Shown: piece by piece, positions 1 through 64,000 of the stretch
Layout of the letters: every line of letters starts with the position of its first letter
Numbering within the stretch: position 1 is the first letter of the stretch
DNA from: an uncultured Gammaproteobacteria bacterium
GTDB taxonomy: Bacteria > Patescibacteriota > Patescibacteriia > UBA10025 > JAHIVO01
DNA length: 64,000 nucleotides
Direction of reading: 5' to 3'
NCBI GenBank assembly: GCA_964592105.1
Contig: CAZQBL010000013.1
Span: 17,706-81,705, forward strand
Program-made: the position numbers and the translations under genes
Notes under the pieces: generated by a model
What the model was told of the DNA's origin: nothing
Database searches by the model: none
The model's input: the letters and a program-made list of their open reading frames with translations, nothing else

Positions 1-274
1 AGTAACCGGGTTCGGGAAAGACAAACAGCATACCCTTTGCCACGCTCAAATAGTCCCGACCAGCCAGACCCTTTGCCTGAGCGTGTTTTGACTTTACTAC
101 TTCAGCCTGGATAATCCCCTTGCCGATCTGGACTTCAGCCGTCTGTCCTAAAACCTTTTTTACATAATAAGGAGCTAAATCTTTGACACGTGAACCACCG
201 ATAAACCAAAAAGTCATGCCCAAAATGATTGCGATAGTGAACATAGCCGCCAATGGATGTTTTCTTTCAAACAT
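1..274 (-). CDS. DUF192 (COG1430) domain protein, 3' end outside window (partial)
   Basis: Minus-strand ATG at 272-274; translation MFERKHPLAAMFTIAIILG...EVQIGKGIIQAEVVKSKHAQAKGLAGRDYLSVAKGMLFVFPEPGY matches DUF192 signature (RxxGLmgR...GMLFvF); ORF open to window edge. Confidence 0.45.
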   Translation of the reverse strand, partial: MFERKHPLAAMFTIAIILGMTFWFIGGSRVKDLAPYYVKKVLGQTAEVQIGKGIIQAEVVKSKHAQAKGLAGRDYLSVAKGMLFVFPEPGY

Positions 275-294
275 ATAAATTACTTTGCCTTAGA

Positions 295-1407
295 TTATTT
301 TCTTTTTTTTCTATACAAAATGATAACGGTCACACCCAGAACCAACATCAGACCCAAAAGCGTACCCAAAGCCAACAATTTCTGACTACTACCTAAAAAT
401 AGCGCCGCCACTCCGAAGATCAAACTGATACAATAGAGAAAAAGAACCGCCCCGCGATGAGAAAAACCAGCGTCCAGCAAGCGGAAGTGCAAATGTTTGC
501 GATCAGCCGTTTTAAAAGGCGACTTCTTTTCCCAAAATAATCTCCTTAAAATAACCCAGATCACGTCCAAAATGGGTATGCCCATGATTAACAGTGCCGT
601 GGCGATTTTGGCGCCCGAAATTATGGACAAAACTCCCAAAAAAAACCCCGCAAACAGGCTACCGCCTTCCCCCAAAAAAATCTTGGCTGGATGCCAGTTA
701 AAAAACAAAAAACCCACAAAAGACCCGGCTAAAATTACTGATAACAAAGCGGTTTCGGGCTGGGCCACTTCCTTGTTTAAACTTAATAAAAACAGTACCA
801 CTGCTCCAATTGTCGTTATGCCCGAAACCAGACCATCCAGACCGTCCAGAAACTTGGTAGTATACATCATACCCAATAACCAGACCAAAGCGAACAAATC
901 GGCCCACACTACAATATGGTAAGGCAAGCCACCCCAAGTAAAAAGTTTCACTTTCAGCGTGTCCAAATAAATTGTTCCGCCCAAAGGGTTAGTAATGTAA
1001 TCGATGCCAATACCCGAAATAATAATCACTAGAACTGCCAGGATTGGCCAAATTATCTGCTGGTGTGGCTTCAAATTGAATTTATCATCCAAAAAACCGC
1101 CAATCATGAGCAAAGCCCCAGCCAAAAGAATACCTAGCAAATGCTTAGGCAAAAGATAACCACCTAGAAGTCGCTCGGTAAATAAAGCGTAATAACATAC
1201 CACTATCAGAACCGATAAAAAAATTGCCACTCCGCCCAGCAGGGGCACTGGCATTGTTTGTATTTTTCGTTCGGGAAAGTTTTCCGGCCTATCAACAATG
1301 TTAAAACATCTGGCCAGCTTGCTCACTCCAAAAGTCGAAACAAGCGAAATGCCCAGAGCCGCGAGAAAAGGCACAATATAGTTGTTAATAGACAAAGGAT
1401 CAGACAT
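295..1407 (-). CDS. MraY/WecA-family polyprenyl-phosphate sugar-1-phosphate transferase (glycosyltransferase family 4)
   Basis: 10 TM-like hydrophobic segments, FLDDKFNL and DGLDGLVSG motifs typical of MraY/WecA; track ORF extends to 1461 but that would overlap ruvX by 62 nt, so Met at 1407 preferred. Confidence 0.6.
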   Translation of the reverse strand: MSDPLSINNYIVPFLAALGISLVSTFGVSKLARCFNIVDRPENFPERKIQTMPVPLLGGVAIFLSVLIVVCYYALFTERLLGGYLLPKHLLGILLAGALLMIGGFLDDKFNLKPHQQIIWPILAVLVIIISGIGIDYITNPLGGTIYLDTLKVKLFTWGGLPYHIVVWADLFALVWLLGMMYTTKFLDGLDGLVSGITTIGAVVLFLLSLNKEVAQPETALLSVILAGSFVGFLFFNWHPAKIFLGEGGSLFAGFFLGVLSIISGAKIATALLIMGIPILDVIWVILRRLFWEKKSPFKTADRKHLHFRLLDAGFSHRGAVLFLYCISLIFGVAALFLGSSQKLLALGTLLGLMLVLGVTVIILYRKKRK

Positions 1408-1819
1408 TATTTTTCTTATCCAAAAAAGTTTGTAAAATGATTCTAGCGGAATCCTGATCAACCAAGGGGCGAATCTTTTTGGTATTTTTGCCAGCCGCTT
1501 TCAGCAAGGAACTAGCCAGGGTCGTGGAGAATCTCTCATCTTCAAAAAAAATTTTGACTTTTAAATTGTCGCCAAGCAGTTTGGCAAAGTTCTGGACTTT
1601 CCTGGCGGCCGGACCAGGCTGGCCGTCAGGATTTAAGGGCAAACCAATAACAATGGCGCTAACTCGTTCCTTGGTGCAAAATTCGCGAATTACGGCAACG
1701 ACATTTTTTGCCTGATCGTTTATAAGCGCCGCGCGGGAAAATGCAAATTTTTTCTCTTCGTCAGAAATTGCCAAACCAATCCTTCTTTCGCCATAATCAA
1801 TACCCAAAATCTTCGACAT
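1400..1819 (-). CDS. ruvX: Holliday junction resolvase-like RuvX/YqgF
   Basis: N-terminus MSKILGIDYGERRIGLAISD is the YqgF/RuvX signature. Confidence 0.8.
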   Translation of the reverse strand: MSKILGIDYGERRIGLAISDEEKKFAFSRAALINDQAKNVVAVIREFCTKERVSAIVIGLPLNPDGQPGPAARKVQNFAKLLGDNLKVKIFFEDERFSTTLASSLLKAAGKNTKKIRPLVDQDSARIILQTFLDKKNNV

Positions 1820-1824
1820 AATAT

Positions 1825-2571
1825 TTATTGAGTAATAACCTCCGCCCCTTTTTCAGTAACCACTATCGTATCCTCAAAATGAGCAGACAACGAACCGTCA
1901 ACCGTGGCAATAGTCCAGCCGTCCTCTAAAGTAGCTACCTCGTGGCTACCGATATTGACCATCGGTTCCAAAGCTAGGGTCATTCCGGCTTGAAAAACAG
2001 TGCCGGTTCCTTTAGTTCCGTAATTGGGTATTGGCGGCCCCTCATGGACAGAATAACCGACCCCATGGCCGACCAAACTTCGGACTACGGAAAAACCATG
2101 TTTCTCAGCATAATGCTGAACAGCATGACCATAATCACCCGTGGTTGCACCGGCCCGAATTTGCTTGATGCCAAGGCGCAAAGCTTTCTTTGTAACCTCG
2201 ACTAATTTTTTCACGCGGCTGGTAACTTTTCCTACCAGCGCGGTCCGCGCCATATCAGTGTACATACCCTCGTATTCCAATCCAATATCAATGCCCACAA
2301 TATCCCCGTCATGTAAAATCTTCCCCGGTCGCGGAATGGTATGAACCACTTCATTATTCACCGAAAGACAAGTGGCCGCCGGGTATCCTTTATAACCCTT
2401 GAATGATGGCTGACCGCCTGCTTTGCTAATGAGCTTCTCCGCCAGTTCATCAAGCGCCACGACGGAAACGCCTGGTTTGGCAGCCTTGACCACTTCCTTG
2501 ACGACTTTGGCTAATATCTGGCCACCCTTACGCATTTTTTTTATTTCTTCCGGTGTTTTTATGGTAATCAT
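1825..2571 (-). CDS. map: methionine aminopeptidase type I
   Basis: MetAP-I fold motifs (HGIGxxxHE, metal-ligand D/D/H/E/E pattern), 248 aa. Confidence 0.9.
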   Translation of the reverse strand: MITIKTPEEIKKMRKGGQILAKVVKEVVKAAKPGVSVVALDELAEKLISKAGGQPSFKGYKGYPAATCLSVNNEVVHTIPRPGKILHDGDIVGIDIGLEYEGMYTDMARTALVGKVTSRVKKLVEVTKKALRLGIKQIRAGATTGDYGHAVQHYAEKHGFSVVRSLVGHGVGYSVHEGPPIPNYGTKGTGTVFQAGMTLALEPMVNIGSHEVATLEDGWTIATVDGSLSAHFEDTIVVTEKGAEVITQ

Positions 2572-3248
2572 TTAGATCGCATTAAAAAATCATTCAATCT
2601 ATCGTTAATTTCGGAAAAAACATCTTCAACTGTTTGCTCTCCATTGATGCGCAATAAACATCCTTTCTCATAATAAAATTGTTTCAACGCCTGCATGCGT
2701 TCCAGATACTGACGATAACGCCGACGAACCACTTCTGGTTTGTCGTCTGGTCTGGTGATCAGTTCAATTCCGCAGACATCACATTTATTGCTGTCATAAT
2801 TCGGCGAAAGCGGATAAAAAACCCTCTTGCACTGGGAGCATAATTTACGTTTAGATAAACGTTCAACCGATTCGTTTTCGGTTATATCGACATAAAAAAC
2901 AATTGGTTTGGGCAAGTTAAATTCTTTGACTAAATCTTCCAGACCCTCAGCTTGAGCCAAAGACAGGGGAAAGGCGTCAAAAATTACGCCCCGGGATAAA
3001 TCCAGAGATGACAACTTCCGGCGAACCGCTTCGATTACCACATCATCCGGCTGGGGAATTCCCTGATCGTATCTTTTTTTAATTTCTATGGCTAGCTGAT
3101 CACCGTCAACCGCTTTGGCCCTCAGCTCGCGGATTAAATCCCCGGTCACCACTGTTTCCAGATTATATTTGTTCTGCAGTAATTCGCGTTGGGTGCCCTT
3201 ACCCGCGCCTGGCGGACCAATCATTACAAAATCAAATCTTTTTTCCAT
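2568..3248 (-). CDS. adk: adenylate kinase (zinc-lid type)
   Basis: P-loop GPPGAGKGTQ; CxxC...CxxC lid zinc motif (CSQCKRVF...CDVCG). Confidence 0.9.
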   Translation of the reverse strand: MEKRFDFVMIGPPGAGKGTQRELLQNKYNLETVVTGDLIRELRAKAVDGDQLAIEIKKRYDQGIPQPDDVVIEAVRRKLSSLDLSRGVIFDAFPLSLAQAEGLEDLVKEFNLPKPIVFYVDITENESVERLSKRKLCSQCKRVFYPLSPNYDSNKCDVCGIELITRPDDKPEVVRRRYRQYLERMQALKQFYYEKGCLLRINGEQTVEDVFSEINDRLNDFLMRSK

Positions 3249-3337
3249 AATTGACTTTATTATACATTATTTAAACATAAAAAAACACCTTTCTAAAAAC
3301 AAAAGTGTTCAACTAATTTGTTCCTGGACAAAAAACA

Positions 3338-4612
3338 TCAAAAACCCTCGTAATCCCTCATCACCAACTGTGATTCAATCTGTTTAACAGTTTCAATGAC
3401 CACACTGACGACTATCAGCAAGCTGGTGCCGCCTACTACTAAAGCAGTAGTATTCGTCGCGGCTTGAACGATGTTGGGTAAAATAGCAATAACACCCAAA
3501 AACAGCGCCCCACCAAGAATAATACGATTGCTAACGTAGCTTAAAAAATCAGAGGTTGGTTTGCCCGGTCTGATTCCGGGAATAAATCCACCCTGCTTCT
3601 GTAAATTTTCCGCAATTTGCGTGGGATGAAAAACAACAGCCGTATAAAAATAAGTAAATGCCACCACTAAAATAAAATATAAGGCGGCGTAAAAAACCTG
3701 ATTCTTAAAAATGTCCACTACCCAAGTTGCCAAAGTCGCCAACCAAACAATGGTTGAATTGACAAAAAACTGCGCCACCATGGGTGGAAACAAAACAATC
3801 GAAACGGCAAAAATAATTGGTATCACGCCAGCTTGATTAACTCGTAATGGCAGATGTGTATCCACCCCGCCATACATGCGCATTCCCCTGATACGTTTGG
3901 CGTAGGAAACAGGCACATTGCGCTGACCTTCGGTAATAAAAACAACGGCCGCTACCGTAATAATTCCGATGACTATAAAAATTATGACACCGCCGATTTT
4001 CGAGAAGTCAAATGTGGCCAATGTCTGTTGCACGGTTTGGGGCACCCGCGCCACTATACCAGCGAAGATTATCAGGGAAATACCATTACCGATATGTTTT
4101 TCTGAAATTAATTCACCGATCCACATCAGGAAAACCGTACCCGCAGTAATGGTAATAATGGTGCTGATCAATTGAAATAGCGACATATCGCCGATGATTC
4201 CCTGTCCGGACTGTTTTAGCAGTGTAATCATGCTATAAGCCTGTAAAGCCGCAAGGGGGATGGTTAGCAAGCGCTGATACTGATTGATCTTGGCTTGACC
4301 AGCCTCCCCTTCTTTTTGTATTTCCTCCAGTTTAGGAATAATCATGGTCAAGAGCTGAAAAATAATTGAGGAGGTGATAAATGGTGCCACGCCCAACATA
4401 ACGACTGAAAAATTTTCCATGCCGCCGCCGGAAAAAATGTTCAAAAGGCCCAGCAACTGGTTGGACTGAAAAAAATTTTTTAGATTTTCCACATTAATAC
4501 CGGGTATGGGAATATGGGCAGCAAACCGAAAAACAAAAAGCATGCCCAGCACAAATAAAATCTTGTATCGAAGCTCCTTAACCATCCAAATTTGTCTGAT
4601 TTTCTCCCACAT
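3338..4612 (-). CDS. secY: preprotein translocase subunit SecY
   Basis: 424 aa, 10 TM, position after rplO, SecY-conserved segments. Confidence 0.9.
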   Translation of the reverse strand: MWEKIRQIWMVKELRYKILFVLGMLFVFRFAAHIPIPGINVENLKNFFQSNQLLGLLNIFSGGGMENFSVVMLGVAPFITSSIIFQLLTMIIPKLEEIQKEGEAGQAKINQYQRLLTIPLAALQAYSMITLLKQSGQGIIGDMSLFQLISTIITITAGTVFLMWIGELISEKHIGNGISLIIFAGIVARVPQTVQQTLATFDFSKIGGVIIFIVIGIITVAAVVFITEGQRNVPVSYAKRIRGMRMYGGVDTHLPLRVNQAGVIPIIFAVSIVLFPPMVAQFFVNSTIVWLATLATWVVDIFKNQVFYAALYFILVVAFTYFYTAVVFHPTQIAENLQKQGGFIPGIRPGKPTSDFLSYVSNRIILGGALFLGVIAILPNIVQAATNTTALVVGGTSLLIVVSVVIETVKQIESQLVMRDYEGF

Positions 4613-4628
4613 AGACGGCTTAATCTCG

Positions 4629-5072
4629 TTATTTAATTAGCTGAGCGGTGCCGCCGGCTTTAATTATGGCATCTTTTGCGGTTTTTGAAAAACCATGCGC
4701 CTGTACGTTTAATTTTTTGGCTAATTGGCCGTCGCCCAAAATTTTCACCTCGCCCTGTTGGCTAGCCACCAAACCAACCTGGACCAGTCGGGAAGGATTA
4801 ACCAACGACCCGTCAGCAAACCTGCTCTCTAAATCTTTCAAATTAACTACAAAGGGTCTTTGTTTCAAACCTTTAAAGCCTTTCCTTTTGGGGATTTGCA
4901 AAAGGAAAAGTTTCAGACCGCGTCTTTTTAATTTTTTTCGGCCGCCGGTACGGGCCCGTTGACCTTTTTGGCCACGGGTAGAATAGGTACCGTGCCCGGT
5001 AGCATCACCGCGACCAAGACGTTTGATCTTTTTATGTTTTACCGATTTTAACTGAGAAAGGGATAATGACAT
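4629..5072 (-). CDS. rplO: 50S ribosomal protein L15
   Basis: LGRGDATGHGTYSTRGQKGQRARTGG motif; directly follows rpsE with no rpmD (L30) between. Confidence 0.85.
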   Translation of the reverse strand: MSLSLSQLKSVKHKKIKRLGRGDATGHGTYSTRGQKGQRARTGGRKKLKRRGLKLFLLQIPKRKGFKGLKQRPFVVNLKDLESRFADGSLVNPSRLVQVGLVASQQGEVKILGDGQLAKKLNVQAHGFSKTAKDAIIKAGGTAQLIK

Positions 5073-5073
5073 A

Positions 5074-5583
5074 TTATGACCGTAATTCTTTAATTTGTCT
5101 AATATCTCGTAGCTTGGCCAAAGCCAGCAAAGTTGCCCTAACGTTATTTATCTTACTTTTCGAGCCAAGCATCTTGGAAACCACGTTTTTCACCCCGGCC
5201 ATTTCGAGAACTGACCTTACTGCTCCACCGGCAATAATACCGGTACCTTTGGGAGCCGGCTTTAGCAATACTACAGAGGCACCGTATTTTTGCCTAATCT
5301 GGCAAGGTATGGTCTCATTAACCATTCTAACCTTAATCATGTGTTTCTTGGCCGCGGTCACCGACTTATTAATGGCAACAGAAACATCAGCTCCTTTACA
5401 CAAACCCATACCCACTCGACCAGCTCTATCGCCAATAACTACACAGGTTCTGAAGCTCATTCTTTTGCCGCCAGCCATGACACGGGTCACCCTGGCGATA
5501 TCGATCAAAGCCTGATCAAACTCTTCGCTATGTCTATCCTGATTACCAAATTTATTATCTTCTCTTTTTCTTGATTTAACCAT
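5074..5583 (-). CDS. rpsE: 30S ribosomal protein S5
   Basis: S5 dsRBD and C-terminal domain motifs (VTRVMAGGKRMSFRTCVVIGD...). Confidence 0.85.
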   Translation of the reverse strand: MVKSRKREDNKFGNQDRHSEEFDQALIDIARVTRVMAGGKRMSFRTCVVIGDRAGRVGMGLCKGADVSVAINKSVTAAKKHMIKVRMVNETIPCQIRQKYGASVVLLKPAPKGTGIIAGGAVRSVLEMAGVKNVVSKMLGSKSKINNVRATLLALAKLRDIRQIKELRS

Positions 5584-5593
5584 AAATAATAAA

Positions 5594-5956
5594 TTAAAAT
5601 TCTAAACCCTTACTGCGCAGGCCTTCGGCGGCAGCCTTAACCCGGCCATGATATTTATTGGCACGACGGTCGAAAACAATTTTTTTAACCCCCAACTTCA
5701 GTGCTTTATCGCCCAATAATTCCCCTACGGCCTTGGCAATTTCGATTTTCTTCATACCCTTTTTGGTTTTTAGTTCGCGATCATTGACTTGGGCTAGTGT
5801 TGTGCCTTGTTCATCATTAATAAGCTGAATGGAAAAATGTTTATGACTGCGAAAGACAGCCGCCCGGGGCCTTTGATCCGTACCGAATACTCGGGCTCGA
5901 ACCCTGCGTAATCTTATCTGCTTTTTTTTCAGTTTAGCCTTCTGAAAATTTTTCAT
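5594..5956 (-). CDS. rplR: 50S ribosomal protein L18
   Basis: RLRVFRSHKHFSIQLIND... L18 signature, operon position. Confidence 0.85.
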   Translation of the reverse strand: MKNFQKAKLKKKQIRLRRVRARVFGTDQRPRAAVFRSHKHFSIQLINDEQGTTLAQVNDRELKTKKGMKKIEIAKAVGELLGDKALKLGVKKIVFDRRANKYHGRVKAAAEGLRSKGLEF

Positions 5957-5969
5957 ATGCTTTTATCTT

Positions 5970-6518
5970 TTAACCAGCCGCGGTTTTGACCACCTTGCCG
6001 GCCTTGCGTCTAATAACCTCATCAATGTATTTAATACCCTTGCCTTTATAAGGCTCTGGTTTTTTTATAGCTCTGATTCTTGCGGCCGTCTCGCCCACCA
6101 ATTGTTTGTCTATCCCGCTTACTATTATTATATTTTTTTCAACCTTGATTTCTATTCCCTCTGGAATAGAAAATTCAACCGGATGAGAAAAACCTACCTG
6201 CAATGTCAATTTCTTACCGCTGATGGCCGCCCGGAATCCGACACCGCTGATTTCCAATTTTTTTTCAAAACCTTTGGTGACACCTTCGATCATATTAGCT
6301 AGTAGCACCCGGGAAGTGCCCCACAATTCCCGCGATCTCTTTTCATCTTCTTTACGAACCTTAACCAAAATCTGGTTGTCTTTCTTTTCAAAAACTACAC
6401 GATGGTGAAAATCAAACTTCAAGGTACCTTTTGGCCCTTTGACCGTCACGCTTTGGCCATCAATAATAACTTCCACCTCCGCTGGCATTATCACTGGTTT
6501 TTTTCCTATTCTGGGCAT
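5970..6518 (-). CDS. rplF: 50S ribosomal protein L6
   Basis: MPRIGKKPVIMPAEVEV... two-domain L6, operon position. Confidence 0.85.
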   Translation of the reverse strand: MPRIGKKPVIMPAEVEVIIDGQSVTVKGPKGTLKFDFHHRVVFEKKDNQILVKVRKEDEKRSRELWGTSRVLLANMIEGVTKGFEKKLEISGVGFRAAISGKKLTLQVGFSHPVEFSIPEGIEIKVEKNIIIVSGIDKQLVGETAARIRAIKKPEPYKGKGIKYIDEVIRRKAGKVVKTAAG

Positions 6519-6532
6519 ACTATAAACTAAAT

Positions 6533-6928
6533 CTAATTAACTTCACAAATTATCTCTCCCCCCAGTTTTTCCTTCTTGGCTTCAATATTTGTCATTAATC
6601 CACGAGAGGTGGAAACAATCATCATCCCCAAAGAAGGAAGTATAGTGGGTATATCCCGATAGCTGTAGTAAACTCTCCGTCCCGGGGTACTAACTCTCTT
6701 AATCCCTCTCAAGGCTGGTTCTCCTTTTTTGTATTTCAAAACAATCCGCAACTTGGCCTGAACTTCGCCGGCTTTTTCTATTTTTTCTGTTCCAGCGATA
6801 AAACCTTCACGAACTAATATTTTGGCAATAGCGAATTTAATTTTGGAAAATGGCAATAAAACCTCCGCTTTTTTTACCATAACCGCATTGCGCATTCTTG
6901 TTAGCATATCGGCAATAGGATCTGTCAT
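6533..6928 (-). CDS. rpsH: 30S ribosomal protein S8
   Basis: MTDPIADMLTRMRNA signature. Confidence 0.85.
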   Translation of the reverse strand: MTDPIADMLTRMRNAVMVKKAEVLLPFSKIKFAIAKILVREGFIAGTEKIEKAGEVQAKLRIVLKYKKGEPALRGIKRVSTPGRRVYYSYRDIPTILPSLGMMIVSTSRGLMTNIEAKKEKLGGEIICEVN

Positions 6929-6959
6929 AGTCTCTTGAAAAAAATTAGATAATTATTAT

Positions 6960-7145
6960 TTACCAACTAGACTTGGTTATACCGGGGATTTCACCGTTGT
7001 TGGCCAACTCGCGGAAACAAATACGACAAAGATTGAAAGATCTCATATAACCGCGACGGCGACCGCATCTCCAGCAACGTCTGACGATTCTGGTGGAATA
7101 TTTCGGCTTCTTTTTCGATTTGGCTATTTGTGCTTCGGTGGCCAT
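6960..7145 (-). CDS. rpsN: 30S ribosomal protein S14 type Z (zinc-binding)
   Basis: 61 aa, CWRCGRRRGYMRSFNLCRICFRE zinc ribbon. Confidence 0.85.
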   Translation of the reverse strand: MATEAQIAKSKKKPKYSTRIVRRCWRCGRRRGYMRSFNLCRICFRELANNGEIPGITKSSW

Positions 7146-7155
7146 ATATTTTTAT

Positions 7156-7698
7156 TTAATTCTTTTTAAAAGGAAAACCCAGCAGGGAAAATAATTCAAC
7201 TCCTTCCTTATGAGATTTAGCACTACTAGTAATGGTCACCGCCAGTCCATGTATCCGCTCAACTTCATCTGATCTAATTTCCGGAAAAACAATATGTTCT
7301 TTAAAGCCGATAGTAAGATTGCCTTTCTGATCTACGTTTTTTTCATCAAGCCCCTGAAAATCCCTGACGCGTGCTAAAGCAACATTTATTAGTTTATCCA
7401 CAAAATCATACATCCTAGTTCCCCGTAAGGTCACCGCTACACCGATCACCATGCCTTTTCTTATTTTGAAGGCAGAAATGGATTTCTTGGCTCTGGTCAG
7501 AATTGGTTTTTGTCCGGAAATTCTGGAAATAGTGCTCACCACCGTGTCCAAAAACTTTTCGTCCTTCAAAGCTTTACCAGTACCACAGTTTAAAACTACC
7601 TTCAGTATCCTAGGAACCGCCAAACTATTCTTATAACCCAAGGACTTCATCATAAATGGCACGATCTCCTTTTGGTATTTTGATTTTAGCCTGTTCAT
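7156..7698 (-). CDS. rplE: 50S ribosomal protein L5
   Basis: MNRLKSKYQKEIVPFMMKSLGYKN L5 N-terminus; longer track ORF (to 7755) would overlap rplX by 28 nt, internal Met preferred. Confidence 0.8.
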   Translation of the reverse strand: MNRLKSKYQKEIVPFMMKSLGYKNSLAVPRILKVVLNCGTGKALKDEKFLDTVVSTISRISGQKPILTRAKKSISAFKIRKGMVIGVAVTLRGTRMYDFVDKLINVALARVRDFQGLDEKNVDQKGNLTIGFKEHIVFPEIRSDEVERIHGLAVTITSSAKSHKEGVELFSLLGFPFKKN

Positions 7699-7727
7699 AT
7701 ATTTCAATAACTGAGAATAATGTTTAA

Positions 7728-8036
7728 TTAAATGGCCTGCTTGCATTTTCGACAAATTCGGATTTTTTTACCAGCCTTGTCTTCTAAAATGCCTATCTTG
7801 ACTGGCCGACGGCAGGCCGAGCAGTATATTAGGGCATTGGAACAGTCAATCGGAGCGTTATATCGCACCACCTGGCCCTTTTCACCCATCTTTTTCGGTC
7901 TGACATTTTTAGCCATCATGTTTATCCCCTCAACGACTATTTTATTGTCTTTAGGGAAAACCTGCAAAACTTTTCCTTTTTTGCCTCGGTCTTTTCCATG
8001 AATTATCTGAACTATATCGTTCTTTTTTATCTTCAT
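7728..8036 (-). CDS. rplX: 50S ribosomal protein L24 with C-terminal CxxC...CxxC extension
   Basis: KOW motif [23 protein letters not shown]; tail CSACRR...CRKC. Confidence 0.8.
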
Positions 8037-8059
8037 ATTAAAATTCCAACTTTTACATT

Positions 8060-8431
8060 TTATAATACTTCCGGTGCCAACGAAATAATTTTCATAAAAC
8101 CCCTGGTGCGCAACTCCCTGGCCACTGGTCCGAAAATGCGGGAACCCACCGGTTCTTTTGTTTTCATATCAATAATCACGCCGGCGTTATCATCAAAACG
8201 TATGTAAGATCCATCGACCCGACGAAACTCTTTGCGCTGTCTGACGATTACCATGTGAACTACTTGTCCCTTTTTTACCATGGCGTGGGGCATGGCTTCT
8301 TTAATGGTCACAGTCACAATATCGCCAATCTGGGCGTATCTTTTTTTATTTCCGCCCAGAACTTTGATAACCATAACGGTTCGTGCTCCGGTATTATCCG
8401 CGATAACTAATTTTGTTCGAGGTTGAATCAT
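8060..8431 (-). CDS. rplN: 50S ribosomal protein L14
   Basis: [17 protein letters not shown] signature. Confidence 0.9.
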
Positions 8432-8434
8432 ATT

Positions 8435-8710
8435 TTAAATTTCTTTAGAATTGGCGCTACTGGTTTTAACCTTACTTACGAACTGCCAACGTTTTTCACG
8501 ACTTATCGGTCTGACTTCCCGAAAAATGACCACATCGCCAGTATGATATTCATTGCGGGGGTCATGAACTTTATATTTCTTCCGAGTAGTATATTGTTTC
8601 AAATACTTAGAATAGGTTTTGGTACGTCGCACCACCACAACTCTAGTTTTGTCCATTTTATCGCTAACCACGGTGCCCTTAAACAATCGGTATTTTTTCT
8701 CTGGGTTCAT
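8435..8710 (-). CDS. rpsQ: 30S ribosomal protein S17
   Basis: OB-fold S17 motifs (KTRVVVVRRTKTYSKYLKQY...HD). Confidence 0.85.
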   Translation of the reverse strand: MNPEKKYRLFKGTVVSDKMDKTRVVVVRRTKTYSKYLKQYTTRKKYKVHDPRNEYHTGDVVIFREVRPISREKRWQFVSKVKTSSANSKEI

Positions 8711-8711
8711 A

Positions 8712-8942
8712 TTATTTAACTTTGTCTTTATTAGTCTTGAGTGAATGTTGTTTGACCATTTTCTTTTCTTTTAAAACCGTCAAAATTCTGGCAATCGTTT
8801 TTTTCACCTCGCGAATTTCCCTCACATCTTTGTGTTGTTTAGATATTATTTTAAAACGTAAATCTCGAAAAATTTCCCTGCTGGAAGCCAGCAATTTTTG
8901 TAACTCACTCTCCTGTTTTAGTCTCAATTCTTTCAATTTCAT
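8712..8942 (-). CDS. rpmC: 50S ribosomal protein L29
   Basis: MKLKELRLKQESELQKLL L29 helical signature, operon position. Confidence 0.75.
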   Translation of the reverse strand: MKLKELRLKQESELQKLLASSREIFRDLRFKIISKQHKDVREIREVKKTIARILTVLKEKKMVKQHSLKTNKDKVK

Positions 8943-8944
8943 AA

Positions 8945-9355
8945 TTAGTCTCCCTTTTGAACAAACTTGGTTTTCACGGATAATTTGTGGGCCGCCAAGC
9001 GCATGGCTTCTTTGGCACCGCTTTCTGGCACACCATCCATTTCAAATAGTACGGTACCGCGCTTGACTGTGGCCACATAGTGGTCCACCGAGCCCTTGCC
9101 GCCGCCCATACGAACTTCCGAGCCGTGCAGGGTAACCGGTTTGTCGGGAAAAATCCTGATCCAGATTTTACCACCTTTTTGCACAAAACGGGTCATAGCT
9201 CGTCTGGCCGCTTCAATCTGACGCGAAGAAATCATCCCATTTTCCATGGATTTTAAACCATAGCTGCCAAAATCTATCATGGTTTTGGAAGTAGCGCTTC
9301 CCTTAATACTTCCTCGCTGCCATTTTCGATGTTTTACTTTTTTAGGTATTAACAT
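8945..9355 (-). CDS. rplP: 50S ribosomal protein L16
   Basis: [19 protein letters not shown] signature. Confidence 0.9.
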
Positions 9356-9370
9356 AAAAATAAAATCTAT

Positions 9371-10033
9371 TTATTTATTGATCGGGGACTCGTCAGCTTT
9401 CTTAAAAACTTCACCACGATTTATCCAAACCTTCACACCAATCACCCCGTAAGTTGTCTGCGCTCCGCCACGACAATAGTCAATATCGGCTCGTAATGTA
9501 TGCAAAGGTATGCTTCCCTGAGAAAACTTTTCCTGCCTGGCTATTTCAGAGCCGCCCAAACGGCCACCAATTATGATCTTAACACCCTTGGCCCCAGCCT
9601 GCATAACTTGTTCCATGGCTCTTTTGGCAATACGCCGGAAAGGCATACGTTTTTCCAACTGCTCAATTATCCCTTGGCACACAATCGCCGCATTCAAGTC
9701 TGGCTTGTTAATCTCGTGTATGTTTATATTAAGTTGAGTTTTTTTAGGCAAGAATTTACTTTTTATCTCTTTTTTCAATTCATCAGCTCCGGCTCCACCC
9801 CGGCCAATAACCACACCCGGCTTGGAAGTGTGCAAATTTATCGTTACCTTATCCCCGGATCTTTCCACTTCAATCAAAGCCACACCAGCTTCTTTAAGTT
9901 TTTTTGCCAGCCATTTACGGATTCGGACGTCCTGCTCTAAAAACTTAGCATAATCTTTTTTGGCAAACCATTTTGATTTCCAATTAGCCGTAGTGACTAT
10001 TCTAAATATTCGCGGATGCACTTTTTGTCCCAT
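9371..10033 (-). CDS. rpsC: 30S ribosomal protein S3
   Basis: MGQKVHPRIFR, KH domain. Confidence 0.9.
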   Translation of the reverse strand: MGQKVHPRIFRIVTTANWKSKWFAKKDYAKFLEQDVRIRKWLAKKLKEAGVALIEVERSGDKVTINLHTSKPGVVIGRGGAGADELKKEIKSKFLPKKTQLNINIHEINKPDLNAAIVCQGIIEQLEKRMPFRRIAKRAMEQVMQAGAKGVKIIIGGRLGGSEIARQEKFSQGSIPLHTLRADIDYCRGGAQTTYGVIGVKVWINRGEVFKKADESPINK

Positions 10034-10035
10034 AA

Positions 10036-10617
10036 CTATCTTTCTCCTAAGCGACGGGTAAATTTATCTTTAATATTTTTAAAATCTAAAAATGATTTCT
10101 TCTTCTGTTCTTCGGGTTTTGTCAAGATCTCGGTCTTACCTTTAGACTCATGCTTAATTTCTTTGAAATCAACCACTGGCCGGGCAGTTTCCTTTTCCTT
10201 TGTCGGCGTAGTATGGACTGACGACTTGGCTACTGATTTGACCGTCTTTATCTTGCCCTTCACTTTGGTCTTAGGTGGTGTAACTTTGAGCTCGTCTAAA
10301 ATAATAGTGATGTGCGAGGATCTTTTTAAAATCGGAGTGGCCCGTCCAAAGGCCCGAGGTCTCCAGCGCTTCAACTTTGGCCCTTCGTCAACCATTATCC
10401 TTTTTATAAAAAGATTATCTTTCTTTAATTTAAAATTGTTTTCTGCGTTAGCCACGGCAGAATTCAAAAGTTTCAGCATTGGCCTGGCCGAACCTTTGGA
10501 CAGGAACAACAACTGACTTTCAGCAGCCACCACTGTTTTAGATCTAATAAGATCAGCTACTAATCTGACTTTACGCGGGGCAATTCTTAAAAATCTCAAT
10601 TTGGCCTTAACTTCCAT
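10036..10617 (-). CDS. rplV: 50S ribosomal protein L22 with long Lys-rich C-terminal extension
   Basis: MEVKAKLRFLRIAPRKVRLVADLIR L22 N-terminus; 193 aa vs ~115 typical. Confidence 0.8.
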   Translation of the reverse strand: MEVKAKLRFLRIAPRKVRLVADLIRSKTVVAAESQLLFLSKGSARPMLKLLNSAVANAENNFKLKKDNLFIKRIMVDEGPKLKRWRPRAFGRATPILKRSSHITIILDELKVTPPKTKVKGKIKTVKSVAKSSVHTTPTKEKETARPVVDFKEIKHESKGKTEILTKPEEQKKKSFLDFKNIKDKFTRRLGER

Positions 10618-10632
10618 AGTTCAAAAAAATTT

Positions 10633-10995
10633 TTATTCGCTCTTAAGAGTCTTAGCGCCGGTCGTTGAGGCTTTCTCCTGAGCCGAAGCTAATTCTTTTT
10701 TCTGATTTTCAGCTGCTGCCATTTCAGCTTCGCGTTGCATACGACCACCATGTTTGACGAACTTGCGCGTTGGGGCAAATTCTCCCAGACGATGCCCAAC
10801 CATATTCTCCACAACATAAACCGAAATGTGATCTTTACCATTATGGACACCAAAGGTAAACCCGACCATTTCCGGCGTCACGACTGAATCTCGCGACCAA
10901 GTTTTAATAATTGTCTTGTCGCCAATTTTAAGCTTTGATACTTTCTTCAACAGCTTGGGATCAGTGAATGGACCTTTTTTTATACTCCTGGACAT
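10633..10995 (-). CDS. rpsS: 30S ribosomal protein S19 (C-terminal extension)
   Basis: [19 protein letters not shown] signature; 120 aa. Confidence 0.85.
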
Positions 10996-11036
10996 ATATT
11001 ATTATAAATTACTACTTTTAAAGTTAATTAGTTTGC

Positions 11037-11867
11037 CTAGATCCGTTTTTTAATAATAAATTTATCCGAATATTTACCTGTCTTCCTAGTTTTGACACCC
11101 AGCGCCGGCTTACCCCACGGGGTTTTCGGGTGTTTCATGCCGATCGGATTGTGACCCTCGCCACCGCCATGCGGATGATCAACCGGATTCATGGCTTTGC
11201 CGCGGACCGATGGTTTTATGCCCATCCACCGCTTTTTCCCGGCCTTGCCTAATCTAATATTAAAATGATCCGCATTGGAAACTTGACCAATAGTAGCACA
11301 ACAATCCTTGTGGAATAACCTAACTTCTCCTGAAGGCAATTTTATCTGGGCATAATCCCCCTCCAAGGCCTGAATAATAGCCCCAGCACCGGCGGAACGA
11401 ACCATTTGCGCCCCCGAGCCTGGCTGGATTTCCAAATCATATACCATTATACCTATTGGCATTTTAGACAGGGGCAGGCGGTTGCCAATTTTTATTTCTG
11501 CCCTTTCCAAAGAAGATAAAATTTTATCCCCAACTTTTAGGCCTTCTGGTGCGACAATGTAGCTTTTATCTCCATCAGAATACTGAATCAGCGCCAGATG
11601 GGCAGTTCGGTTAGGATCATACTCCAGAGCCATGACTGTAGCCGGATCATTGTAATGCCGGCGAACATTATCAATGATTCTGACAAAACGTTTGTGACCA
11701 CCGCCTCTATGTCTAACCGTAATTTTACCTTTGTTATTGCGGCCGGCTGGCCGTTTCTTTGAAACTAAAAGATTTTTCTCGGGTCGTTTCTTTGAAAGAT
11801 GCGAAGTGTCTATGACAGAAGCATGTCGGCGACCTGGAGTGGTGGGTTTGTAAGATTTTATCGACAT
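11037..11867 (-). CDS. rplB: 50S ribosomal protein L2
   Basis: 276 aa, GGGHKR and RNxxG motifs. Confidence 0.9.
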
Positions 11868-11880
11868 AAGCTTAATTTTT

Positions 11881-12387
11881 TTATAATCCTTCCTGAATAT
11901 CTATCTTTTCTCCTTGATTCAGGGTAATGATGGCCTTTTTCCAGCTTTTAGTGCGCCCTTCAGTGCGACCATATCTAATTTTTTTTCCGGAAAAATTCAT
12001 TATATTAACTTTAATGGGATCAACACCGTAAACTTTGCGTATGGCTTTGCGTACCTCCACTTTATTGGTTTCGGGAGCAACGGCAAAAACATACTGATTG
12101 GCCGAGCTTAAATAAGAACCTTTTTCGGTAATTAAAGGATGCGTCAGTACCTTGTAAGCATCACCGGTTTCTTCCTTTTTCTGTTTGGCTTTTTTGGACT
12201 TGACCTCGGCTTTTTTCGTAGTTTCCACCAGTTTGCCGTCAGGGGTCACTACCATCTGTCGTTTTGTCTCGGTTACCGTTTTTGGCTGTTCTTTTTTCTC
12301 GACCTTCGACAGCTTGGAAGTCGTCTCTTTTTTTTGTGGAGTTTTGGCCGAAGTTTCTTTTTTCTTAAAAACGTCTAATAGTCCCAT
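11881..12387 (-). CDS. rplW: 50S ribosomal protein L23 with ~75-aa Lys/Thr-rich N-terminal extension
   Basis: core [16 protein letters not shown]...; extension precedes. Confidence 0.75.
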
Positions 12388-12393
12388 AAAAAA

Positions 12394-13020
12394 TTACAAA
12401 TATGTTTGACTAATCACCTTTAAACTGTCCTGGGGGCATAAAATAAATTCGTGGGCCACTACTTCATAAACATTCAAACTATCGGCGGAAATTGATTTAG
12501 CGTACGGTAAATTCCTAACTGATTTAATAATCTTGTGATCAGTCTTAGGCAGGATCACAAGAATTGTTCCTTTCAAAGGTAATTTCGAAATTACATTTAA
12601 AAACGATTTAGTTTTTATGGCCGACAATTCCAGCTTATCCAAGACAACTAATTTTTTATTAATAGCCTTGTCGGCCAAAGCCATAAACAGGGCGAGTCTT
12701 TTGGCTTTTTTATTCATGCCCAAGGAAAAATTACGATTTTTTCTAGGACCAAACGTCACTCCACCACCTTTCCATATCGGTGAGCGGATGGAGCCATGTC
12801 TGGCTCGGCCAGTGCCTTTCTGACGCCACGGTTTTTTACCGCCGCCACGAACCTCAGCCCTAGTCTTAGTATGGGCCAAAACCAAGCGACTATTGGCCAG
12901 CTGCGTGCGAATCGCCTGCTGGACCAAAGTCGGCTTAACTTTAACGCCGAAAATTTTCGGTTCCAAAGTTAATTCACCAACTTCCTTGCCCATCATATTG
13001 TAAACTTTTGTCTTCTGCAT
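12394..13020 (-). CDS. rplD: 50S ribosomal protein L4
   Basis: RGGGKKPWRQKGTGRARHGS motif. Confidence 0.85.
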   Translation of the reverse strand: MQKTKVYNMMGKEVGELTLEPKIFGVKVKPTLVQQAIRTQLANSRLVLAHTKTRAEVRGGGKKPWRQKGTGRARHGSIRSPIWKGGGVTFGPRKNRNFSLGMNKKAKRLALFMALADKAINKKLVVLDKLELSAIKTKSFLNVISKLPLKGTILVILPKTDHKIIKSVRNLPYAKSISADSLNVYEVVAHEFILCPQDSLKVISQTYL

Positions 13021-13077
13021 AATTATTTACTTTTTACCTCTTCCTTACTCTCTTTCGGGGTCTTCGGCCTCACGACT

Positions 13078-13761
13078 TTATTTTATTTTTTCCTTCTGCT
13101 CCGGGCTAACCACGGTCGGTTCTGCCTCGGCTGAGGCCGCGACCATCTCGCCAGTTGTGCGGATCATTAAAAGTCCTCTATTGCTACCTGGCAGTGCGCC
13201 TTTGACATACATAAGGTTATTTTCCTTATCAATCTCCACTACTTCCAAATTATCAATAGTAACTCTTTGATTGCCCATATGGCCGGCCATACGGCGACCT
13301 TTTGGCACGCGCTGAGGGGCCGTGGCGCCGACAGAACCCGGCATCCGCAGTTGATCTTTGTGTCCGTGGGAAGCGGGTGATCCGCCGAAACCATGACGCC
13401 TGACCACACCCTGAAAGCCCTTACCTTTAGAGTAGCCGGTAACAGTCAGTTTGTCCCCGACCTGAAAATTTTCTACGGTTATCTTATCGCCACGTTTAAC
13501 AGTGGCCGGCTTATCTATTTTGACTTCTTTTAAAAATTTAAGTGGTACAAGCCCCTTGAGATGGCCCCGCACTGGTTGGCTTATTTTGCGGACTTTCTGG
13601 AAGCCCAGCTGAATGGCATCATAACCATCCTTAGCCTTGGTTTTAACCTGAGTAACGAAACATGGCCCGGCCATAACAACAGTTACAGGCAAGACGCGTC
13701 CGTCTTCTTTGAACCTTTGAGTCATTCCAATTTTTGTAGCCAAGATAAATTTCATAGACAA
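13078..13761 (-). CDS. rplC: 50S ribosomal protein L3
   Basis: ATKIGMTQ..., GKGFQGVVRRHGF motif. Confidence 0.9.
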   Translation of the reverse strand: MSMKFILATKIGMTQRFKEDGRVLPVTVVMAGPCFVTQVKTKAKDGYDAIQLGFQKVRKISQPVRGHLKGLVPLKFLKEVKIDKPATVKRGDKITVENFQVGDKLTVTGYSKGKGFQGVVRRHGFGGSPASHGHKDQLRMPGSVGATAPQRVPKGRRMAGHMGNQRVTIDNLEVVEIDKENNLMYVKGALPGSNRGLLMIRTTGEMVAASAEAEPTVVSPEQKEKIK

Positions 13762-14100
13762 AATAAAAATCCGGTGTATGAATTAACGCCAGAGTTCATT
13801 AAATTCCGGCGCCAAACTACCGGTCTTTTAGTATACTACTGGCAAATCGTTATCTAAGGATTACCCTATCTATAAACCTAAGAATTTTCATCCTTAGAAC
13901 CTATCTACCTATTAAATTTTTAAAAATATATATACACCACTCACTCCACTAATCCATATATCGCGCATGCCCCGCGAAACTTAACGGGCGAAGCGGGGAA
14001 TCCAACGAATAATCACGAATAATCTTAAAAAAATCTGAATGAATTATTTTGTGGGTTTTTATTGATATTAGAAAGTGATAATAAATTCGTGATTATATTA

Positions 14101-14571
14101 CTACATTTTAATTTCCACGTCAACCCCTGAAGGCAAATTTAGACTCATCATGGCATCTATAGTTTTTGGGGTGGGATTTATGACTTCTATCAGACGCTTG
14201 TGAATGCGCATTTCATATTGCTCGCGAGCATTCTTATGGACAAAAGTCGAGCGATTCACCGTGTACTTCTTTTTTTCCGTGGGCAATGGAATTGGTCCCT
14301 TGGTTTGCGCGCCGGTACGTTTAGCCGTATCCAAGATTGTCCGCGTCGACTGATCAATTATTTTATGATCATAAGCGCGAATTCTGATACGAATGCGCTG
14401 CTGTGTTTCTTCGTTACTGTTGGCTGGCGCAACGGCAGCGGTCGGTTTGTTGTCCGCCAAGTCTTCGATTTTCTTATTTTCCTGTTTTAGCATGTCAGTA
14501 TTAATGTGAGAATTAATCCCAAGCCCGCACCGCCAAGCCTGATCAGCTGAAAGCAAAGAGTCAAGGTGCAA
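14101..14571 (-). CDS. rpsJ: 30S ribosomal protein S10 (start uncertain; alternative Met at 14493)
   Basis: [17 protein letters not shown]...[36 protein letters not shown]. Confidence 0.85.
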
Positions 14572-14613
14572 GGCAACTTACTAACTAAAAAATGTTTTTT
14601 AAAGAAGAAAAAA

Positions 14614-15798
14614 CTATTTAATGATCTTGGAAACCACGCCCGCACCGACAGTACGTCCACCCTCGCGGATGGCAAAATTCTGCTGTTCTTCCAAAGCAAT
14701 TGGTACGATCAATTTAATTTTAAGTTTGACACTGTCCCCCGGCATGACCATTTCGGTTTTTTCCGGTAATTCAACCTCTCCGGTAACATCAGTAGTTCGA
14801 ATATAAAATTGGGGTTTATAGCCTTTGAAAAACGGGGTGTGCCGGCCGCCTTCCTCTTTAGTCAAAACATAAACCTCTCCCTCAAATTCAGTATGAGGCG
14901 TTACCGACCCAGGTTTAGCGATAACCTGGCCCCTCTCCACATCATCTTTCTTGATGCCTCTAAGCAGAATGCCAGCATTGTCCCCGGCTCGACCTTCATC
15001 CAAAGATTTGTTGAACATTTCAATGCCGGTCACCACGGTTTTAGTTGTCGGCTTGAGACCAACAATTTCAACTTCGTCATTTAATTTAACTACCCCTCGA
15101 TCAATCTTACCGGTAACCACGGTACCGCGACCTTCAATGGAAAAGATGTCTTCGATAGGCATAAGAAACGGCTTATCGACATCGCGCTTCGGCTCAGGAA
15201 TAAATTCATCCAGTGCTTTAGCCAATTCCATAATCGCTTCTTTGTGCTTTTCATCGCCTTCCAAAGCTTTCAAAGCGGAACCTTTGATGATCGGGGTGGT
15301 ATCACCTGGATAATTGTATTTCTTCAATAAATCACGAACTTCAACTTCAACTAGATCAATCAGTTCTTTATCATCAACCATATCAACTTTATTCAAAAAG
15401 ACAATGATGTTCGGCACGCCAACTTGGTGAGCCAAAAGAATATGTTCACGGGTCTGAGGCATGGGTCCGTCGGCAGCAGAAACCACCAAAATAGCTCCAT
15501 CCATCTGGGCGGCGCCGGTAATCATGTTTTTGACATAATCAGCATGACCCGGACAATCAATATGAGCATAATGTCTTTTTTCAGTTTCATATTCCACGTG
15601 AGCAGTAGCAATGGTAATACCACGCTCTTTTTCTTCGGGAGCATTGTCAATTTGATCAACGGATTTTTCCTGAGCATTAAAACCCTTTTCTTTTAAAACT
15701 TTAAGTATAGCCGCAGTTAACGTGGTCTTTCCGTGGTCAACATGGCCAATAGTACCAACGTTGACGTGCGGTTTTGTTCTTTCGAATTTAGCTGCCAT
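14614..15798 (-). CDS. tuf: elongation factor Tu
   Basis: [22 protein letters not shown] motifs; 394 aa. Confidence 0.95.
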
Positions 15799-16043
15799 AG
15801 TGATGTATTTCCTTAAAATTTAAACTTTTTAAATGAATTATATTAAATTGCACTATCGATTATAGCAATGTTCGCCCATTTAAGCAAGATGACCCCATAA
15901 TCCAATATAATTAATCCTTAAAAACCATTTAAAAAAACGAGTATTTTAGCGAAAATATGGTTTTTAACGTTTTTTCCCAAGTTCGTGGAAAATAACCGAT
16001 AAAAACTTATCCCCAAGAGGTGTGGATATCGACTGACTGCGAT

Positions 16044-18137
16044 TTATCTTCCCTTTGGCGCACCATTTGTTTTCGCCCCGATGATCTGTTCCGTGACATT
16101 GCGCGGCACGATCTGATAGTTAGAAAATTCCATGGAATACGAAGCTCGGCCTTGTGACATGGAGCGGAGCTGAGTGGCATAGCCGAACATCTCTGCCAAC
16201 GGAACTGTGGCATCGATTATCTTCATCATACCGCGTTCGCGCATCTCATTGATGCTAGCGCGCTTTGAATTTAAATCACCAATAATATCCCCCATGAATT
16301 TTTCCGGGGTGACTACTTCAACCTTCATAATCGGCTCCAAAAGTACCAGGCCCGCGCGTCGTGATGCTTCTTGAAGGGCTATTGAACCGGCAATTTTAAA
16401 AGCCGCTTCTGACGAATCAACTTCATGATAACTACCATCAAGCAGTGTCGCCTTAATATCAACCAACGGGTAATGAGCCAAAACACCTCGCTCCATGGCT
16501 TCTTTGATGCCTTTTTCAATCGGAGCAATATATTCCCTGGGTATGTTGCCACCCTTGACTTCATCAACGAATTCAAAACCTTCACCGCGATTCTTAGGCT
16601 CCACCCGAATTATACAATGACCGTATTGACCGCGACCGCCGGACTGACGAATGTATTTACCTTCGGCCTCGGCAATTTTGGTAATAGTCTCTTTATAAGC
16701 AACCTGGGGCCGACCAACATTGGCTTCAACTTTAAACTCTCGCCTCATACGGTCGACAATAATATCCAAATGCAACTCGCCCATGCCGGAAATGATTGTC
16801 TGATTAATTTCCTCGTCGGATTTAATGCGAAAAGTCGGGTCTTCCTCAGCCAGTTTAGCCAGGGCCAAGCCCATTTTTTCCTGATCTGCCTTGGTCTTGG
16901 GCTCGATGGCCACGGAAATGACCGGCTCGGGAAAAGTAATTGATTCTAAAACAATAGGGTTGTCAGGATCACACAAGGTATTACCAGTAGTCGTATTTTT
17001 CAAACCAACAGCAGCAGCAATCTCCCCAGCAAAAACCTCCTTAACTTCCTCGCGATGGTTTGCGTGCATACGCACAATGCGACCCACGCGTTCTTTGAAA
17101 TCCTTCGTGGTATTCAGAACATAGGAACCAGCATCAATTTTTCCTGAATAAACTCGGAAAAAAGTCAACGTACCTACGTAGGGGTCCGTAGCCACTTTGA
17201 AAGCCAGAGCGGAAAATGGCTGATTATCGTCTGCCAAACGCTCAATTTCCCCCTTTGTCTTGGGATCAATTCCTTTAACCGGCGGTATGTCCAAAGGTGA
17301 AGGCAAATATTCAACCACCGCGTCCAACAAAAACTGAATTCCCTTATTTTTCAACGCCGAACCCACTAAGATAGGCATAATCTTATTTTCAATTGTAGCC
17401 CGTCTCAGCACGCGCCGCAACTCTTCATTGGAAATATCCTGATTGTCCAGATATTTTTGCAAAAGCGCGTCGTCCTGTTCAGCTATTTTTTCTACCATGG
17501 CGTGGCGGTATTCCTCAACTTTATCCTTCATATCCTCCGGAATGGTCGTTTCTTCAAATTCCTTACCTAAATCATCTTTATAAATAACTGCTTTTCGCTC
17601 GAATAAATCAATAATTCCTTTAAAATTTACTTCGGCGCCAATAGGTAATTGAATTGGTACGGCGTTGGGGGTAAGACGCTCTTTGATGGCTGTCACATCA
17701 GCATAAAAATCAGCTCCTGTTCTGTCCATTTTATTTATAAAACCCATCAGCGGAACCTTAAACTTTTCCGCCTGATGGAAAACAGTCTCTGACTGTGGTT
17801 CCACACCGGCCACGCCGTCAAAAACAATAAAACCGCCGTCCAGCACACGCAAACTACGCTGCACCTCAACGGTAAAATCAATATGCCCTGGAGTATCGAT
17901 CAAATTCAGACGATGACCCTTCCAGAAACAGGTCGTGGCCGCGGAAGTAATGGTAATACCGCGTTCTTTTTCTTGTTCCATCCAGTCCATTTCCGCCGCA
18001 CCCTCATGAACCTCTCCAATCTTGTGCTTTTTTCCGGTATAAAAAAGTATCCGCTCGGAGACGGTAGTCTTACCGGCGTCAATATGAGCTATCACGCCGA
18101 TATTTCTGGTCTTTTCTAAACTGTATTCACGAGGCAT
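16044..18137 (-). CDS. fusA: elongation factor G
   Basis: [17 protein letters not shown]; 697 aa. Confidence 0.95.
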
Positions 18138-18357
18138 ATTATTTACTTGTTTTATCTAATAATTTATTAATTTTCTCATTTATTTCATTAAGTTTTTGAT
18201 CGAAATTTCTCAAATATTCGCAAATTTTTTATCATTCAATTCAGATAATTTTAATTTTTCCAAATTTTCTGCGATATTATTTAATTCGTTATATATCTTT
18301 ACTAGAGACTAGATACTCAATCCACTCCCAGCACTCAATCGCTTTGGCTCGCCTCAA

Positions 18358-18612
18358 TTAAACTTCATCATTGATGGTTAGTTTTTTCTTTCCTTGTTCT
18401 GTCTTTTGAACCGAAGTCGATTTTGTTTCCCGAGCTGTCGATGGCGTTGGTACGCCCAAGACCAATTTTAGATATTCATCAATCTCCTTTTCCTGATCAG
18501 CCCAGGTAATTTTTCCGGAACGAACATCAGCTTTGAATTGTTCCATCAGATCTTCTGCACTCTTGTGAGCTTTTTCTTGCTGCCTCAACAAATTCTTATT
18601 TACATCCTGCAT
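18358..18612 (-). CDS. hypothetical 84-aa charged protein inserted between rpsG and fusA
   Basis: ORF only; no recognisable motif; sits in a 675-bp gap inside the normally contiguous str operon. Confidence 0.35.
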   Translation of the reverse strand: MQDVNKNLLRQQEKAHKSAEDLMEQFKADVRSGKITWADQEKEIDEYLKLVLGVPTPSTARETKSTSVQKTEQGKKKLTINDEV

Positions 18613-18812
18613 CTATTCCTCAAAATCGTGCCGACCTCGGGAACGCCCTAGTGTTAGTGATGCTCGACTCTATGTTTTTGCCAATCATCATATTCCTTCT
18701 GTACTACCTCAATATTCTCTACTACTAAAACAGGATGGTCGGTAGCGTGAGCGCCTCTCGGTTAGTCACATTTTTCGCAGATTGATTGTGACTCATGTTC
18801 CACCATATTGAT

Positions 18813-19277
18813 TCATGCAAAATGAGCAAAAGCACGATTGGCTTCGGCCATCCGATGCACGTCTTGACGTTTTTTCATGGCTTCGCCCTGTTTAGTAGAA
18901 GCGTCAATCAATTCCTGGGCAATTTTTTCCCTCATCGGCGCGCCTTTGCGACGCCTGGCCGCTTCAATTATCCAGCGCATGGCCAGGGTCAATTGCCTAT
19001 CGCCTCTAACTTCAACCGGTACCTGATAATTAGCACCACCGATACGACGAGACTTAACCTCAAGTATCGGGGCCACATTCTTTATAGCTTGCTCAAAAAC
19101 GGCTAAACTATCTTTTTTTGTCTTGGCAGCAATAATATCCAAAGCCCCATAAACCACGCTTTCGGCCACTGTTTTTTTGCCGCGCCTCATAACGTGGTTA
19201 ATGAACTTGGCTAGGGTTAAATTATTGAATTTAGAATCACCGGGTATTTTTCTTTTGGGTGCTGGTTTGCCTCGCAT
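18813..19277 (-). CDS. rpsG: 30S ribosomal protein S7
   Basis: S7 N-terminal and core motifs, operon position after rpsL. Confidence 0.9.
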
Positions 19278-19280
19278 ATA

Positions 19281-19697
19281 TTATTTTTCCTTTTTAACTC
19301 CGTACAGACTTCGGCCTTGTTTACGGTCAGCCACGCCTTGGGTATCATAAACACCCCTGACAACATGGTACCTGACACCAGGCAGGTCTTTAACACGACC
19401 GCCACGGATCAAAACTATGGAGTGTTCCTGCAAATTGTGACCAATTCCAGGAATATAAGCGGTAACCTCCATCCCATTGGAAAGTCTGACTCTAGCAATT
19501 TTTCTCAAGGCTGAATTAGGTTTCTTGGGCGTGGTGGTAGTAACTTTGACGCAAACACCGCGCTTGAATGGCGAACCCTTTGGCAATTCGGTCCGCTTCC
19601 GGCATATGGTATTCAAAACAGGAGCCAAGGCCGGAGTTTTTGATTTTTTACCGATAGTTTTTCGGCCTTTTCTGATTAGTTGATTAATGGTAGGCAT
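19281..19697 (-). CDS. rpsL: 30S ribosomal protein S12
   Basis: [13 protein letters not shown]..., [10 protein letters not shown] motif. Confidence 0.95.
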
Positions 19698-19963
19698 ATT
19701 TTCTCATAAATATTTAGTCACAAATCTCACTAAATCCTTTAAACGACTGTTTCGCAAATAAACGTGTTGATTCCCCACTTCGCAAGCAGGTTTCGCGGGG
19801 TAAGCGTGATAATTGATTAGTGGTATTTAATTTTTTAATGAATTAACTCAAATAAAAAAGTATCATAATGACGATACCCGAGTTCGGCTTCATACTAACA
19901 CGGGCATCAAACAATGTCAAGATTCATCGGGTAATAAGTAAAATCATTCGGAAAATGAACCTC

Positions 19964-20584
19964 TCAGCCAAAAATCCTTATAACAAATGAATAGAGTATC
20001 CGAAACAATGAGTAAAAAAGCGAGCCGCCGAAAATCACAAAAGTCAAAAGTATCCATGGTCCATAAACTTCGAATCTAACTATCAAGTCCTGCCTGGCTG
20101 GCGGAATAACGGCATAAAGCAGCTTGGAGCCGTCTAGTGGCGGTAGAGGCAACAAATTAAACACGGCTAAAACGAAATTAATGTAAATAAGAACTCCCAG
20201 AAAATTAATCAATAAGTTTTCCGGTCCAAGAACATTATTGATCGTCAGAATTTTCAGAGCAAAACCAAAGATCACGAAACTTAAGATATTTGACGCCGGT
20301 CCGGCTAAAGAAACGAGCACTGGCCCCCATTTTTTATTTTTCAAATTATATGGATTAAAAGGCACCGGCTTGCCCCAGCCAAACCCGGCTAACAACAAAA
20401 CCATGAAACCTACAGGGTCAAGGTGAGCCAAAGGATTAAAAGTCAGCCGTCCCTGGTTAGCGGCTGTCCGATCGCCCTGAAGATAGGCGGCATAAGCATG
20501 CGAAAATTCATGGACGGTAATGGCGTAGATAATAGCCACCAACCAGACAATCAGCAGTTCGGGTTGCGTGATAAGTTGCCACAT
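19964..20584 (-). CDS. site-2 protease family (peptidase M50) membrane zinc metalloprotease
   Basis: HEFSHA (HExxH) in TM helix, multi-TM, LDGG-like motif. Confidence 0.7.
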   Translation of the reverse strand: MWQLITQPELLIVWLVAIIYAITVHEFSHAYAAYLQGDRTAANQGRLTFNPLAHLDPVGFMVLLLAGFGWGKPVPFNPYNLKNKKWGPVLVSLAGPASNILSFVIFGFALKILTINNVLGPENLLINFLGVLIYINFVLAVFNLLPLPPLDGSKLLYAVIPPARQDLIVRFEVYGPWILLTFVIFGGSLFYSLFRILYSFVIRIFG

Positions 20585-20659
20585 AAATATCTAAGACCTT
20601 GACCAAGGTAAAAAAATAAAGTACACTAAGTATACCAAAAATACTAATATCTTCAAGCT

Positions 20660-20839
20660 ATGGCAAAAATCTGTGACATCTGCGGTCGTGGTCCGGCCTC
20701 AGGACACTCCCGAAGCCATTCCAACATCGCCACAAAACGTAAGCACCATCTGAATCTCCAAAACACCACCTACTTGGGCAAGCGAATCAGGATTTGTGTG
20801 AATTGTCTGAAAGCCTTGACCAAAAAGGCTAAAAAATAA
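20660..20839 (+). CDS. rpmB: 50S ribosomal protein L28
   Basis: Hand-translated 59 aa MAKICDICGRGPASGHSRSHSNIATKRKHHLNLQNTTYLGKRIRICVNCLKALTKKAKK; below the 60-aa cutoff of the ORF track. Confidence 0.8.
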   Translation: MAKICDICGRGPASGHSRSHSNIATKRKHHLNLQNTTYLGKRIRICVNCLKALTKKAKK

Positions 20840-20854
20840 CCATTCAAAAAACAC

Positions 20855-20890
20855 AAAACTCCTTTTTACAAATTAAGGAGTTTTTGTTTT
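20855..20890 (+). terminator. rho-independent terminator after rpmB
   Basis: AAAACTCCTT / AAGGAGTTTT 10-bp stem followed by TTTTTGTTTT. Confidence 0.6.
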
Positions 20891-21371
20891 GCTGAATAAC
20901 TACTCGAATTTTTCCAGAGCTTCTCGGGCGTAAAAATGATATCCGGCTGAAGCGCATATTCCGGTATGACTAAAAAACTTTTTTCTGGAAAACAATAAAA
21001 ACCACAGCCGTAAAATCTATCAGTTCATGAATGAGTGACATAAGATTTCCCATAGCAGATTAATTATCATAAAGCGCCTGGTCTTAACAAATAAGTTAGA
21101 AACACAAGGTATTGTAGAAAATGTGTCTGGGGCGTCGCTAAGTGATACTATAAGGTAATATGGTAGATTGAACCCTGGCCTTGACCTCCCGGCAGTTTCA
21201 TTTTGGCTTCGCTCAGGGCTAGCTTTGGTTATTTATCATGCCTGCCCGGCTAACTACGTCAGCAAACGGGCGGGCTTGCCAAGAAAAGTGAAAAAATCAT
21301 TCTGATTAAAGACCAGAGCGCAGGTGCGGAGGCCTTCGCTCGGGTATTATAAAATGATAAAAACTGCCTAT

Positions 21372-22097
21372 TTATTGCCCGAATCTCCTCTGCCTCCGAC
21401 CAAATTCCTCTATGGCTTCATCCAAATCTTTTTCTGAAAAATCCGGCCAATATTTTTTACAAAAATACAATTCTGAATAGGCCGCTTCCCAGAGCAAAAA
21501 ACCGGAAGTGCGCAGTTCTCCGGAAGTGCGAATAATTAAATCTGGATCGGGTATTTCCGGTGCGTACAAAAATTTTCCAAAAAACTCTTCAGTAATTTGT
21601 TCCAGTTTCACTCCTGTGGCGATTATTTTTTTGACGGCGTCAACTATCTCGGCCCGGCCACCGTAGTTAAGAGCCAAGCTAAATATGGCCTTAACATTAC
21701 TTTTCGTCTTAGCCATGGCCCGGCGCATCTCCTCCTGCAATACTTTGGGAAAGCCCTCAAGGCGCCCCAAGACATTAAAACGCACCCCTTTTTTATCTAA
21801 GGCGTCAATCTCATTTCGCAAAATGGACTTAAAAAGCTTCAGTAAATAATTGATCTCGTTTTTGGGACGATTCCAGTTTTCAGTGGAAAAAGTAAAAACA
21901 GTAAGATATTTAATACCGCGATCCAGACACCATTGCCCAACTTTCTTGAATGTTTCCACTCCCGTGCGGTGGCCCTCAAAGGTCGGAAGACCCCTTTCCC
22001 TGGCCCACCGCCGGTTGCCATCCATAATAATACCAATGTGTTTTGGCGACTTATCTTGCATGCAATAAATTGTACCAAGTTTATCCAAAAAAATCAA
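21372..22097 (-). CDS. uppS: undecaprenyl diphosphate synthase
   Basis: IGIIMDGNRRWA motif; cis-IPPS fold. Confidence 0.9.
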   Translation of the reverse strand: MIFLDKLGTIYCMQDKSPKHIGIIMDGNRRWARERGLPTFEGHRTGVETFKKVGQWCLDRGIKYLTVFTFSTENWNRPKNEINYLLKLFKSILRNEIDALDKKGVRFNVLGRLEGFPKVLQEEMRRAMAKTKSNVKAIFSLALNYGGRAEIVDAVKKIIATGVKLEQITEEFFGKFLYAPEIPDPDLIIRTSGELRTSGFLLWEAAYSELYFCKKYWPDFSEKDLDEAIEEFGRRQRRFGQ

Positions 22098-22347
22098 CTC
22101 TCAATAAGAAAAGGTCATAACACAGAATGACATTATGACCTATGGCGCCGCTAGAAGCGGCTGCTTGGCTAGTTTTAGCCACCATCAGTTGGACAAGGCA
22201 ATAAGAAAATTTTTTTTAATTACCTTATCCTCCTGCACCTTCTTAGAGGATCAATCTGGGTTCCGTATCACCCTCCAACTCTTTCCAGAAACGTTAGGCT
22301 ACGCCTATATCCTCACTAAAAGTGCCGATTTTGACCATGTACAAAAC

Positions 22348-22905
22348 CTATGTTGAGAATTTTTTCAATAAATTATTAAAATCCTCGCTTCGATTCAATA
22401 GCTGAACTTCCTCCACGCACCAGGGCGACCAATTTTGGGGATGGTCCGAAATTTCCTGAACAAACTCGGCCCAGGACAACCAGCGCACTTCCTCAACCTC
22501 TTCCTTGTTTAATTCGGGCTGGCTGTCGGTAAAACCGACAAAAACCGGACACAATTCATTTTCCACTACGCCATCTTTCTCCGCTCGATAACGAAAGTCG
22601 GGCAGAACTTCATGGACCTCGGACAATTCCAGGCCTAATTCGTCTTTTAATCTTCTTAAAACCGCCTGGGCCGTCGGCTCTTCCAGCTGCGGATGGCCGC
22701 AGCAAGTATTGGTCCAAACCAGTGGCCAGGTTTTCTTTTTATGACTGCGCTGCTGCAATAAAATCTCCCCTCGACTATTAAAAATAAATGAGGAAAATGC
22801 CCGATGCAGCGGCGTATTTCCGGTATGGACCGTGGCCTTAGGCGCCGTACCCAAAACTTCATTTTTGTCGTTGATCAAAACGACGTGCTCTTCTGTCTTA
22901 CTCAT
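22348..22905 (-). CDS. idi: isopentenyl-diphosphate delta-isomerase type 1 (Nudix)
   Basis: HRAFSSFIFN...LLQQRS..KK.WP..WTNTCCGHP signature. Confidence 0.8.
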   Translation of the reverse strand: MSKTEEHVVLINDKNEVLGTAPKATVHTGNTPLHRAFSSFIFNSRGEILLQQRSHKKKTWPLVWTNTCCGHPQLEEPTAQAVLRRLKDELGLELSEVHEVLPDFRYRAEKDGVVENELCPVFVGFTDSQPELNKEEVEEVRWLSWAEFVQEISDHPQNWSPWCVEEVQLLNRSEDFNNLLKKFST

Positions 22906-23069
22906 GCTCTTCCTCCTTTCCTATTTTTTATTTTGTTAATTATAATACAAAACAAAAAAAATAAAAAGGAACGCCCGATATATATTTTTTATCCATAAAA
23001 AAAGACCCGGTTTTTTGCCGGAGTCGTTTTTAGAAGGGGGGTAATGTAATATTGATAATTTTTATTTTT

Positions 23070-23621
23070 TTAAAAATCCATCATATGACGCCAACCGCGA
23101 AAACCTCTCATGCCTCTCATCATATAACCACCATCGTTCTCGTCAAAATTCCGCAACCTTTCCTGCATCTGCTCCTGAGTGATCTCTCCGTCATCAACCA
23201 TGGTCTGCAAATGCTGGGTCATCCGCTCCTTCATCTGTGACTTAATTTTTTCTCGCAACTGAACATGTCCAATCCCTTTCTCATCCAATAATTGAGGAAA
23301 AGTTTTACCGTCGTCTAGCTCTTTTTTATAATCATCCAGCGACATGCCCAGAATATCCGATTGGAACTGAAGTCTGGCGTCTTCTTTCAAAATATAAAGT
23401 TGCTGATGGGTAATACCTTTATCATCCAGAAGCTTGGGTAAAGTTTTATTCTGAACCTGGACTTTTAACTCATCTGTGGAAATACCAAGTAGTTTGGCCA
23501 GTCCTTCGGAAAACTGTCCGTTGGACCAGAAACCATGACCAACACTAGCCCAGGCCACTCCCCCGCCAAAAAGGATAAGGACGCCTAAACCGATTAACGT
23601 GCCGTATATGTATTTTCTCAT
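23070..23621 (-). CDS. secreted/anchored hypothetical protein with internal repeats and Met/Arg-rich tail
   Basis: N-terminal TM/signal; repeats KTLPKLLDDKGITHQQL / KTFPQLLDEKGIGHVQL; tail GGYMMRGMRGFRGWRHMMDF. Confidence 0.5.
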   Translation of the reverse strand: MRKYIYGTLIGLGVLILFGGGVAWASVGHGFWSNGQFSEGLAKLLGISTDELKVQVQNKTLPKLLDDKGITHQQLYILKEDARLQFQSDILGMSLDDYKKELDDGKTFPQLLDEKGIGHVQLREKIKSQMKERMTQHLQTMVDDGEITQEQMQERLRNFDENDGGYMMRGMRGFRGWRHMMDF

Positions 23622-23714
23622 AATTTGAAAGTATTATCTGAATTAAATAGACCTTGCATTACTTCATACGCGGCCGGGCGACTATATCTTTCAATCACCC
23701 ATCTGTGGCTAATC

Positions 23715-24380
23715 TTAGCGGCCATAAATTCTACCGTCTTTCAATTCGACAATATGGCTGGTGTATTTTCTTATATAATCGGAGTGAGTAATGACAATGA
23801 CAGTTTTTTTATTATTTTTATTAAGACTGTCAAGTATGGAAAAAATCTCCTCGCCGGTCTTGCTGTCCAAATTTCCAGTTGGCTCATCGGCTAAAATAAT
23901 GTCGGGCTCGTTGATCAGAGCTCTAGCCATGGCCACCCGCTGCTGTTCTCCACCAGAGAGCAGATTCGGCAAATGATTGACTCGTTCCTCCAAGCCTAGC
24001 TGCTTTAAAGCGGCCAAAGATTTTTTTCTATCCTGGGATGAGCGTTTAGCAATCACTGCTTCCACATTTTGGGCGGCGGTCAGCGTGGGAATCAAATTAA
24101 AATTCTGAAACACAAAGCCAATCTTATTGCGACGCAGGTCTGTTAATTTGGCTTCGCTGATTTTATTGATATTAACGTCGTCAATGAATACTTCACCGCT
24201 GGAAGGCCTATCCAGTCCGCCAAGCAACTGCAAAAGAGTGCTCTTACCTGAACCGGACTGGCCCAAAACCGCCAAAAAGTCACCTCTTTCTACCTCTAAA
24301 TTTACGCCGTCAATGGCCTTAACCACTCGCGCGCCCTGGAAAAAATATTTTTTTACGTTTTTGGCTTTAATTATTTTCAT
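23715..24380 (-). CDS. ABC transporter ATP-binding protein (MacB/LolD/FtsE type)
   Basis: Walker [10 protein letters not shown], signature [15 protein letters not shown], Walker [12 protein letters not shown]. Confidence 0.9.
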
Positions 24381-24397
24381 AAATTTTGTATTAACAC

Positions 24398-26053
24398 TTA
24401 CTCAATATTACGGAGAGCTTCCTGGGGCTTCATTTTCGATGCTTTGATAGCCGCCAAAGTTCCGGCAAAAATTGAACCAATAACAGCCACTAGTGAACCT
24501 AGCAAAAAAACCATATTTGAATAGATAATTTTCAAAGGTACTTGCGTGGAAACCGTGGTGTTAGTACCGTTACCGCCCAGGAAAAATCTTCGCGCAAAAC
24601 TAAATCCCTGGTTCTGGCTGGCACTGGCGATTGTGGCCGAGAGAGAGATATCAAAATGGTTGAGCAACGCGATAGCTCCCGCGGCCAAGCCAAGTCCCAA
24701 GACCGCACCTATCACTCCCAATACTAAATTTTCGGCGATAATTTGCCTGATTATTATAGCGTTGCCCCAACCAATTGCTTTCAATGTTCCAATTTCACGT
24801 ATCCTTTTATTTACCGAGAGTATGGTGAGCAAACTAACAATGATAAAAGCCGCGGAAATAACAATAACACTGGTTACTCCAATAAATTTATTGGTTAGGT
24901 TCGCGACGTTTACTAGACTACCACTAACTTCCTGAGCAGTATCTTTAGAATTAGTAACTACAGCTCCGATAAAAGCGTCCTCAAGTTTTTTACTCGTATC
25001 CTCAACCGATTGAGCATTGGTCGACTTGATAAGCATAATATTAATTTTCCCATCTCGTTCGGCGATAGCTTGCAAATCGGTAAGCGGCAAATACAAATCG
25101 GCCGTGTTGGTATACAGTTTCGGCTCGACAATACCAACCAAGGTCCAGTTTTTACCGCCAAGATTTATTGTCCCACCAAGAACGTAATTCTGTTTATCGG
25201 CGTAGGATTTATTGGCGATTATCTGGTTATCACCGTTAAACCAGGTACCGCTGGTAATATGATCCGGTAAAATCAGACCGATGTCCGTTTTTGACATATC
25301 CACACCGGCCACCGTCAAACTATTCGAACTGATATTAGTTTCTATTGGCCCTACATGCTGGGTATATGTTCGTTCCGGAGCGGTAAACCTAAAAGACTGA
25401 TTTTTAAAACGTTCGGGCATGGCCTCATCCATGGCTTTACGCATAGATTCCATCCCTTCCGGCGACCGCGGATCAATACCCTTCACCTTCAGCTCCTCTT
25501 CAACCTTTTTCCGGGCAGAATCTTGAGCCGCCCGTTCTTCATCGGTCATTGGTTCAATTTTCTGATTAACCTCAAAAGTTTCGCCTCCGGTAGTTACTTC
25601 CGTTGTTACGTCAGGTATCGTACCTTCCTGGTGTATTACTTGCATAATCAGTCCGGCTGCTGCCTTGGCAACCAATGACTTATTAAGGTTGTCAATTTCC
25701 TTCTGATCAAAAGTCATCAGCGATCCCGGCAAGAAAGTATCATAAGAAAATGTCTCTCCCGGATTACCTAGATTAGCTAAATTAAGGCCAATCCTATTAT
25801 CCTGCATCAATTCATTACGGGAAGTCTCGTCGAGTGAAACCATACTTTCGTTATCAACGGATCTCGTAACCATTATATCTGTCCCCACATTTTGTAAAGG
25901 ATTCAATACCTTATCCTGGGCAGTGGATAAACTTTGCGACACGGAAATAATAACGATAATCACAGAGCTGGCCATGGCCAGACCCAAGGAAATCGTCAAA
26001 GTTTTTCCAAAACGACGAATCAGCTCCGCCCCCAAATAACGCAAATAGAACAT
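24398..26053 (-). CDS. ABC transporter permease, FtsX/MacB family with large extracytoplasmic domain
   Basis: N-terminal TM, ~330-aa periplasmic domain, C-terminal 3-TM FtsX-like bundle; adjacent to ATPase. Confidence 0.8.
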   Translation of the reverse strand: MFYLRYLGAELIRRFGKTLTISLGLAMASSVIIVIISVSQSLSTAQDKVLNPLQNVGTDIMVTRSVDNESMVSLDETSRNELMQDNRIGLNLANLGNPGETFSYDTFLPGSLMTFDQKEIDNLNKSLVAKAAAGLIMQVIHQEGTIPDVTTEVTTGGETFEVNQKIEPMTDEERAAQDSARKKVEEELKVKGIDPRSPEGMESMRKAMDEAMPERFKNQSFRFTAPERTYTQHVGPIETNISSNSLTVAGVDMSKTDIGLILPDHITSGTWFNGDNQIIANKSYADKQNYVLGGTINLGGKNWTLVGIVEPKLYTNTADLYLPLTDLQAIAERDGKINIMLIKSTNAQSVEDTSKKLEDAFIGAVVTNSKDTAQEVSGSLVNVANLTNKFIGVTSVIVISAAFIIVSLLTILSVNKRIREIGTLKAIGWGNAIIIRQIIAENLVLGVIGAVLGLGLAAGAIALLNHFDISLSATIASASQNQGFSFARRFFLGGNGTNTTVSTQVPLKIIYSNMVFLLGSLVAVIGSIFAGTLAAIKASKMKPQEALRNIE

Positions 26054-26327
26054 AGTTTTCTATATATCATGATTTAATTAATCCGAAAATTTTTTACACA
26101 TCCTTTAAAAAAATATTCTAGAAAATTATTAAAAATTCTCTATTAATTACAATACTTTTGCCATAAAAGATTTACACTACATTATCTTATACGCGCCCCT
26201 TCTGATTATTATTTCAAAAATTTCACTGAAGCTGCAGTCAATCAGACCATTTAAAAAAATCACCAAGAAAACAGACGAGAGAGTCTACTTTCCGGTAAGG
26301 TACGCGAATATTAAGGGTAGTAAATAT

Positions 26328-26717
26328 TTACGCCAAGGGCGGCCCCCTGACGCCAAAGTCGGGCCTATGCTGATTATCGACTTTAGCATAGGATTGGTCG
26401 ACCAAAGTAAAAAGCTGATTGACTTGATCATCTGTTATGGTGCCCTGGTTATCAATGAAAACTCCGGCCAGCGTGGCTAACGAAATCTCCGCGGCGGGCT
26501 TTGGAAAACTTTTATGATCCGACTGTTCGTCAATAGTGGCAGCGGGCGTTATTTGGTCTATAAACGCAACATCACTTTTACGCGCTAACATGGTAAAATC
26601 AGAATAGCCTTTTATCTTCAACTGATTATCCACTAAATTGCCAGCCACGACCATGGCGCTCAGAAATAATAACAGACTAATCATACCGAATAATATTGGA
26701 GTGAAAATATTAAACAT
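26328..26717 (-). CDS. hypothetical exported protein (N-terminal TM)
   Basis: ORF plus hydrophobic N-terminus only. Confidence 0.4.
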   Translation of the reverse strand: MFNIFTPILFGMISLLLFLSAMVVAGNLVDNQLKIKGYSDFTMLARKSDVAFIDQITPAATIDEQSDHKSFPKPAAEISLATLAGVFIDNQGTITDDQVNQLFTLVDQSYAKVDNQHRPDFGVRGPPLA

Positions 26718-26844
26718 AAATTGTTAATCCTCTGCTTTTGGCCTCGCATTACTTAATACGACTGATAATTAATAATCATTTCATTTACCAAAAACCCCGT
26801 TTTTTCATCGGGGTTATGGTTCATCTAGTAATAAAAACGAATTG

Positions 26845-27627
26845 TTATCGCCTAAAAGGTTTGACTCCCGGTGGTCGGGCAGCATTAAACGGCATAACAT
26901 GTATCCTGCCTCTGATCTCGCCCGGACCCACAAAAAATGGCATCACTCTGATAGCGCTGAAAATATGTTCATTAGCTGACCGCAAATCACCTATAATCCT
27001 GACCAACTGCCCCTCTTCGAAGGAAAATATGGTTGGCTGGTAAGTGTTCGCTTCAACCACGATCCAATTCTGACCGGAAAAATCCTCTAACTCAAACAAC
27101 TGAGGCTTGGCAAGCTCCTTGATTACTTCTCCGGCTAGTAAACCTCTCTCCGGCTGGACCAATAACTGCTCGCGGTCATGCATCAGCACCCCATAAAAAG
27201 GCACCTGACGATTGAGAAAATAGTGTATTTGGGACGCCAAACCAAAACAGTAAACAGTGCCGCCCAAAACTAAACTCAACGCTAAGCTACCAATGACAAC
27301 CCAGTAGGCATGATATTTATAGCCTTCTTTGGTATGGCGGGCGTTGTAATAAGCCAACAACACAAATAAGGCCATGATGACTATCCACAGATATGGCATG
27401 GTGTCCAAAAAATGCTGAAAAGGAGTGCGCGGCAGATATTCTAGTACCTCCCAATCGGAATTGACAAATTCGAACAATATTACACTAAAAGCCAAACTAC
27501 CGATCAGAACTGAAACCGCTGCTGCCGCCCAAACCAACCAGTGTTTAAGCAAAAACTGCCAGCGAGGCTTAGGCTTGATGCCCGCTTCCTTAATTGTCTG
27601 GATGATTTTTTCGCTAATGTCGTTCAT
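26845..27627 (-). CDS. multi-TM membrane protein, putative anti-sigma factor partner
   Basis: 4-nt overlap (ATGA) with upstream ECF sigma gene; cytoplasmic N-terminus then TM segments; inference from context. Confidence 0.45.
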   Translation of the reverse strand: MNDISEKIIQTIKEAGIKPKPRWQFLLKHWLVWAAAAVSVLIGSLAFSVILFEFVNSDWEVLEYLPRTPFQHFLDTMPYLWIVIMALFVLLAYYNARHTKEGYKYHAYWVVIGSLALSLVLGGTVYCFGLASQIHYFLNRQVPFYGVLMHDREQLLVQPERGLLAGEVIKELAKPQLFELEDFSGQNWIVVEANTYQPTIFSFEEGQLVRIIGDLRSANEHIFSAIRVMPFFVGPGEIRGRIHVMPFNAARPPGVKPFRR

Positions 27628-28217
27628 ATTCCTATATTTCCATTTTTTATTGCTTCACGTAATTTTTCCTTGGCCCTACTCAATAAAGTCCCCACCGTAC
27701 CGATGGGTTTTTTTAAAATATCCGATATTTCCTGATAATCCCTTTCCTCTAAATACTTTAACACCAGAACTTCTTTATATTTTGAATCTAACTCGGCCAA
27801 TAGTTTACGCACAACTTCGCCTGTCAATCGGCTGCTGATTTTTTCATGTAAGTCTTTACCGTCTTTTATCAGGGCCAAAATTTTCTCACCCTCTTCGCCG
27901 TTGATTGTCTGGGTCCTGGCCTGATTACTACGATAATAACTGATAACTTTGTTATGAGTTATACGATAAATCCATGAAGAAAATTTCAAACTTTGATCAA
28001 AATCGTTTAAATTTCGATATACGGTCAAAAAAATTTCCTGCAACAAATCCTCGATATCTTCTCTGGCCAGACCGGAAATACGAAAAATATACCTTGTCAG
28101 TTTGTGTTCGTATCTTTTCACCAGCCCCCCATACCAATCGGGGTTTTGAATGGTCAATTTAACCAGCTCCTCGTCTGATTTATTTTGGAAATCCTCAATG
28201 GGTATCATAAAAAACAA
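27624..28217 (-). CDS. RNA polymerase ECF-type sigma-70 factor
   Basis: region 2 (IEDLLQEIFLTVYRNLNDFD...FSSWIYRITHNKVISYYR) and region 4 HTH (YQEISDILKKPIGTVGTLLSRAKEKLR). Confidence 0.85.
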   Translation of the reverse strand: MFFMIPIEDFQNKSDEELVKLTIQNPDWYGGLVKRYEHKLTRYIFRISGLAREDIEDLLQEIFLTVYRNLNDFDQSLKFSSWIYRITHNKVISYYRSNQARTQTINGEEGEKILALIKDGKDLHEKISSRLTGEVVRKLLAELDSKYKEVLVLKYLEERDYQEISDILKKPIGTVGTLLSRAKEKLREAIKNGNIGI

Positions 28218-28731
28218 CCGTCAATTAAGTAGTACGTATTATAACATGAATTTATTTTGAAAACACCACCAATCAATCAAAGTTGTTGACTGCCCGGCCG
28301 TCAGTTCAGATCTTCTGCAATTTTATAACAACTCCCTCGGAACACTGGTCCTCAAAAAACGGCCTACAAAAGTGAAAATAAAACGAATGCGCTACACTGT
28401 GTCGGCATATAAACGGAGTCGAGGGGCTGGGTAATCACGTTGACGCAATAGTTCTGAAAATTTTGGCAATTCGAGAATCTATGGCTACTCCCGCCGGAGT
28501 GAACAATAATAAAATAACGCTTTGCAAAAACTCGGACCGACTTAACACATTAAACTGGCTGGTTTATTTATCCACGATAATCCGAAAAAATCTAAAAATT
28601 AAGCAGCGATAACGCCTGGTTAATGACAGCGCTGAGATCAGTAACCATAACAAAATCTATTTATATTGTTTAAGATAAGGCCTGGGTTATTTTGTGGTGG
28701 AAGAAGTATATCATTCATATCCACCCCTACT

Positions 28732-30939
28732 TCAACCCCGCCACCGTTTTAAAAGTAGTGAATTGGCTACCACTGAAACGCTAGATAATGCCATGGCCGC
28801 TCCGGCAATCTCGGGTCGCAGCTGCCAGCCGAAAATCGGAAAAAACGCTCCGGCGGCAATGGGAATGCCGGCAACATTATAGATAAGTGCCCAAAAAAAG
28901 TTCTGCACAATTTTACGAAATGTGGCACGTGACAGACTGATCGATTTCACCACATCCATCAGATCATTTTTTACCAGCACAATCTGTCCGGTCTCCAGGG
29001 CCACATCCGTACCCGAACCAATAGCAATGCCGAGGTCAGCGCTGGCTAAAGCCGGGGCGTCATTGATGCCATCGCCGACAAAGGCAACTTTCTTGCCTTC
29101 AGCCCGAAGTTTCTTGACTTCATTGGCTTTTTCCCTCGGTAACACTTCAGCTAACACGCGATCAATGCCAAGCTGTCGGGCAATGGCCTGGGCCGTCCGT
29201 TTATTATCGCCGGTGATCATCACTACTTCAATGCCTTTTTTCTTTAACGCTTCTATAGCCGGCACGGCGCTCGGCTTGGCTTGGTCAGCCACCGCAATCC
29301 AGCCGACAATTTTCTTATTCACGCCGATAATCATGACTGTTTTACCGGTCCGCTCCATGGTTTCAATATCGCCGGAGATTGCCGTCAAATCAACCCTCTC
29401 CCGTTCGAATAATTTCCGATTTCCTAAAATAACATTACGGCCATCGATGATGCCTTTAACGCCATGTCCAGGTACCGCGGAAAAGCTAACTACTTCTGAT
29501 AACTGAAGATTTTGCTCCTGAGCTTTTTTGATAATCGCGGATGCCAAGGGATGCTCTGACTTTTTTTCAATTGAGGCAGCCAGGCGTAGTATTTCGTTGC
29601 TCGAACCTTCATCCTTTGCCCCAATATCTGTTACCTCCGGTTTGCCATTGGTCAATGTACCGGTTTTATCAAATACCACCGCAGAAATTTTTCGCGCCGC
29701 CTCCAGCGCCTCCCCACCCTTAATTAAAATACCTTGTGAGGCTCCTAGACCAGTGCCCGTAATAATGGCGGTTGGTGTGGCTAACCCAAGAGCGCACGGA
29801 CAGGCGATAACCAGCACGGCCACAAACGCCAGCAGACTCGGAACAAGCGGCTGTAACGCTAAAAAATACCAAGCCACAAACGTAATCAACGCCAGGGCAA
29901 TTACTATCGGTACAAAATACGCGGACACCCGATCGGCCAACCGCTGGATCGGCGCCTTGGACGCCTGGGCATCCTCCACCAGCTTGATAATGCCGGCCAA
30001 CAATGTATCCCTGCCGACTTTGGTGGCTTTGAACAAAAATGAACGGTGCATATTAATCGTGCCACCGATGACGACATCACCCTTATTTTTTTCGACCGGA
30101 ATACTTTCTCCGGTAACCATTGACTCGTCAACCGAAGATGTACCGTCCTCAATCGTTCCATCAACCGGAATCTTGGTACCGGGTTTAACGCGGATCAAAT
30201 CACCTGCCACAATCTGTTCTAGGGGCACTTCTTGTTCAACTCCGTCGCGCAACACAATGGCAGTCTTGGGCGCCAAACCTATCAGCTTTTTAATCGCTTC
30301 CCCGGCCTTCCCCTTTGCTCGCGCTTCCAGCCATTTACCTAGCAAAACTAAAGTGATAAGAATGCTACCAATCTCAAAGTAAACTTCGCCATCAACCAGC
30401 CCGAAAACTACCAATATTGAATACAGATAGGCCGCAGACGTGCCAATAGCAATCAAACTGTCCATGTTGGCGGTCCGGGCCTTCAGCGCCCCCCAGAAGC
30501 CGCGGTAAAATTGCCACCCAGCCCAGAACTGGATCGGCGTAGCAAATAAAAATTGTAACCACCCGCGGTATGGAATTTCCTCTATCTGTGGAATGACATT
30601 CATACCCATACTTAAAATAAGAACCGGAAGCGCCAATAAAACACTGATGATAAATTTTACTTTGACGCTGCTGATTTCCTTGGCTCGTGCCATATCCTCG
30701 GATTGACGTGCCTGGCTGTCATCTTTTAGCTCACTGGCGTTATACCCGATTTCCTGGACGCGCTGTATTAACTTATCGATGGTAGCCTGCGACTGGTCAT
30801 GAATCACGTGCGCCCGCTCAGTGCCATAATTAACACTCGCCTTCTCGACGCCCGGCGTTTTATTCAATTGCCGCTCAATCAGCTGGGCGCATGAAGCACA
30901 GTGCATCTTACGTAATGATAATGTTGTTTGTTGAGTCAT
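28732..30939 (-). CDS. copA: copper-translocating P1B-type ATPase with N-terminal HMA domain
   Basis: MHCASCA (CxxC), CPC in TM6, [15 protein letters not shown]. Confidence 0.9.
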
Positions 30940-31010
30940 AATGTTCTTTGATTAACACCGCGTTTGTCGTATGGGCAACACCCCACTCTTCAGTCATGTC
31001 GAGTAAAACC

Positions 31011-31056
31011 GAGACGTCTCTATTGCAGTGGTCACCGTTATTAACTGAGACGTCTC
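31011..31056. promoter_or_regulatory. two copies of perfect 10-bp palindrome GAGACGTCTC (31011-31020, 31047-31056) in copA upstream region
   Basis: Seen directly; located 72-117 bp upstream of copA start; candidate metalloregulator operator. Confidence 0.4.
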
Positions 31057-31083
31057 GATTCCCTCGACGTCACAAACGCGGAA

Positions 31084-31455
31084 TTATTTAACGATCACCT
31101 TCCCCTGATACATCCCCATATCACAGGTAAAAGAGATCTCGCCGGTTTGGGCGGGAGTAAATTTCACATCTGTAACACCAAAAGGTTTCAGGTCCTTCCG
31201 GACATTTTGTCCTTCAAACGTGACAAACCGCGAACACGAAGTATCTTCCTGTCGGTTAAAATGTACAACCAGCGGTACGCCGGCTTTGGCCGTAATCACA
31301 TTTGGATCATATGCCCCTTTCACCAGGATAGTGACCTCCTGCTTGCCGCCTTGTTCCATAGCCTGTTCCTGCTTGCGCTGAAACCGGAGCCAAAGGAAGA
31401 ACAATCCGACGATAATTGCGATAAGTACAATACCGACAATTTGAATTATTTGCAT
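31084..31455 (-). CDS. membrane-anchored cupredoxin-like putative copper-binding protein
   Basis: N-terminal TM; C-terminal beta-rich domain ending FTCDMGMYQGKVIVK, paralogous to C-terminus of the 499-aa protein (FSCTMGM). Confidence 0.55.
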   Translation of the reverse strand: MQIIQIVGIVLIAIIVGLFFLWLRFQRKQEQAMEQGGKQEVTILVKGAYDPNVITAKAGVPLVVHFNRQEDTSCSRFVTFEGQNVRKDLKPFGVTDVKFTPAQTGEISFTCDMGMYQGKVIVK

Positions 31456-31466
31456 ACGATTATTAA

Positions 31467-31682
31467 TTAAGAAATTGGTAATTCAACCGAATATGACCCC
31501 GCTCTCTCAATTTCCTCCTTTAGTCGCTGCCAGTCAAGATGCTCATCATGTTCAATGACCGTCTGACCCGAATGATAGTCAACACTGCACGACTGTATTT
31601 CCGGAAAATCACGACAGACGTCCTCAAGTAAGGCTTTGCATGACGGACAATGAGTTCCTCCAATGGTTATGGTTGTTTTCAT
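31467..31682 (-). CDS. heavy-metal-associated (HMA) domain copper chaperone, CopZ-like
   Basis: 71 aa, GGTHCPSC metal-binding loop. Confidence 0.75.
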   Translation of the reverse strand: MKTTITIGGTHCPSCKALLEDVCRDFPEIQSCSVDYHSGQTVIEHDEHLDWQRLKEEIERAGSYSVELPIS

Positions 31683-31685
31683 AAA

Positions 31686-33185
31686 TTAATCGGTTAAACA
31701 CATAGCCGTGGCCGGATCGCACTCGCTTAAATCCTGCGGTCCGGCGGCGGTGTTAGTATTAGCTGTCTTGTCTACGTCAATACCAGATTCCACCACGGTG
31801 AAGGCGGCGCCAGGCGTAGTCATACCCATAGTACAACTGAAGTTAAGAGTACCGGTTTTGGTGGGGGTAAATTTGATTGTTTTAATGCCCTGACGAGGCA
31901 GCATTTCGGTGATGCCCATTTCAGGCATGGTAATAACTCTAGCACAACCAGCCGCCTGGCTGGCGTCAATTTGCCACTCCACTGTAATCCCTTTCTTCAC
32001 CGTAAAACGGGACGGATAATAGTCGTACCCTTTGACCATCATCTTAACCACCTGCACCCCGTTCGCCTCCTCTGAACTGCCAAGCGCGCCACTACTCTGT
32101 TCAACTGTACTAGTTCGGGACGACCCAGTACCGACTACCGTAATGCCGGCCATAGCAAAACCCCGGCTGATGTTAAAAATACCTACCAGAATCACCACTA
32201 CTCCTGCAAACTGGAAAAAGCGTTTTTGCCAGGCTGCTTTCAAAAAACTGGATACCGCACTAACAGAAAGCAAGGCTGGTAGTGTTCCAAGGGAGAAAAT
32301 CAACATGGTCAGTGCGCCGGTCACCATATCGCCCTTGCTCAAAACATAGAGCTGCAATGCCTGGGTAAACCCGCACGGCAGAAAAAAAGTCAGTGCTCCG
32401 AACAAAAAGGGGGCTATTTTTCCACGGCTGTGACCACCGGCATCATAAATCTTATGAGCGATAAATTTCGGCATCCGGGGCTGGAAACGTGATAGCCAGG
32501 GAAAAACATTCAACAACTGTAAGCCCAAAATAACCATTACCGCGCTGATGACAATGGTTACAATGCCGTTGACCGTCGCGGATAAACTAAGCACCGAACC
32601 CAGTAGCCCAACCGCTCCGCCTAAAACCATATAAGACACAATTCGTCCAGCGTTAAAATACAGATGGACCCGGAACCGTTGCTTACCAGTCAATTCTGGG
32701 TGTTGCTCATTATACCTGGCCGCCACTGCTAATAACAATCCGCCAGTAACCGCCATACAGGTGGAGACGGCGGCTACTAAACCAATCATTAGTACCACGC
32801 CGTAACTCATGTTTTCCGAAACGCCAATATCCGGGAGAATCTGCAACCGACGCAAAATTAAATAAACAGCTACCACAATCAGGGAAATTGCCCCAATTTG
32901 AAAATAGTCTTTTCTTGAATGCTTGACCAAGGCTTCGCCGGAAATAGTATATCCGTGGGTCTGAATCAGACTTTCCAATTCATGAATTTCGGGTCGTCGC
33001 GAGCAAACCAATTCCGCTTTACCCGACGCGTAATTGACTTTTACTTTTTCCACGCCCGGTACCAACCTGAACTGCCGCTCAATCAACACTTCACAGGCGG
33101 CACAATGCATCCCTTTTATTTTTAATTCTATTTTTTGGAAATTATTTGATGACATAATAAAAAACCTAACATTATTAAAATCCAT
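31686..33185 (-). CDS. three-domain fusion: N-terminal HMA domain, multi-TM permease-like core with intramembrane Cys (CcdA/DsbD_2- or TauE-like), C-terminal cupredoxin-like domain
   Basis: GMHCAACEV (HMA); ~8 TM incl. AVSTCMAVTGG and FFLPCGFTQ; C-terminus KTIKFTPTKTGTLNFSCTMGM. Confidence 0.6.
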   Translation of the reverse strand: MDFNNVRFFIMSSNNFQKIELKIKGMHCAACEVLIERQFRLVPGVEKVKVNYASGKAELVCSRRPEIHELESLIQTHGYTISGEALVKHSRKDYFQIGAISLIVVAVYLILRRLQILPDIGVSENMSYGVVLMIGLVAAVSTCMAVTGGLLLAVAARYNEQHPELTGKQRFRVHLYFNAGRIVSYMVLGGAVGLLGSVLSLSATVNGIVTIVISAVMVILGLQLLNVFPWLSRFQPRMPKFIAHKIYDAGGHSRGKIAPFLFGALTFFLPCGFTQALQLYVLSKGDMVTGALTMLIFSLGTLPALLSVSAVSSFLKAAWQKRFFQFAGVVVILVGIFNISRGFAMAGITVVGTGSSRTSTVEQSSGALGSSEEANGVQVVKMMVKGYDYYPSRFTVKKGITVEWQIDASQAAGCARVITMPEMGITEMLPRQGIKTIKFTPTKTGTLNFSCTMGMTTPGAAFTVVESGIDVDKTANTNTAAGPQDLSECDPATAMCLTD

Positions 33186-33229
33186 CTTAAAAACAGGATA
33201 TTCGTGTTAGGCAAAGATGCGCGGCTGAA

Positions 33230-33643
33230 TTACGCCCCGAGCCAGAGCCGCAAGCAAAAAATTGAACAACTTACTTTCCGATTCCCTATTTTTTCATTAC
33301 GCCAGTGCTGCCACGGTGGTGAATAGCCGGCCATAACCTTCTTCACTCCCAGAATTATTGAAACGACCAGTAAAGTCAGAACCAAGAAGACAAGCGGCTC
33401 TTGGTTCAAAATTGCCGCGGAAAAACTCTGCCAAAAAGCCAAATGACCACTCACCCCCATGGGACAGAGCGTGGCACCGCGTTGCCTGAACGGACAATCG
33501 GCCATCAGGTCGTCGGTGCTTATAGTCATGCTTACCAGTAACACAAAAACGCCAGTACCGAAAAAACCGAGCAGACATACTAACGCTGTCAGCGCAAATA
33601 ATTTATTCAGTTGTGATATATGTAAAAATGATAGAAATGGCAT
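33230..33643 (-). CDS. hypothetical Cys-containing membrane protein
   Basis: TM segments plus DCPFRQRGATLCPMG; ORF only. Confidence 0.35.
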   Translation of the reverse strand: MPFLSFLHISQLNKLFALTALVCLLGFFGTGVFVLLVSMTISTDDLMADCPFRQRGATLCPMGVSGHLAFWQSFSAAILNQEPLVFLVLTLLVVSIILGVKKVMAGYSPPWQHWRNEKIGNRKVSCSIFCLRLWLGA

Positions 33644-33730
33644 GATAATGGATATTATATAAGTATATCACAACCGTTATCCCTGCCAAGACGGGCATTT
33701 GCTGTCAACAAATCCTTCACAAAAACGCGC

Positions 33731-33856
33731 CTACTTGCTAACCTTCCAGCGCAAATACTCGGCCATGGTCATTTTTTTCGCCCGAGCTTTTTTGGTAATT
33801 ATCTTCTTGTCCCGAGGGGTCAGGCGTAATGTAAATTTGATAAAATACTTTCCCAT
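33731..33856 (-). CDS. small ribbon-helix-helix (CopG/MetJ-type) DNA-binding protein, 41 aa
   Basis: Hand-translated MGKYFIKFTLRLTPRDKKIITKKARAKKMTMAEYLRWKVSK; matches RHH pattern (beta-strand xRLTxxx, helix, ...SEYIR); not in ORF track. Confidence 0.4.
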   Translation of the reverse strand: MGKYFIKFTLRLTPRDKKIITKKARAKKMTMAEYLRWKVSK

Positions 33857-33924
33857 TTTTTTAAATTAAATTAATTGCAATAATCGTTTATGACCGACAA
33901 TAATTTCGAAGAATTTTTATTGTA

Positions 33925-34260
33925 TCACTGATCTAATTCTTCCATATCCGCGGATCTACGGCAATTTTCTTGAAACAAACCATTCACTTCTCCCTGGGTC
34001 ATTGTCTCAACAATGGAACTCTGAATTTGGCTATCGGGTTCATACAGCCCAGCCAGTGGCTCTTCCGTCGGCACCAGTTTTTCGGCATAAGCCCCTAGCA
34101 CGCGCGGTTGGCGACCAGACACCTGTACCGTCTGGGGCTGGACCTGGATGGCGCCCAGATACGTCCAGGAAAAAACACCGGCCCCTAGGCCGACTACAAC
34201 GATTAAAATCAGATATAATATTACCTGAAAATTTGGTTTGTCCATACTCTTATCTATCAT
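33925..34260 (-). CDS. hypothetical protein with single N-terminal TM
   Basis: ORF plus hydrophobic segment. Confidence 0.35.
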   Translation of the reverse strand: MIDKSMDKPNFQVILYLILIVVVGLGAGVFSWTYLGAIQVQPQTVQVSGRQPRVLGAYAEKLVPTEEPLAGLYEPDSQIQSSIVETMTQGEVNGLFQENCRRSADMEELDQ

Positions 34261-34561
34261 ACTCTACTCAATTATTCAAAAATGTCAAGTCTGTTGACTA
34301 ATAACTTAGGGCTGCGCTTAGCTCTGGAATATGGTCAGAAAAATCCAACATAAAAGCATGGCGATAATAATTACCAGGAATATTTTTAGCTTTGCCGGAG
34401 AAACGTGGTGAGGCTTCTCTGGTCCCGAAGAAAAAATTTTTAAGGCCATTTCAATAAATTTTTAAAACTCAATGTAATGTATTTTTAAGATTGCCTTTAG
34501 CTTTAGCCATTGAGTATTTCTACTCATTTGTCCTTCATCTTCTTGGCTTCTTGGCGAAAGC

Positions 34562-34821
34562 CTAATCCAAATCCACTCTCGAGATGTTCCCCAGCGACAG
34601 CAAGCCAAACAAAACACCAGCCATCTCATCGCTGATTTCCTCCTTGTGGGTGGCGACGTATTCTTTCAACTCATCACCTTTTTTCCACTGGAAATATTCG
34701 ACTATTTCACTGGCTTCAACAATGATATCAATGGCGTCATCTTTTGGCTCGCGACCCTTGTCCCATTCGCGATCAGACTAAATTTCGCTACTTGTTCAGT
34801 TAATTCTTTTAGTTCGTTCAT
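34562..34821 (-). pseudogene. MazG-like nucleotide pyrophosphohydrolase gene interrupted by a -1 frameshift
   Basis: Frame A MNELKELTEQVAKFS then stop; overlapping frame continues SDREWDKGREPKDDAIDIIVEASEIVEYFQWKKGDELKEYVATHKEEISDEMAGVLFGLLSLGNISRVDLD (MazG-type EExxE/ FQW motifs). Confidence 0.45.
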
Positions 34822-34848
34822 ATTTTCTTTTCTAAACACAATTATTAA

Positions 34849-35460
34849 TTACTGAAGCTGGCCCGCCAACTCACGGGTGATAAAATCTTTCAATTTTCTG
34901 AAAGCCAGGCCGCGGTGGCTTAAACTGTTTTTTTCCTCACTGGACATTTCCGCAAATGTCTTATTATGGCCATCGGGGATAAATATCACGTCATAAGGCA
35001 TTAGCGGTCTGACCGGACCATGAGGTTCGGTGGTCAAAAAACCATTTATAGTTCCTGAAAAAATCCAGTACTGCCCTTCCGGCGACACCAAGGCCACCGT
35101 ACAAACGAACTTAGCTTGGCGTTTTTCGGGCGGCAGACCCTCGGTCTTGGCCAAAACTTTTTCGACCAATTGCATACCGCCGGATCCCGCACCCGCATAG
35201 CGCGCCGAATAAACTCCCGGCTCGCCGTTTAAAGCCTCCACGCATAAACCAGAATCATCGGCCACGGCCCATTGCCCGGATCTCTCCGAAACAAACCTAG
35301 CTTTTTTCAAAGCATTAGCCTCAAAGGTTTCCCCATCCTCTTCAACATCATCACTCACGCCCGCCTCATCCGCGCTGACTATATCCAGCGATAAACCACT
35401 TAATATCTGGCGCATTTCTATAATTTTCCCCGAATTATGAGTGGCAAAGACCAATTTCAT
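34849..35460 (-). CDS. rdgB: non-canonical purine NTP pyrophosphatase (Ham1/RdgB)
   Basis: KLVFATHNSGKIIEMRQIL N-terminus, Ham1 fold length. Confidence 0.85.
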   Translation of the reverse strand: MKLVFATHNSGKIIEMRQILSGLSLDIVSADEAGVSDDVEEDGETFEANALKKARFVSERSGQWAVADDSGLCVEALNGEPGVYSARYAGAGSGGMQLVEKVLAKTEGLPPEKRQAKFVCTVALVSPEGQYWIFSGTINGFLTTEPHGPVRPLMPYDVIFIPDGHNKTFAEMSSEEKNSLSHRGLAFRKLKDFITRELAGQLQ

Positions 35461-36017
35461 ATTTTATTTTTTCCAGCCAAGGACACTGCCCTGGTTATTA
35501 GTTTATGAAGTTGTTGAAAAGTCTTGGAATCGACCAGTGATCCATCTGGATTAAAAGCTTTGTCGGCAAAACGGACTGTCACTTGGGGCTGGGGCACTAC
35601 TATGACATTCAGAGAAGCCAAAATCTGACGCAGTTGCGGTTGCATGCGGGCAGTACCGTAGGGACCATCGGAGGCCCCACAAATTACTGCCACTTTACCA
35701 GCAAACGAATTGTCACTCCGCGACGCCCAGTCTATAGCGTTTTTTAGCACACCGGAAACTGAATGGTTGTACTCCGGCGAAGCAATCAGCAGAAGATCGG
35801 CATCAGCAATTAATGATTTAAGCTTTATAACCGGCTCGGGTAAGATCGGTCGCTCAAGGTCTTCATTATATAAAGGCAAAACCAATTCTCTCAAATCGGC
35901 TTCATTAACCCGAGCATCTAAGTCTTCCGCTATTTTTCGTGCTACGCTCAAAAGCCGGCGATTATACGAATTCCGCCGTAAACTGCCGCAGATCGCCAAT
36001 ACTTTTAGATGTTCCAT
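35457..36017 (-). CDS. NAD(P)H-dependent FMN reductase (flavodoxin-like)
   Basis: KVLAICGSLRRNSYNRRLL motif. Confidence 0.75.
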   Translation of the reverse strand: MEHLKVLAICGSLRRNSYNRRLLSVARKIAEDLDARVNEADLRELVLPLYNEDLERPILPEPVIKLKSLIADADLLLIASPEYNHSVSGVLKNAIDWASRSDNSFAGKVAVICGASDGPYGTARMQPQLRQILASLNVIVVPQPQVTVRFADKAFNPDGSLVDSKTFQQLHKLITRAVSLAGKNKI

Positions 36018-36649
36018 GGTTCTAGCAAATTATTTTATTTCATGCAGATTAAAATTAACTACTTCGTCTTTTTCGTTAAAGAGAAAAATGCCGAAAAATT
36101 ATTTAGGCTGCCAAAGGAACGGCAACTCATACCTGCCACTTGACCAAGTCTCCGCATCGGGAGGGCGTCAACCTCAAACCACCTAAGCCTCATTTCTTCA
36201 GATTAATCGGGCTGACCGATAAATTCCGGATATATTCACTCAAACACGTCTGAATTATTTTGAAAACGGAAACTGACGAAGCCATGCTTCGTCACCCGAC
36301 TAACCGCAATACTCGCCTCTTCCATCATCACTACCCACCCGATCGCAATTTCCCAGATTTCCCCGGGCTTAACCTTACCCCCGAAGCCGCTCCAGTGGAC
36401 CGCGCTTTTTCAAACTAAGCATGATCCGTAGGAGCTGATAAACATAACAAAGGGTAAGTAAGGCCCTCATGACACACGTATCCACGTATCAATTATACTA
36501 TACTGCGATATCAGCCGGCTCCATCGAATTTCAATGGCCCGGGTATTGCCAAAATGTTTCTGTAGATTTTACTTCAATAGCTGGCATAGTTGAATCATTA
36601 TAACACTTTTCTGGCTGGCGGACAACTAGATACCTTGATAGTCAAACAG

Positions 36650-36973
36650 TCAGCCACCAGATGCCCAAATAAACTTCGCGTCCTCACCGCTCAAACCGGC
36701 GTCCAACCAGCCGAATTTATTGCTCGTATCGATTCTGGTTAGCGACCATTCATCCGAATCAAAATTAGTAATAATACCTGAAGATTTGCTGCAATTCGCA
36801 TTAGTACCGCATGACTCTGTTAACTTAGCGCTGAGGGGATTTTCATACTCGACCCACTGGCCATTATCGCAGATCCCGTTGTCCTTCGTCGTTAAAACTC
36901 TCAAAAATAACAACAGCCAGCCGCAACAATAATGGCCGCTTCCCAAAATAATATCGCTTTTTCTTTTTTCCAC
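36650..36973 (-). CDS. small secreted Cys-containing hypothetical protein
   Basis: signal-peptide-like N-terminus; ORF only. Confidence 0.35.
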   Translation of the reverse strand: MEKRKSDIILGSGHYCCGWLLLFLRVLTTKDNGICDNGQWVEYENPLSAKLTESCGTNANCSKSSGIITNFDSDEWSLTRIDTSNKFGWLDAGLSGEDAKFIWASGG

Positions 36974-37083
36974 GCTTAATTATCTAATGTTTTCATTTTA
37001 GCGCAAGTCTTACGCCAGGACTTGTGCGCAAAATAAATAAAAGAAGGCTCGTGCAAGACGAGCCATTTTTATGTTTTTTATAA

Positions 37084-37389
37084 TTATTCCCAGGGCCAGG
37101 GTCGCTTCGGAATTTTTATGGAAAATAATGAGCTTTCGAGACGCTGATAACCTAGCGCAATTTCCAAAAAATTCTCCCGATCAACGGTCTTGGGCGCGAA
37201 ACAAACTCGGTTTGAATAATCGACAGCCACCAGAAGCCCGTCCACGGAAAAATAACAGTTGCTAAACTGCGCCGGGGCAGTATTAGCACCAGGCAAAGGC
37301 CAAAACTTTCGCCCAACACCCCAAGTATCTCTGGTGATGTCCCACTGACTTTTTTGCAAAATCCGCGCTGGTTCAAAGCCAAAAGCCAT
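37084..37389 (-). CDS. hypothetical protein
   Basis: ORF only; alternative overlapping frame 37152..37400 exists. Confidence 0.25.
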   Translation of the reverse strand: MAFGFEPARILQKSQWDITRDTWGVGRKFWPLPGANTAPAQFSNCYFSVDGLLVAVDYSNRVCFAPKTVDRENFLEIALGYQRLESSLFSIKIPKRPWPWE

Positions 37390-37503
37390 TTTACCTCCAT
37401 TTTTTGACTTGGTATAAAAAAATGAGCTACTTAAAATAACTTAATGCTTTAAGAAAAAAAGTCAAGACAAACAGCCGTTTGATCCTGTCAAATTAATAAA
37501 TTA

Positions 37504-37779
37504 TTACTTTTTATTATCGGTCTTGTCTGCAAACTTCATTAAAGACATGCTGATCCACACCACTACCACCGTAATAATAATAGCGTAAATAAACTTGGCC
37601 CAAATACTGTTCTTGTCTAAAGGGAAGACAAGGTCAATCAAGTGCCTAATCGCCTCGTTCCAGGCCAGACCGGCCACCAAGCCCAAAGCGCCAATAATAT
37701 AGCCGAGCATCCTGGAGCGGATCTCCCGTCGTAAACTCTTTTTTTCCTCAATCTCTTTCTCACGGTTTTGATTGGCCAT
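37504..37779 (-). CDS. small two-TM membrane protein (DUF5654-like)
   Basis: charged N-terminus then two hydrophobic helices. Confidence 0.45.
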   Translation of the reverse strand: MANQNREKEIEEKKSLRREIRSRMLGYIIGALGLVAGLAWNEAIRHLIDLVFPLDKNSIWAKFIYAIIITVVVVWISMSLMKFADKTDNKK

Positions 37780-37918
37780 ATTAATTTTTTAAATTCTTTT
37801 CATTAACAATTATACACCAGTTTTCTTACCAAACCAAGGCTTGACATAGATGTGGATAATCTGATAAAAATACAAAAAAGAAACGATAAAGTCGCCAGAT
37901 GCTTAAGAAGGAGGGTAA

Positions 37919-38146
37919 ATGAACCAGAAACAGCCCCTTGGTTTTGATGCTTTCGGCCGGCAGTGCATCATCAATATGCTTCTTTCACCCGAAATCATGA
38001 CCCAGAATGAAATTGAGGAAGTCATTAACAAAATGGCTTCGCCAAAATTTGCTGATGCCGAAAAGACTCAACAATTCATAGAACGATTGAATTTGATGGG
38101 AAAAACTCACGCCGCCATTTATGTGGCGAAAATCACGGCCTCATAA
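37919..38146 (+). CDS. hypothetical protein
   Basis: ORF only. Confidence 0.3.
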   Translation: MNQKQPLGFDAFGRQCIINMLLSPEIMTQNEIEEVINKMASPKFADAEKTQQFIERLNLMGKTHAAIYVAKITAS

Positions 38147-38233
38147 CGCTACAGCCGCTCTTTGAAAGAAGAGTGGCAATTTTTTTACTAAAAAACGGCC
38201 GTTGTTTTACAACGACCGTTAGACTTGAAAAAA

Positions 38234-39046
38234 CTAATGAGGACTGCTCTCCTTGGAGTCCTCCACTACGTCCGTTTTGGCTTCCACAGACTCACCGGTA
38301 ACTGGTTCGGTCGCCTTGACTTCGGCTGGGGTTGGCGAAAAAAGTTTAGGTAAGTACCCGATAGGCAAACGTGAGCGGTCGCCAAAGTCGCCGACACCGG
38401 GCCTGATAAAACCGTTCTGGTCAAGTTCACGATCGACTATTACCAGGACAAGATTCACCAGTGGGAATTCTTCCTGAACATGAGCCACGCCTTCGGGTGC
38501 TGCGAACATGGAACAAAAATAAATATTATGCTCCGAGGCGCCATTGTCAATCAAATTCTTAATGGCCAAACATGCAGTATTTCCCGTGGCTAGCATCGGA
38601 TCAAGAACAAAAATCACATCATCCGCAGACGGCGCATAATCATCGCCGAGTTGAGCAACCCAACGAACTTCCAATGTAGTCTCATCACGTTTTGGCCAGA
38701 CATAATGGGTTCGGCTACGCGGAAATTCGTTCTCAAAAGGCCAGCGCATGTCATCGCCGGCCTGCAATACCGGAATCAACACCGGATCAGCCGGACGCTG
38801 CTCGCGTATTTCTTCCAATACCCCCTGAAATGAATACTGTTCCGTACCCAAAAATCTCCGGCAGAACTTAGCCATCAAGGTAGCTAAACACCAGGCGGCT
38901 TTGTTGAAATCAGCCTTATCGGTCTGCGCTTCTCGCAACGTATTAACCAACGTCTGCACTTTTTGACTCAATTTAAGACCATGGATTCTTTCCCAATTGA
39001 ATTTGACACCGTGAATCTGTTCGTACATGCACAAATTGACAAACAT
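38234..39046 (-). CDS. upp: uracil phosphoribosyltransferase (with terminal extensions)
   Basis: PRPP-binding VLDPMLATGNTA and UPRT signature GVGDFGDR. Confidence 0.8.
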   Translation of the reverse strand: MFVNLCMYEQIHGVKFNWERIHGLKLSQKVQTLVNTLREAQTDKADFNKAAWCLATLMAKFCRRFLGTEQYSFQGVLEEIREQRPADPVLIPVLQAGDDMRWPFENEFPRSRTHYVWPKRDETTLEVRWVAQLGDDYAPSADDVIFVLDPMLATGNTACLAIKNLIDNGASEHNIYFCSMFAAPEGVAHVQEEFPLVNLVLVIVDRELDQNGFIRPGVGDFGDRSRLPIGYLPKLFSPTPAEVKATEPVTGESVEAKTDVVEDSKESSPH

Positions 39047-39469
39047 GTTATTCCCTCCTTAAACAGGCGGTTTTTTATTGTTAAATTACCATTTTATTTT
39101 CACCCCATCTTATCACATCCAAAAAATAATGCAAACAAATATTTTTGGCAATAAAAGTTTGGACAAATTTTTGTAAATGATAAATTTTTTTGATTTGTAA
39201 TGGATCTTCATTAAATACGAAAAACATCCAGAAAAACCCAGAATAAATAAAAAATTTTATAAGAAATAGGCCCGGTTAGGTTGAAAAAATCTTCATTGTC
39301 CATTCGGAACCCACGTCCGCCCAAGTTTTTTGGAAAAAATAAAAAATTCTGAACATCGAAATGTCTTTGTCTCTCAAACGGGTCAGAATTTCGTTCTTTA
39401 ATCTTCGGATAAAACAAATCCAAGTTGCGATTTTCGTAGCTGGGATTTAATTTAAAGATTTGCCGTTTA

Positions 39470-39667
39470 TTATCTAACGAGCTCTACTGTAACCACCGCG
39501 ATTACTTCATTTACTCCGACTACGACAAAAGATCTTTCTGCCTTGTTAATCAATATCTTCAACTCCTGACCTTTTGGTGGCGGGAGTTCCAAATCGACAT
39601 AGTCAAGCGTCGTATCCCCGTGAAGGGGATGAATCAAGCGAACGCGCCATTCTAATTTTTCTGCCAT
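39470..39667 (-). CDS. hypothetical protein
   Basis: ORF only. Confidence 0.3.
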   Translation of the reverse strand: MAEKLEWRVRLIHPLHGDTTLDYVDLELPPPKGQELKILINKAERSFVVVGVNEVIAVVTVELVR

Positions 39668-39798
39668 TACGGCCCTCCTTGAAATTTAAAACTACCGATA
39701 ATGAACTTTTTTGTATTCGTCAGAATACAACAAACCAACTTGACTAGTCAGCAAAAAACGTCCAGCGCGTCAAAAAGACCGGCAAAATTTCCCTTAGT

Positions 39799-40497
39799 TT
39801 ACCGAAGTCTTAAATAATGGCTTCTCCTGGCCGGGCCGAACTTCTCAATGGCGTATCGCAACATCGTGCGCGGCATTTTCCTGGCGTATCTATCCAAAAA
39901 TTTTACTTCCAAATTTTGATCGCGTTTGCCAGCTTCGCGCAACATCCAGCCCACGGCTTTGTGCATCAGGTCGTCTTGGTCATTTAACAATATCTCGGCC
40001 AATTTATAAGTATCGCTAAATTCATTATTTCTGATAAAAGCCAAAGTGGCCAAAATAGAAATGCGTCTGTCCCACAGTAATTTTGATTTGGCCAGTTTGT
40101 ACAGAATCTGACGCGGTTTATTCAATAAATAGTTTCCCACAATGTTCGGGGCAGACAGGTCAACCAAATCCCAATTATTGATATTCCGAGTATTGCTCAG
40201 ATACAAATCAAAAATCTTTTGCTTAACCCGAAGATCGCCCTTCTCATACTGTTTGACCAAAATTAACAGGGCCACCAGGCGATGCTCGTGTATTTTACTT
40301 CTTAAAAGCTGCTGAATTTCTGAAAATGTCAGATCCAGATATTTTTTAGCCACCGATCTCTGGACTGGAACTTTTATACCCAGAAAAATATCGCCCTCGC
40401 CGTATTCACCCGGACCGGTTTTGAAAAACCGCTGGAGAATTTTGGCTTGCTGGGGGTTGGCTAAACCTCGAAGTTCTTTTTTAAGTTTAAAAAGCAT
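39799..40497 (-). CDS. DNA alkylation repair protein (AlkC/AlkD-like HEAT-repeat glycosylase)
   Basis: NNWDLVDLSAPNIVGNYL and overall helical-repeat pattern. Confidence 0.7.
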   Translation of the reverse strand: MLFKLKKELRGLANPQQAKILQRFFKTGPGEYGEGDIFLGIKVPVQRSVAKKYLDLTFSEIQQLLRSKIHEHRLVALLILVKQYEKGDLRVKQKIFDLYLSNTRNINNWDLVDLSAPNIVGNYLLNKPRQILYKLAKSKLLWDRRISILATLAFIRNNEFSDTYKLAEILLNDQDDLMHKAVGWMLREAGKRDQNLEVKFLDRYARKMPRTMLRYAIEKFGPARRSHYLRLR

Positions 40498-40576
40498 AAT
40501 TTATTTAATGCATCTAATACTCTTACTAATTTCGTTTTTGCTTTATTTACCTTTTTCACATATAATGAAAATCTAT

Positions 40577-40653
40577 CGGGGTATGGCGCAGTTGGCTAGC
40601 GCGCATGCATGGGGTGCATGAGGCCGTGGGTTCAAGTCCCACTACCCCGACCA
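40577..40653 (+). tRNA. tRNA-Pro (anticodon GGG), CCA encoded
   Basis: Cloverleaf folded by hand: acceptor CGGGGTA/TACCCCG, D-stem GCGC/GCGC, anticodon stem CATGC/GCATG with loop ATGGGGT, T-arm GTGGG-TTCAAGT-CCCAC. Confidence 0.85.
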
Positions 40654-40697
40654 AGTTAGACTTTTTTGAAATTCAGAGGCGATTGGTTGCTCGCTCG

Positions 40698-40761
40698 CCG
40701 CGCCTTTGGCGCGGAAAGCAGACGGGCAAAAATTCCTTCCCCCCAACCCCCTCTTTCCGCC
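40698..40761. repeat. left GC-rich flank repeat: hairpin CCGCGCC-TTT-GGCGCGG plus motif GGGCAAAAATTCCTTCC
   Basis: Imperfect inverted copy of 48005-48098 (17/17 core match, ~75% over ~65 nt). Confidence 0.5.
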
Positions 40762-40921
40762 ACGTCCTCGCTTTGAATGCCGTCGGAATTTGTATTTTGT
40801 TTCGCAAAATGCGTCGCAAGAAAAAGAAGTATTGCCCTTGCCCCAGCCCACCCGTGCGCGGGCGACAACAAGAAACTTCCTATTTGTTGACTAAACAAAT
40901 TAAATTGTGTACTATAATGTT

Positions 40922-40972
40922 AGTATTAGTCATCTAATTGTAGATAAATTATTGTATTTTAATACTAATACT
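40922..40972. promoter_or_regulatory. 9-bp inverted repeat AGTATTAGT...ACTAATACT upstream of XRE regulator gene
   Basis: Seen directly, ends 12 bp before the XRE start codon; candidate autoregulatory operator (C-box-like). Confidence 0.35.
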
Positions 40973-40983
40973 ATCATACCATA

Positions 40984-41196
40984 ATGTCAATGAAAAAAAC
41001 AACAATAGCAAAGAATATAAAGAAGTTGCGAAAGCAACGGGGTTTGTCGCAGGACAAATTGTCCAAATTGGCTAATATTTCCCATAATACGATCATAAAA
41101 ATTGAGTCCGGCGCCATACAAAGCCCGACAATGGACACGGCAAGCAAAATCGCCAAAGCCCTTGGCGTTTCGCTTGATGATTTAGTCAACAAATAA
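40984..41196 (+). CDS. XRE-family helix-turn-helix transcriptional regulator (possible R-M controller protein)
   Basis: IKKLRKQRGLSQDKLSKLANISHNTIIKIESG HTH_3 motif; 70 aa; 4 nt before hsdR. Confidence 0.8.
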   Translation: MSMKKTTIAKNIKKLRKQRGLSQDKLSKLANISHNTIIKIESGAIQSPTMDTASKIAKALGVSLDDLVNK

Positions 41197-41200
41197 AATT

Positions 41201-43705
41201 ATGCAAAAAGAAGCCAAGGCCAGAATAAAAATCAATGAGTTGCTTCAAAATGCCGGCTGGAGATTTTTTGATGATGAAAACGGAAAAGCAAATATTGTTT
41301 TGGAAAACAACGCCAAAATCACAAAGCAAGCCATTGATGAATTTGGCAACGATTTTGAAAAAACCAAAAAAGGATTTATTGATTTTTTATTGCTTGATGA
41401 CAAGGGATTTCCACTGGTAGTTTTAGAGGCAAAATCGGAAGACAAAGACCCGCTTGACGGCAAAGAGCAGGCCCGCCGTTATGCCCAATCTCAAAACGCT
41501 CGCTTTATTATACTTTCAAACGGCAATCTTCATTACTTTTGGGATTTGGAACGAGGCAATCCGGCAATTATTACTACTTTCCCAACTTATGAATCTTTGA
41601 AGCATTTGGAAACTTTCAAACCGAGCTTTTCAATTCTTTCAGAGGAAAAAGTTGAAAGCGATTATATTGTTCAAACGCAAAACCCGACTTATCAAAAAGA
41701 TCCTCGATGGATTGATGAAACGCAAAGAGCAGATTTTATCAAAGAGCAAGATTTGAAATTTTTGCGCCCCTATCAATTAGCTGCAGTTCATGCTTTGCAA
41801 AATTCGGCGAAGAAAGGAAATGACCGCTATCTTTTTGAAATGGCGACCGGAACAGGCAAGACACTTGTTTCAGCCGGTGTGATTAAACTTTTTTTGAAAA
41901 CAGGAAACGCTAAAAGAATTTTGTTTTTGGTTGACCGGTTAGAATTGGAAGACCAAGCGTACAAAAATTTCAAAAAAATCCTGCATAACGATTTTAACAG
42001 TGTGATTTACAAAGAAAATCGCGATGACTGGCGAAAGGCGGAAATTGTTGTTTCAACTGTGCAAAGTTTATCGTTTGACAATAAATACAAAAAACTTTTT
42101 TCGCCCACTGATTTTGACTTGATAATTTCTGATGAAGCCCATCGCTCCATTGGCGGAAACAGCCGCGCTGTTTTTGAGTATTTTGTCGGCTATAAATTAG
42201 GGCTTACGGCAACACCGAAAGATTATCTCAAAAACATTGACCCGCAAAAAATCAGCGAAAAAGACCCGCGAGCGTGGGAACGTCGCCAGCTTTTAGACAC
42301 TTACACAACTTTTGGCTGTCCTTCCGGCGAGCCGACTTTCCGTTATAGTTTGCTGGACGGCGTAAAAGACGGCTATCTTGTCAATCCGGTTGTCGCAGAC
42401 GCGAGAACTGAAATCACCACCGAGCTTTTATCCGAAAAAGGTTATGCCTTGATGGTTGAAAATGAGGAAGGCATAGAGGAAGAACAAACCTTTTTTCAAA
42501 AAGATTTCGAACGAAAGTTTTTTTCAGAAAAAACCAATCAGATTTTCTGCAAAACATTTTTGGAAAACGCGCTTAAAGACCCAATCAGCGACGAAATCGG
42601 CAAGAGCATTGTTTTTTGCGTCAACCAAAAACATGCTTCAAAAGTTACCCAAATCTTAAACCAGTTTGCTGATCAACTTTGGCCCGGCAAATATAATTCC
42701 GATTTTGCCGTGCAAGTTACCTCCAATATCAAAGACGCACAGCAATTTACTATCAATTTCGCAAACAACAACTTAAACGGCCAAACAAAATGGCTAGCGG
42801 GCTATAAATCCAGCAAAACCAGAGTTTGCGTAACTGTCGGCATGATGACGACCGGCTACGACTGCCAGGATATTTTGAATCTTTGTTTGATGCGTCCGAT
42901 TTTTTCACCGACTGATTTTATCCAAATTAAAGGACGAGGCACAAGAAAATATACATTTAAATACAAAGATGCTGATAGTGAAGAAATAATAGCAGAAAAA
43001 GAAACTTTTAAACTTTTTGATTTCTTTGCTAATTGTGAATATTTTGAAGAAAAATATAATTATGACCAAGTTTTGCAATTACCGATTAAAACTGGAACAC
43101 GAACGGAGGGCGGCGAAGGTGTTGATATTGACGAGGTGAGCATTTTTAATCCTGATCCGCTCAAAACTTTTTCGGAAAAAGCCGTCGGCCTTGCCGGCAT
43201 GAAAGTTGACTGGAAGCTGTTTGAAAAGTTTGAACAAACTGTAAAAAATGATCCAATAGTTAAGCAAAAATACGAACAAGGAGATATTCAAGGCGTTGAA
43301 GAATATGTCAAAGGGGAAATTTTTGAAAAGCCTGAGGATTACTTCAATCTGGAAAAGCTGCGCAAAGCAGTTAAGGCCGACCGACGCATCACACTTAGAG
43401 AATTTATTGAAAAAATTTTTGGCGGTATAAAGAAATTTAAAACCAAAGACGAGCTTTTGGAAGAAGAATTTGAAAAGTTTGTTGCGATTTACAAGCCAGA
43501 TAATAAATATGCACTGCTTATCAAAAATTATCTCAAGGCGTATATCACTGATCCGGAAATCCGCGACATTGTGGAAACCAAAGAATACAGCCGTTTTGCC
43601 ACTAATCCAAAAGTTACGATGAAAGACTTTCGCGACCTAAACGGCTGGCGAGAAGTTGTGCCGGAATACGTCAAAGATTATGTGTCGCTTAATACTTTTA
43701 TGTAA
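41201..43705 (+). CDS. hsdR: type I restriction enzyme R subunit (HsdR; PD-(D/E)xK N-domain + SF2 helicase + EcoEI_R_C-like tail)
   Basis: N-terminus NELLQNAGW, DFLLLDD...VVLEAK nuclease motif; ATGTGKT (motif I), DEAH; 834 aa. Confidence 0.85.
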   Translation: MQKEAKARIKINELLQNAGWRFFDDENGKANIVLENNAKITKQAIDEFGNDFEKTKKGFIDFLLLDDKGFPLVVLEAKSEDKDPLDGKEQARRYAQSQNARFIILSNGNLHYFWDLERGNPAIITTFPTYESLKHLETFKPSFSILSEEKVESDYIVQTQNPTYQKDPRWIDETQRADFIKEQDLKFLRPYQLAAVHALQNSAKKGNDRYLFEMATGTGKTLVSAGVIKLFLKTGNAKRILFLVDRLELEDQAYKNFKKILHNDFNSVIYKENRDDWRKAEIVVSTVQSLSFDNKYKKLFSPTDFDLIISDEAHRSIGGNSRAVFEYFVGYKLGLTATPKDYLKNIDPQKISEKDPRAWERRQLLDTYTTFGCPSGEPTFRYSLLDGVKDGYLVNPVVADARTEITTELLSEKGYALMVENEEGIEEEQTFFQKDFERKFFSEKTNQIFCKTFLENALKDPISDEIGKSIVFCVNQKHASKVTQILNQFADQLWPGKYNSDFAVQVTSNIKDAQQFTINFANNNLNGQTKWLAGYKSSKTRVCVTVGMMTTGYDCQDILNLCLMRPIFSPTDFIQIKGRGTRKYTFKYKDADSEEIIAEKETFKLFDFFANCEYFEEKYNYDQVLQLPIKTGTRTEGGEGVDIDEVSIFNPDPLKTFSEKAVGLAGMKVDWKLFEKFEQTVKNDPIVKQKYEQGDIQGVEEYVKGEIFEKPEDYFNLEKLRKAVKADRRITLREFIEKIFGGIKKFKTKDELLEEEFEKFVAIYKPDNKYALLIKNYLKAYITDPEIRDIVETKEYSRFATNPKVTMKDFRDLNGWREVVPEYVKDYVSLNTFM

Positions 43706-43736
43706 GTTAGTATGAAAATTATCTAACGGACTAAAT

Positions 43737-46181
43737 ATGCTCACTCAAGAAACCAAAAGAAAAATTGACTCCGCCCGCGATATTTTGGTCGGCAAAGTGC
43801 CGGACCCCAAAGCGCAAGTTGAGCAAATCACCACCGCTTTAATTTACAAGTTTATGGACGATATGGACAAAGAAGCGCAGGAGCTTGGCGGCAAAGCGCG
43901 CTTTTTTACCAACGGCTACGAAAAATACGCGTGGACAAAATTGATGGACGCCAAACTTGGCGGACACGAGCGTCTTGATTTATATCTTGAAGCGATTACT
44001 TTTTTATCTCGCAATCCGCATATCCCCCAGCTTTTCCGCGACATTTTCAAAGACGCATTTTTGCCGTATCGCGACTCCGAAACTCTGAATTTATTTTTGA
44101 AAGAAATTAACGGATTTACTTATGACCATAGCGAAGATTTAGGCGATGCTTTTGAATATCTGCTTTCAATTCTTGGCTCACAAGGCGACGCTGGACAATT
44201 CCGCACGCCACGCCATATTATTGATTTTATTGTGGCGGCGGTTGCTCCGAAAAAAGACGAAACAATATGCGACCCCGCTTGCGGAACGGCTGGATTTTTA
44301 ATTTCTGCCTATAAGCATATTCTGAAAACAAATAAAGAAAAACCCTTGACTCCGGACGAGCGGAAAAAATTGATGGATCATTTTGTCGGCTATGATATTT
44401 CGCCTGATATGGTGCGGCTTTCCAAAGTCAATTTATATCTGCACGGTTTTCCAAACCCAACCATTTTTGAATACGATACACTCACGAGCGAAGAAAAATG
44501 GGAAGACAATTTTGACGTGATGCTGGCCAATCCGCCGTTCATGTCGCCCAAAGGCGGCATCCGCCCGCATAAGAGGTTTTCGGTGCAAGCCAATCGCGCG
44601 GAAGTCCTGTTTGTTGATTATATTTTAGAACATCTAAAACCCAACGGCCGAGCCGGCATTATCGTGCCGGAAGGGATAATTTTTCAATCTGCCAATGCTT
44701 ACAAACAATTGCGTAAAAACTTGATTGAAGACGGCCTTTTTGCCGTTGTCTCTCTGCCGCCGGGCGTCTTTCAGCCGTATTCAGGAGTAAAGACTAGCGT
44801 TTTGCTTTTTGATAATGCTTTAGCTAAGAAAACAAAAGACCTTTTATTTTTGAAAATTAAAAACGACGGCTATGACCTTGGCGCGCAAAGGCGGGAAATA
44901 GATAAAAATGATTTGCCGTTAGCGTTAGAAATAATCAAAAAATACAAAAACGCATTAAAAGAAAGCAATGAATTTAAATTGAACGAGAAGCAGGCAAAAA
45001 TCGCTCATCTTGTTGCCAAAGAAAAAATTGCTCAAAGTGGTGATTATAATCTTTCTGGAGATAGATACATAGAAACTGTGAATTTCGTCAATCAAAAATG
45101 GCCATTGGTGGAGTTGCAAAAAGTTACTAAGATTGATTGGGGTAACACTGAACTAACGAAGAAATCTTATATTAAGAATGGTGAATTTCTCGGTGTGAGC
45201 GCTACCGGCGCTGATGGTCGAATTAATCATTTTGAGCACGAAGTTGGTGTTACTGTTCTGTCTGCAATCGGCGCAAATTGTGGTAAGGTATTTTATCCGA
45301 CCGAAAAATTTACTGCTATAAAAAATACAATCACTATTACGCCTGATAGTAAGAAATTGAAGCCAAAATTTCTGTTCTACATAATGAAAAGTAATACCTT
45401 GCCTAAACGAGGTGGCGGTCAACCTTTTATGTCAAAAGGTGATGTTGAAAAGTATAAAATCCCCCTTCCGCCGCTTGAAGTTCAAAAAGAAATCGTTGAG
45501 CAAATTGAAGTAAAACAAAAAGCCATTGAAGCCGCCAAAGCGGTAATTGAAAATCTTGAGAGAGAGAGACGCTATTTTGGCCAGTCACTTAGGAAATTAG
45601 AAGATGTTGAGTGGGTAGAGTTAGAAAAAGTTGCTAACTTTTTTGAAGATGGTAATTGGATTGAGAGCAAGGATCAAGCAGACAACGGTATAAGACTTAT
45701 TCAAACTGGAAATATCGGCATAGGCGAGTATTTAGATAAAGCAGAAAAATCGCGCTTCGTTTCCGAAAATACATTCAAGAAATTAAAGTGTACAGAAATT
45801 TTTGAAGGTGATATTTTAATTTCGCGATTACCCGATCCAGTTGGTCGTGCTTGTTTGCTACCAAAATTAGAAACAAGAGCGATCACAGCAGTTGATTGTA
45901 CTATTGTTAGATTTGACAATAAAAAAGTTATTCCGAAATTCTTCCTATTATATTCAATGACTGGTGATTATTTTAGTAGTCTTGCTCAATACTTAACCGG
46001 TGCAAGTAGGCAAAGGATAAGTCGTCTTAATTTAGGAAAGGTTAAAATCCCACTCCCACAGCTTGAAGTCCAAAAACAGCTGGTTGCAGATATGGAAGAG
46101 CAGGAAAAAATCATTGAGGTGAATAAAAAATTGATAAAGATATTGGAGCAAAAAATTTCTGATGTTTTAAGAGAAATATAG
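43737..46181 (+). CDS. fused type I R-M methyltransferase-specificity protein (HsdM N6-adenine MTase + two HsdS target-recognition domains)
   Basis: GQFRTPRHII, DPACGTAGFL (motif I), NPPF (motif IV); C-terminal half has two TRDs each followed by conserved coiled-coil spacer (PLPPLEVQKEIV... / IPLPQLEVQKQLV...). Confidence 0.85.
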   Translation: MLTQETKRKIDSARDILVGKVPDPKAQVEQITTALIYKFMDDMDKEAQELGGKARFFTNGYEKYAWTKLMDAKLGGHERLDLYLEAITFLSRNPHIPQLFRDIFKDAFLPYRDSETLNLFLKEINGFTYDHSEDLGDAFEYLLSILGSQGDAGQFRTPRHIIDFIVAAVAPKKDETICDPACGTAGFLISAYKHILKTNKEKPLTPDERKKLMDHFVGYDISPDMVRLSKVNLYLHGFPNPTIFEYDTLTSEEKWEDNFDVMLANPPFMSPKGGIRPHKRFSVQANRAEVLFVDYILEHLKPNGRAGIIVPEGIIFQSANAYKQLRKNLIEDGLFAVVSLPPGVFQPYSGVKTSVLLFDNALAKKTKDLLFLKIKNDGYDLGAQRREIDKNDLPLALEIIKKYKNALKESNEFKLNEKQAKIAHLVAKEKIAQSGDYNLSGDRYIETVNFVNQKWPLVELQKVTKIDWGNTELTKKSYIKNGEFLGVSATGADGRINHFEHEVGVTVLSAIGANCGKVFYPTEKFTAIKNTITITPDSKKLKPKFLFYIMKSNTLPKRGGGQPFMSKGDVEKYKIPLPPLEVQKEIVEQIEVKQKAIEAAKAVIENLERERRYFGQSLRKLEDVEWVELEKVANFFEDGNWIESKDQADNGIRLIQTGNIGIGEYLDKAEKSRFVSENTFKKLKCTEIFEGDILISRLPDPVGRACLLPKLETRAITAVDCTIVRFDNKKVIPKFFLLYSMTGDYFSSLAQYLTGASRQRISRLNLGKVKIPLPQLEVQKQLVADMEEQEKIIEVNKKLIKILEQKISDVLREI

Positions 46182-46183
46182 TT

Positions 46184-47914
46184 ATGTTTATCAAATCCCT
46201 TACAATCAAAAATTTTCGCTGTTTCGGAAAAGGAACGGACGAAAAAGGCACAACAATAAACTTAAATAATGGCTTAACCGCTTTTATCGGCAGAAACGGA
46301 AGCGGCAAAACTGCTATTTTGGAAGCGTTGAATTTTTTAATCGGCTCGGATTATTTGCCGACAAAAATTAATGAGAAAGATTTTAACAGTGACGCAAAAG
46401 ATATAAAAGACGAGATTGTAATTGAGGGCGAGACGGAAAAGCCGTTTTTTGCAACACTTGATGTTCGCTCAAACACCAATCAGCTTGAAACAATTATTAT
46501 TCCCTGCAATAAAATCAAGCTCACGATTAAGCGGCGAGAAAAACCGGAAAAGGTTTTAGACGATCCTTTTATCATCAATAAGTATGTTTTGCCGATTGTT
46601 GGCGATATTGATGAGAGTATTTTTGAAGAAGATGAAAAAGCGCGCAAAGCCTCTAGGATTGACCAAATCAAAGAAGGTTATACCGTTTTTTACAAACTTA
46701 AAGACGGGCAAGAGCGTAATGCCAAAGTAATAAGTTATCAGCTTACTTACAATCCAAATCGCCTGACAAAATGTCCAAAATCTTACTATCTCTCAAAGGA
46801 CAGAGACGATGATGTTGCCGGCAATTATTCTCTTATCGCGAAAATTTTAACCGACCTGCATTGGAAGTATAAGAAAAAGCAGGCAGGCGGCGAAAATACG
46901 ATTTCCTGCGAATATAACACGCTTGCCGGATCGTTACGGGGCATTGTGGACGAAAAGAGCATATTGATTAACAGAATAAACGAAAAAGTAAAAGCGATTT
47001 GTTGCGATGACAAAAATTTTCAGATTGATTTTATTGATATTGACCAACCTTACAAATCAGCTTTTGTCGCAAAAAAGGAAGGCAAAAAATTGCTTTTGCC
47101 TGACAATCTTGGCTCTGGTTTTAACATCTTGATTGCTTACGCTCTTTTTGCGTATGTCGCCGACCAAGAGAAAATCCCTATTGTTTTGATTATTGACGAG
47201 CCGGAACTGCATATGCATAGCGACTGGCAAAAGAAAATGTATGAGGTTTTTACCAAACAAACCGATCTGCAATTCGTTTATTCCACCCAATCTGAAAATT
47301 TTATTTCGTTGAAAAACTGGAAACAAATCCGTTCAATTTCAGATTTTCAAGTTTTTCCAAAAAAGGAGATTTTACAAGAGCAGATCACCGCAACAGATGG
47401 ACAAAATGGAACAAGGGCGGATTATCTTGATGATTACGCAACAAAAAATTTGCATATCAGTACAATATTGCGCGAAAATCTTGAGTTATTTTTTGCCAAA
47501 AAATGCGTTTTGGTCGAAGGCCCGTCGGAAAAATATGGCTTGCCGAAACTTTTGAAACTTTCCAGCTGTGATGTTGATAATTTTTCTGTTTCAATAATTC
47601 CGGCGTGGGGCAAAACGAAAATCAAAAATTATCAAATGATTTGTAAAGTTTTTGGCATAGATTACTTTACGATTTATGACAATGATAAAGCGGAAGACGA
47701 TGAACCGACAAACGAAAACACAGCGATTGAAAATAACGCCGAAAATGGAAAGAAGACAAGATTTTCAACAAGTTTTGAGGCAAAACTGGGAGTAACCGGG
47801 GAGAGTAAATTTCAAAAGTTGGTGAAAAAGATTGATGAGATAACCGATACAAACTCTTTGGATCAAGAAATTAAAACTTGTTTGAGCAACCTAAAAACCT
47901 TTATTGAAAGCTAA
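46184..47914 (+). CDS. OLD-family nuclease (N-terminal ABC/AAA_15-type ATPase + C-terminal Toprim)
   Basis: Walker A GRNGSGKTAILEAL; Toprim VLVEGPSEKYGLPKLL ... YDNDKAED; start 3 nt after hsdMS stop. Confidence 0.8.
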   Translation: MFIKSLTIKNFRCFGKGTDEKGTTINLNNGLTAFIGRNGSGKTAILEALNFLIGSDYLPTKINEKDFNSDAKDIKDEIVIEGETEKPFFATLDVRSNTNQLETIIIPCNKIKLTIKRREKPEKVLDDPFIINKYVLPIVGDIDESIFEEDEKARKASRIDQIKEGYTVFYKLKDGQERNAKVISYQLTYNPNRLTKCPKSYYLSKDRDDDVAGNYSLIAKILTDLHWKYKKKQAGGENTISCEYNTLAGSLRGIVDEKSILINRINEKVKAICCDDKNFQIDFIDIDQPYKSAFVAKKEGKKLLLPDNLGSGFNILIAYALFAYVADQEKIPIVLIIDEPELHMHSDWQKKMYEVFTKQTDLQFVYSTQSENFISLKNWKQIRSISDFQVFPKKEILQEQITATDGQNGTRADYLDDYATKNLHISTILRENLELFFAKKCVLVEGPSEKYGLPKLLKLSSCDVDNFSVSIIPAWGKTKIKNYQMICKVFGIDYFTIYDNDKAEDDEPTNENTAIENNAENGKKTRFSTSFEAKLGVTGESKFQKLVKKIDEITDTNSLDQEIKTCLSNLKTFIES

Positions 47915-48004
47915 ATTTTGATAGAATGATAGCTAGCTGAACCCACCCACTGTCCAATTTAAAGTCCCGCCGCCGTCCGAAAAAACGCTTTCGGGTTTCC
48001 AGCA

Positions 48005-48098
48005 GGCGGGCAAAAAGGAAGGGGGTCTGGAGGAAGGAATTTTTGCCCGCCCGCCGTTTCTGGGTGGGGGTGGGTGTGCGCCGCCGAAGGCGACGCAC
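48005..48098. repeat. right GC-rich flank repeat incl. 11-bp-stem hairpin GCGGGCAAAAA...TTTTTGCCCGC (loop with GGAAGG x2) and hairpin GTGCGCCGCCGAAGGCGACGCAC
   Basis: Inverted imperfect copy of left flank 40698-40761. Confidence 0.5.
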
Positions 48099-48264
48099 AA
48101 GTCAGTCAAAGTTTTGCTCAAAATAGGTTCGCACCTCGTCCAATAATTGCGACCAAGTTAAACATTGCGAAATTGAAAAACTTTACTTATTTTATTATAT
48201 TATAGAAATATTACAAAATTTTACCAATACGAAACCCGCTTATAATTTAGCGGGTTTTAAAAAA

Positions 48265-48300
48265 TTATAAAAAATACCGCCCGTAAAATTAACAGGCGGT
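48265..48300 (-). terminator. rho-independent terminator downstream of 48318..48503 gene
   Basis: minus-strand CCGCC-loop-GGCGG followed by TATTTTTT. Confidence 0.45.
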
Positions 48301-48317
48301 AAATTAGCTGAAATGAA

Positions 48318-48503
48318 CTATTTATCCAGTACTACCTCCACTTTGAAATTGCAAGAATTTGCCCCTGAACATCGTAATTCAACTTTGTTGCCAGCCATTG
48401 GGTCGTGATACGCCAACACGTACTCTATCACGCCTTTTTGGCACTTGGGACAAATTCTTCCCACGAACTTCCTGGCTTTGACTGCGCTCATTTGACTACA
48501 CAT
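48318..48503 (-). CDS. small zinc-ribbon protein
   Basis: 61 aa, CPKC...CSGANSC spacing. Confidence 0.35.
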   Translation of the reverse strand: MCSQMSAVKARKFVGRICPKCQKGVIEYVLAYHDPMAGNKVELRCSGANSCNFKVEVVLDK

Positions 48504-48741
48504 TGCTGGCCTCCTTATCTAATGTTTATTTGGATAAAAATGTACGAAAATACAAAAAAACTAGCCGCATGATGGCTAGTCGGTGTCTTACTAAAAAACT
48601 ACTGGCTAACCATCAGGCAGCTAGATAATAATAATGGCCAAAATAAGCCCTGATTTGGGAAAATTTTCCATTCCTATTTTATTTTGGGGCTTATTTTCAT
48701 CCATATTACATATTAATTATAAACAAATAAAATAATAAGTC

Positions 48742-48775
48742 AAAAAAATACCCATGAAATAGCATCCATGGGTAT
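48742..48775 (-). terminator. rho-independent terminator
   Basis: minus-strand ATACCCATG-loop-CATGGGTAT followed by TTTTTTT. Confidence 0.55.
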
Positions 48776-48789
48776 TTAAAGAGCAAAAA

Positions 48790-49461
48790 TTAATATTTAC
48801 GCAGACGAAACGTCTCGAAATAGGGCAGATAGTAGTCGTCAAGACACATTTTTATGTCGTAATTATCGACGCCCGTCTCTGGTGTTTGTTGATAAATTCG
48901 TACGTCCGTGTTACCCAACAGCAATCTAACCCACCAGCTGGTCGAATACCACTTCAACATCGGGGCAAGCTGATTGATGCTTTCGTTATGCCTACCAAAT
49001 AAAAGCTCAACATGTAGTCGTCATCATCTGTTCCGCAGTCATCACCAGGAGCATCCATATAGCAATTCGGTCCGACTTCATAAAGTAAACCGCTTTGCGT
49101 ATCACGTTGCTCGACTATTTCATGCAACCAATATTGAGTCCAGTAAACCCCCACAGTCAGGCAAAGAAAGCAATAAAGGCGGCGGATCGACAGGTTTTAC
49201 GTCAAACGGGTAGATTTTCTTCCCAACTATATCTTGCCTAACTAAGTCCTGTAACTCTTCGGAAAGAGAGTAGAAATAGACAGTATCACTTTTCAGTAGG
49301 CGATCCACCGCATAAGAAACTTTTTCTGCGGCCGTTTTTGAATCGGCCGTTGAAGCAACAAGGTTGCTGTCGTTATCTTTGTTATTACATCCGATGAATA
49401 TAATAACAAAAGTTGACAGAAATAAACCAAAAACTGCTTTCGCGTGCTGAAACACGGCCAA
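48790..49461 (-). pseudogene. lipoprotein gene apparently split into three frames
   Basis: Signal peptide + lipobox-like FIGCNN at 49461 frame; two further overlapping ORF segments (49154..48954; 48960..48790) in other frames, same strand, ending at a terminator. Confidence 0.3.
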
Positions 49462-49569
49462 TCCTCCAATAATTTTTGTTTAAAAACGTTTCACGCATTA
49501 CCTCCAACAAATTTTTCCTTTCACCTCCTTTCATTTACTGTCAAATCAAAGAACAACAAAAAATAATAA

Positions 49570-50109
49570 TCACATATCCCAGCCTGTATATCCCGTATCG
49601 CCAAAAACAGATTCAGCTTCGGACAAATTATCTTCTGTCGAGTATTCTGGGTATAATCCTGACTGGGTAATAACAATTATTATCAAATTCTGATCGGCTT
49701 TTGAAAGATTATTAAAACTTTCGAGCTCTTTTCGTTTAATCAAGTCGTCGGCAATTGCGCTCACCTGCTGATCCGTCAACGTGGTCTTCAGAAGTGATAA
49801 AGACTCCGAATCTAAATTAATTTTCCTTTCAACAATTTTGTCTACTACAAAATCACGATCTGCTTTTGCCAATAAATAAAACTCGGTCGCATTATTTTTT
49901 AAAAGTTGATCGATAACCTTTTGAGCACTTTCATCAGACAAAGTAATATCACTAGACGCATTCTGGTTAAAACGGTAATAAGCACTTACGGATAAAAAAA
50001 CTACAATAATTACCAAAATTAGTGTCCACAATTTTCGAGGATTCCCTTGTTTTATAACATTTTTAAACTTGTTTGAGCTCATATTTGATAATTCAATTAT
50101 AAACATCAC
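49570..50109 (-). CDS. secreted/anchored hypothetical protein
   Basis: N-terminal TM; ORF only. Confidence 0.4.
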   Translation of the reverse strand: MMFIIELSNMSSNKFKNVIKQGNPRKLWTLILVIIVVFLSVSAYYRFNQNASSDITLSDESAQKVIDQLLKNNATEFYLLAKADRDFVVDKIVERKINLDSESLSLLKTTLTDQQVSAIADDLIKRKELESFNNLSKADQNLIIIVITQSGLYPEYSTEDNLSEAESVFGDTGYTGWDM

Positions 50110-50169
50110 CGTAAATTTATCAAAAAAACCGCCACGGAGATAAATACCGTGGCGTTTTTTAAAAAAATT

Positions 50170-50394
50170 TCAATCGGTTTTAGAACCAAGATCCTTGGAG
50201 TCCATTAACGGTATACCGCATTTTTTGCAAATAAGTCCGGTGCCAAATTCGAATCTTTTATCGCCGGGGCTCTTTGATAAAAAGGCAACCTCCGTTTCAA
50301 TGGGCTGGTGCCGGTCACTAACTGGACACTCACCAGCGGGATCAAATGAATAATGAACCGACTGTCCTTCAGGATTTGAATGTTCTTCGAGCAA
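50170..50394 (-). CDS. hypothetical small protein with C-terminal CxxC
   Basis: ORF only. Confidence 0.3.
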   Translation of the reverse strand: MLEEHSNPEGQSVHYSFDPAGECPVSDRHQPIETEVAFLSKSPGDKRFEFGTGLICKKCGIPLMDSKDLGSKTD

Positions 50395-50469
50395 TTTCCC
50401 TCCTCCTTATCCTAAAATATTCTTGCAAAATACATCTCTATTATCAACGAACAGTAGAAAAAATTAATA

Positions 50470-51066
50470 TTAATACATAATATCTTCATCCACCCTTTTA
50501 TAGTCGTGAATCTCATTGTCACGAAACCACAGCTGGGATTCAAATTGCGCTTCCTCAACGTTGCCTGAAGCATGAATCATATTTTTTACCGGTCTTTTAT
50601 CCAGATTAGCCAGTATCGGCGAATCCATGGAATAATCGCCGCGAATCGTGCCCGGCTCGGCAAACCTTGGCAAGGTGTGCCCAACCATCAAACGCACATT
50701 ATCAACGGCGTGCAAACCCTGCAAAAGAATGGCTACCACCGGTCCGGAGCTCAAAAAATCCATATTCCACTTCCTGACCATTGCCCCAATCTCATACGGA
50801 TCTTTGGTGCCCAATTCCTCGCCTGGATCTTTTCCGTATTCGGCATAACTTTTCAAAGTCTTATTACCCACCGCGATCAAATAGTCTCGGTTATCCGGAT
50901 AGTGCTTAGCCACCAAATCTTGGTCTACCCAGACCATTTTCAGGGCAACAATTTTTAAGCCAACTTTTTCAAAACGCGAAATGATTTCGCCGATTATTCC
51001 GCGCTTAACCGTATCCGGTTTTAATAAAACAACCGTTCGTTCTTTTCTCGGGTCTTGACTGGCCAT
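50470..51066 (-). CDS. ndk: nucleoside diphosphate kinase (long variant)
   Basis: TVVLLKPDTVKRGIIGEIISRFEKVGLKIVALK, active-site region NMIHASGNVEEAQ. Confidence 0.8.
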   Translation of the reverse strand: MASQDPRKERTVVLLKPDTVKRGIIGEIISRFEKVGLKIVALKMVWVDQDLVAKHYPDNRDYLIAVGNKTLKSYAEYGKDPGEELGTKDPYEIGAMVRKWNMDFLSSGPVVAILLQGLHAVDNVRLMVGHTLPRFAEPGTIRGDYSMDSPILANLDKRPVKNMIHASGNVEEAQFESQLWFRDNEIHDYKRVDEDIMY

Positions 51067-51072
51067 AAATTT

Positions 51073-51480
51073 TTATTTCTTCATTTTATTAGCTAACAGG
51101 TATTTGACTTTAGCGACTATTTCCGCCGGCGTGTGATTGGCCTTAATAAAATAATCATCCGCTCCGAGTTGCTTGCCCTTTTCCACGTCTTCGGACTGGC
51201 CTAAATTGGTCAATAGCAGAATATGCGTATCGGACATGCCGGGATCTTTTTTCAATTCTTTCAAAACGGCGAAACCATCAAGTTTGGGCATGATAATATC
51301 CAGAAGAATCAGGTCCGGCTTTTCTTTCTTGGCCATCTCCAGGCCTTTAGCGCCGTCTTCGGCTTTTAATATTTCCATGCCCTCTCTGGAAAATTTGGTG
51401 ACATACATATCCGCCAGCATTTTGTCATCCTCGACCAATAATACTTTTGACTTAAATTTGGAATCCTGCTTAGTAGTCAT
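51073..51480 (-). CDS. single-domain response regulator (CheY-like receiver)
   Basis: KVLLVEDD...DLILLDIIMPKLDG (phospho-acceptor Asp), K near C-term. Confidence 0.85.
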   Translation of the reverse strand: MTTKQDSKFKSKVLLVEDDKMLADMYVTKFSREGMEILKAEDGAKGLEMAKKEKPDLILLDIIMPKLDGFAVLKELKKDPGMSDTHILLLTNLGQSEDVEKGKQLGADDYFIKANHTPAEIVAKVKYLLANKMKK

Positions 51481-51539
51481 AATAAAAAATTACTTTACCT
51501 TTTATGATCTAATTATACCAAAAAATGCCAAATCGTCAA

Positions 51540-53006
51540 TCAGGTAAATGGCGGCTTCTTGAGGTGCCATTGAGTGACTTGCTCATAATGCCAGCCCACA
51601 CGGAAAAGCGTTTGCTCATCCAAGGGCTTAGCCAAAAGCTGCAAACCCGCCGGCAGACCTCCCACAAAACCACAGGGTAGAGATAAACCGCAAATACCGC
51701 CGATATTGGCAGGACAAGTATAAATATCGGACAAATACATCATCAGCGGATCACTAAACTTCTCTCCCAGTTTGAAAGCGACGCTGGGCGCCGTCGGTGT
51801 CAGTAAACAATCAACCTTTTTGAATATTTTCTGAAACTCTTGGGTGATCAGCGCCCGAACTTTTTGGGCTTTGAGATAATACCGATCATAATATCCAGCC
51901 GACAAAGCGAAAGTGCCCAGAATAATCCGTCGCTTAACCTCATCGCCAAATCCCTTGGCCTTTGATTTCATATAGGTTTCCAATAATGTCTTGGCCCCGT
52001 CTTTTTCCGAAAAACCATACCGTATCCCGTCATAACGGGCCAAATTAGCCGAGATCTCGGAGGTTACGGTCAGCTGATAAACTGCCAAGGCGTATTTTGT
52101 CAGCGGCAAATTCACTTTGATTATCTTGGCGCCTAGTTTTTTCAGCTGCTCGGCGGCTTTCTCTACCAAGTCACGCACCCGCTCGTCCATGCCCTCGACG
52201 AAATACTCATGCGGTAATCCAATTGTCAAACCCTCAATACCCTGCTCAATTTTTTTAATATCAACGGCCGGTGCCTCGACGGTCGTGGAATCATTTTCGT
52301 CACGTCCGGCAATGACCCGAAACATCAGAGCATTATCTTTGATTGTTTTGGTCAGAGGGCCAATCTGATCCAGTGATGAAGTCATGGCCAAAAGACCGAA
52401 ACGGGAAACGCGGCCGTAGGTCGGCTTTAGTCCAACCACACCACAGAAAGCCGCCGGCTGGCGGATGGACCCCCCTGTATCAGAACCCAAGGCGCCCAAA
52501 CACAAATCTGCGGCCACAGCTGCGGCCGAACCGCCAGAGGAACCGCCGGGCGTGCGGGTACGATCGTGCGGGTTCGCCGTTTTGGCATAGGCGGAATTTT
52601 CAGTCGATGAACCCATGGCAAATTCATCCATATTGGTTTTACCCACAAAAACCGCGCCAGCTTTCTTTAATCTAGTAATGACCGTGGCGTCGTATATTGC
52701 TGTATAATTATCCAAAATCTTAGAGCCACCGGTAGTGCGCACGCCATCAATGACGATATTGTCCTTAACGGCTATAGGGATGCCGGTTAGCGGCCCCGCC
52801 TCTCCCGAATGAATTCTTTTGTCTGCCTCCACAGCTTGTTGAAGAGCCAGCTCATCCGTAACAGTCAAGAAAGCGTGCAATTCATCATCGCGCTTTTTTA
52901 TCTCGGCCAAACAGGCCTCGGTTAATTCGCGCGAGGAAAATTCTTTATTTATCAGGCCTTGGTGCGCTTTCTCTATAGTTAATTCAGACAATTGCATAGA
53001 CATCAT
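51540..53006 (-). CDS. gatA: Glu-tRNA(Gln)/Asp-tRNA(Asn) amidotransferase subunit A
   Basis: amidase signature GGSSGGSAAAVAA, 488 aa. Confidence 0.9.
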   Translation of the reverse strand: MMSMQLSELTIEKAHQGLINKEFSSRELTEACLAEIKKRDDELHAFLTVTDELALQQAVEADKRIHSGEAGPLTGIPIAVKDNIVIDGVRTTGGSKILDNYTAIYDATVITRLKKAGAVFVGKTNMDEFAMGSSTENSAYAKTANPHDRTRTPGGSSGGSAAAVAADLCLGALGSDTGGSIRQPAAFCGVVGLKPTYGRVSRFGLLAMTSSLDQIGPLTKTIKDNALMFRVIAGRDENDSTTVEAPAVDIKKIEQGIEGLTIGLPHEYFVEGMDERVRDLVEKAAEQLKKLGAKIIKVNLPLTKYALAVYQLTVTSEISANLARYDGIRYGFSEKDGAKTLLETYMKSKAKGFGDEVKRRIILGTFALSAGYYDRYYLKAQKVRALITQEFQKIFKKVDCLLTPTAPSVAFKLGEKFSDPLMMYLSDIYTCPANIGGICGLSLPCGFVGGLPAGLQLLAKPLDEQTLFRVGWHYEQVTQWHLKKPPFT

Positions 53007-53296
53007 TCAAAAACTTTTTTTACTTTATTAAGATTGCCGAATTTTTCAGGAAACTGGGCGATAATTTTAGCCGCGCCCGGATACGACTTGACCGAGTCTG
53101 GACGCAAAATATTGACCAGTTGGCCGTGAAAGCCGCTGGCAGTTACCCGGCTGGTGTCAACTTCTTCTATCTGTTTTACGTATTCCAAAATAGAAGAAAT
53201 TTGTCCGGCGAATTTTTCTTTTTCTGCTTCATTAAGACCGATTCTAGCCAGCTGAGCCAGCTTGACAACGTCTTTTTTTGTAAATTCCATATACAA
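53003..53296 (-). CDS. gatC: aminoacyl-tRNA amidotransferase subunit C
   Basis: 97 aa, VKLAQLARIGLNEAEKEKFAGQISSILEYV; 4-nt overlap with gatA. Confidence 0.8.
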   Translation of the reverse strand: MYMEFTKKDVVKLAQLARIGLNEAEKEKFAGQISSILEYVKQIEEVDTSRVTASGFHGQLVNILRPDSVKSYPGAAKIIAQFPEKFGNLNKVKKVFE

Positions 53297-53523
53297 AAAT
53301 TATATCATCAAAGTCAAAGATTAACAATCAATCCAGAGTCGATATCTTGACAAATATTAACAGATTATTTAGTATTTGCTTGCCGAACGCTAATATTTTT
53401 AATTATTTTAGCCGAGCAATGGGCGGGCCAACCTTCCTGACCTTAACTGTCTAGTATTCCCCTCCGCTAGATGGATTCAGGCCGGAGAATGCCCGCCCGT
53501 AATAACCTGGCGTGGCAGTAGCT

Positions 53524-53550
53524 AAAAAATAAGTGGAAGCATCCCCACTT
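53524..53550 (-). terminator. rho-independent terminator inside ligA-gatC spacer
   Basis: minus-strand AAGTGG-GGATGCTT-CCACTT followed by ATTTTTTAG. Confidence 0.45.
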
Positions 53551-53887
53551 ACCTCTACTCCCACCAGTATAGCCAAGCCCGGGCAAGTAAGTCATCCCTC
53601 CTCCTTTCATATATTTTGGGGGCTCCATTGATGACTGAACACCCGGGATTTTTGTTTACTTAACAAAATTTTCGAACCGAAATAAATACTTTGGACTGCA
53701 AAAATCGGTGATGAAAATTGAGCTAAGTAAATAACCCTCACACCATTTAAGTTTTAAAATAATTAAACTCCTATAGTTATAAATTAAAAATACCAACCTA
53801 GCTGATTTTAATGAACATTCGTACTTTTTCATAAATGGTGTGGGGGATCTTAAGTAAGTTTTTCGGCCTTACAGTGTATACTAAATT

Positions 53888-53924
53888 AAAAAAAATGGAA
53901 GCGCCGGCACAAAGACTTGCGCTT
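53888..53924 (-). terminator. rho-independent terminator of ligA
   Basis: minus-strand AAGCGC-14nt-GCGCTT followed by CCATTTTTTTT, 29 nt after ligA stop. Confidence 0.5.
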
Positions 53925-53952
53925 GAAACATATCTTATGAGTCTATGATCAA

Positions 53953-56046
<2,094 letters not shown>

Positions 56047-56105
56047 CTACTATTGAAGGCGACAAAATGCGCACGATTTGCTCATTCTCCAAATATTATA
56101 TTAAA

Positions 56106-57599
56106 TCACGGGCAATCCGGAAATATCTTATAAGTGCTCAATTGATACCAGTCAACCAGAACCTTTTCTCCGTCATCCCAGCCGCTGGGAGAACCAACCC
56201 CGGCTAACGGCTCAATGGTAAATTTTATTGTCCGGCTGGCCGGCTCCATCAGATTGCCGATGGTGAAACTCTCAGGTATGGTGCAGGTCTGCCAAACCGT
56301 GTCAGATATGTCGTTGTCGTGATCTCCAACAATAGATGATTGTCCGTTAATTTCCACAGCGATTCTTCGTCCGCAATCACCTGAAGCGCAAGACTTGTCT
56401 CCGGAATATAAAGCCCTCATGGATACATAGTAATTATCTCCAGCGGGAACATGGTCAGGAATCGGTAGGGTCCAACCCCAATACTTATTGCCTTCCGCCT
56501 GCATTACACAATGACCTTTACTAAACGTTGTTTCGGTATTACACTTGACAAAAGTTTCGCCACCAAACATATCTGAATCAGAAAAACATACCTCGCCATT
56601 CCACTTACCTTTGGGTCTTTGACATTGAACACATTCACTATCACATTGCTCTGGTATATCATAATCCAGATCCGCCTCCACCTGTATCACCCCGGATGAA
56701 TAAACCGGTTGGCTCAAAATCGTGGTCTTGGCGATTTCACCTTCGCTAAACAGCACATAATCGTACAAACCAAACAAGGGCAGCTTCCATGGCAAAATCG
56801 CGGTCAGGGCCTGCTTAAACTTATTCCTTTCGCCTACGGATTTTATGACAATTTGCGAGGCCAGATTAGTCACCTTGCTACCTCCCTGATACGGCCCGCC
56901 AACCTGATCATAAGGTGTCACGGAAATATTGGATAAATCGCCAAAAAGCGCCTTGATCCTGACGCGGTAACCAGACGGTACAAAACCACTTCCGAAAGTG
57001 TTTAAATTTATAGGCCAGCCTTCACTCTGAATTTCATCCGGCTGTAAATCTGTGGGGCCGACAACCTTGCGCGCACTGGTGGATTCACCCAGGGTACCGT
57101 TTTCATTCCAGGCAATCCAAGAAACTTCCGCCCAGGAAGCGGTATCAGGGTTTGACGCCCGGGTACCGTTCTGCACAGTTATAGATTTAACCACCGACGG
57201 CGCCAAAGGATTATCAACATTATAATAATCCGCCTGAAGATATTGGTTTTCTTTTAGCACTTGATGCGATATCTCCGAGGACTGAGTGGCGCTGCCCGCG
57301 TCAGTATAGGTACTGTTGTTCACAAAATCATTTGAATCCGCGTAACCCTGAATCTTACTCAAAGCCTCGGTCAGGGTAACACCGCTCTCCCGCATGACTC
57401 TGACGCCGTACAAACCTCTTTCCAATCCGGCTTCGGCGGCATAATAGGCCATGGTCGCATCAACCACACTCGTAGTCAATTTCAGTTCATTAATGATAAT
57501 CACCGAAACCGTCAAAGCAATAGCCGTGATCAAAGAAATAATTAAAAGCACATAAACCAAAATCGATCCTGAATTTTTTTTACCGTAATGGTTAATCAT
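56106..57599 (-). CDS. large Cys-rich pilin-like protein (PilX/PilY-type minor pilin or tip adhesin candidate)
   Basis: N-terminal hydrophobic helix after Gly (NSGSILVYVLLIISLITAIAL), 497 aa, >15 Cys in C-terminal half. Confidence 0.5.
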   Translation of the reverse strand: MINHYGKKNSGSILVYVLLIISLITAIALTVSVIIINELKLTTSVVDATMAYYAAEAGLERGLYGVRVMRESGVTLTEALSKIQGYADSNDFVNNSTYTDAGSATQSSEISHQVLKENQYLQADYYNVDNPLAPSVVKSITVQNGTRASNPDTASWAEVSWIAWNENGTLGESTSARKVVGPTDLQPDEIQSEGWPINLNTFGSGFVPSGYRVRIKALFGDLSNISVTPYDQVGGPYQGGSKVTNLASQIVIKSVGERNKFKQALTAILPWKLPLFGLYDYVLFSEGEIAKTTILSQPVYSSGVIQVEADLDYDIPEQCDSECVQCQRPKGKWNGEVCFSDSDMFGGETFVKCNTETTFSKGHCVMQAEGNKYWGWTLPIPDHVPAGDNYYVSMRALYSGDKSCASGDCGRRIAVEINGQSSIVGDHDNDISDTVWQTCTIPESFTIGNLMEPASRTIKFTIEPLAGVGSPSGWDDGEKVLVDWYQLSTYKIFPDCP

Positions 57600-58302
57600 A
57601 AAATAAATTCTGGACTTTGCTATTAATAAGACGAGAAGAGACTAATGTCTGTATGACAATACGGGCCTGCCCCGCCGGCAAATCGCCAGTGCCCTCCGAT
57701 TTCATAATAATCCTGACTTTTGGCTGAAAATTACCACCATCGCTGAAATATTCACAGCGTTGCTGGACAGTATCGCATCTATAAGAATTATAATCAGCAT
57801 CGCAGTCCGCATCGCTGGCACATCTTTTTTCAGCGACTTCAGAAAAAGGGTCGGCACTGGGAGTAATAATAAACCTAAGTTCATCAACTATCGCCCCGAC
57901 GGGCGTAACTACCTGCCACTCCTGGCAATCAGCCGACGTATCATTTTTGCAAAATTCCAGATTGTTACCGTTTTTCCGATAATAAACGAACTCCCCTGAC
58001 TGATTGATGACCGCCAAAGGATAATCAATAACCGCGGACTCGGGATGTAAATCGATATTTTCCGTCACGTAATAATCATAATTAATCCTGCCCAAACGTA
58101 TCTCCTGGGCCATGGCTTCCAGACTATAACGCACGTCATCTTGTAATTTCTGTAAGTTGGCTACACGCCGTTGACTGTGGTTAATGACCACGAAAATATT
58201 ACTAACCATCAATACAACCAGCACAAAAATAGATAAAGCAATAATCATCTCAATTAGGGTGAAACCGGAGTTACGGGCAGTTTTTTTCTGGAAATTATAC
58301 AT
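57592..58302 (-). CDS. type IV pilin-like protein with prepilin N-terminal methylation motif
   Basis: G|FTLIEMIIALSIF. Confidence 0.7.
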   Translation of the reverse strand: MYNFQKKTARNSGFTLIEMIIALSIFVLVVLMVSNIFVVINHSQRRVANLQKLQDDVRYSLEAMAQEIRLGRINYDYYVTENIDLHPESAVIDYPLAVINQSGEFVYYRKNGNNLEFCKNDTSADCQEWQVVTPVGAIVDELRFIITPSADPFSEVAEKRCASDADCDADYNSYRCDTVQQRCEYFSDGGNFQPKVRIIMKSEGTGDLPAGQARIVIQTLVSSRLINSKVQNLFYD

Positions 58303-58319
58303 GATAAATTAAAAATTTA

Positions 58320-58919
58320 TTAGAGGACCTGCCAATCATATAGACGATCTTCTATAATCACCTTTTTATCGGAAGTTTCCGAAGGCCAATGCACCTCGGA
58401 AATGACGCGCAAACCGACTTTCTCATAGCCAGAACCGATGGAAGTGCAGTCGTCAGTGGAATCTTTATCCACGATCTGCTCATCCCCGGTCGTATTTAAA
58501 CAAATATCATTGAGATACATAAGGCGGTAAAATTCCGTAGCTAAACCCGGCACGCCACGGCCCTGCAAATAAACGTTGTTATGAAGAAATAATCTCGTCT
58601 GGTCCTGCGAATCAGTCGAATAATACAACACTGTCGGCGTCGACAAGCCCACAAAAGGTATGACGGGATTTGGGCCAACTAAACCCGAATCCCAGGCCGG
58701 TGAAGTAGGGTCAACCCAGTTGCTATCACGTATATTTCTCACTATCTCAATACCTTCCCGGGCCAAACTGGCAGCAATAAGCTTATTTCTGCTTTCTCGG
58801 CCGGCGTTAATGCTGGTCACAATCAAAGTGATAGTGGCGGTAACCACCATCACTAAAATTAGGATTGCAACTAATAGTTCTAATAAGCTCTGGCCCTTTT
58901 GATTAAATATTTTCGGCAT
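58320..58919 (-). CDS. type IV pilin/pseudopilin-like protein
   Basis: KG|QSLLELLVAILILV. Confidence 0.65.
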   Translation of the reverse strand: MPKIFNQKGQSLLELLVAILILVMVVTATITLIVTSINAGRESRNKLIAASLAREGIEIVRNIRDSNWVDPTSPAWDSGLVGPNPVIPFVGLSTPTVLYYSTDSQDQTRLFLHNNVYLQGRGVPGLATEFYRLMYLNDICLNTTGDEQIVDKDSTDDCTSIGSGYEKVGLRVISEVHWPSETSDKKVIIEDRLYDWQVL

Positions 58920-58927
58920 AATAAATA

Positions 58928-59605
58928 TTACAAACTACAGCCGCTCGTTAACTCGCTGATCTGACCAGAAACCCGATTAATTATCACCTGTCGGCAGTTA
59001 TTGGTCAGATAATCGCTTTTTAAAAGTAAAGTCAAGGTCGTTTCTGTACTCTCGGCGCCGCTGGCTCCTTCATAAAAATGCACCGTACCTTCGGGCGGGC
59101 TGAACCGGACGACAATAAATTTTTCTGCCGAAGGTTCGATCTCTGGACCGCTGGCCGAACCGAATTTGTAGCGGCTGATGTGTATACCTTTTAAAAATAT
59201 ATTTTTTTCAATAACTCTATAGTCTGGATTGCTTAAAACCCCATTTGCGTCAGTATCGCCAAATAACTGATAATTTTCTGTTGAAGCCACATTGATAGCA
59301 TAGCCACCCAAAGGAACACCATTATGGCAGCTATCATCCTCACCACCGCACGAAGAATCATCAATACAAACGCCGTACTCATTACTTTTGCTGCCGGCAA
59401 GGCAGTAGTTAATACTGTTACCGCCAATAGTATATTGCTGGGCCAAACGCAAATTCTGTAAAAGCTCGGTGCTGGCCTGTTTTAGATCATTAACAAGATT
59501 GCCGTGGCGAAAGTTAACTACGACAATTATGGTCAAAACTCCCATGATAAACATGACGATCAGCAATTCCATTAATGTAAATCCGCGACGATCGGCAATT
59601 TTCAT
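58928..59605 (-). CDS. type IV pilin-like protein
   Basis: RRG|FTLMELLIVMFIMGVL. Confidence 0.7.
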   Translation of the reverse strand: MKIADRRGFTLMELLIVMFIMGVLTIIVVVNFRHGNLVNDLKQASTELLQNLRLAQQYTIGGNSINYCLAGSKSNEYGVCIDDSSCGGEDDSCHNGVPLGGYAINVASTENYQLFGDTDANGVLSNPDYRVIEKNIFLKGIHISRYKFGSASGPEIEPSAEKFIVVRFSPPEGTVHFYEGASGAESTETTLTLLLKSDYLTNNCRQVIINRVSGQISELTSGCSL

Positions 59606-60405
59606 AAAATAAACAATCCTTGATAATAATAATCAATTACCGACGGACCAAAAATAAAAGCGGCAAAAGTGCCGGCACTTAGAAAAGTTCCGAATGGCAC
59701 CTGGCTTGTCCAGCCCTTTTTACCAAAAATAATAAGCAGAATTCCGATTAAGGAACCCAAAACATAAGCCGCGAAAAGAGCCACTAATAAATACTTGTAC
59801 CCCAGCATCAAACCCATCAAGGCGCCCAAACGAATATCGCCTCCGCCCACCCATTTACCTTTTGAAACCAAAAATTGCAACAGAAAAAAACCGCCGCCCA
59901 AAAAAAAGCCGTACAACAGGTGCCAACCGCTGATTTTTAAAACAAAAACTGAAAGAATCAAAGCCACCACCATCGCCGGAACGGTAATTTTGTCTAATAT
60001 CAGATAATAACGGTAATCATAAGTAAAAATTACAATCAGAAAACAGGAGAAAACCGAATAAACAAAAAACTCCGGGGCTAATCCATAACGCAAATAAATA
60101 ATGAGAAAAGCCAGGGCCGTGGCCGCTTCAACCAGGGGATACTGCCAGGAGATCGGTTTACGGCAATAATGGCATCGGCCACGCAAAAAAATAAAACTAA
60201 AAAGAGGCAACAAATCCCAAAAACCTAGAGTGTGTTGGCAAAAAGGGCAATAAGACCGCCCGCCTAAGAAACTAACCTCCTTATGCAAACGACAAATCAC
60301 CACGTTCAGAAAGCTGCCTACCACCAGGCCTAAAATTATTATCAAAACTGGTGCCATAACTTTACAATTATAGCAAAAAAAGGCCAAAACATAAAGTGGG
60401 GGCAT
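59602..60405 (-). CDS. prepilin peptidase (A24 family; CxxC...CxxC N-terminal domain)
   Basis: CPFCQHTL...CHYCRKPISWQYPLVE, multi-TM, conserved Asp-containing loops. Confidence 0.85.
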   Translation of the reverse strand: MPPLYVLAFFCYNCKVMAPVLIIILGLVVGSFLNVVICRLHKEVSFLGGRSYCPFCQHTLGFWDLLPLFSFIFLRGRCHYCRKPISWQYPLVEAATALAFLIIYLRYGLAPEFFVYSVFSCFLIVIFTYDYRYYLILDKITVPAMVVALILSVFVLKISGWHLLYGFFLGGGFFLLQFLVSKGKWVGGGDIRLGALMGLMLGYKYLLVALFAAYVLGSLIGILLIIFGKKGWTSQVPFGTFLSAGTFAAFIFGPSVIDYYYQGLFIL

Positions 60406-60509
60406 TAAAATTTATCATGACGAATGTCTAAATCTAATTAATGTCCAAGGAGACAATGTCTAATGCCCAATTGGGTTTGAAGTTTAATTAGTAATTAAAA
60501 ATTCAATTT

Positions 60510-60923
60510 CTATTTAATTCCCGACTGACTTAAAGTATGCTTGCCGGCGACAAGGCTGCCGTAACTTTTCTCCAGGTTAAAAGTGATTTCAAAACCTTCC
60601 TGGGAAGGTACCCGAGTCACTCTATAGGAATATCGGCCCGGATCTTTGACTTGAGCAATGGTGGGAATATAATTTGCCAAGTTGCAAGTACTGACCAAAA
60701 CACCGACTTGATCGCAGCCGCCCTGACTGGCCTGCTGGTAACTGGCAGTTTCGTTATACAGAAGCTGAAAAGCGGCCTGCAATCGGGAAATATCCGAGAG
60801 CCTTTTAGCGTCCCTGGTCTTGGCTTTTTCGTTATTCAGCATCAAAAATGCCCCGCCGATAATGACACAAGTTACGGCCATGACTATCAGCAACCTGACT
60901 AATGACAATCCTTTTTGGTTCAT
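60510..60923 (-). CDS. pilin-like protein with non-canonical prepilin motif (lacks Glu5)
   Basis: KG|LSLVRLLIVMAVTCVIIGG. Confidence 0.4.
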   Translation of the reverse strand: MNQKGLSLVRLLIVMAVTCVIIGGAFLMLNNEKAKTRDAKRLSDISRLQAAFQLLYNETASYQQASQGGCDQVGVLVSTCNLANYIPTIAQVKDPGRYSYRVTRVPSQEGFEITFNLEKSYGSLVAGKHTLSQSGIK

Positions 60924-60941
60924 ACTGATTGAAATATTTAA

Positions 60942-61460
60942 TTAGGTTGTGGGCAGCAAGGGACACTCATTGCCTTCCCCATAAACCCCAGTTGAGTAAA
61001 AATAAAACCATTTGCGATTCCCGCCCTCCTTATGAAAGCAAAAAACGTACTGCTTATGGGCATTATTTTGATTGGTATCGTACTGATAGTAAAGATCGCT
61101 TCCTGGTTTATTGAACGGATCTTTTAAAACTCGACTGATGTACCCGGGGAAAAGTGGATTTCTCTCTTGGGAAAAAATCGTACCGTTCATTAAAGTCGTG
61201 CTGATATCCGGACCCTCTCCAGGATTGACGGCACTCATAACCGGTGCGGGATAATAATTATTATCGTCATAATACATATTTAGCGCCAAACGTATCTGAG
61301 CCAAATCCGACATCCTAATGGCGTCACGAGCCGACTCTTTTGTCCCGCGCAATTCAGCTAGACCCATAATCGACAAAATACCGATGATAGCCACCACCAC
61401 CAACATTTCTATCACCGTGAAGCCATAAACGATATATGATCTTTCTCTGACCATGACCAC
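60942..61460 (-). CDS. type IV pilin (major-pilin-like)
   Basis: YG|FTVIEMLVVVAIIGIL. Confidence 0.7.
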   Translation of the reverse strand: MVMVRERSYIVYGFTVIEMLVVVAIIGILSIMGLAELRGTKESARDAIRMSDLAQIRLALNMYYDDNNYYPAPVMSAVNPGEGPDISTTLMNGTIFSQERNPLFPGYISRVLKDPFNKPGSDLYYQYDTNQNNAHKQYVFCFHKEGGNRKWFYFYSTGVYGEGNECPLLPTT

Positions 61461-61511
61461 AATTAATTTACAAAAATTAAAAGTTGAAGGTAACTATATT
61501 ATAATTATAAT

Positions 61512-63560
61512 TTACTGCCCCAATTTATTCAACTCATCCCAAGCCAGCTGAAAGCCCGGCATCAATCGCAAAGACTCCTGCCAATGATTCCGTGCCTGCT
61601 CAATATTACCCCGTTGTTGATAGGCCTGACCGACTAAAAAATTCTGCCAGGCCAACTGGTTGGGCAAATACGGATTGCTGGACACGGACACATCTTTATA
61701 ACGATCAATAACCGGTTGCAAAGTATCGATAACCAGTTCATATTTATCCTGGGAATAATAGAGAAAGGCCAAATCATAATAAAAATCCGGATGAAAAATC
61801 GGATCAAGCTCTATGGCGCGCTGGTAGGCCGCCTCTGCTTGGCTATACTCCTTTAACATGAAATACATCTTACCGGCTTCATAAAAAGAGAAATAATCTC
61901 CGGGATTATACTTAGAAATATTTTGAAATATTTTTTCGGCCTGGGCCGACAATTCGGGCAGTCTATCTTTGTCCGCGGCACCCTGCTGAAATAAGGCCTG
62001 GGCATAAGCGCGCTGCTTTTTTGGAGCCGGATCTAGTTTTACTGCCAAACTGTAAAACTCCGACGTGGCCGCTAAATCACCTTCAATTTTTTTCAATTCG
62101 GCACGATCCTCATAAGATTGGGACAAAAATAAAGTCAGACCGCGGACCAGGATAAAAAGACTGACAATCACCAAAGTTAATTTACTGATTATTTTTATAA
62201 TTGACCTAGTTGGTTTTTCTTCAGATATTTTTTCTGTTTCCGCAACGCTCTTTTGGCCCATGAATATTCCGCCGCTTATCCAGAAAAGCAAAAATACAGC
62301 CGGAAACTGCCAACCAAAATCAAACAAAGAATGGAAGCAGGAGCCCAGGAGACCCAAGGCCAACCCGAGTAAATAAGGACGCCGGCTATCATCAGTCCAA
62401 AATTTCTTTGTCGCCCGATAAACAACCACCAGCAAAGATATTATAAAACCCATCAAAGCCAAAAAACCGGCGATACCTGTCTCGGCCGCCGTCTGCAAAT
62501 AATAATTGTGGGCATAGCGGGGCTGTTCTAAGACAGAAAAAGCGTGCCGTGGATAGACCTGCTGAAAAGTCGCCAGTCCGGTGCCGGCTATGGGATTCTT
62601 CATGAAAATATCTAGAGCAGAATTAATAAAATTCCAGCGCTGCTCAAAGCTATAATTCAAATGAAAACTGGAAATTGTTTTGTGGAGCTGGACGGCCTGT
62701 TTGAAATCCCTGGAGTTTAAATAGCGCACTCCCACGGTTGCCACCAACAAGATGATTAAGACCCCCAAAAAAATTAAAATATTCTTTTTAGTAAACAATG
62801 ACTTCCAATAATAACCGATGATAATCGCTAATGGAATTACGAAGCTTACCCAAGCAGTAAGTGAAAAAGTCAGAACAAAGCCCAAAAGTATTATAACCGT
62901 ACCTAGCATCATAACACCCTTTAGTTTTTTATTTTCTTCGTCAAGGGTGAGGATAAGACCCAGTGGTGCGGCAAACAATAAATAACTACCCAGAGCGTTG
63001 GCATTTTGTAACAACCCGGCGGTTCTTTCGGCATGATCTTTTACGAATAAAAACAAACTGATCAGCGAGGCTGCCAGGCCGGTGAAAAAAATAGCCAGAG
63101 CAATAATTTTGATCTTCGAGAAATTCCTAAAAACGACACTGCCAACCCAGAATATTACGGCCAAAGACGTCAACAAAACCAGATAATGCCCACTATTGTA
63201 TTGCATTTGAGAAAAAAACGTCGTGACTAGTCCAACCCCCAGGAAAACCAATAAATAAAAAAATGGCGATTTAAAGTTAAAAATTACATCCCGGCTCTGT
63301 TGGCCATCACGCAGTAATAATAAAGTATAAAAAACTAAGGGAAAAACGACCACTAAGATAACAGCCATTAGCCAATTATTCCATTCACCGGAGAAAAACG
63401 ATGAAAAGACGATTAAAAATAAAAAAATGCCCAGAATAATGTTCTGGCGGAAAGAGGTGATATTTTGAGAAAGCTTATCTAAAAACATGAAATTATTATA
63501 CCAGAAAAATCCCAAAAACGCATCATTTAAATTAATTCTAACTGGCTTTAGTCGGGTCAA
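61512..63560 (-). CDS. O-antigen ligase/Wzy_C-domain membrane protein with C-terminal TPR repeats (PglL/PilO-type O-oligosaccharyltransferase candidate)
   Basis: ~12 TM; YAHNYYLQTAAETGIAGFLAL (Wzy_C signature); C-terminal TPR-like repeats (AYAQALFQQG..., AEAAYQRAIELDP...). Confidence 0.7.
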   Translation of the reverse strand: MTRLKPVRINLNDAFLGFFWYNNFMFLDKLSQNITSFRQNIILGIFLFLIVFSSFFSGEWNNWLMAVILVVVFPLVFYTLLLLRDGQQSRDVIFNFKSPFFYLLVFLGVGLVTTFFSQMQYNSGHYLVLLTSLAVIFWVGSVVFRNFSKIKIIALAIFFTGLAASLISLFLFVKDHAERTAGLLQNANALGSYLLFAAPLGLILTLDEENKKLKGVMMLGTVIILLGFVLTFSLTAWVSFVIPLAIIIGYYWKSLFTKKNILIFLGVLIILLVATVGVRYLNSRDFKQAVQLHKTISSFHLNYSFEQRWNFINSALDIFMKNPIAGTGLATFQQVYPRHAFSVLEQPRYAHNYYLQTAAETGIAGFLALMGFIISLLVVVYRATKKFWTDDSRRPYLLGLALGLLGSCFHSLFDFGWQFPAVFLLFWISGGIFMGQKSVAETEKISEEKPTRSIIKIISKLTLVIVSLFILVRGLTLFLSQSYEDRAELKKIEGDLAATSEFYSLAVKLDPAPKKQRAYAQALFQQGAADKDRLPELSAQAEKIFQNISKYNPGDYFSFYEAGKMYFMLKEYSQAEAAYQRAIELDPIFHPDFYYDLAFLYYSQDKYELVIDTLQPVIDRYKDVSVSSNPYLPNQLAWQNFLVGQAYQQRGNIEQARNHWQESLRLMPGFQLAWDELNKLGQ

Positions 63561-63620
63561 CCAACCATCTCACGCCACTGAAGTGGTTAGGACGATTGGA
63601 AAGTGGCTGTGAAAATAATA

Positions 63621-63650
63621 CAAAAAGCGCCCCCCCGCTTGCCGCGGGGG
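63621..63650 (-). terminator. rho-independent terminator
   Basis: minus-strand CCCCCGC-GGCAA-GCGGGGG followed by GGCGCTTTTTG. Confidence 0.55.
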
Positions 63651-63675
63651 AGACGCTTGTCAATAAACTTACATA

Positions 63676-64000
63676 TTATGAATTACAAGTCACGTTTGCT
63701 CCAGTATAGTCTTCATTGCTTGTACCATCACCTTTGATGAAATACCAGTGAGTACCACTTCCTTTACCTTCGATCTGAGCATAGAGCACCCAATACGGAG
63801 TAGCGGCCCCCCCATTACATGCAGCATAATAATAGTGCTTAGGTGTTGCGGCTGTGGATTGAGGATCATCAGGAATTCTAGAAATATAATCTGGAGAAAG
63901 AGCGGCTAAAACAGTCGCGGCAACACCTGAACCTGTGGGATAAGTTGAGCCATAGTCGTCGGAATATAACACCAAACCGCTGCGGATCTGGCCTAGGTCT
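63676..64000 (-). CDS. hypothetical (possible pilin C-terminal domain), 5' end may lie beyond window
   Basis: ORF open to window edge in same frame; Gly/Tyr/Thr-rich, 2 Cys near C-term. Confidence 0.3.
   Translation of the reverse strand, partial: DLGQIRSGLVLYSDDYGSTYPTGSGVAATVLAALSPDYISRIPDDPQSTAATPKHYYYAACNGGAATPYWVLYAQIEGKGSGTHWYFIKGDGTSNEDYTGANVTCNS

Follow-up and report, generated by a model that had tools for sequence, protein, structure and literature searches.

An OLD-family ATPase-Toprim nuclease in the last gene position of a type I restriction-modification cassette

Results

The window, by which we mean the whole 64,000-nucleotide stretch of DNA that was analysed, contains a four-gene cassette that lies directly to the right of a proline tRNA gene and ends with a gene for an OLD-family nuclease. 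The features of the locus, with positions counted from the first base of the window, are as follows.

40577..40653, + strand: tRNA-Pro(GGG), directly left of the cassette (ARAGORN; Rfam tRNA, 63.4 bits)
40676..40883, + strand: left GC-rich flanking element, a decayed copy (its core, 40718-40752, repeats 48020-48054 in inverted orientation)
40887..40972, + strand: promoter-like site TTGACT-17-TACTAT (40887-40915) and 9-bp inverted repeat (consensus scan; direct reading)
40984..41196, + strand: 70-aa HTH protein of the XRE family, encoded first in the operon, candidate restriction-modification controller (C) protein (Pfam HTH_3, 1.2e-19; PADLOC Control_protein, 1.2e-10)
41201..43705, + strand: HsdR, the restriction subunit of a type I system, combining a PD-(D/E)XK N-domain with an SF2 helicase (Pfam ResIII, 1e-40, and HSDR_N; PADLOC REase_I, 2e-56)
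43737..46181, + strand: HsdM-HsdS fusion, 814 aa, N6-adenine methyltransferase with two target-recognition domains (Pfam N6_Mtase, 9.7e-55; Methylase_S twice)
46157..46186, + strand: conserved junction, hsdS tail-TAG-TT-ATG (recurrence across loci)
46184..47914, + strand: OLD-family nuclease gene, Class 1 type, ATG start, 576 aa
46184..47356, + strand: ABC-type ATPase region of the OLD protein, aa 1-391 (Pfam AAA_15 over aa 1-374)
47489..47779, + strand: Toprim nuclease domain of the OLD protein (aa 436-527) together with its metal-B segment (PF20469 match)
47935..48153, no strand assigned: right GC-rich flanking element with a 15-bp-stem hairpin (arms 48002-48016 and 48040-48054, 23-nt loop)

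HsdR (nuclease and SF2 motor), HsdM and HsdS (two target-recognition domains) were all detected and make up a complete type I restriction-modification (R-M) set; the fused HsdM-HsdS protein also matched the PADLOC models MTase_I (1.7e-99) and Specificity_I. HsdR retains its nuclease motif (D...EAK within aa 60-80), and its match to the NCBIfam EcoAI-family model (1.4e-71) scores under the equivalog cut-off. Between loci the S part shows 27-82% identity, and the M and R parts 71-94%.

The genes are closely packed in the order XRE-hsdR-hsdMS-OLD, with gaps of 4, 31 and 2 nt. Homologues of the XRE protein (44-69% identity) stand at the head of related type I and type III cassettes. The 9-bp inverted repeat between the promoter-like site and the XRE ATG (AGTATTAGT at 40922-40930, ACTAATACT at 40964-40972) is a candidate operator for this protein. 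The original prediction placed the operon under an XRE controller: a controller-like gene of that family does head the operon, the possible signs of control itself being gene order, the weak promoter-like match and the inverted repeat. Consensus scans for promoters and terminators returned no more sites than chance would give in this region, so these scans leave the operon boundaries unproven.

Profile searches identified the product of the last gene as an OLD ATPase-Toprim protein of 576 aa, as had been predicted. Among Pfam families, AAA_15 matched over its entire 374-position model (1.6e-21), AAA_21 matched at 5e-20, and OLD-like_TOPRIM (PF20469) matched at 6.2e-18 over positions 1-67 of 67; all three exceed the curated cut-offs, so a Toprim domain is present. 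Of the PADLOC models, GajA (1.6e-32) and Old (3.1e-29) matched the protein. The Walker A motif G36xNGSGKT43 (G36-T43, 46289-46312) lies within GRNGSGKTAILEAL (aa 35-48), the ATPase signature LGSG occupies aa 309-312, and Walker B D338-E339 is followed by H343 and H345 (47183-47218). These motifs and the H-loop position were mapped onto K34, E276, H283 and H310 of Thermus scotoductus OLD (Ts OLD), whose catalytic residues served as the reference (PMC7049728). Secondary structure in the AF2 model places a three-helix bundle (aa 217-273) as an insertion in the ATPase region.

The Toprim core carries the motifs VLVEGPSEKYG (aa 442-452) and DND (aa 499-501). In a profile alignment the metal A residues E445, D499 and D501 pair with E377, D431 and D433 of Ts OLD, and the metal B residues E449, S530 and E532 pair with D381, S478 and E480. 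Across 91 homologues all six ligands are invariant or nearly so (E445 and D499 invariant, D501 at least 90%), as are the Walker A motif, LGSG 309-312, D338-E339 and the D-loop histidine H345. The dN/dS ratio of the gene is 0.04-0.09, indicating strong purifying selection.

Two positions differ from characterized Class 1 enzymes. The H-loop position, which aligns to Ts H310 and P2 H332, is Gln369 (STQS; 47288-47290). All members of the OLD clade down to 47% identity have glutamine there. Of the relatives examined beyond that limit, all carry histidine except P0114 and P0259, both of which have glutamine. Given that the H-loop histidine is essential in P2 Old (H332), ATP turnover by the present protein may be slow or absent. 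The second difference is at the basic residue Ts R487 / P2 K550, where the aligned position is Gly539; K542, which aligns to Ts K492, is a candidate substitute for R487.

Structural comparison assigned the protein to the Class 1 (Ts OLD / P2 Old) type. The AF2 model (pLDDT 84.8) found Ts OLD, 6P74, as its best Foldseek match (3.4e-28, TM 0.61/0.67), with GajA second; a sequence search of the PDB also found 6P74, at 1.5e-19, and at 1.7e-44 with the family profile. Identity to Ts OLD in the structural alignment is 18%. [quoted passage not shown] It has neither a Class 2 Toprim insert nor a helicase partner. By the structural criteria that separate the two classes (insert helix, C-terminal helical domain, length; PMC7049728), the model runs from strand 469-473 through helix 477-489 to strand 493-499 with no additional helix, and the C-terminal tail consists of three short helices only.

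The OLD assignment therefore stood, and the Gabija and PARIS labels that had been attached to it did not. GajA of Gabija (Class 2) has the two-domain architecture in common with our protein and supplied the top PADLOC E-values. However, the GajA HMM matches are broken into two stretches, and in the model the third Toprim helix leads to the DxD strand with no extra helix in between. No GajB/UvrD-like gene was found among the called genes from ~10 kb upstream to ~3.8 kb downstream of OLD (positions 47915-48317, immediately 3', are non-coding), and for want of a GajB neighbour Gabija was rejected. PARIS (AriA/AriB, Class 4) also joins an OLD-type ABC ATPase to a Toprim nuclease, but normally as two proteins with a DUF4435-type Toprim and not within R-M operons, whereas the protein here is a fused polypeptide with PF20469, encoded in an R-M operon. 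The AriA match is limited to the ATPase, and DUF4435 is not among the eight Pfam families that matched at E<=0.01; PARIS was rejected, there being no split AriA/AriB and the Toprim being of OLD type. A retron-associated (Class 3) OLD was rejected as well, since the neighbourhood contains no RVT domain and Rfam found no retron RNA in it.

MADS and BREX-associated OLD-ABC/Toprim modules are a further point of comparison: these are methylation-based systems with two additional components, an AAA_15/21 ATPase and a nuclease of Toprim type (PMC12065111, PMC12839542), the modules being reported as backup modules of BREX (PMC12839542). PADLOC mad2, mad3 and mad5 models matched HsdMS and OLD. The NCBIfam MADS equivalogs scored far below cut-off (MAD2 89 vs 720, MAD3 22.9 vs 420 and MAD5 33 vs 400 bits), and mad1, mad4, mad6-8 and the BREX genes are absent from the four-gene cassette; MADS was rejected on both grounds.

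The hsdMS stop codon (TAG, 46179-46181) is followed by TT and then by the OLD ATG at 46184, so that the intervening gap is 2 nt and the ATG, as had been noted, begins 3 nt past the final base of the stop codon. A gap of exactly 2 nt occurs in 20 of the 40 loci examined and a gap of 6 nt or less in 27. The recurrence of this junction in about 20 related metagenomic loci bears out the predicted tight coupling of OLD to hsdMS. A weak Shine-Dalgarno-like match, AAGAGA, lies 9 nt upstream of the OLD ATG. We infer that OLD is co-transcribed with the R-M genes and that its translation is coupled to that of hsdMS.

Among the 33 informative loci whose OLD is at least 62% identical, about 30 have an R-M gene or remnant immediately upstream of it (many of the surveyed loci are metagenomic contigs and possibly redundant). 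The clade is always at the 3' end of R-M operons and almost always directly behind an R-M gene. The pairing is nonetheless not hard-wired, contrary to the original prediction. Relatives of the R-M genes whose HsdR and HsdMS are 75-90% identical hold other genes in the same slot, namely an AAA_13 ATPase (the AAA_13/PDC-S06 protein, PrrC-like at 9e-12), the Shedu protein SduA or a Cas4-like nuclease, and in one locus the AAA_13 gene sits at an identical TAG-TT-ATG junction. Most members of the hsdR/hsdMS family are without OLD. Conversely, OLD of this clade is also the last gene in R-M operons of type III, of canonical type I and of other types. Its R-M partners are of four unrelated kinds, and traces of the hsdS tail persist 5' of OLD in several of these settings, the type III-linked loci included. 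The two lineages do not co-diverge: OLD genes that are 80% identical accompany HsdR at 46%, and OLD at 72% accompanies HsdR at 89%.

OLD also occurs by itself. In L004-7 and L049/50, adjoining tmRNA, the left element, a promoter-like region, about 43 hsdS codons and an intact OLD gene are present and the R-M genes are absent; here OLD has outlived the deletion of the R-M genes. In two more (L076/77) it stands alone after a nitroreductase gene. Taken over all contexts, the defence genes found with OLD are R-M, GmrSD, AbiEii, zeta toxin and Shedu. These comparisons indicate that the hsdMS-OLD junction is the exchange point of an effector slot, and that the final place in this small mobile defence cassette can be taken by any of several interchangeable nucleases, OLD among them.

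Searches in other collections added little to this picture. Plasmid and phage collections held no OLD relative closer than ~26% identity. A scan of genome contigs with the OLD family alignment, which relied on generic ATPase patterns, found distant relatives only (22-46% identity) and gave no information on context. A literature search that covered part of the work on OLD-ABC contexts returned no paper on the arrangement of OLD with hsdR/hsdM.

GC-rich elements in inverted orientation lie on either side of the cassette. Their core, present in two copies only in the window, is a 35-nt inverted repeat with 86% complementarity; the left element also has an inner conserved block at ~40818-40883. 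The right element is kept 3' of OLD in at least 10 loci (67-92%) and is also found 3' of the AAA_13 gene in one locus. In L061 and L081 the cassette is flanked by complete inverted copies of 336 nt (95-98%), and four other loci have partial copies. An assembly artefact is unlikely to explain the 336-nt repeats of L061, because the left arm recurs in L081, which comes from an independent sample and adds another 1.9 kb of flank upstream, and because shorter copies occur in many loci. We dropped the reading of the element as a structured RNA because Rfam has no family for it at gathering or permissive thresholds and its predicted fold shows no significant gain over those of shuffled sequences (z = -1.4). 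No recombinase or transposase was found inside the islands bounded by inverted repeats (L066, L061 flank). The tRNA-Pro(GGG) gene is probably an insertion landmark: in one locus a homologous tRNA-Pro(GGG) lies on the opposite side of the cassette, adjoining OLD, and other cassettes adjoin tRNA-Ala, tRNA clusters or tmRNA.

Discussion

The arrangement would be explained by a small mobile defence unit, inserted beside a tRNA gene and built in the order GC-rich inverted element, promoter, XRE gene, hsdR, hsdMS, effector, GC-rich inverted element. OLD, with an ABC ATPase regulating a two-metal Toprim nuclease, would be transcribed and translated with hsdMS and therefore made whenever the restriction enzyme is made, and it would provide a second layer of protection in cases where restriction fails. 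Most likely, infection would activate OLD, which would then cut nucleic acid, by nicking DNA or cleaving tRNA, and so stop phage growth. Precedents for tRNA cleavage are P2 Old, which is activated by inhibition of RecBC (PMC12445682, PMC13261556), and PARIS, which is triggered by Ocr (PMC10802454). The explanation as a whole, comprising a predicted catalytically competent and self-sufficient Class 1-type enzyme, an exchangeable slot and a co-expressed second line of defence, seems to us a probable one. The two-layer defence cassette of the original prediction is a reasonable reading.

The literature defines Class 1 OLD by isolated genomic context (PMC10568477, PMC13261556); the present clade differs in being operonic with R-M systems. 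In this respect it resembles PrrC/RloC and the restriction-linked ORFs of E. coli prr and Campylobacter rlo, which likewise place an ABC-type NTPase with a nuclease within a type I R-M operon. PrrC combines an AAA_13 ATPase with an anticodon-nuclease domain, whereas the protein here combines an AAA_15/21 ATPase with an OLD Toprim. PrrC is kept latent by binding to the R-M enzyme, and this archetype depends on its R-M partner. RloB has been described as a Toprim member with links to type I R-M systems (PMC12065111).

OLD might instead be an independent single-gene defence that merely shares the cassette and its promoter, with no functional interplay and with the tight junction reflecting the compact packing of a small genome. 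Its persistence in the absence of R-M genes, the four unrelated kinds of R-M partner, the uncorrelated identities and the unrelated nucleases that occupy the same slot all agree with this. The position of OLD, always at the 3' end and almost always directly behind an R-M gene, nevertheless exceeds generic clustering in defence islands, and PrrC-like proteins, the archetype of which is R-M-dependent, occupy the same slot in other loci; both points are suggestive, and we consider the independent-gene reading rather unlikely, even though V. cholerae OLD and YbjD do function alone (PMC12392090, PMC13261556).

Very little probability attaches to two further readings. OLD could be an accessory subunit that joins the type I complex and, as an exonuclease, completes the destruction of DNA after translocation or cleavage by HsdR, replacing RecBCD-type degradation; 5'-3' exonuclease and nicking activities have been observed for Ts OLD and P2 Old in vitro (PMC7049728, PMC10568477), and the coupling of translation that we suppose would favour stoichiometric co-production. 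The intact nuclease motif of HsdR, however, leaves no nuclease missing, and a dedicated subunit is hard to reconcile with unrelated R-M partners that do not co-diverge with it, with its survival where they are gone and with the many R-M relatives that lack it. Equally improbable is a toxin that penalizes loss of the cassette, or a non-defence role in the chromosome or cell cycle such as that reported for archaeal Cran1, an OLD-family ATPase that acts in the cell cycle (PMC12796447). Some OLD genes behave as conditionally essential, or as toxic if truncated (PMC8627662), and a cassette without its own recombinase must persist somehow. Yet OLD has no conserved antitoxin-like partner, is tolerated alone and keeps consistently defensive company.

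Within the preferred explanation, that of a co-expressed second line of defence, the trigger might be interference by the phage with restriction, a tentative proposal to which we give somewhat less than even credence. A role as guard of restriction is plausible by analogy with PrrC and EcoprrI, PARIS and Ocr, and P2 Old with RecBCD and Gam; PARIS provides the conceptual template for an effector that backs up restriction. The lack of co-divergence between OLD and its partners, the presence in the slot of Shedu and Cas4-like proteins, which are not known guards, and the occurrence of OLD without R-M genes are three observations that simple co-localization fits as well as guarding does. A bolder version, which we regard as doubtful, would make the clade a portable restriction guard: the exchangeable last gene of recombinase-less, tRNA-targeting cassettes with inverted repeats at their borders, attaching to any ATP-dependent R-M system (type I, type III and others) and firing, through cleavage of tRNA or DNA, when a phage disables restriction, with the glutamine of the H-loop making the ATPase a slow switch or sensor.

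Conclusion

Class 1 is the least understood class of OLD proteins, and what activates its members is posed as a question in reviews (PMC10568477). A clade that is almost always terminal in R-M operons, in a slot that it has in common, down to the start codon, with PrrC-like, Shedu and Cas4-like genes, leads to the hypothesis that activation follows when restriction is subverted, and the four-gene cassette offers a compact setting in which to test it. In genomes of the Patescibacteria type, R-M cassettes appear to have a fixed point at which second-layer effectors are exchanged, and new effectors could be sought there. The portable-guard reading, if true, would fill in the trigger logic that is missing for bacterial Class 1 OLDs, and effectors that back up restriction-modification would then have a defined architecture, that of a plug-in slot.

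The OLD gene and its operon

The gene for the OLD-family protein (old) is the last of four forward-strand genes in a cassette that consists of a GC-rich inverted element, a promoter-like site, an XRE gene, hsdR, a fused hsdM-hsdS gene (hsdMS), an effector gene and a second GC-rich inverted element. Pfam, PADLOC and NCBIfam agree on all four genes:

40984-41196, +, XRE gene, first of the four cassette genes
41201-43705, +, hsdR
43737-46181, +, hsdM-hsdS fusion, 814-aa protein
46184-47914, +, old, ATG start, 576 aa

The spacers between these genes are 4, 31 and 2 nt. The hsdMS stop codon, TAG, occupies 46179-46181 and is followed by TT and the old ATG.

The original prediction, which named an ATPase motif and a Toprim core, is confirmed on both points: GRNGSGKTAILEAL is found at aa 35-48, VLVEGPSEKYG at aa 442-452 and DND at aa 499-501. 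In the profile search that it proposed, Pfam AAA_15 (aa 1-374, entire model covered, 1.6e-21), AAA_21 (5e-20) and the OLD-specific Toprim family PF20469 (aa 436-501, full model length, 6.2e-18) all matched above curated cut-offs, and the PADLOC check returned the GajA models (1.6e-32) and the Old model (3.1e-29). The dN/dS ratio of old against eight homologues, 0.04-0.09, indicates strong purifying selection.

Class of the OLD protein

Among solved structures, the Thermus scotoductus protein (Ts OLD, PDB 6P74), the Class 1 structural archetype, is the nearest relative on all measures. A PDB sequence search recovered 6P74 at 1.5e-19 with the single query and at 1.7e-44 with a 91-sequence family profile, with GajA, PtuA and AriA behind it at 1e-17 or worse. 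With 91 homologues as input, AlphaFold2 gave a model (mean pLDDT 84.8, pTM 0.82) for which the top Foldseek match was again 6P74 (E 3.4e-28, TM 0.61/0.67), followed by GajA (about 1e-17) and then by retron-Eco8 OLD and PtuA. In the model the third Toprim helix leads to the DxD strand with no additional helix in between, and the helical tail is short; both features fit the Class 1 description. Catalytic residues defined in Ts OLD (PMC7049728) were transferred through HMMER alignments.

Catalytic residues of the OLD protein and their Ts OLD equivalents
Walker A: K42 = Ts OLD K34
Walker B: D338 (E339 next) = Ts OLD E276
D-loop: H345 = Ts OLD H283
Metal A: E445, D499, D501 = Ts OLD E377, D431, D433
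Metal B: E449, S530, E532 = Ts OLD D381, S478, E480

Among the 91 homologues, each of these residues is either invariant or conserved in at least 90%. The basic Ts R487 aligns with Gly539, and K542 is close by. By sequence and modeled fold the protein belongs with the Class 1 OLD nucleases, and as judged from the alignments it has their full catalytic equipment.

The H-loop histidine (Ts H310) is replaced by Gln369 (window 47288-47290). The equivalent residue of P2 Old, H332, is essential (PMC7049728). Glutamine is found throughout the clade of the query (at least 47% identity), and histidine in nearly all of a sister clade at ~30% identity and in more distant relatives; in these alignments the clade has Gln369 as a derived character. 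The substitution may make ATP hydrolysis slow or absent and suggests, speculatively for this protein, a nuclease gated by ATP binding rather than by fast hydrolysis. Nucleotide binding is reported to modulate the activity of GajA and YbjD (PMC13261556).

The other three recognized OLD classes were considered and rejected. Among called genes from ~10 kb upstream to ~3.8 kb downstream there is neither a UvrD-like gene, as in Gabija, nor a reverse transcriptase, as with retron-associated OLD, and PARIS was set aside on the grounds that the query is one unsplit protein.

Linkage of OLD to restriction-modification operons

We compared 46 metagenomic loci (numbered L004 and so on) and several homologue-bearing contigs with the window proteins, and measured the distance to the upstream gene. 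Fused hsdMS lies directly 5' of OLD in 23 loci, with a 2-nt gap in 18 of them, where the junction GAAGTTTTAAGTGAAATATAG-TT-ATG is near-invariant. L004 and L049 carry the same junction behind a mere short hsdS remnant, so that the tight hsdMS-old spacing of the original prediction, TAG-TT-ATG in the window, recurs in 20 of the 40 loci examined. An XRE gene and HsdR are found upstream of hsdMS wherever the contig extends far enough. HsdR, the M part and OLD are about 70-94% identical between loci and the S part of HsdMS 27-82%, the expected signature of specificity-domain shuffling, which indicates that shuffling is active. The window hsdMS contains an 88-nt direct repeat (45442-45529 / 46030-46117, 70% identity), the conserved regions that follow each of two target-recognition domains. 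S parts are half-size in some loci (L008, 629 aa), and L088 and L093 have a separate additional hsdS.

OLD also terminates operons of other restriction-modification (R-M) types.

Other R-M operons that end in OLD
L066, L073/74: OLD 69-72%; XRE gene with type III Mod and Res
L012, L071: OLD 62-71%; canonical hsdM-hsdS-hsdR (L012 also YgjP, then GmrSD)
L063: OLD 76%; PLD-SNF2 helicase with Eco57I-type methylase
L075, L065: OLD 69-75%; operon with N6_N4 methylase, or Vsr

A remnant of the hsdS tail still precedes the OLD ATG in type III-, canonical type I- and methylase-linked loci, which argues that the hsdMS-old junction is ancestral and that OLD moved together with the tail. Only L076/77 place OLD in a housekeeping context.

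The island at L012 252-16908 (= L078) runs MerR-like HTH, hsdM, hsdS, hsdR, YgjP-like hydrolase, OLD (62% identical to the query), GmrSD (type IV) and serine recombinase. Its recombinase module is shared with L091-94, where the cargo is AbiEii, hsdR, hsdMS and Shedu.

A variable slot after hsdMS

The HsdR family is far bigger than the OLD family, with 8000 candidates at E<=1e-30 and over 120 clusters that are at least 76% identical. We also reversed the comparison, starting from four HsdR homologues that are 75-90% identical and share the hsdR-hsdMS architecture. All four have non-OLD cargo in the slot, the last gene position directly 3' of hsdMS.

Cargo of the slot in HsdR relatives
L088, L090: AAA_13 protein, 760-781 aa
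L091-94: Shedu SduA nuclease
L095-97: small ORFs and a Cas4-like PD-(D/E)XK nuclease

The pairing of R-M with OLD, described in the original prediction as hard-wired, is contradicted by this diversity. The AAA_13 proteins score 1e-165 to 1e-184 against the PADLOC candidate PDC-S06 and ~1e-11 against the PrrC model. At L090 the junction, GAAATATAG-TT-ATG-TTT, is identical by letter to that of the window and the next gene is AAA_13; at L088 the AAA_13 start overlaps the hsdMS stop (ATGA). These junctions imply that the exchange point is the start codon itself. Judging by gene content, alternative nucleases plug into this slot. PrrC and RloC are restriction-linked ORFs known from type I R-M loci. 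The slot is the same phenomenon as such ORFs, which at type I loci also include RloB (PMC12065111).

A RhuM-family gene between hsdR and hsdMS (L090 9508-10536; PADLOC candidate PDC-S05, 2e-137) marks, in this one relative, a second variable position in the operon family.

Distribution and loss of R-M

HMMER, run exhaustively over 1.84 billion cluster representatives, found 3446 relatives of OLD at E<=1e-3, only 42 of them at E<=1e-30; the query's own clade makes up about five 50%-identity clusters. A word-indexed search yielded 172 relatives, many of them 80-94% identical and labeled Patescibacteria, Magasanikbacteria or Komeilibacteria. Plasmid and phage collections held nothing close to the query. 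A Thermodesulfovibrio MAG holds a 92%-identical copy, indicating that old moves between phyla.

The Thermodesulfovibrio loci (L004-7, L049/50) retain an intact OLD and have lost the XRE gene, hsdR and most of hsdMS by deletion. The order is tmRNA gene, left GC-rich element, promoter-like region, a short ORF joined to the final ~43 codons of hsdS, TAG-TT-ATG, and OLD. At L004 9515-11734 (also L005-7, L049 and L050) the 92%-identical OLD lies beside the tmRNA and a small tyrosine recombinase. Judged by their layout, these loci are a deletion derivative of the Patescibacteria-type cassette in another phylum. Their intact OLD implies that the cell tolerates the protein alone, and in R-M-free OLD non-synonymous changes are not in excess (dN/dS 0.16 versus its closest relative).

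Cassette boundaries and mobility

At 30-120 nt 3' of OLD there is a GC-rich element, both in the window (about 47935-48153) and in 10 or more other loci; it is also present 3' of the AAA_13 gene in L088 (14278-14371). It contains a hairpin with a 15-bp stem (GCAGGCGGGCAAAAA / TTTTTGCCCGCC(C/T)GC) and a 23-nt loop, purine-rich on the + strand. Inverted copies and adjoining RNA genes are as follows:

Window 40676-40883: left element, inverted copy upstream of the promoter, decayed to a 35-nt core (40718-40752)
L059: left inverted copy, 54 nt
L061 and L081: inverted copies, 336 nt, 95-98% (L061 79-413 / 7458-7786)
L066 (type III and OLD island): inverted copies at both ends, 5-53 / 13159-13207
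Window 40577-40653: tRNA-Pro(GGG), adjoins cassette
L046 4103-4178: tRNA-Ala, adjoins cassette
L008 5118-5299 and 12064-12255: tRNA clusters, adjoin cassette
L004 9164-9514: tmRNA, adjoins cassette

The element closes cassettes of differing cargo (OLD, AAA_13 and type III R-M). Rfam has no family for it, and none of the cassettes examined carries a recombinase gene. The element may be a site of recombination, a transcriptional insulator (as a pair), or both. The tRNA-Pro(GGG) at the XRE end in the window has a homologue at the OLD end in L044 (7178-7254, - strand), so the two cassettes are oppositely oriented, which suggests either that the stretch between the flanking repeats was inverted or that one target accepts insertion both ways.

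Expression and possible trigger

Transcription would start from the promoter-like site at 40887-40915. Between this site and the XRE start codon is an exact 9-bp inverted repeat, AGTATTAGT ... ACTAATACT (40922-40930 / 40964-40972, 33-nt spacer), a candidate controller-protein operator through which the XRE protein may control the operon. Translation of OLD would rely on ribosomes that complete hsdMS and then start again at the old ATG.

OLD is probably a co-expressed, autonomous second-layer effector in the variable slot. That it is triggered by failure of restriction is a more tentative proposal, less likely than not. It draws on the almost exclusive linkage of the OLD clade to several kinds of ATP-dependent R-M, on the slot common to OLD and PrrC-like proteins and, by analogy, on related systems that act in this way: P2 Old is activated by RecBCD inhibition and then cuts tRNA (PMC12445682, PMC13261556), PARIS senses the anti-restriction protein Ocr (PMC10802454), and OLD-ABC/Toprim modules have been described as BREX back-ups (PMC12839542). 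Pure hitch-hiking, with OLD simply co-localized with R-M, is only slightly less probable than this trigger. It fits equally well the lack of co-divergence between OLD and its R-M partners, the Shedu and Cas4-like genes that fill the same slot, and the persistence of OLD without R-M.

Comparison with known systems

The protein resembles Class 1 OLD nucleases in sequence, fold and predicted way of working, but it deviates at the H-loop and is R-M-operonic, whereas the class is defined contextually as a "single isolated gene" (PMC10568477, PMC13261556). Its arrangement is similar to those of the PrrC/RloC/Rlo paradigm, of MADS and of BREX with OLD-ABC back-ups, but the system is a member of none of them. 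According to Schiltz et al., certain old genes lie in species-specific operons that include defense genes; our literature search found no paper on an R-M-terminal OLD clade or an exchangeable slot. As an OLD protein it is securely identified and unremarkable. What merits an experiment is the conserved architecture of the slot, together with the hypothesis it suggests on how Class 1 OLD nucleases are activated.
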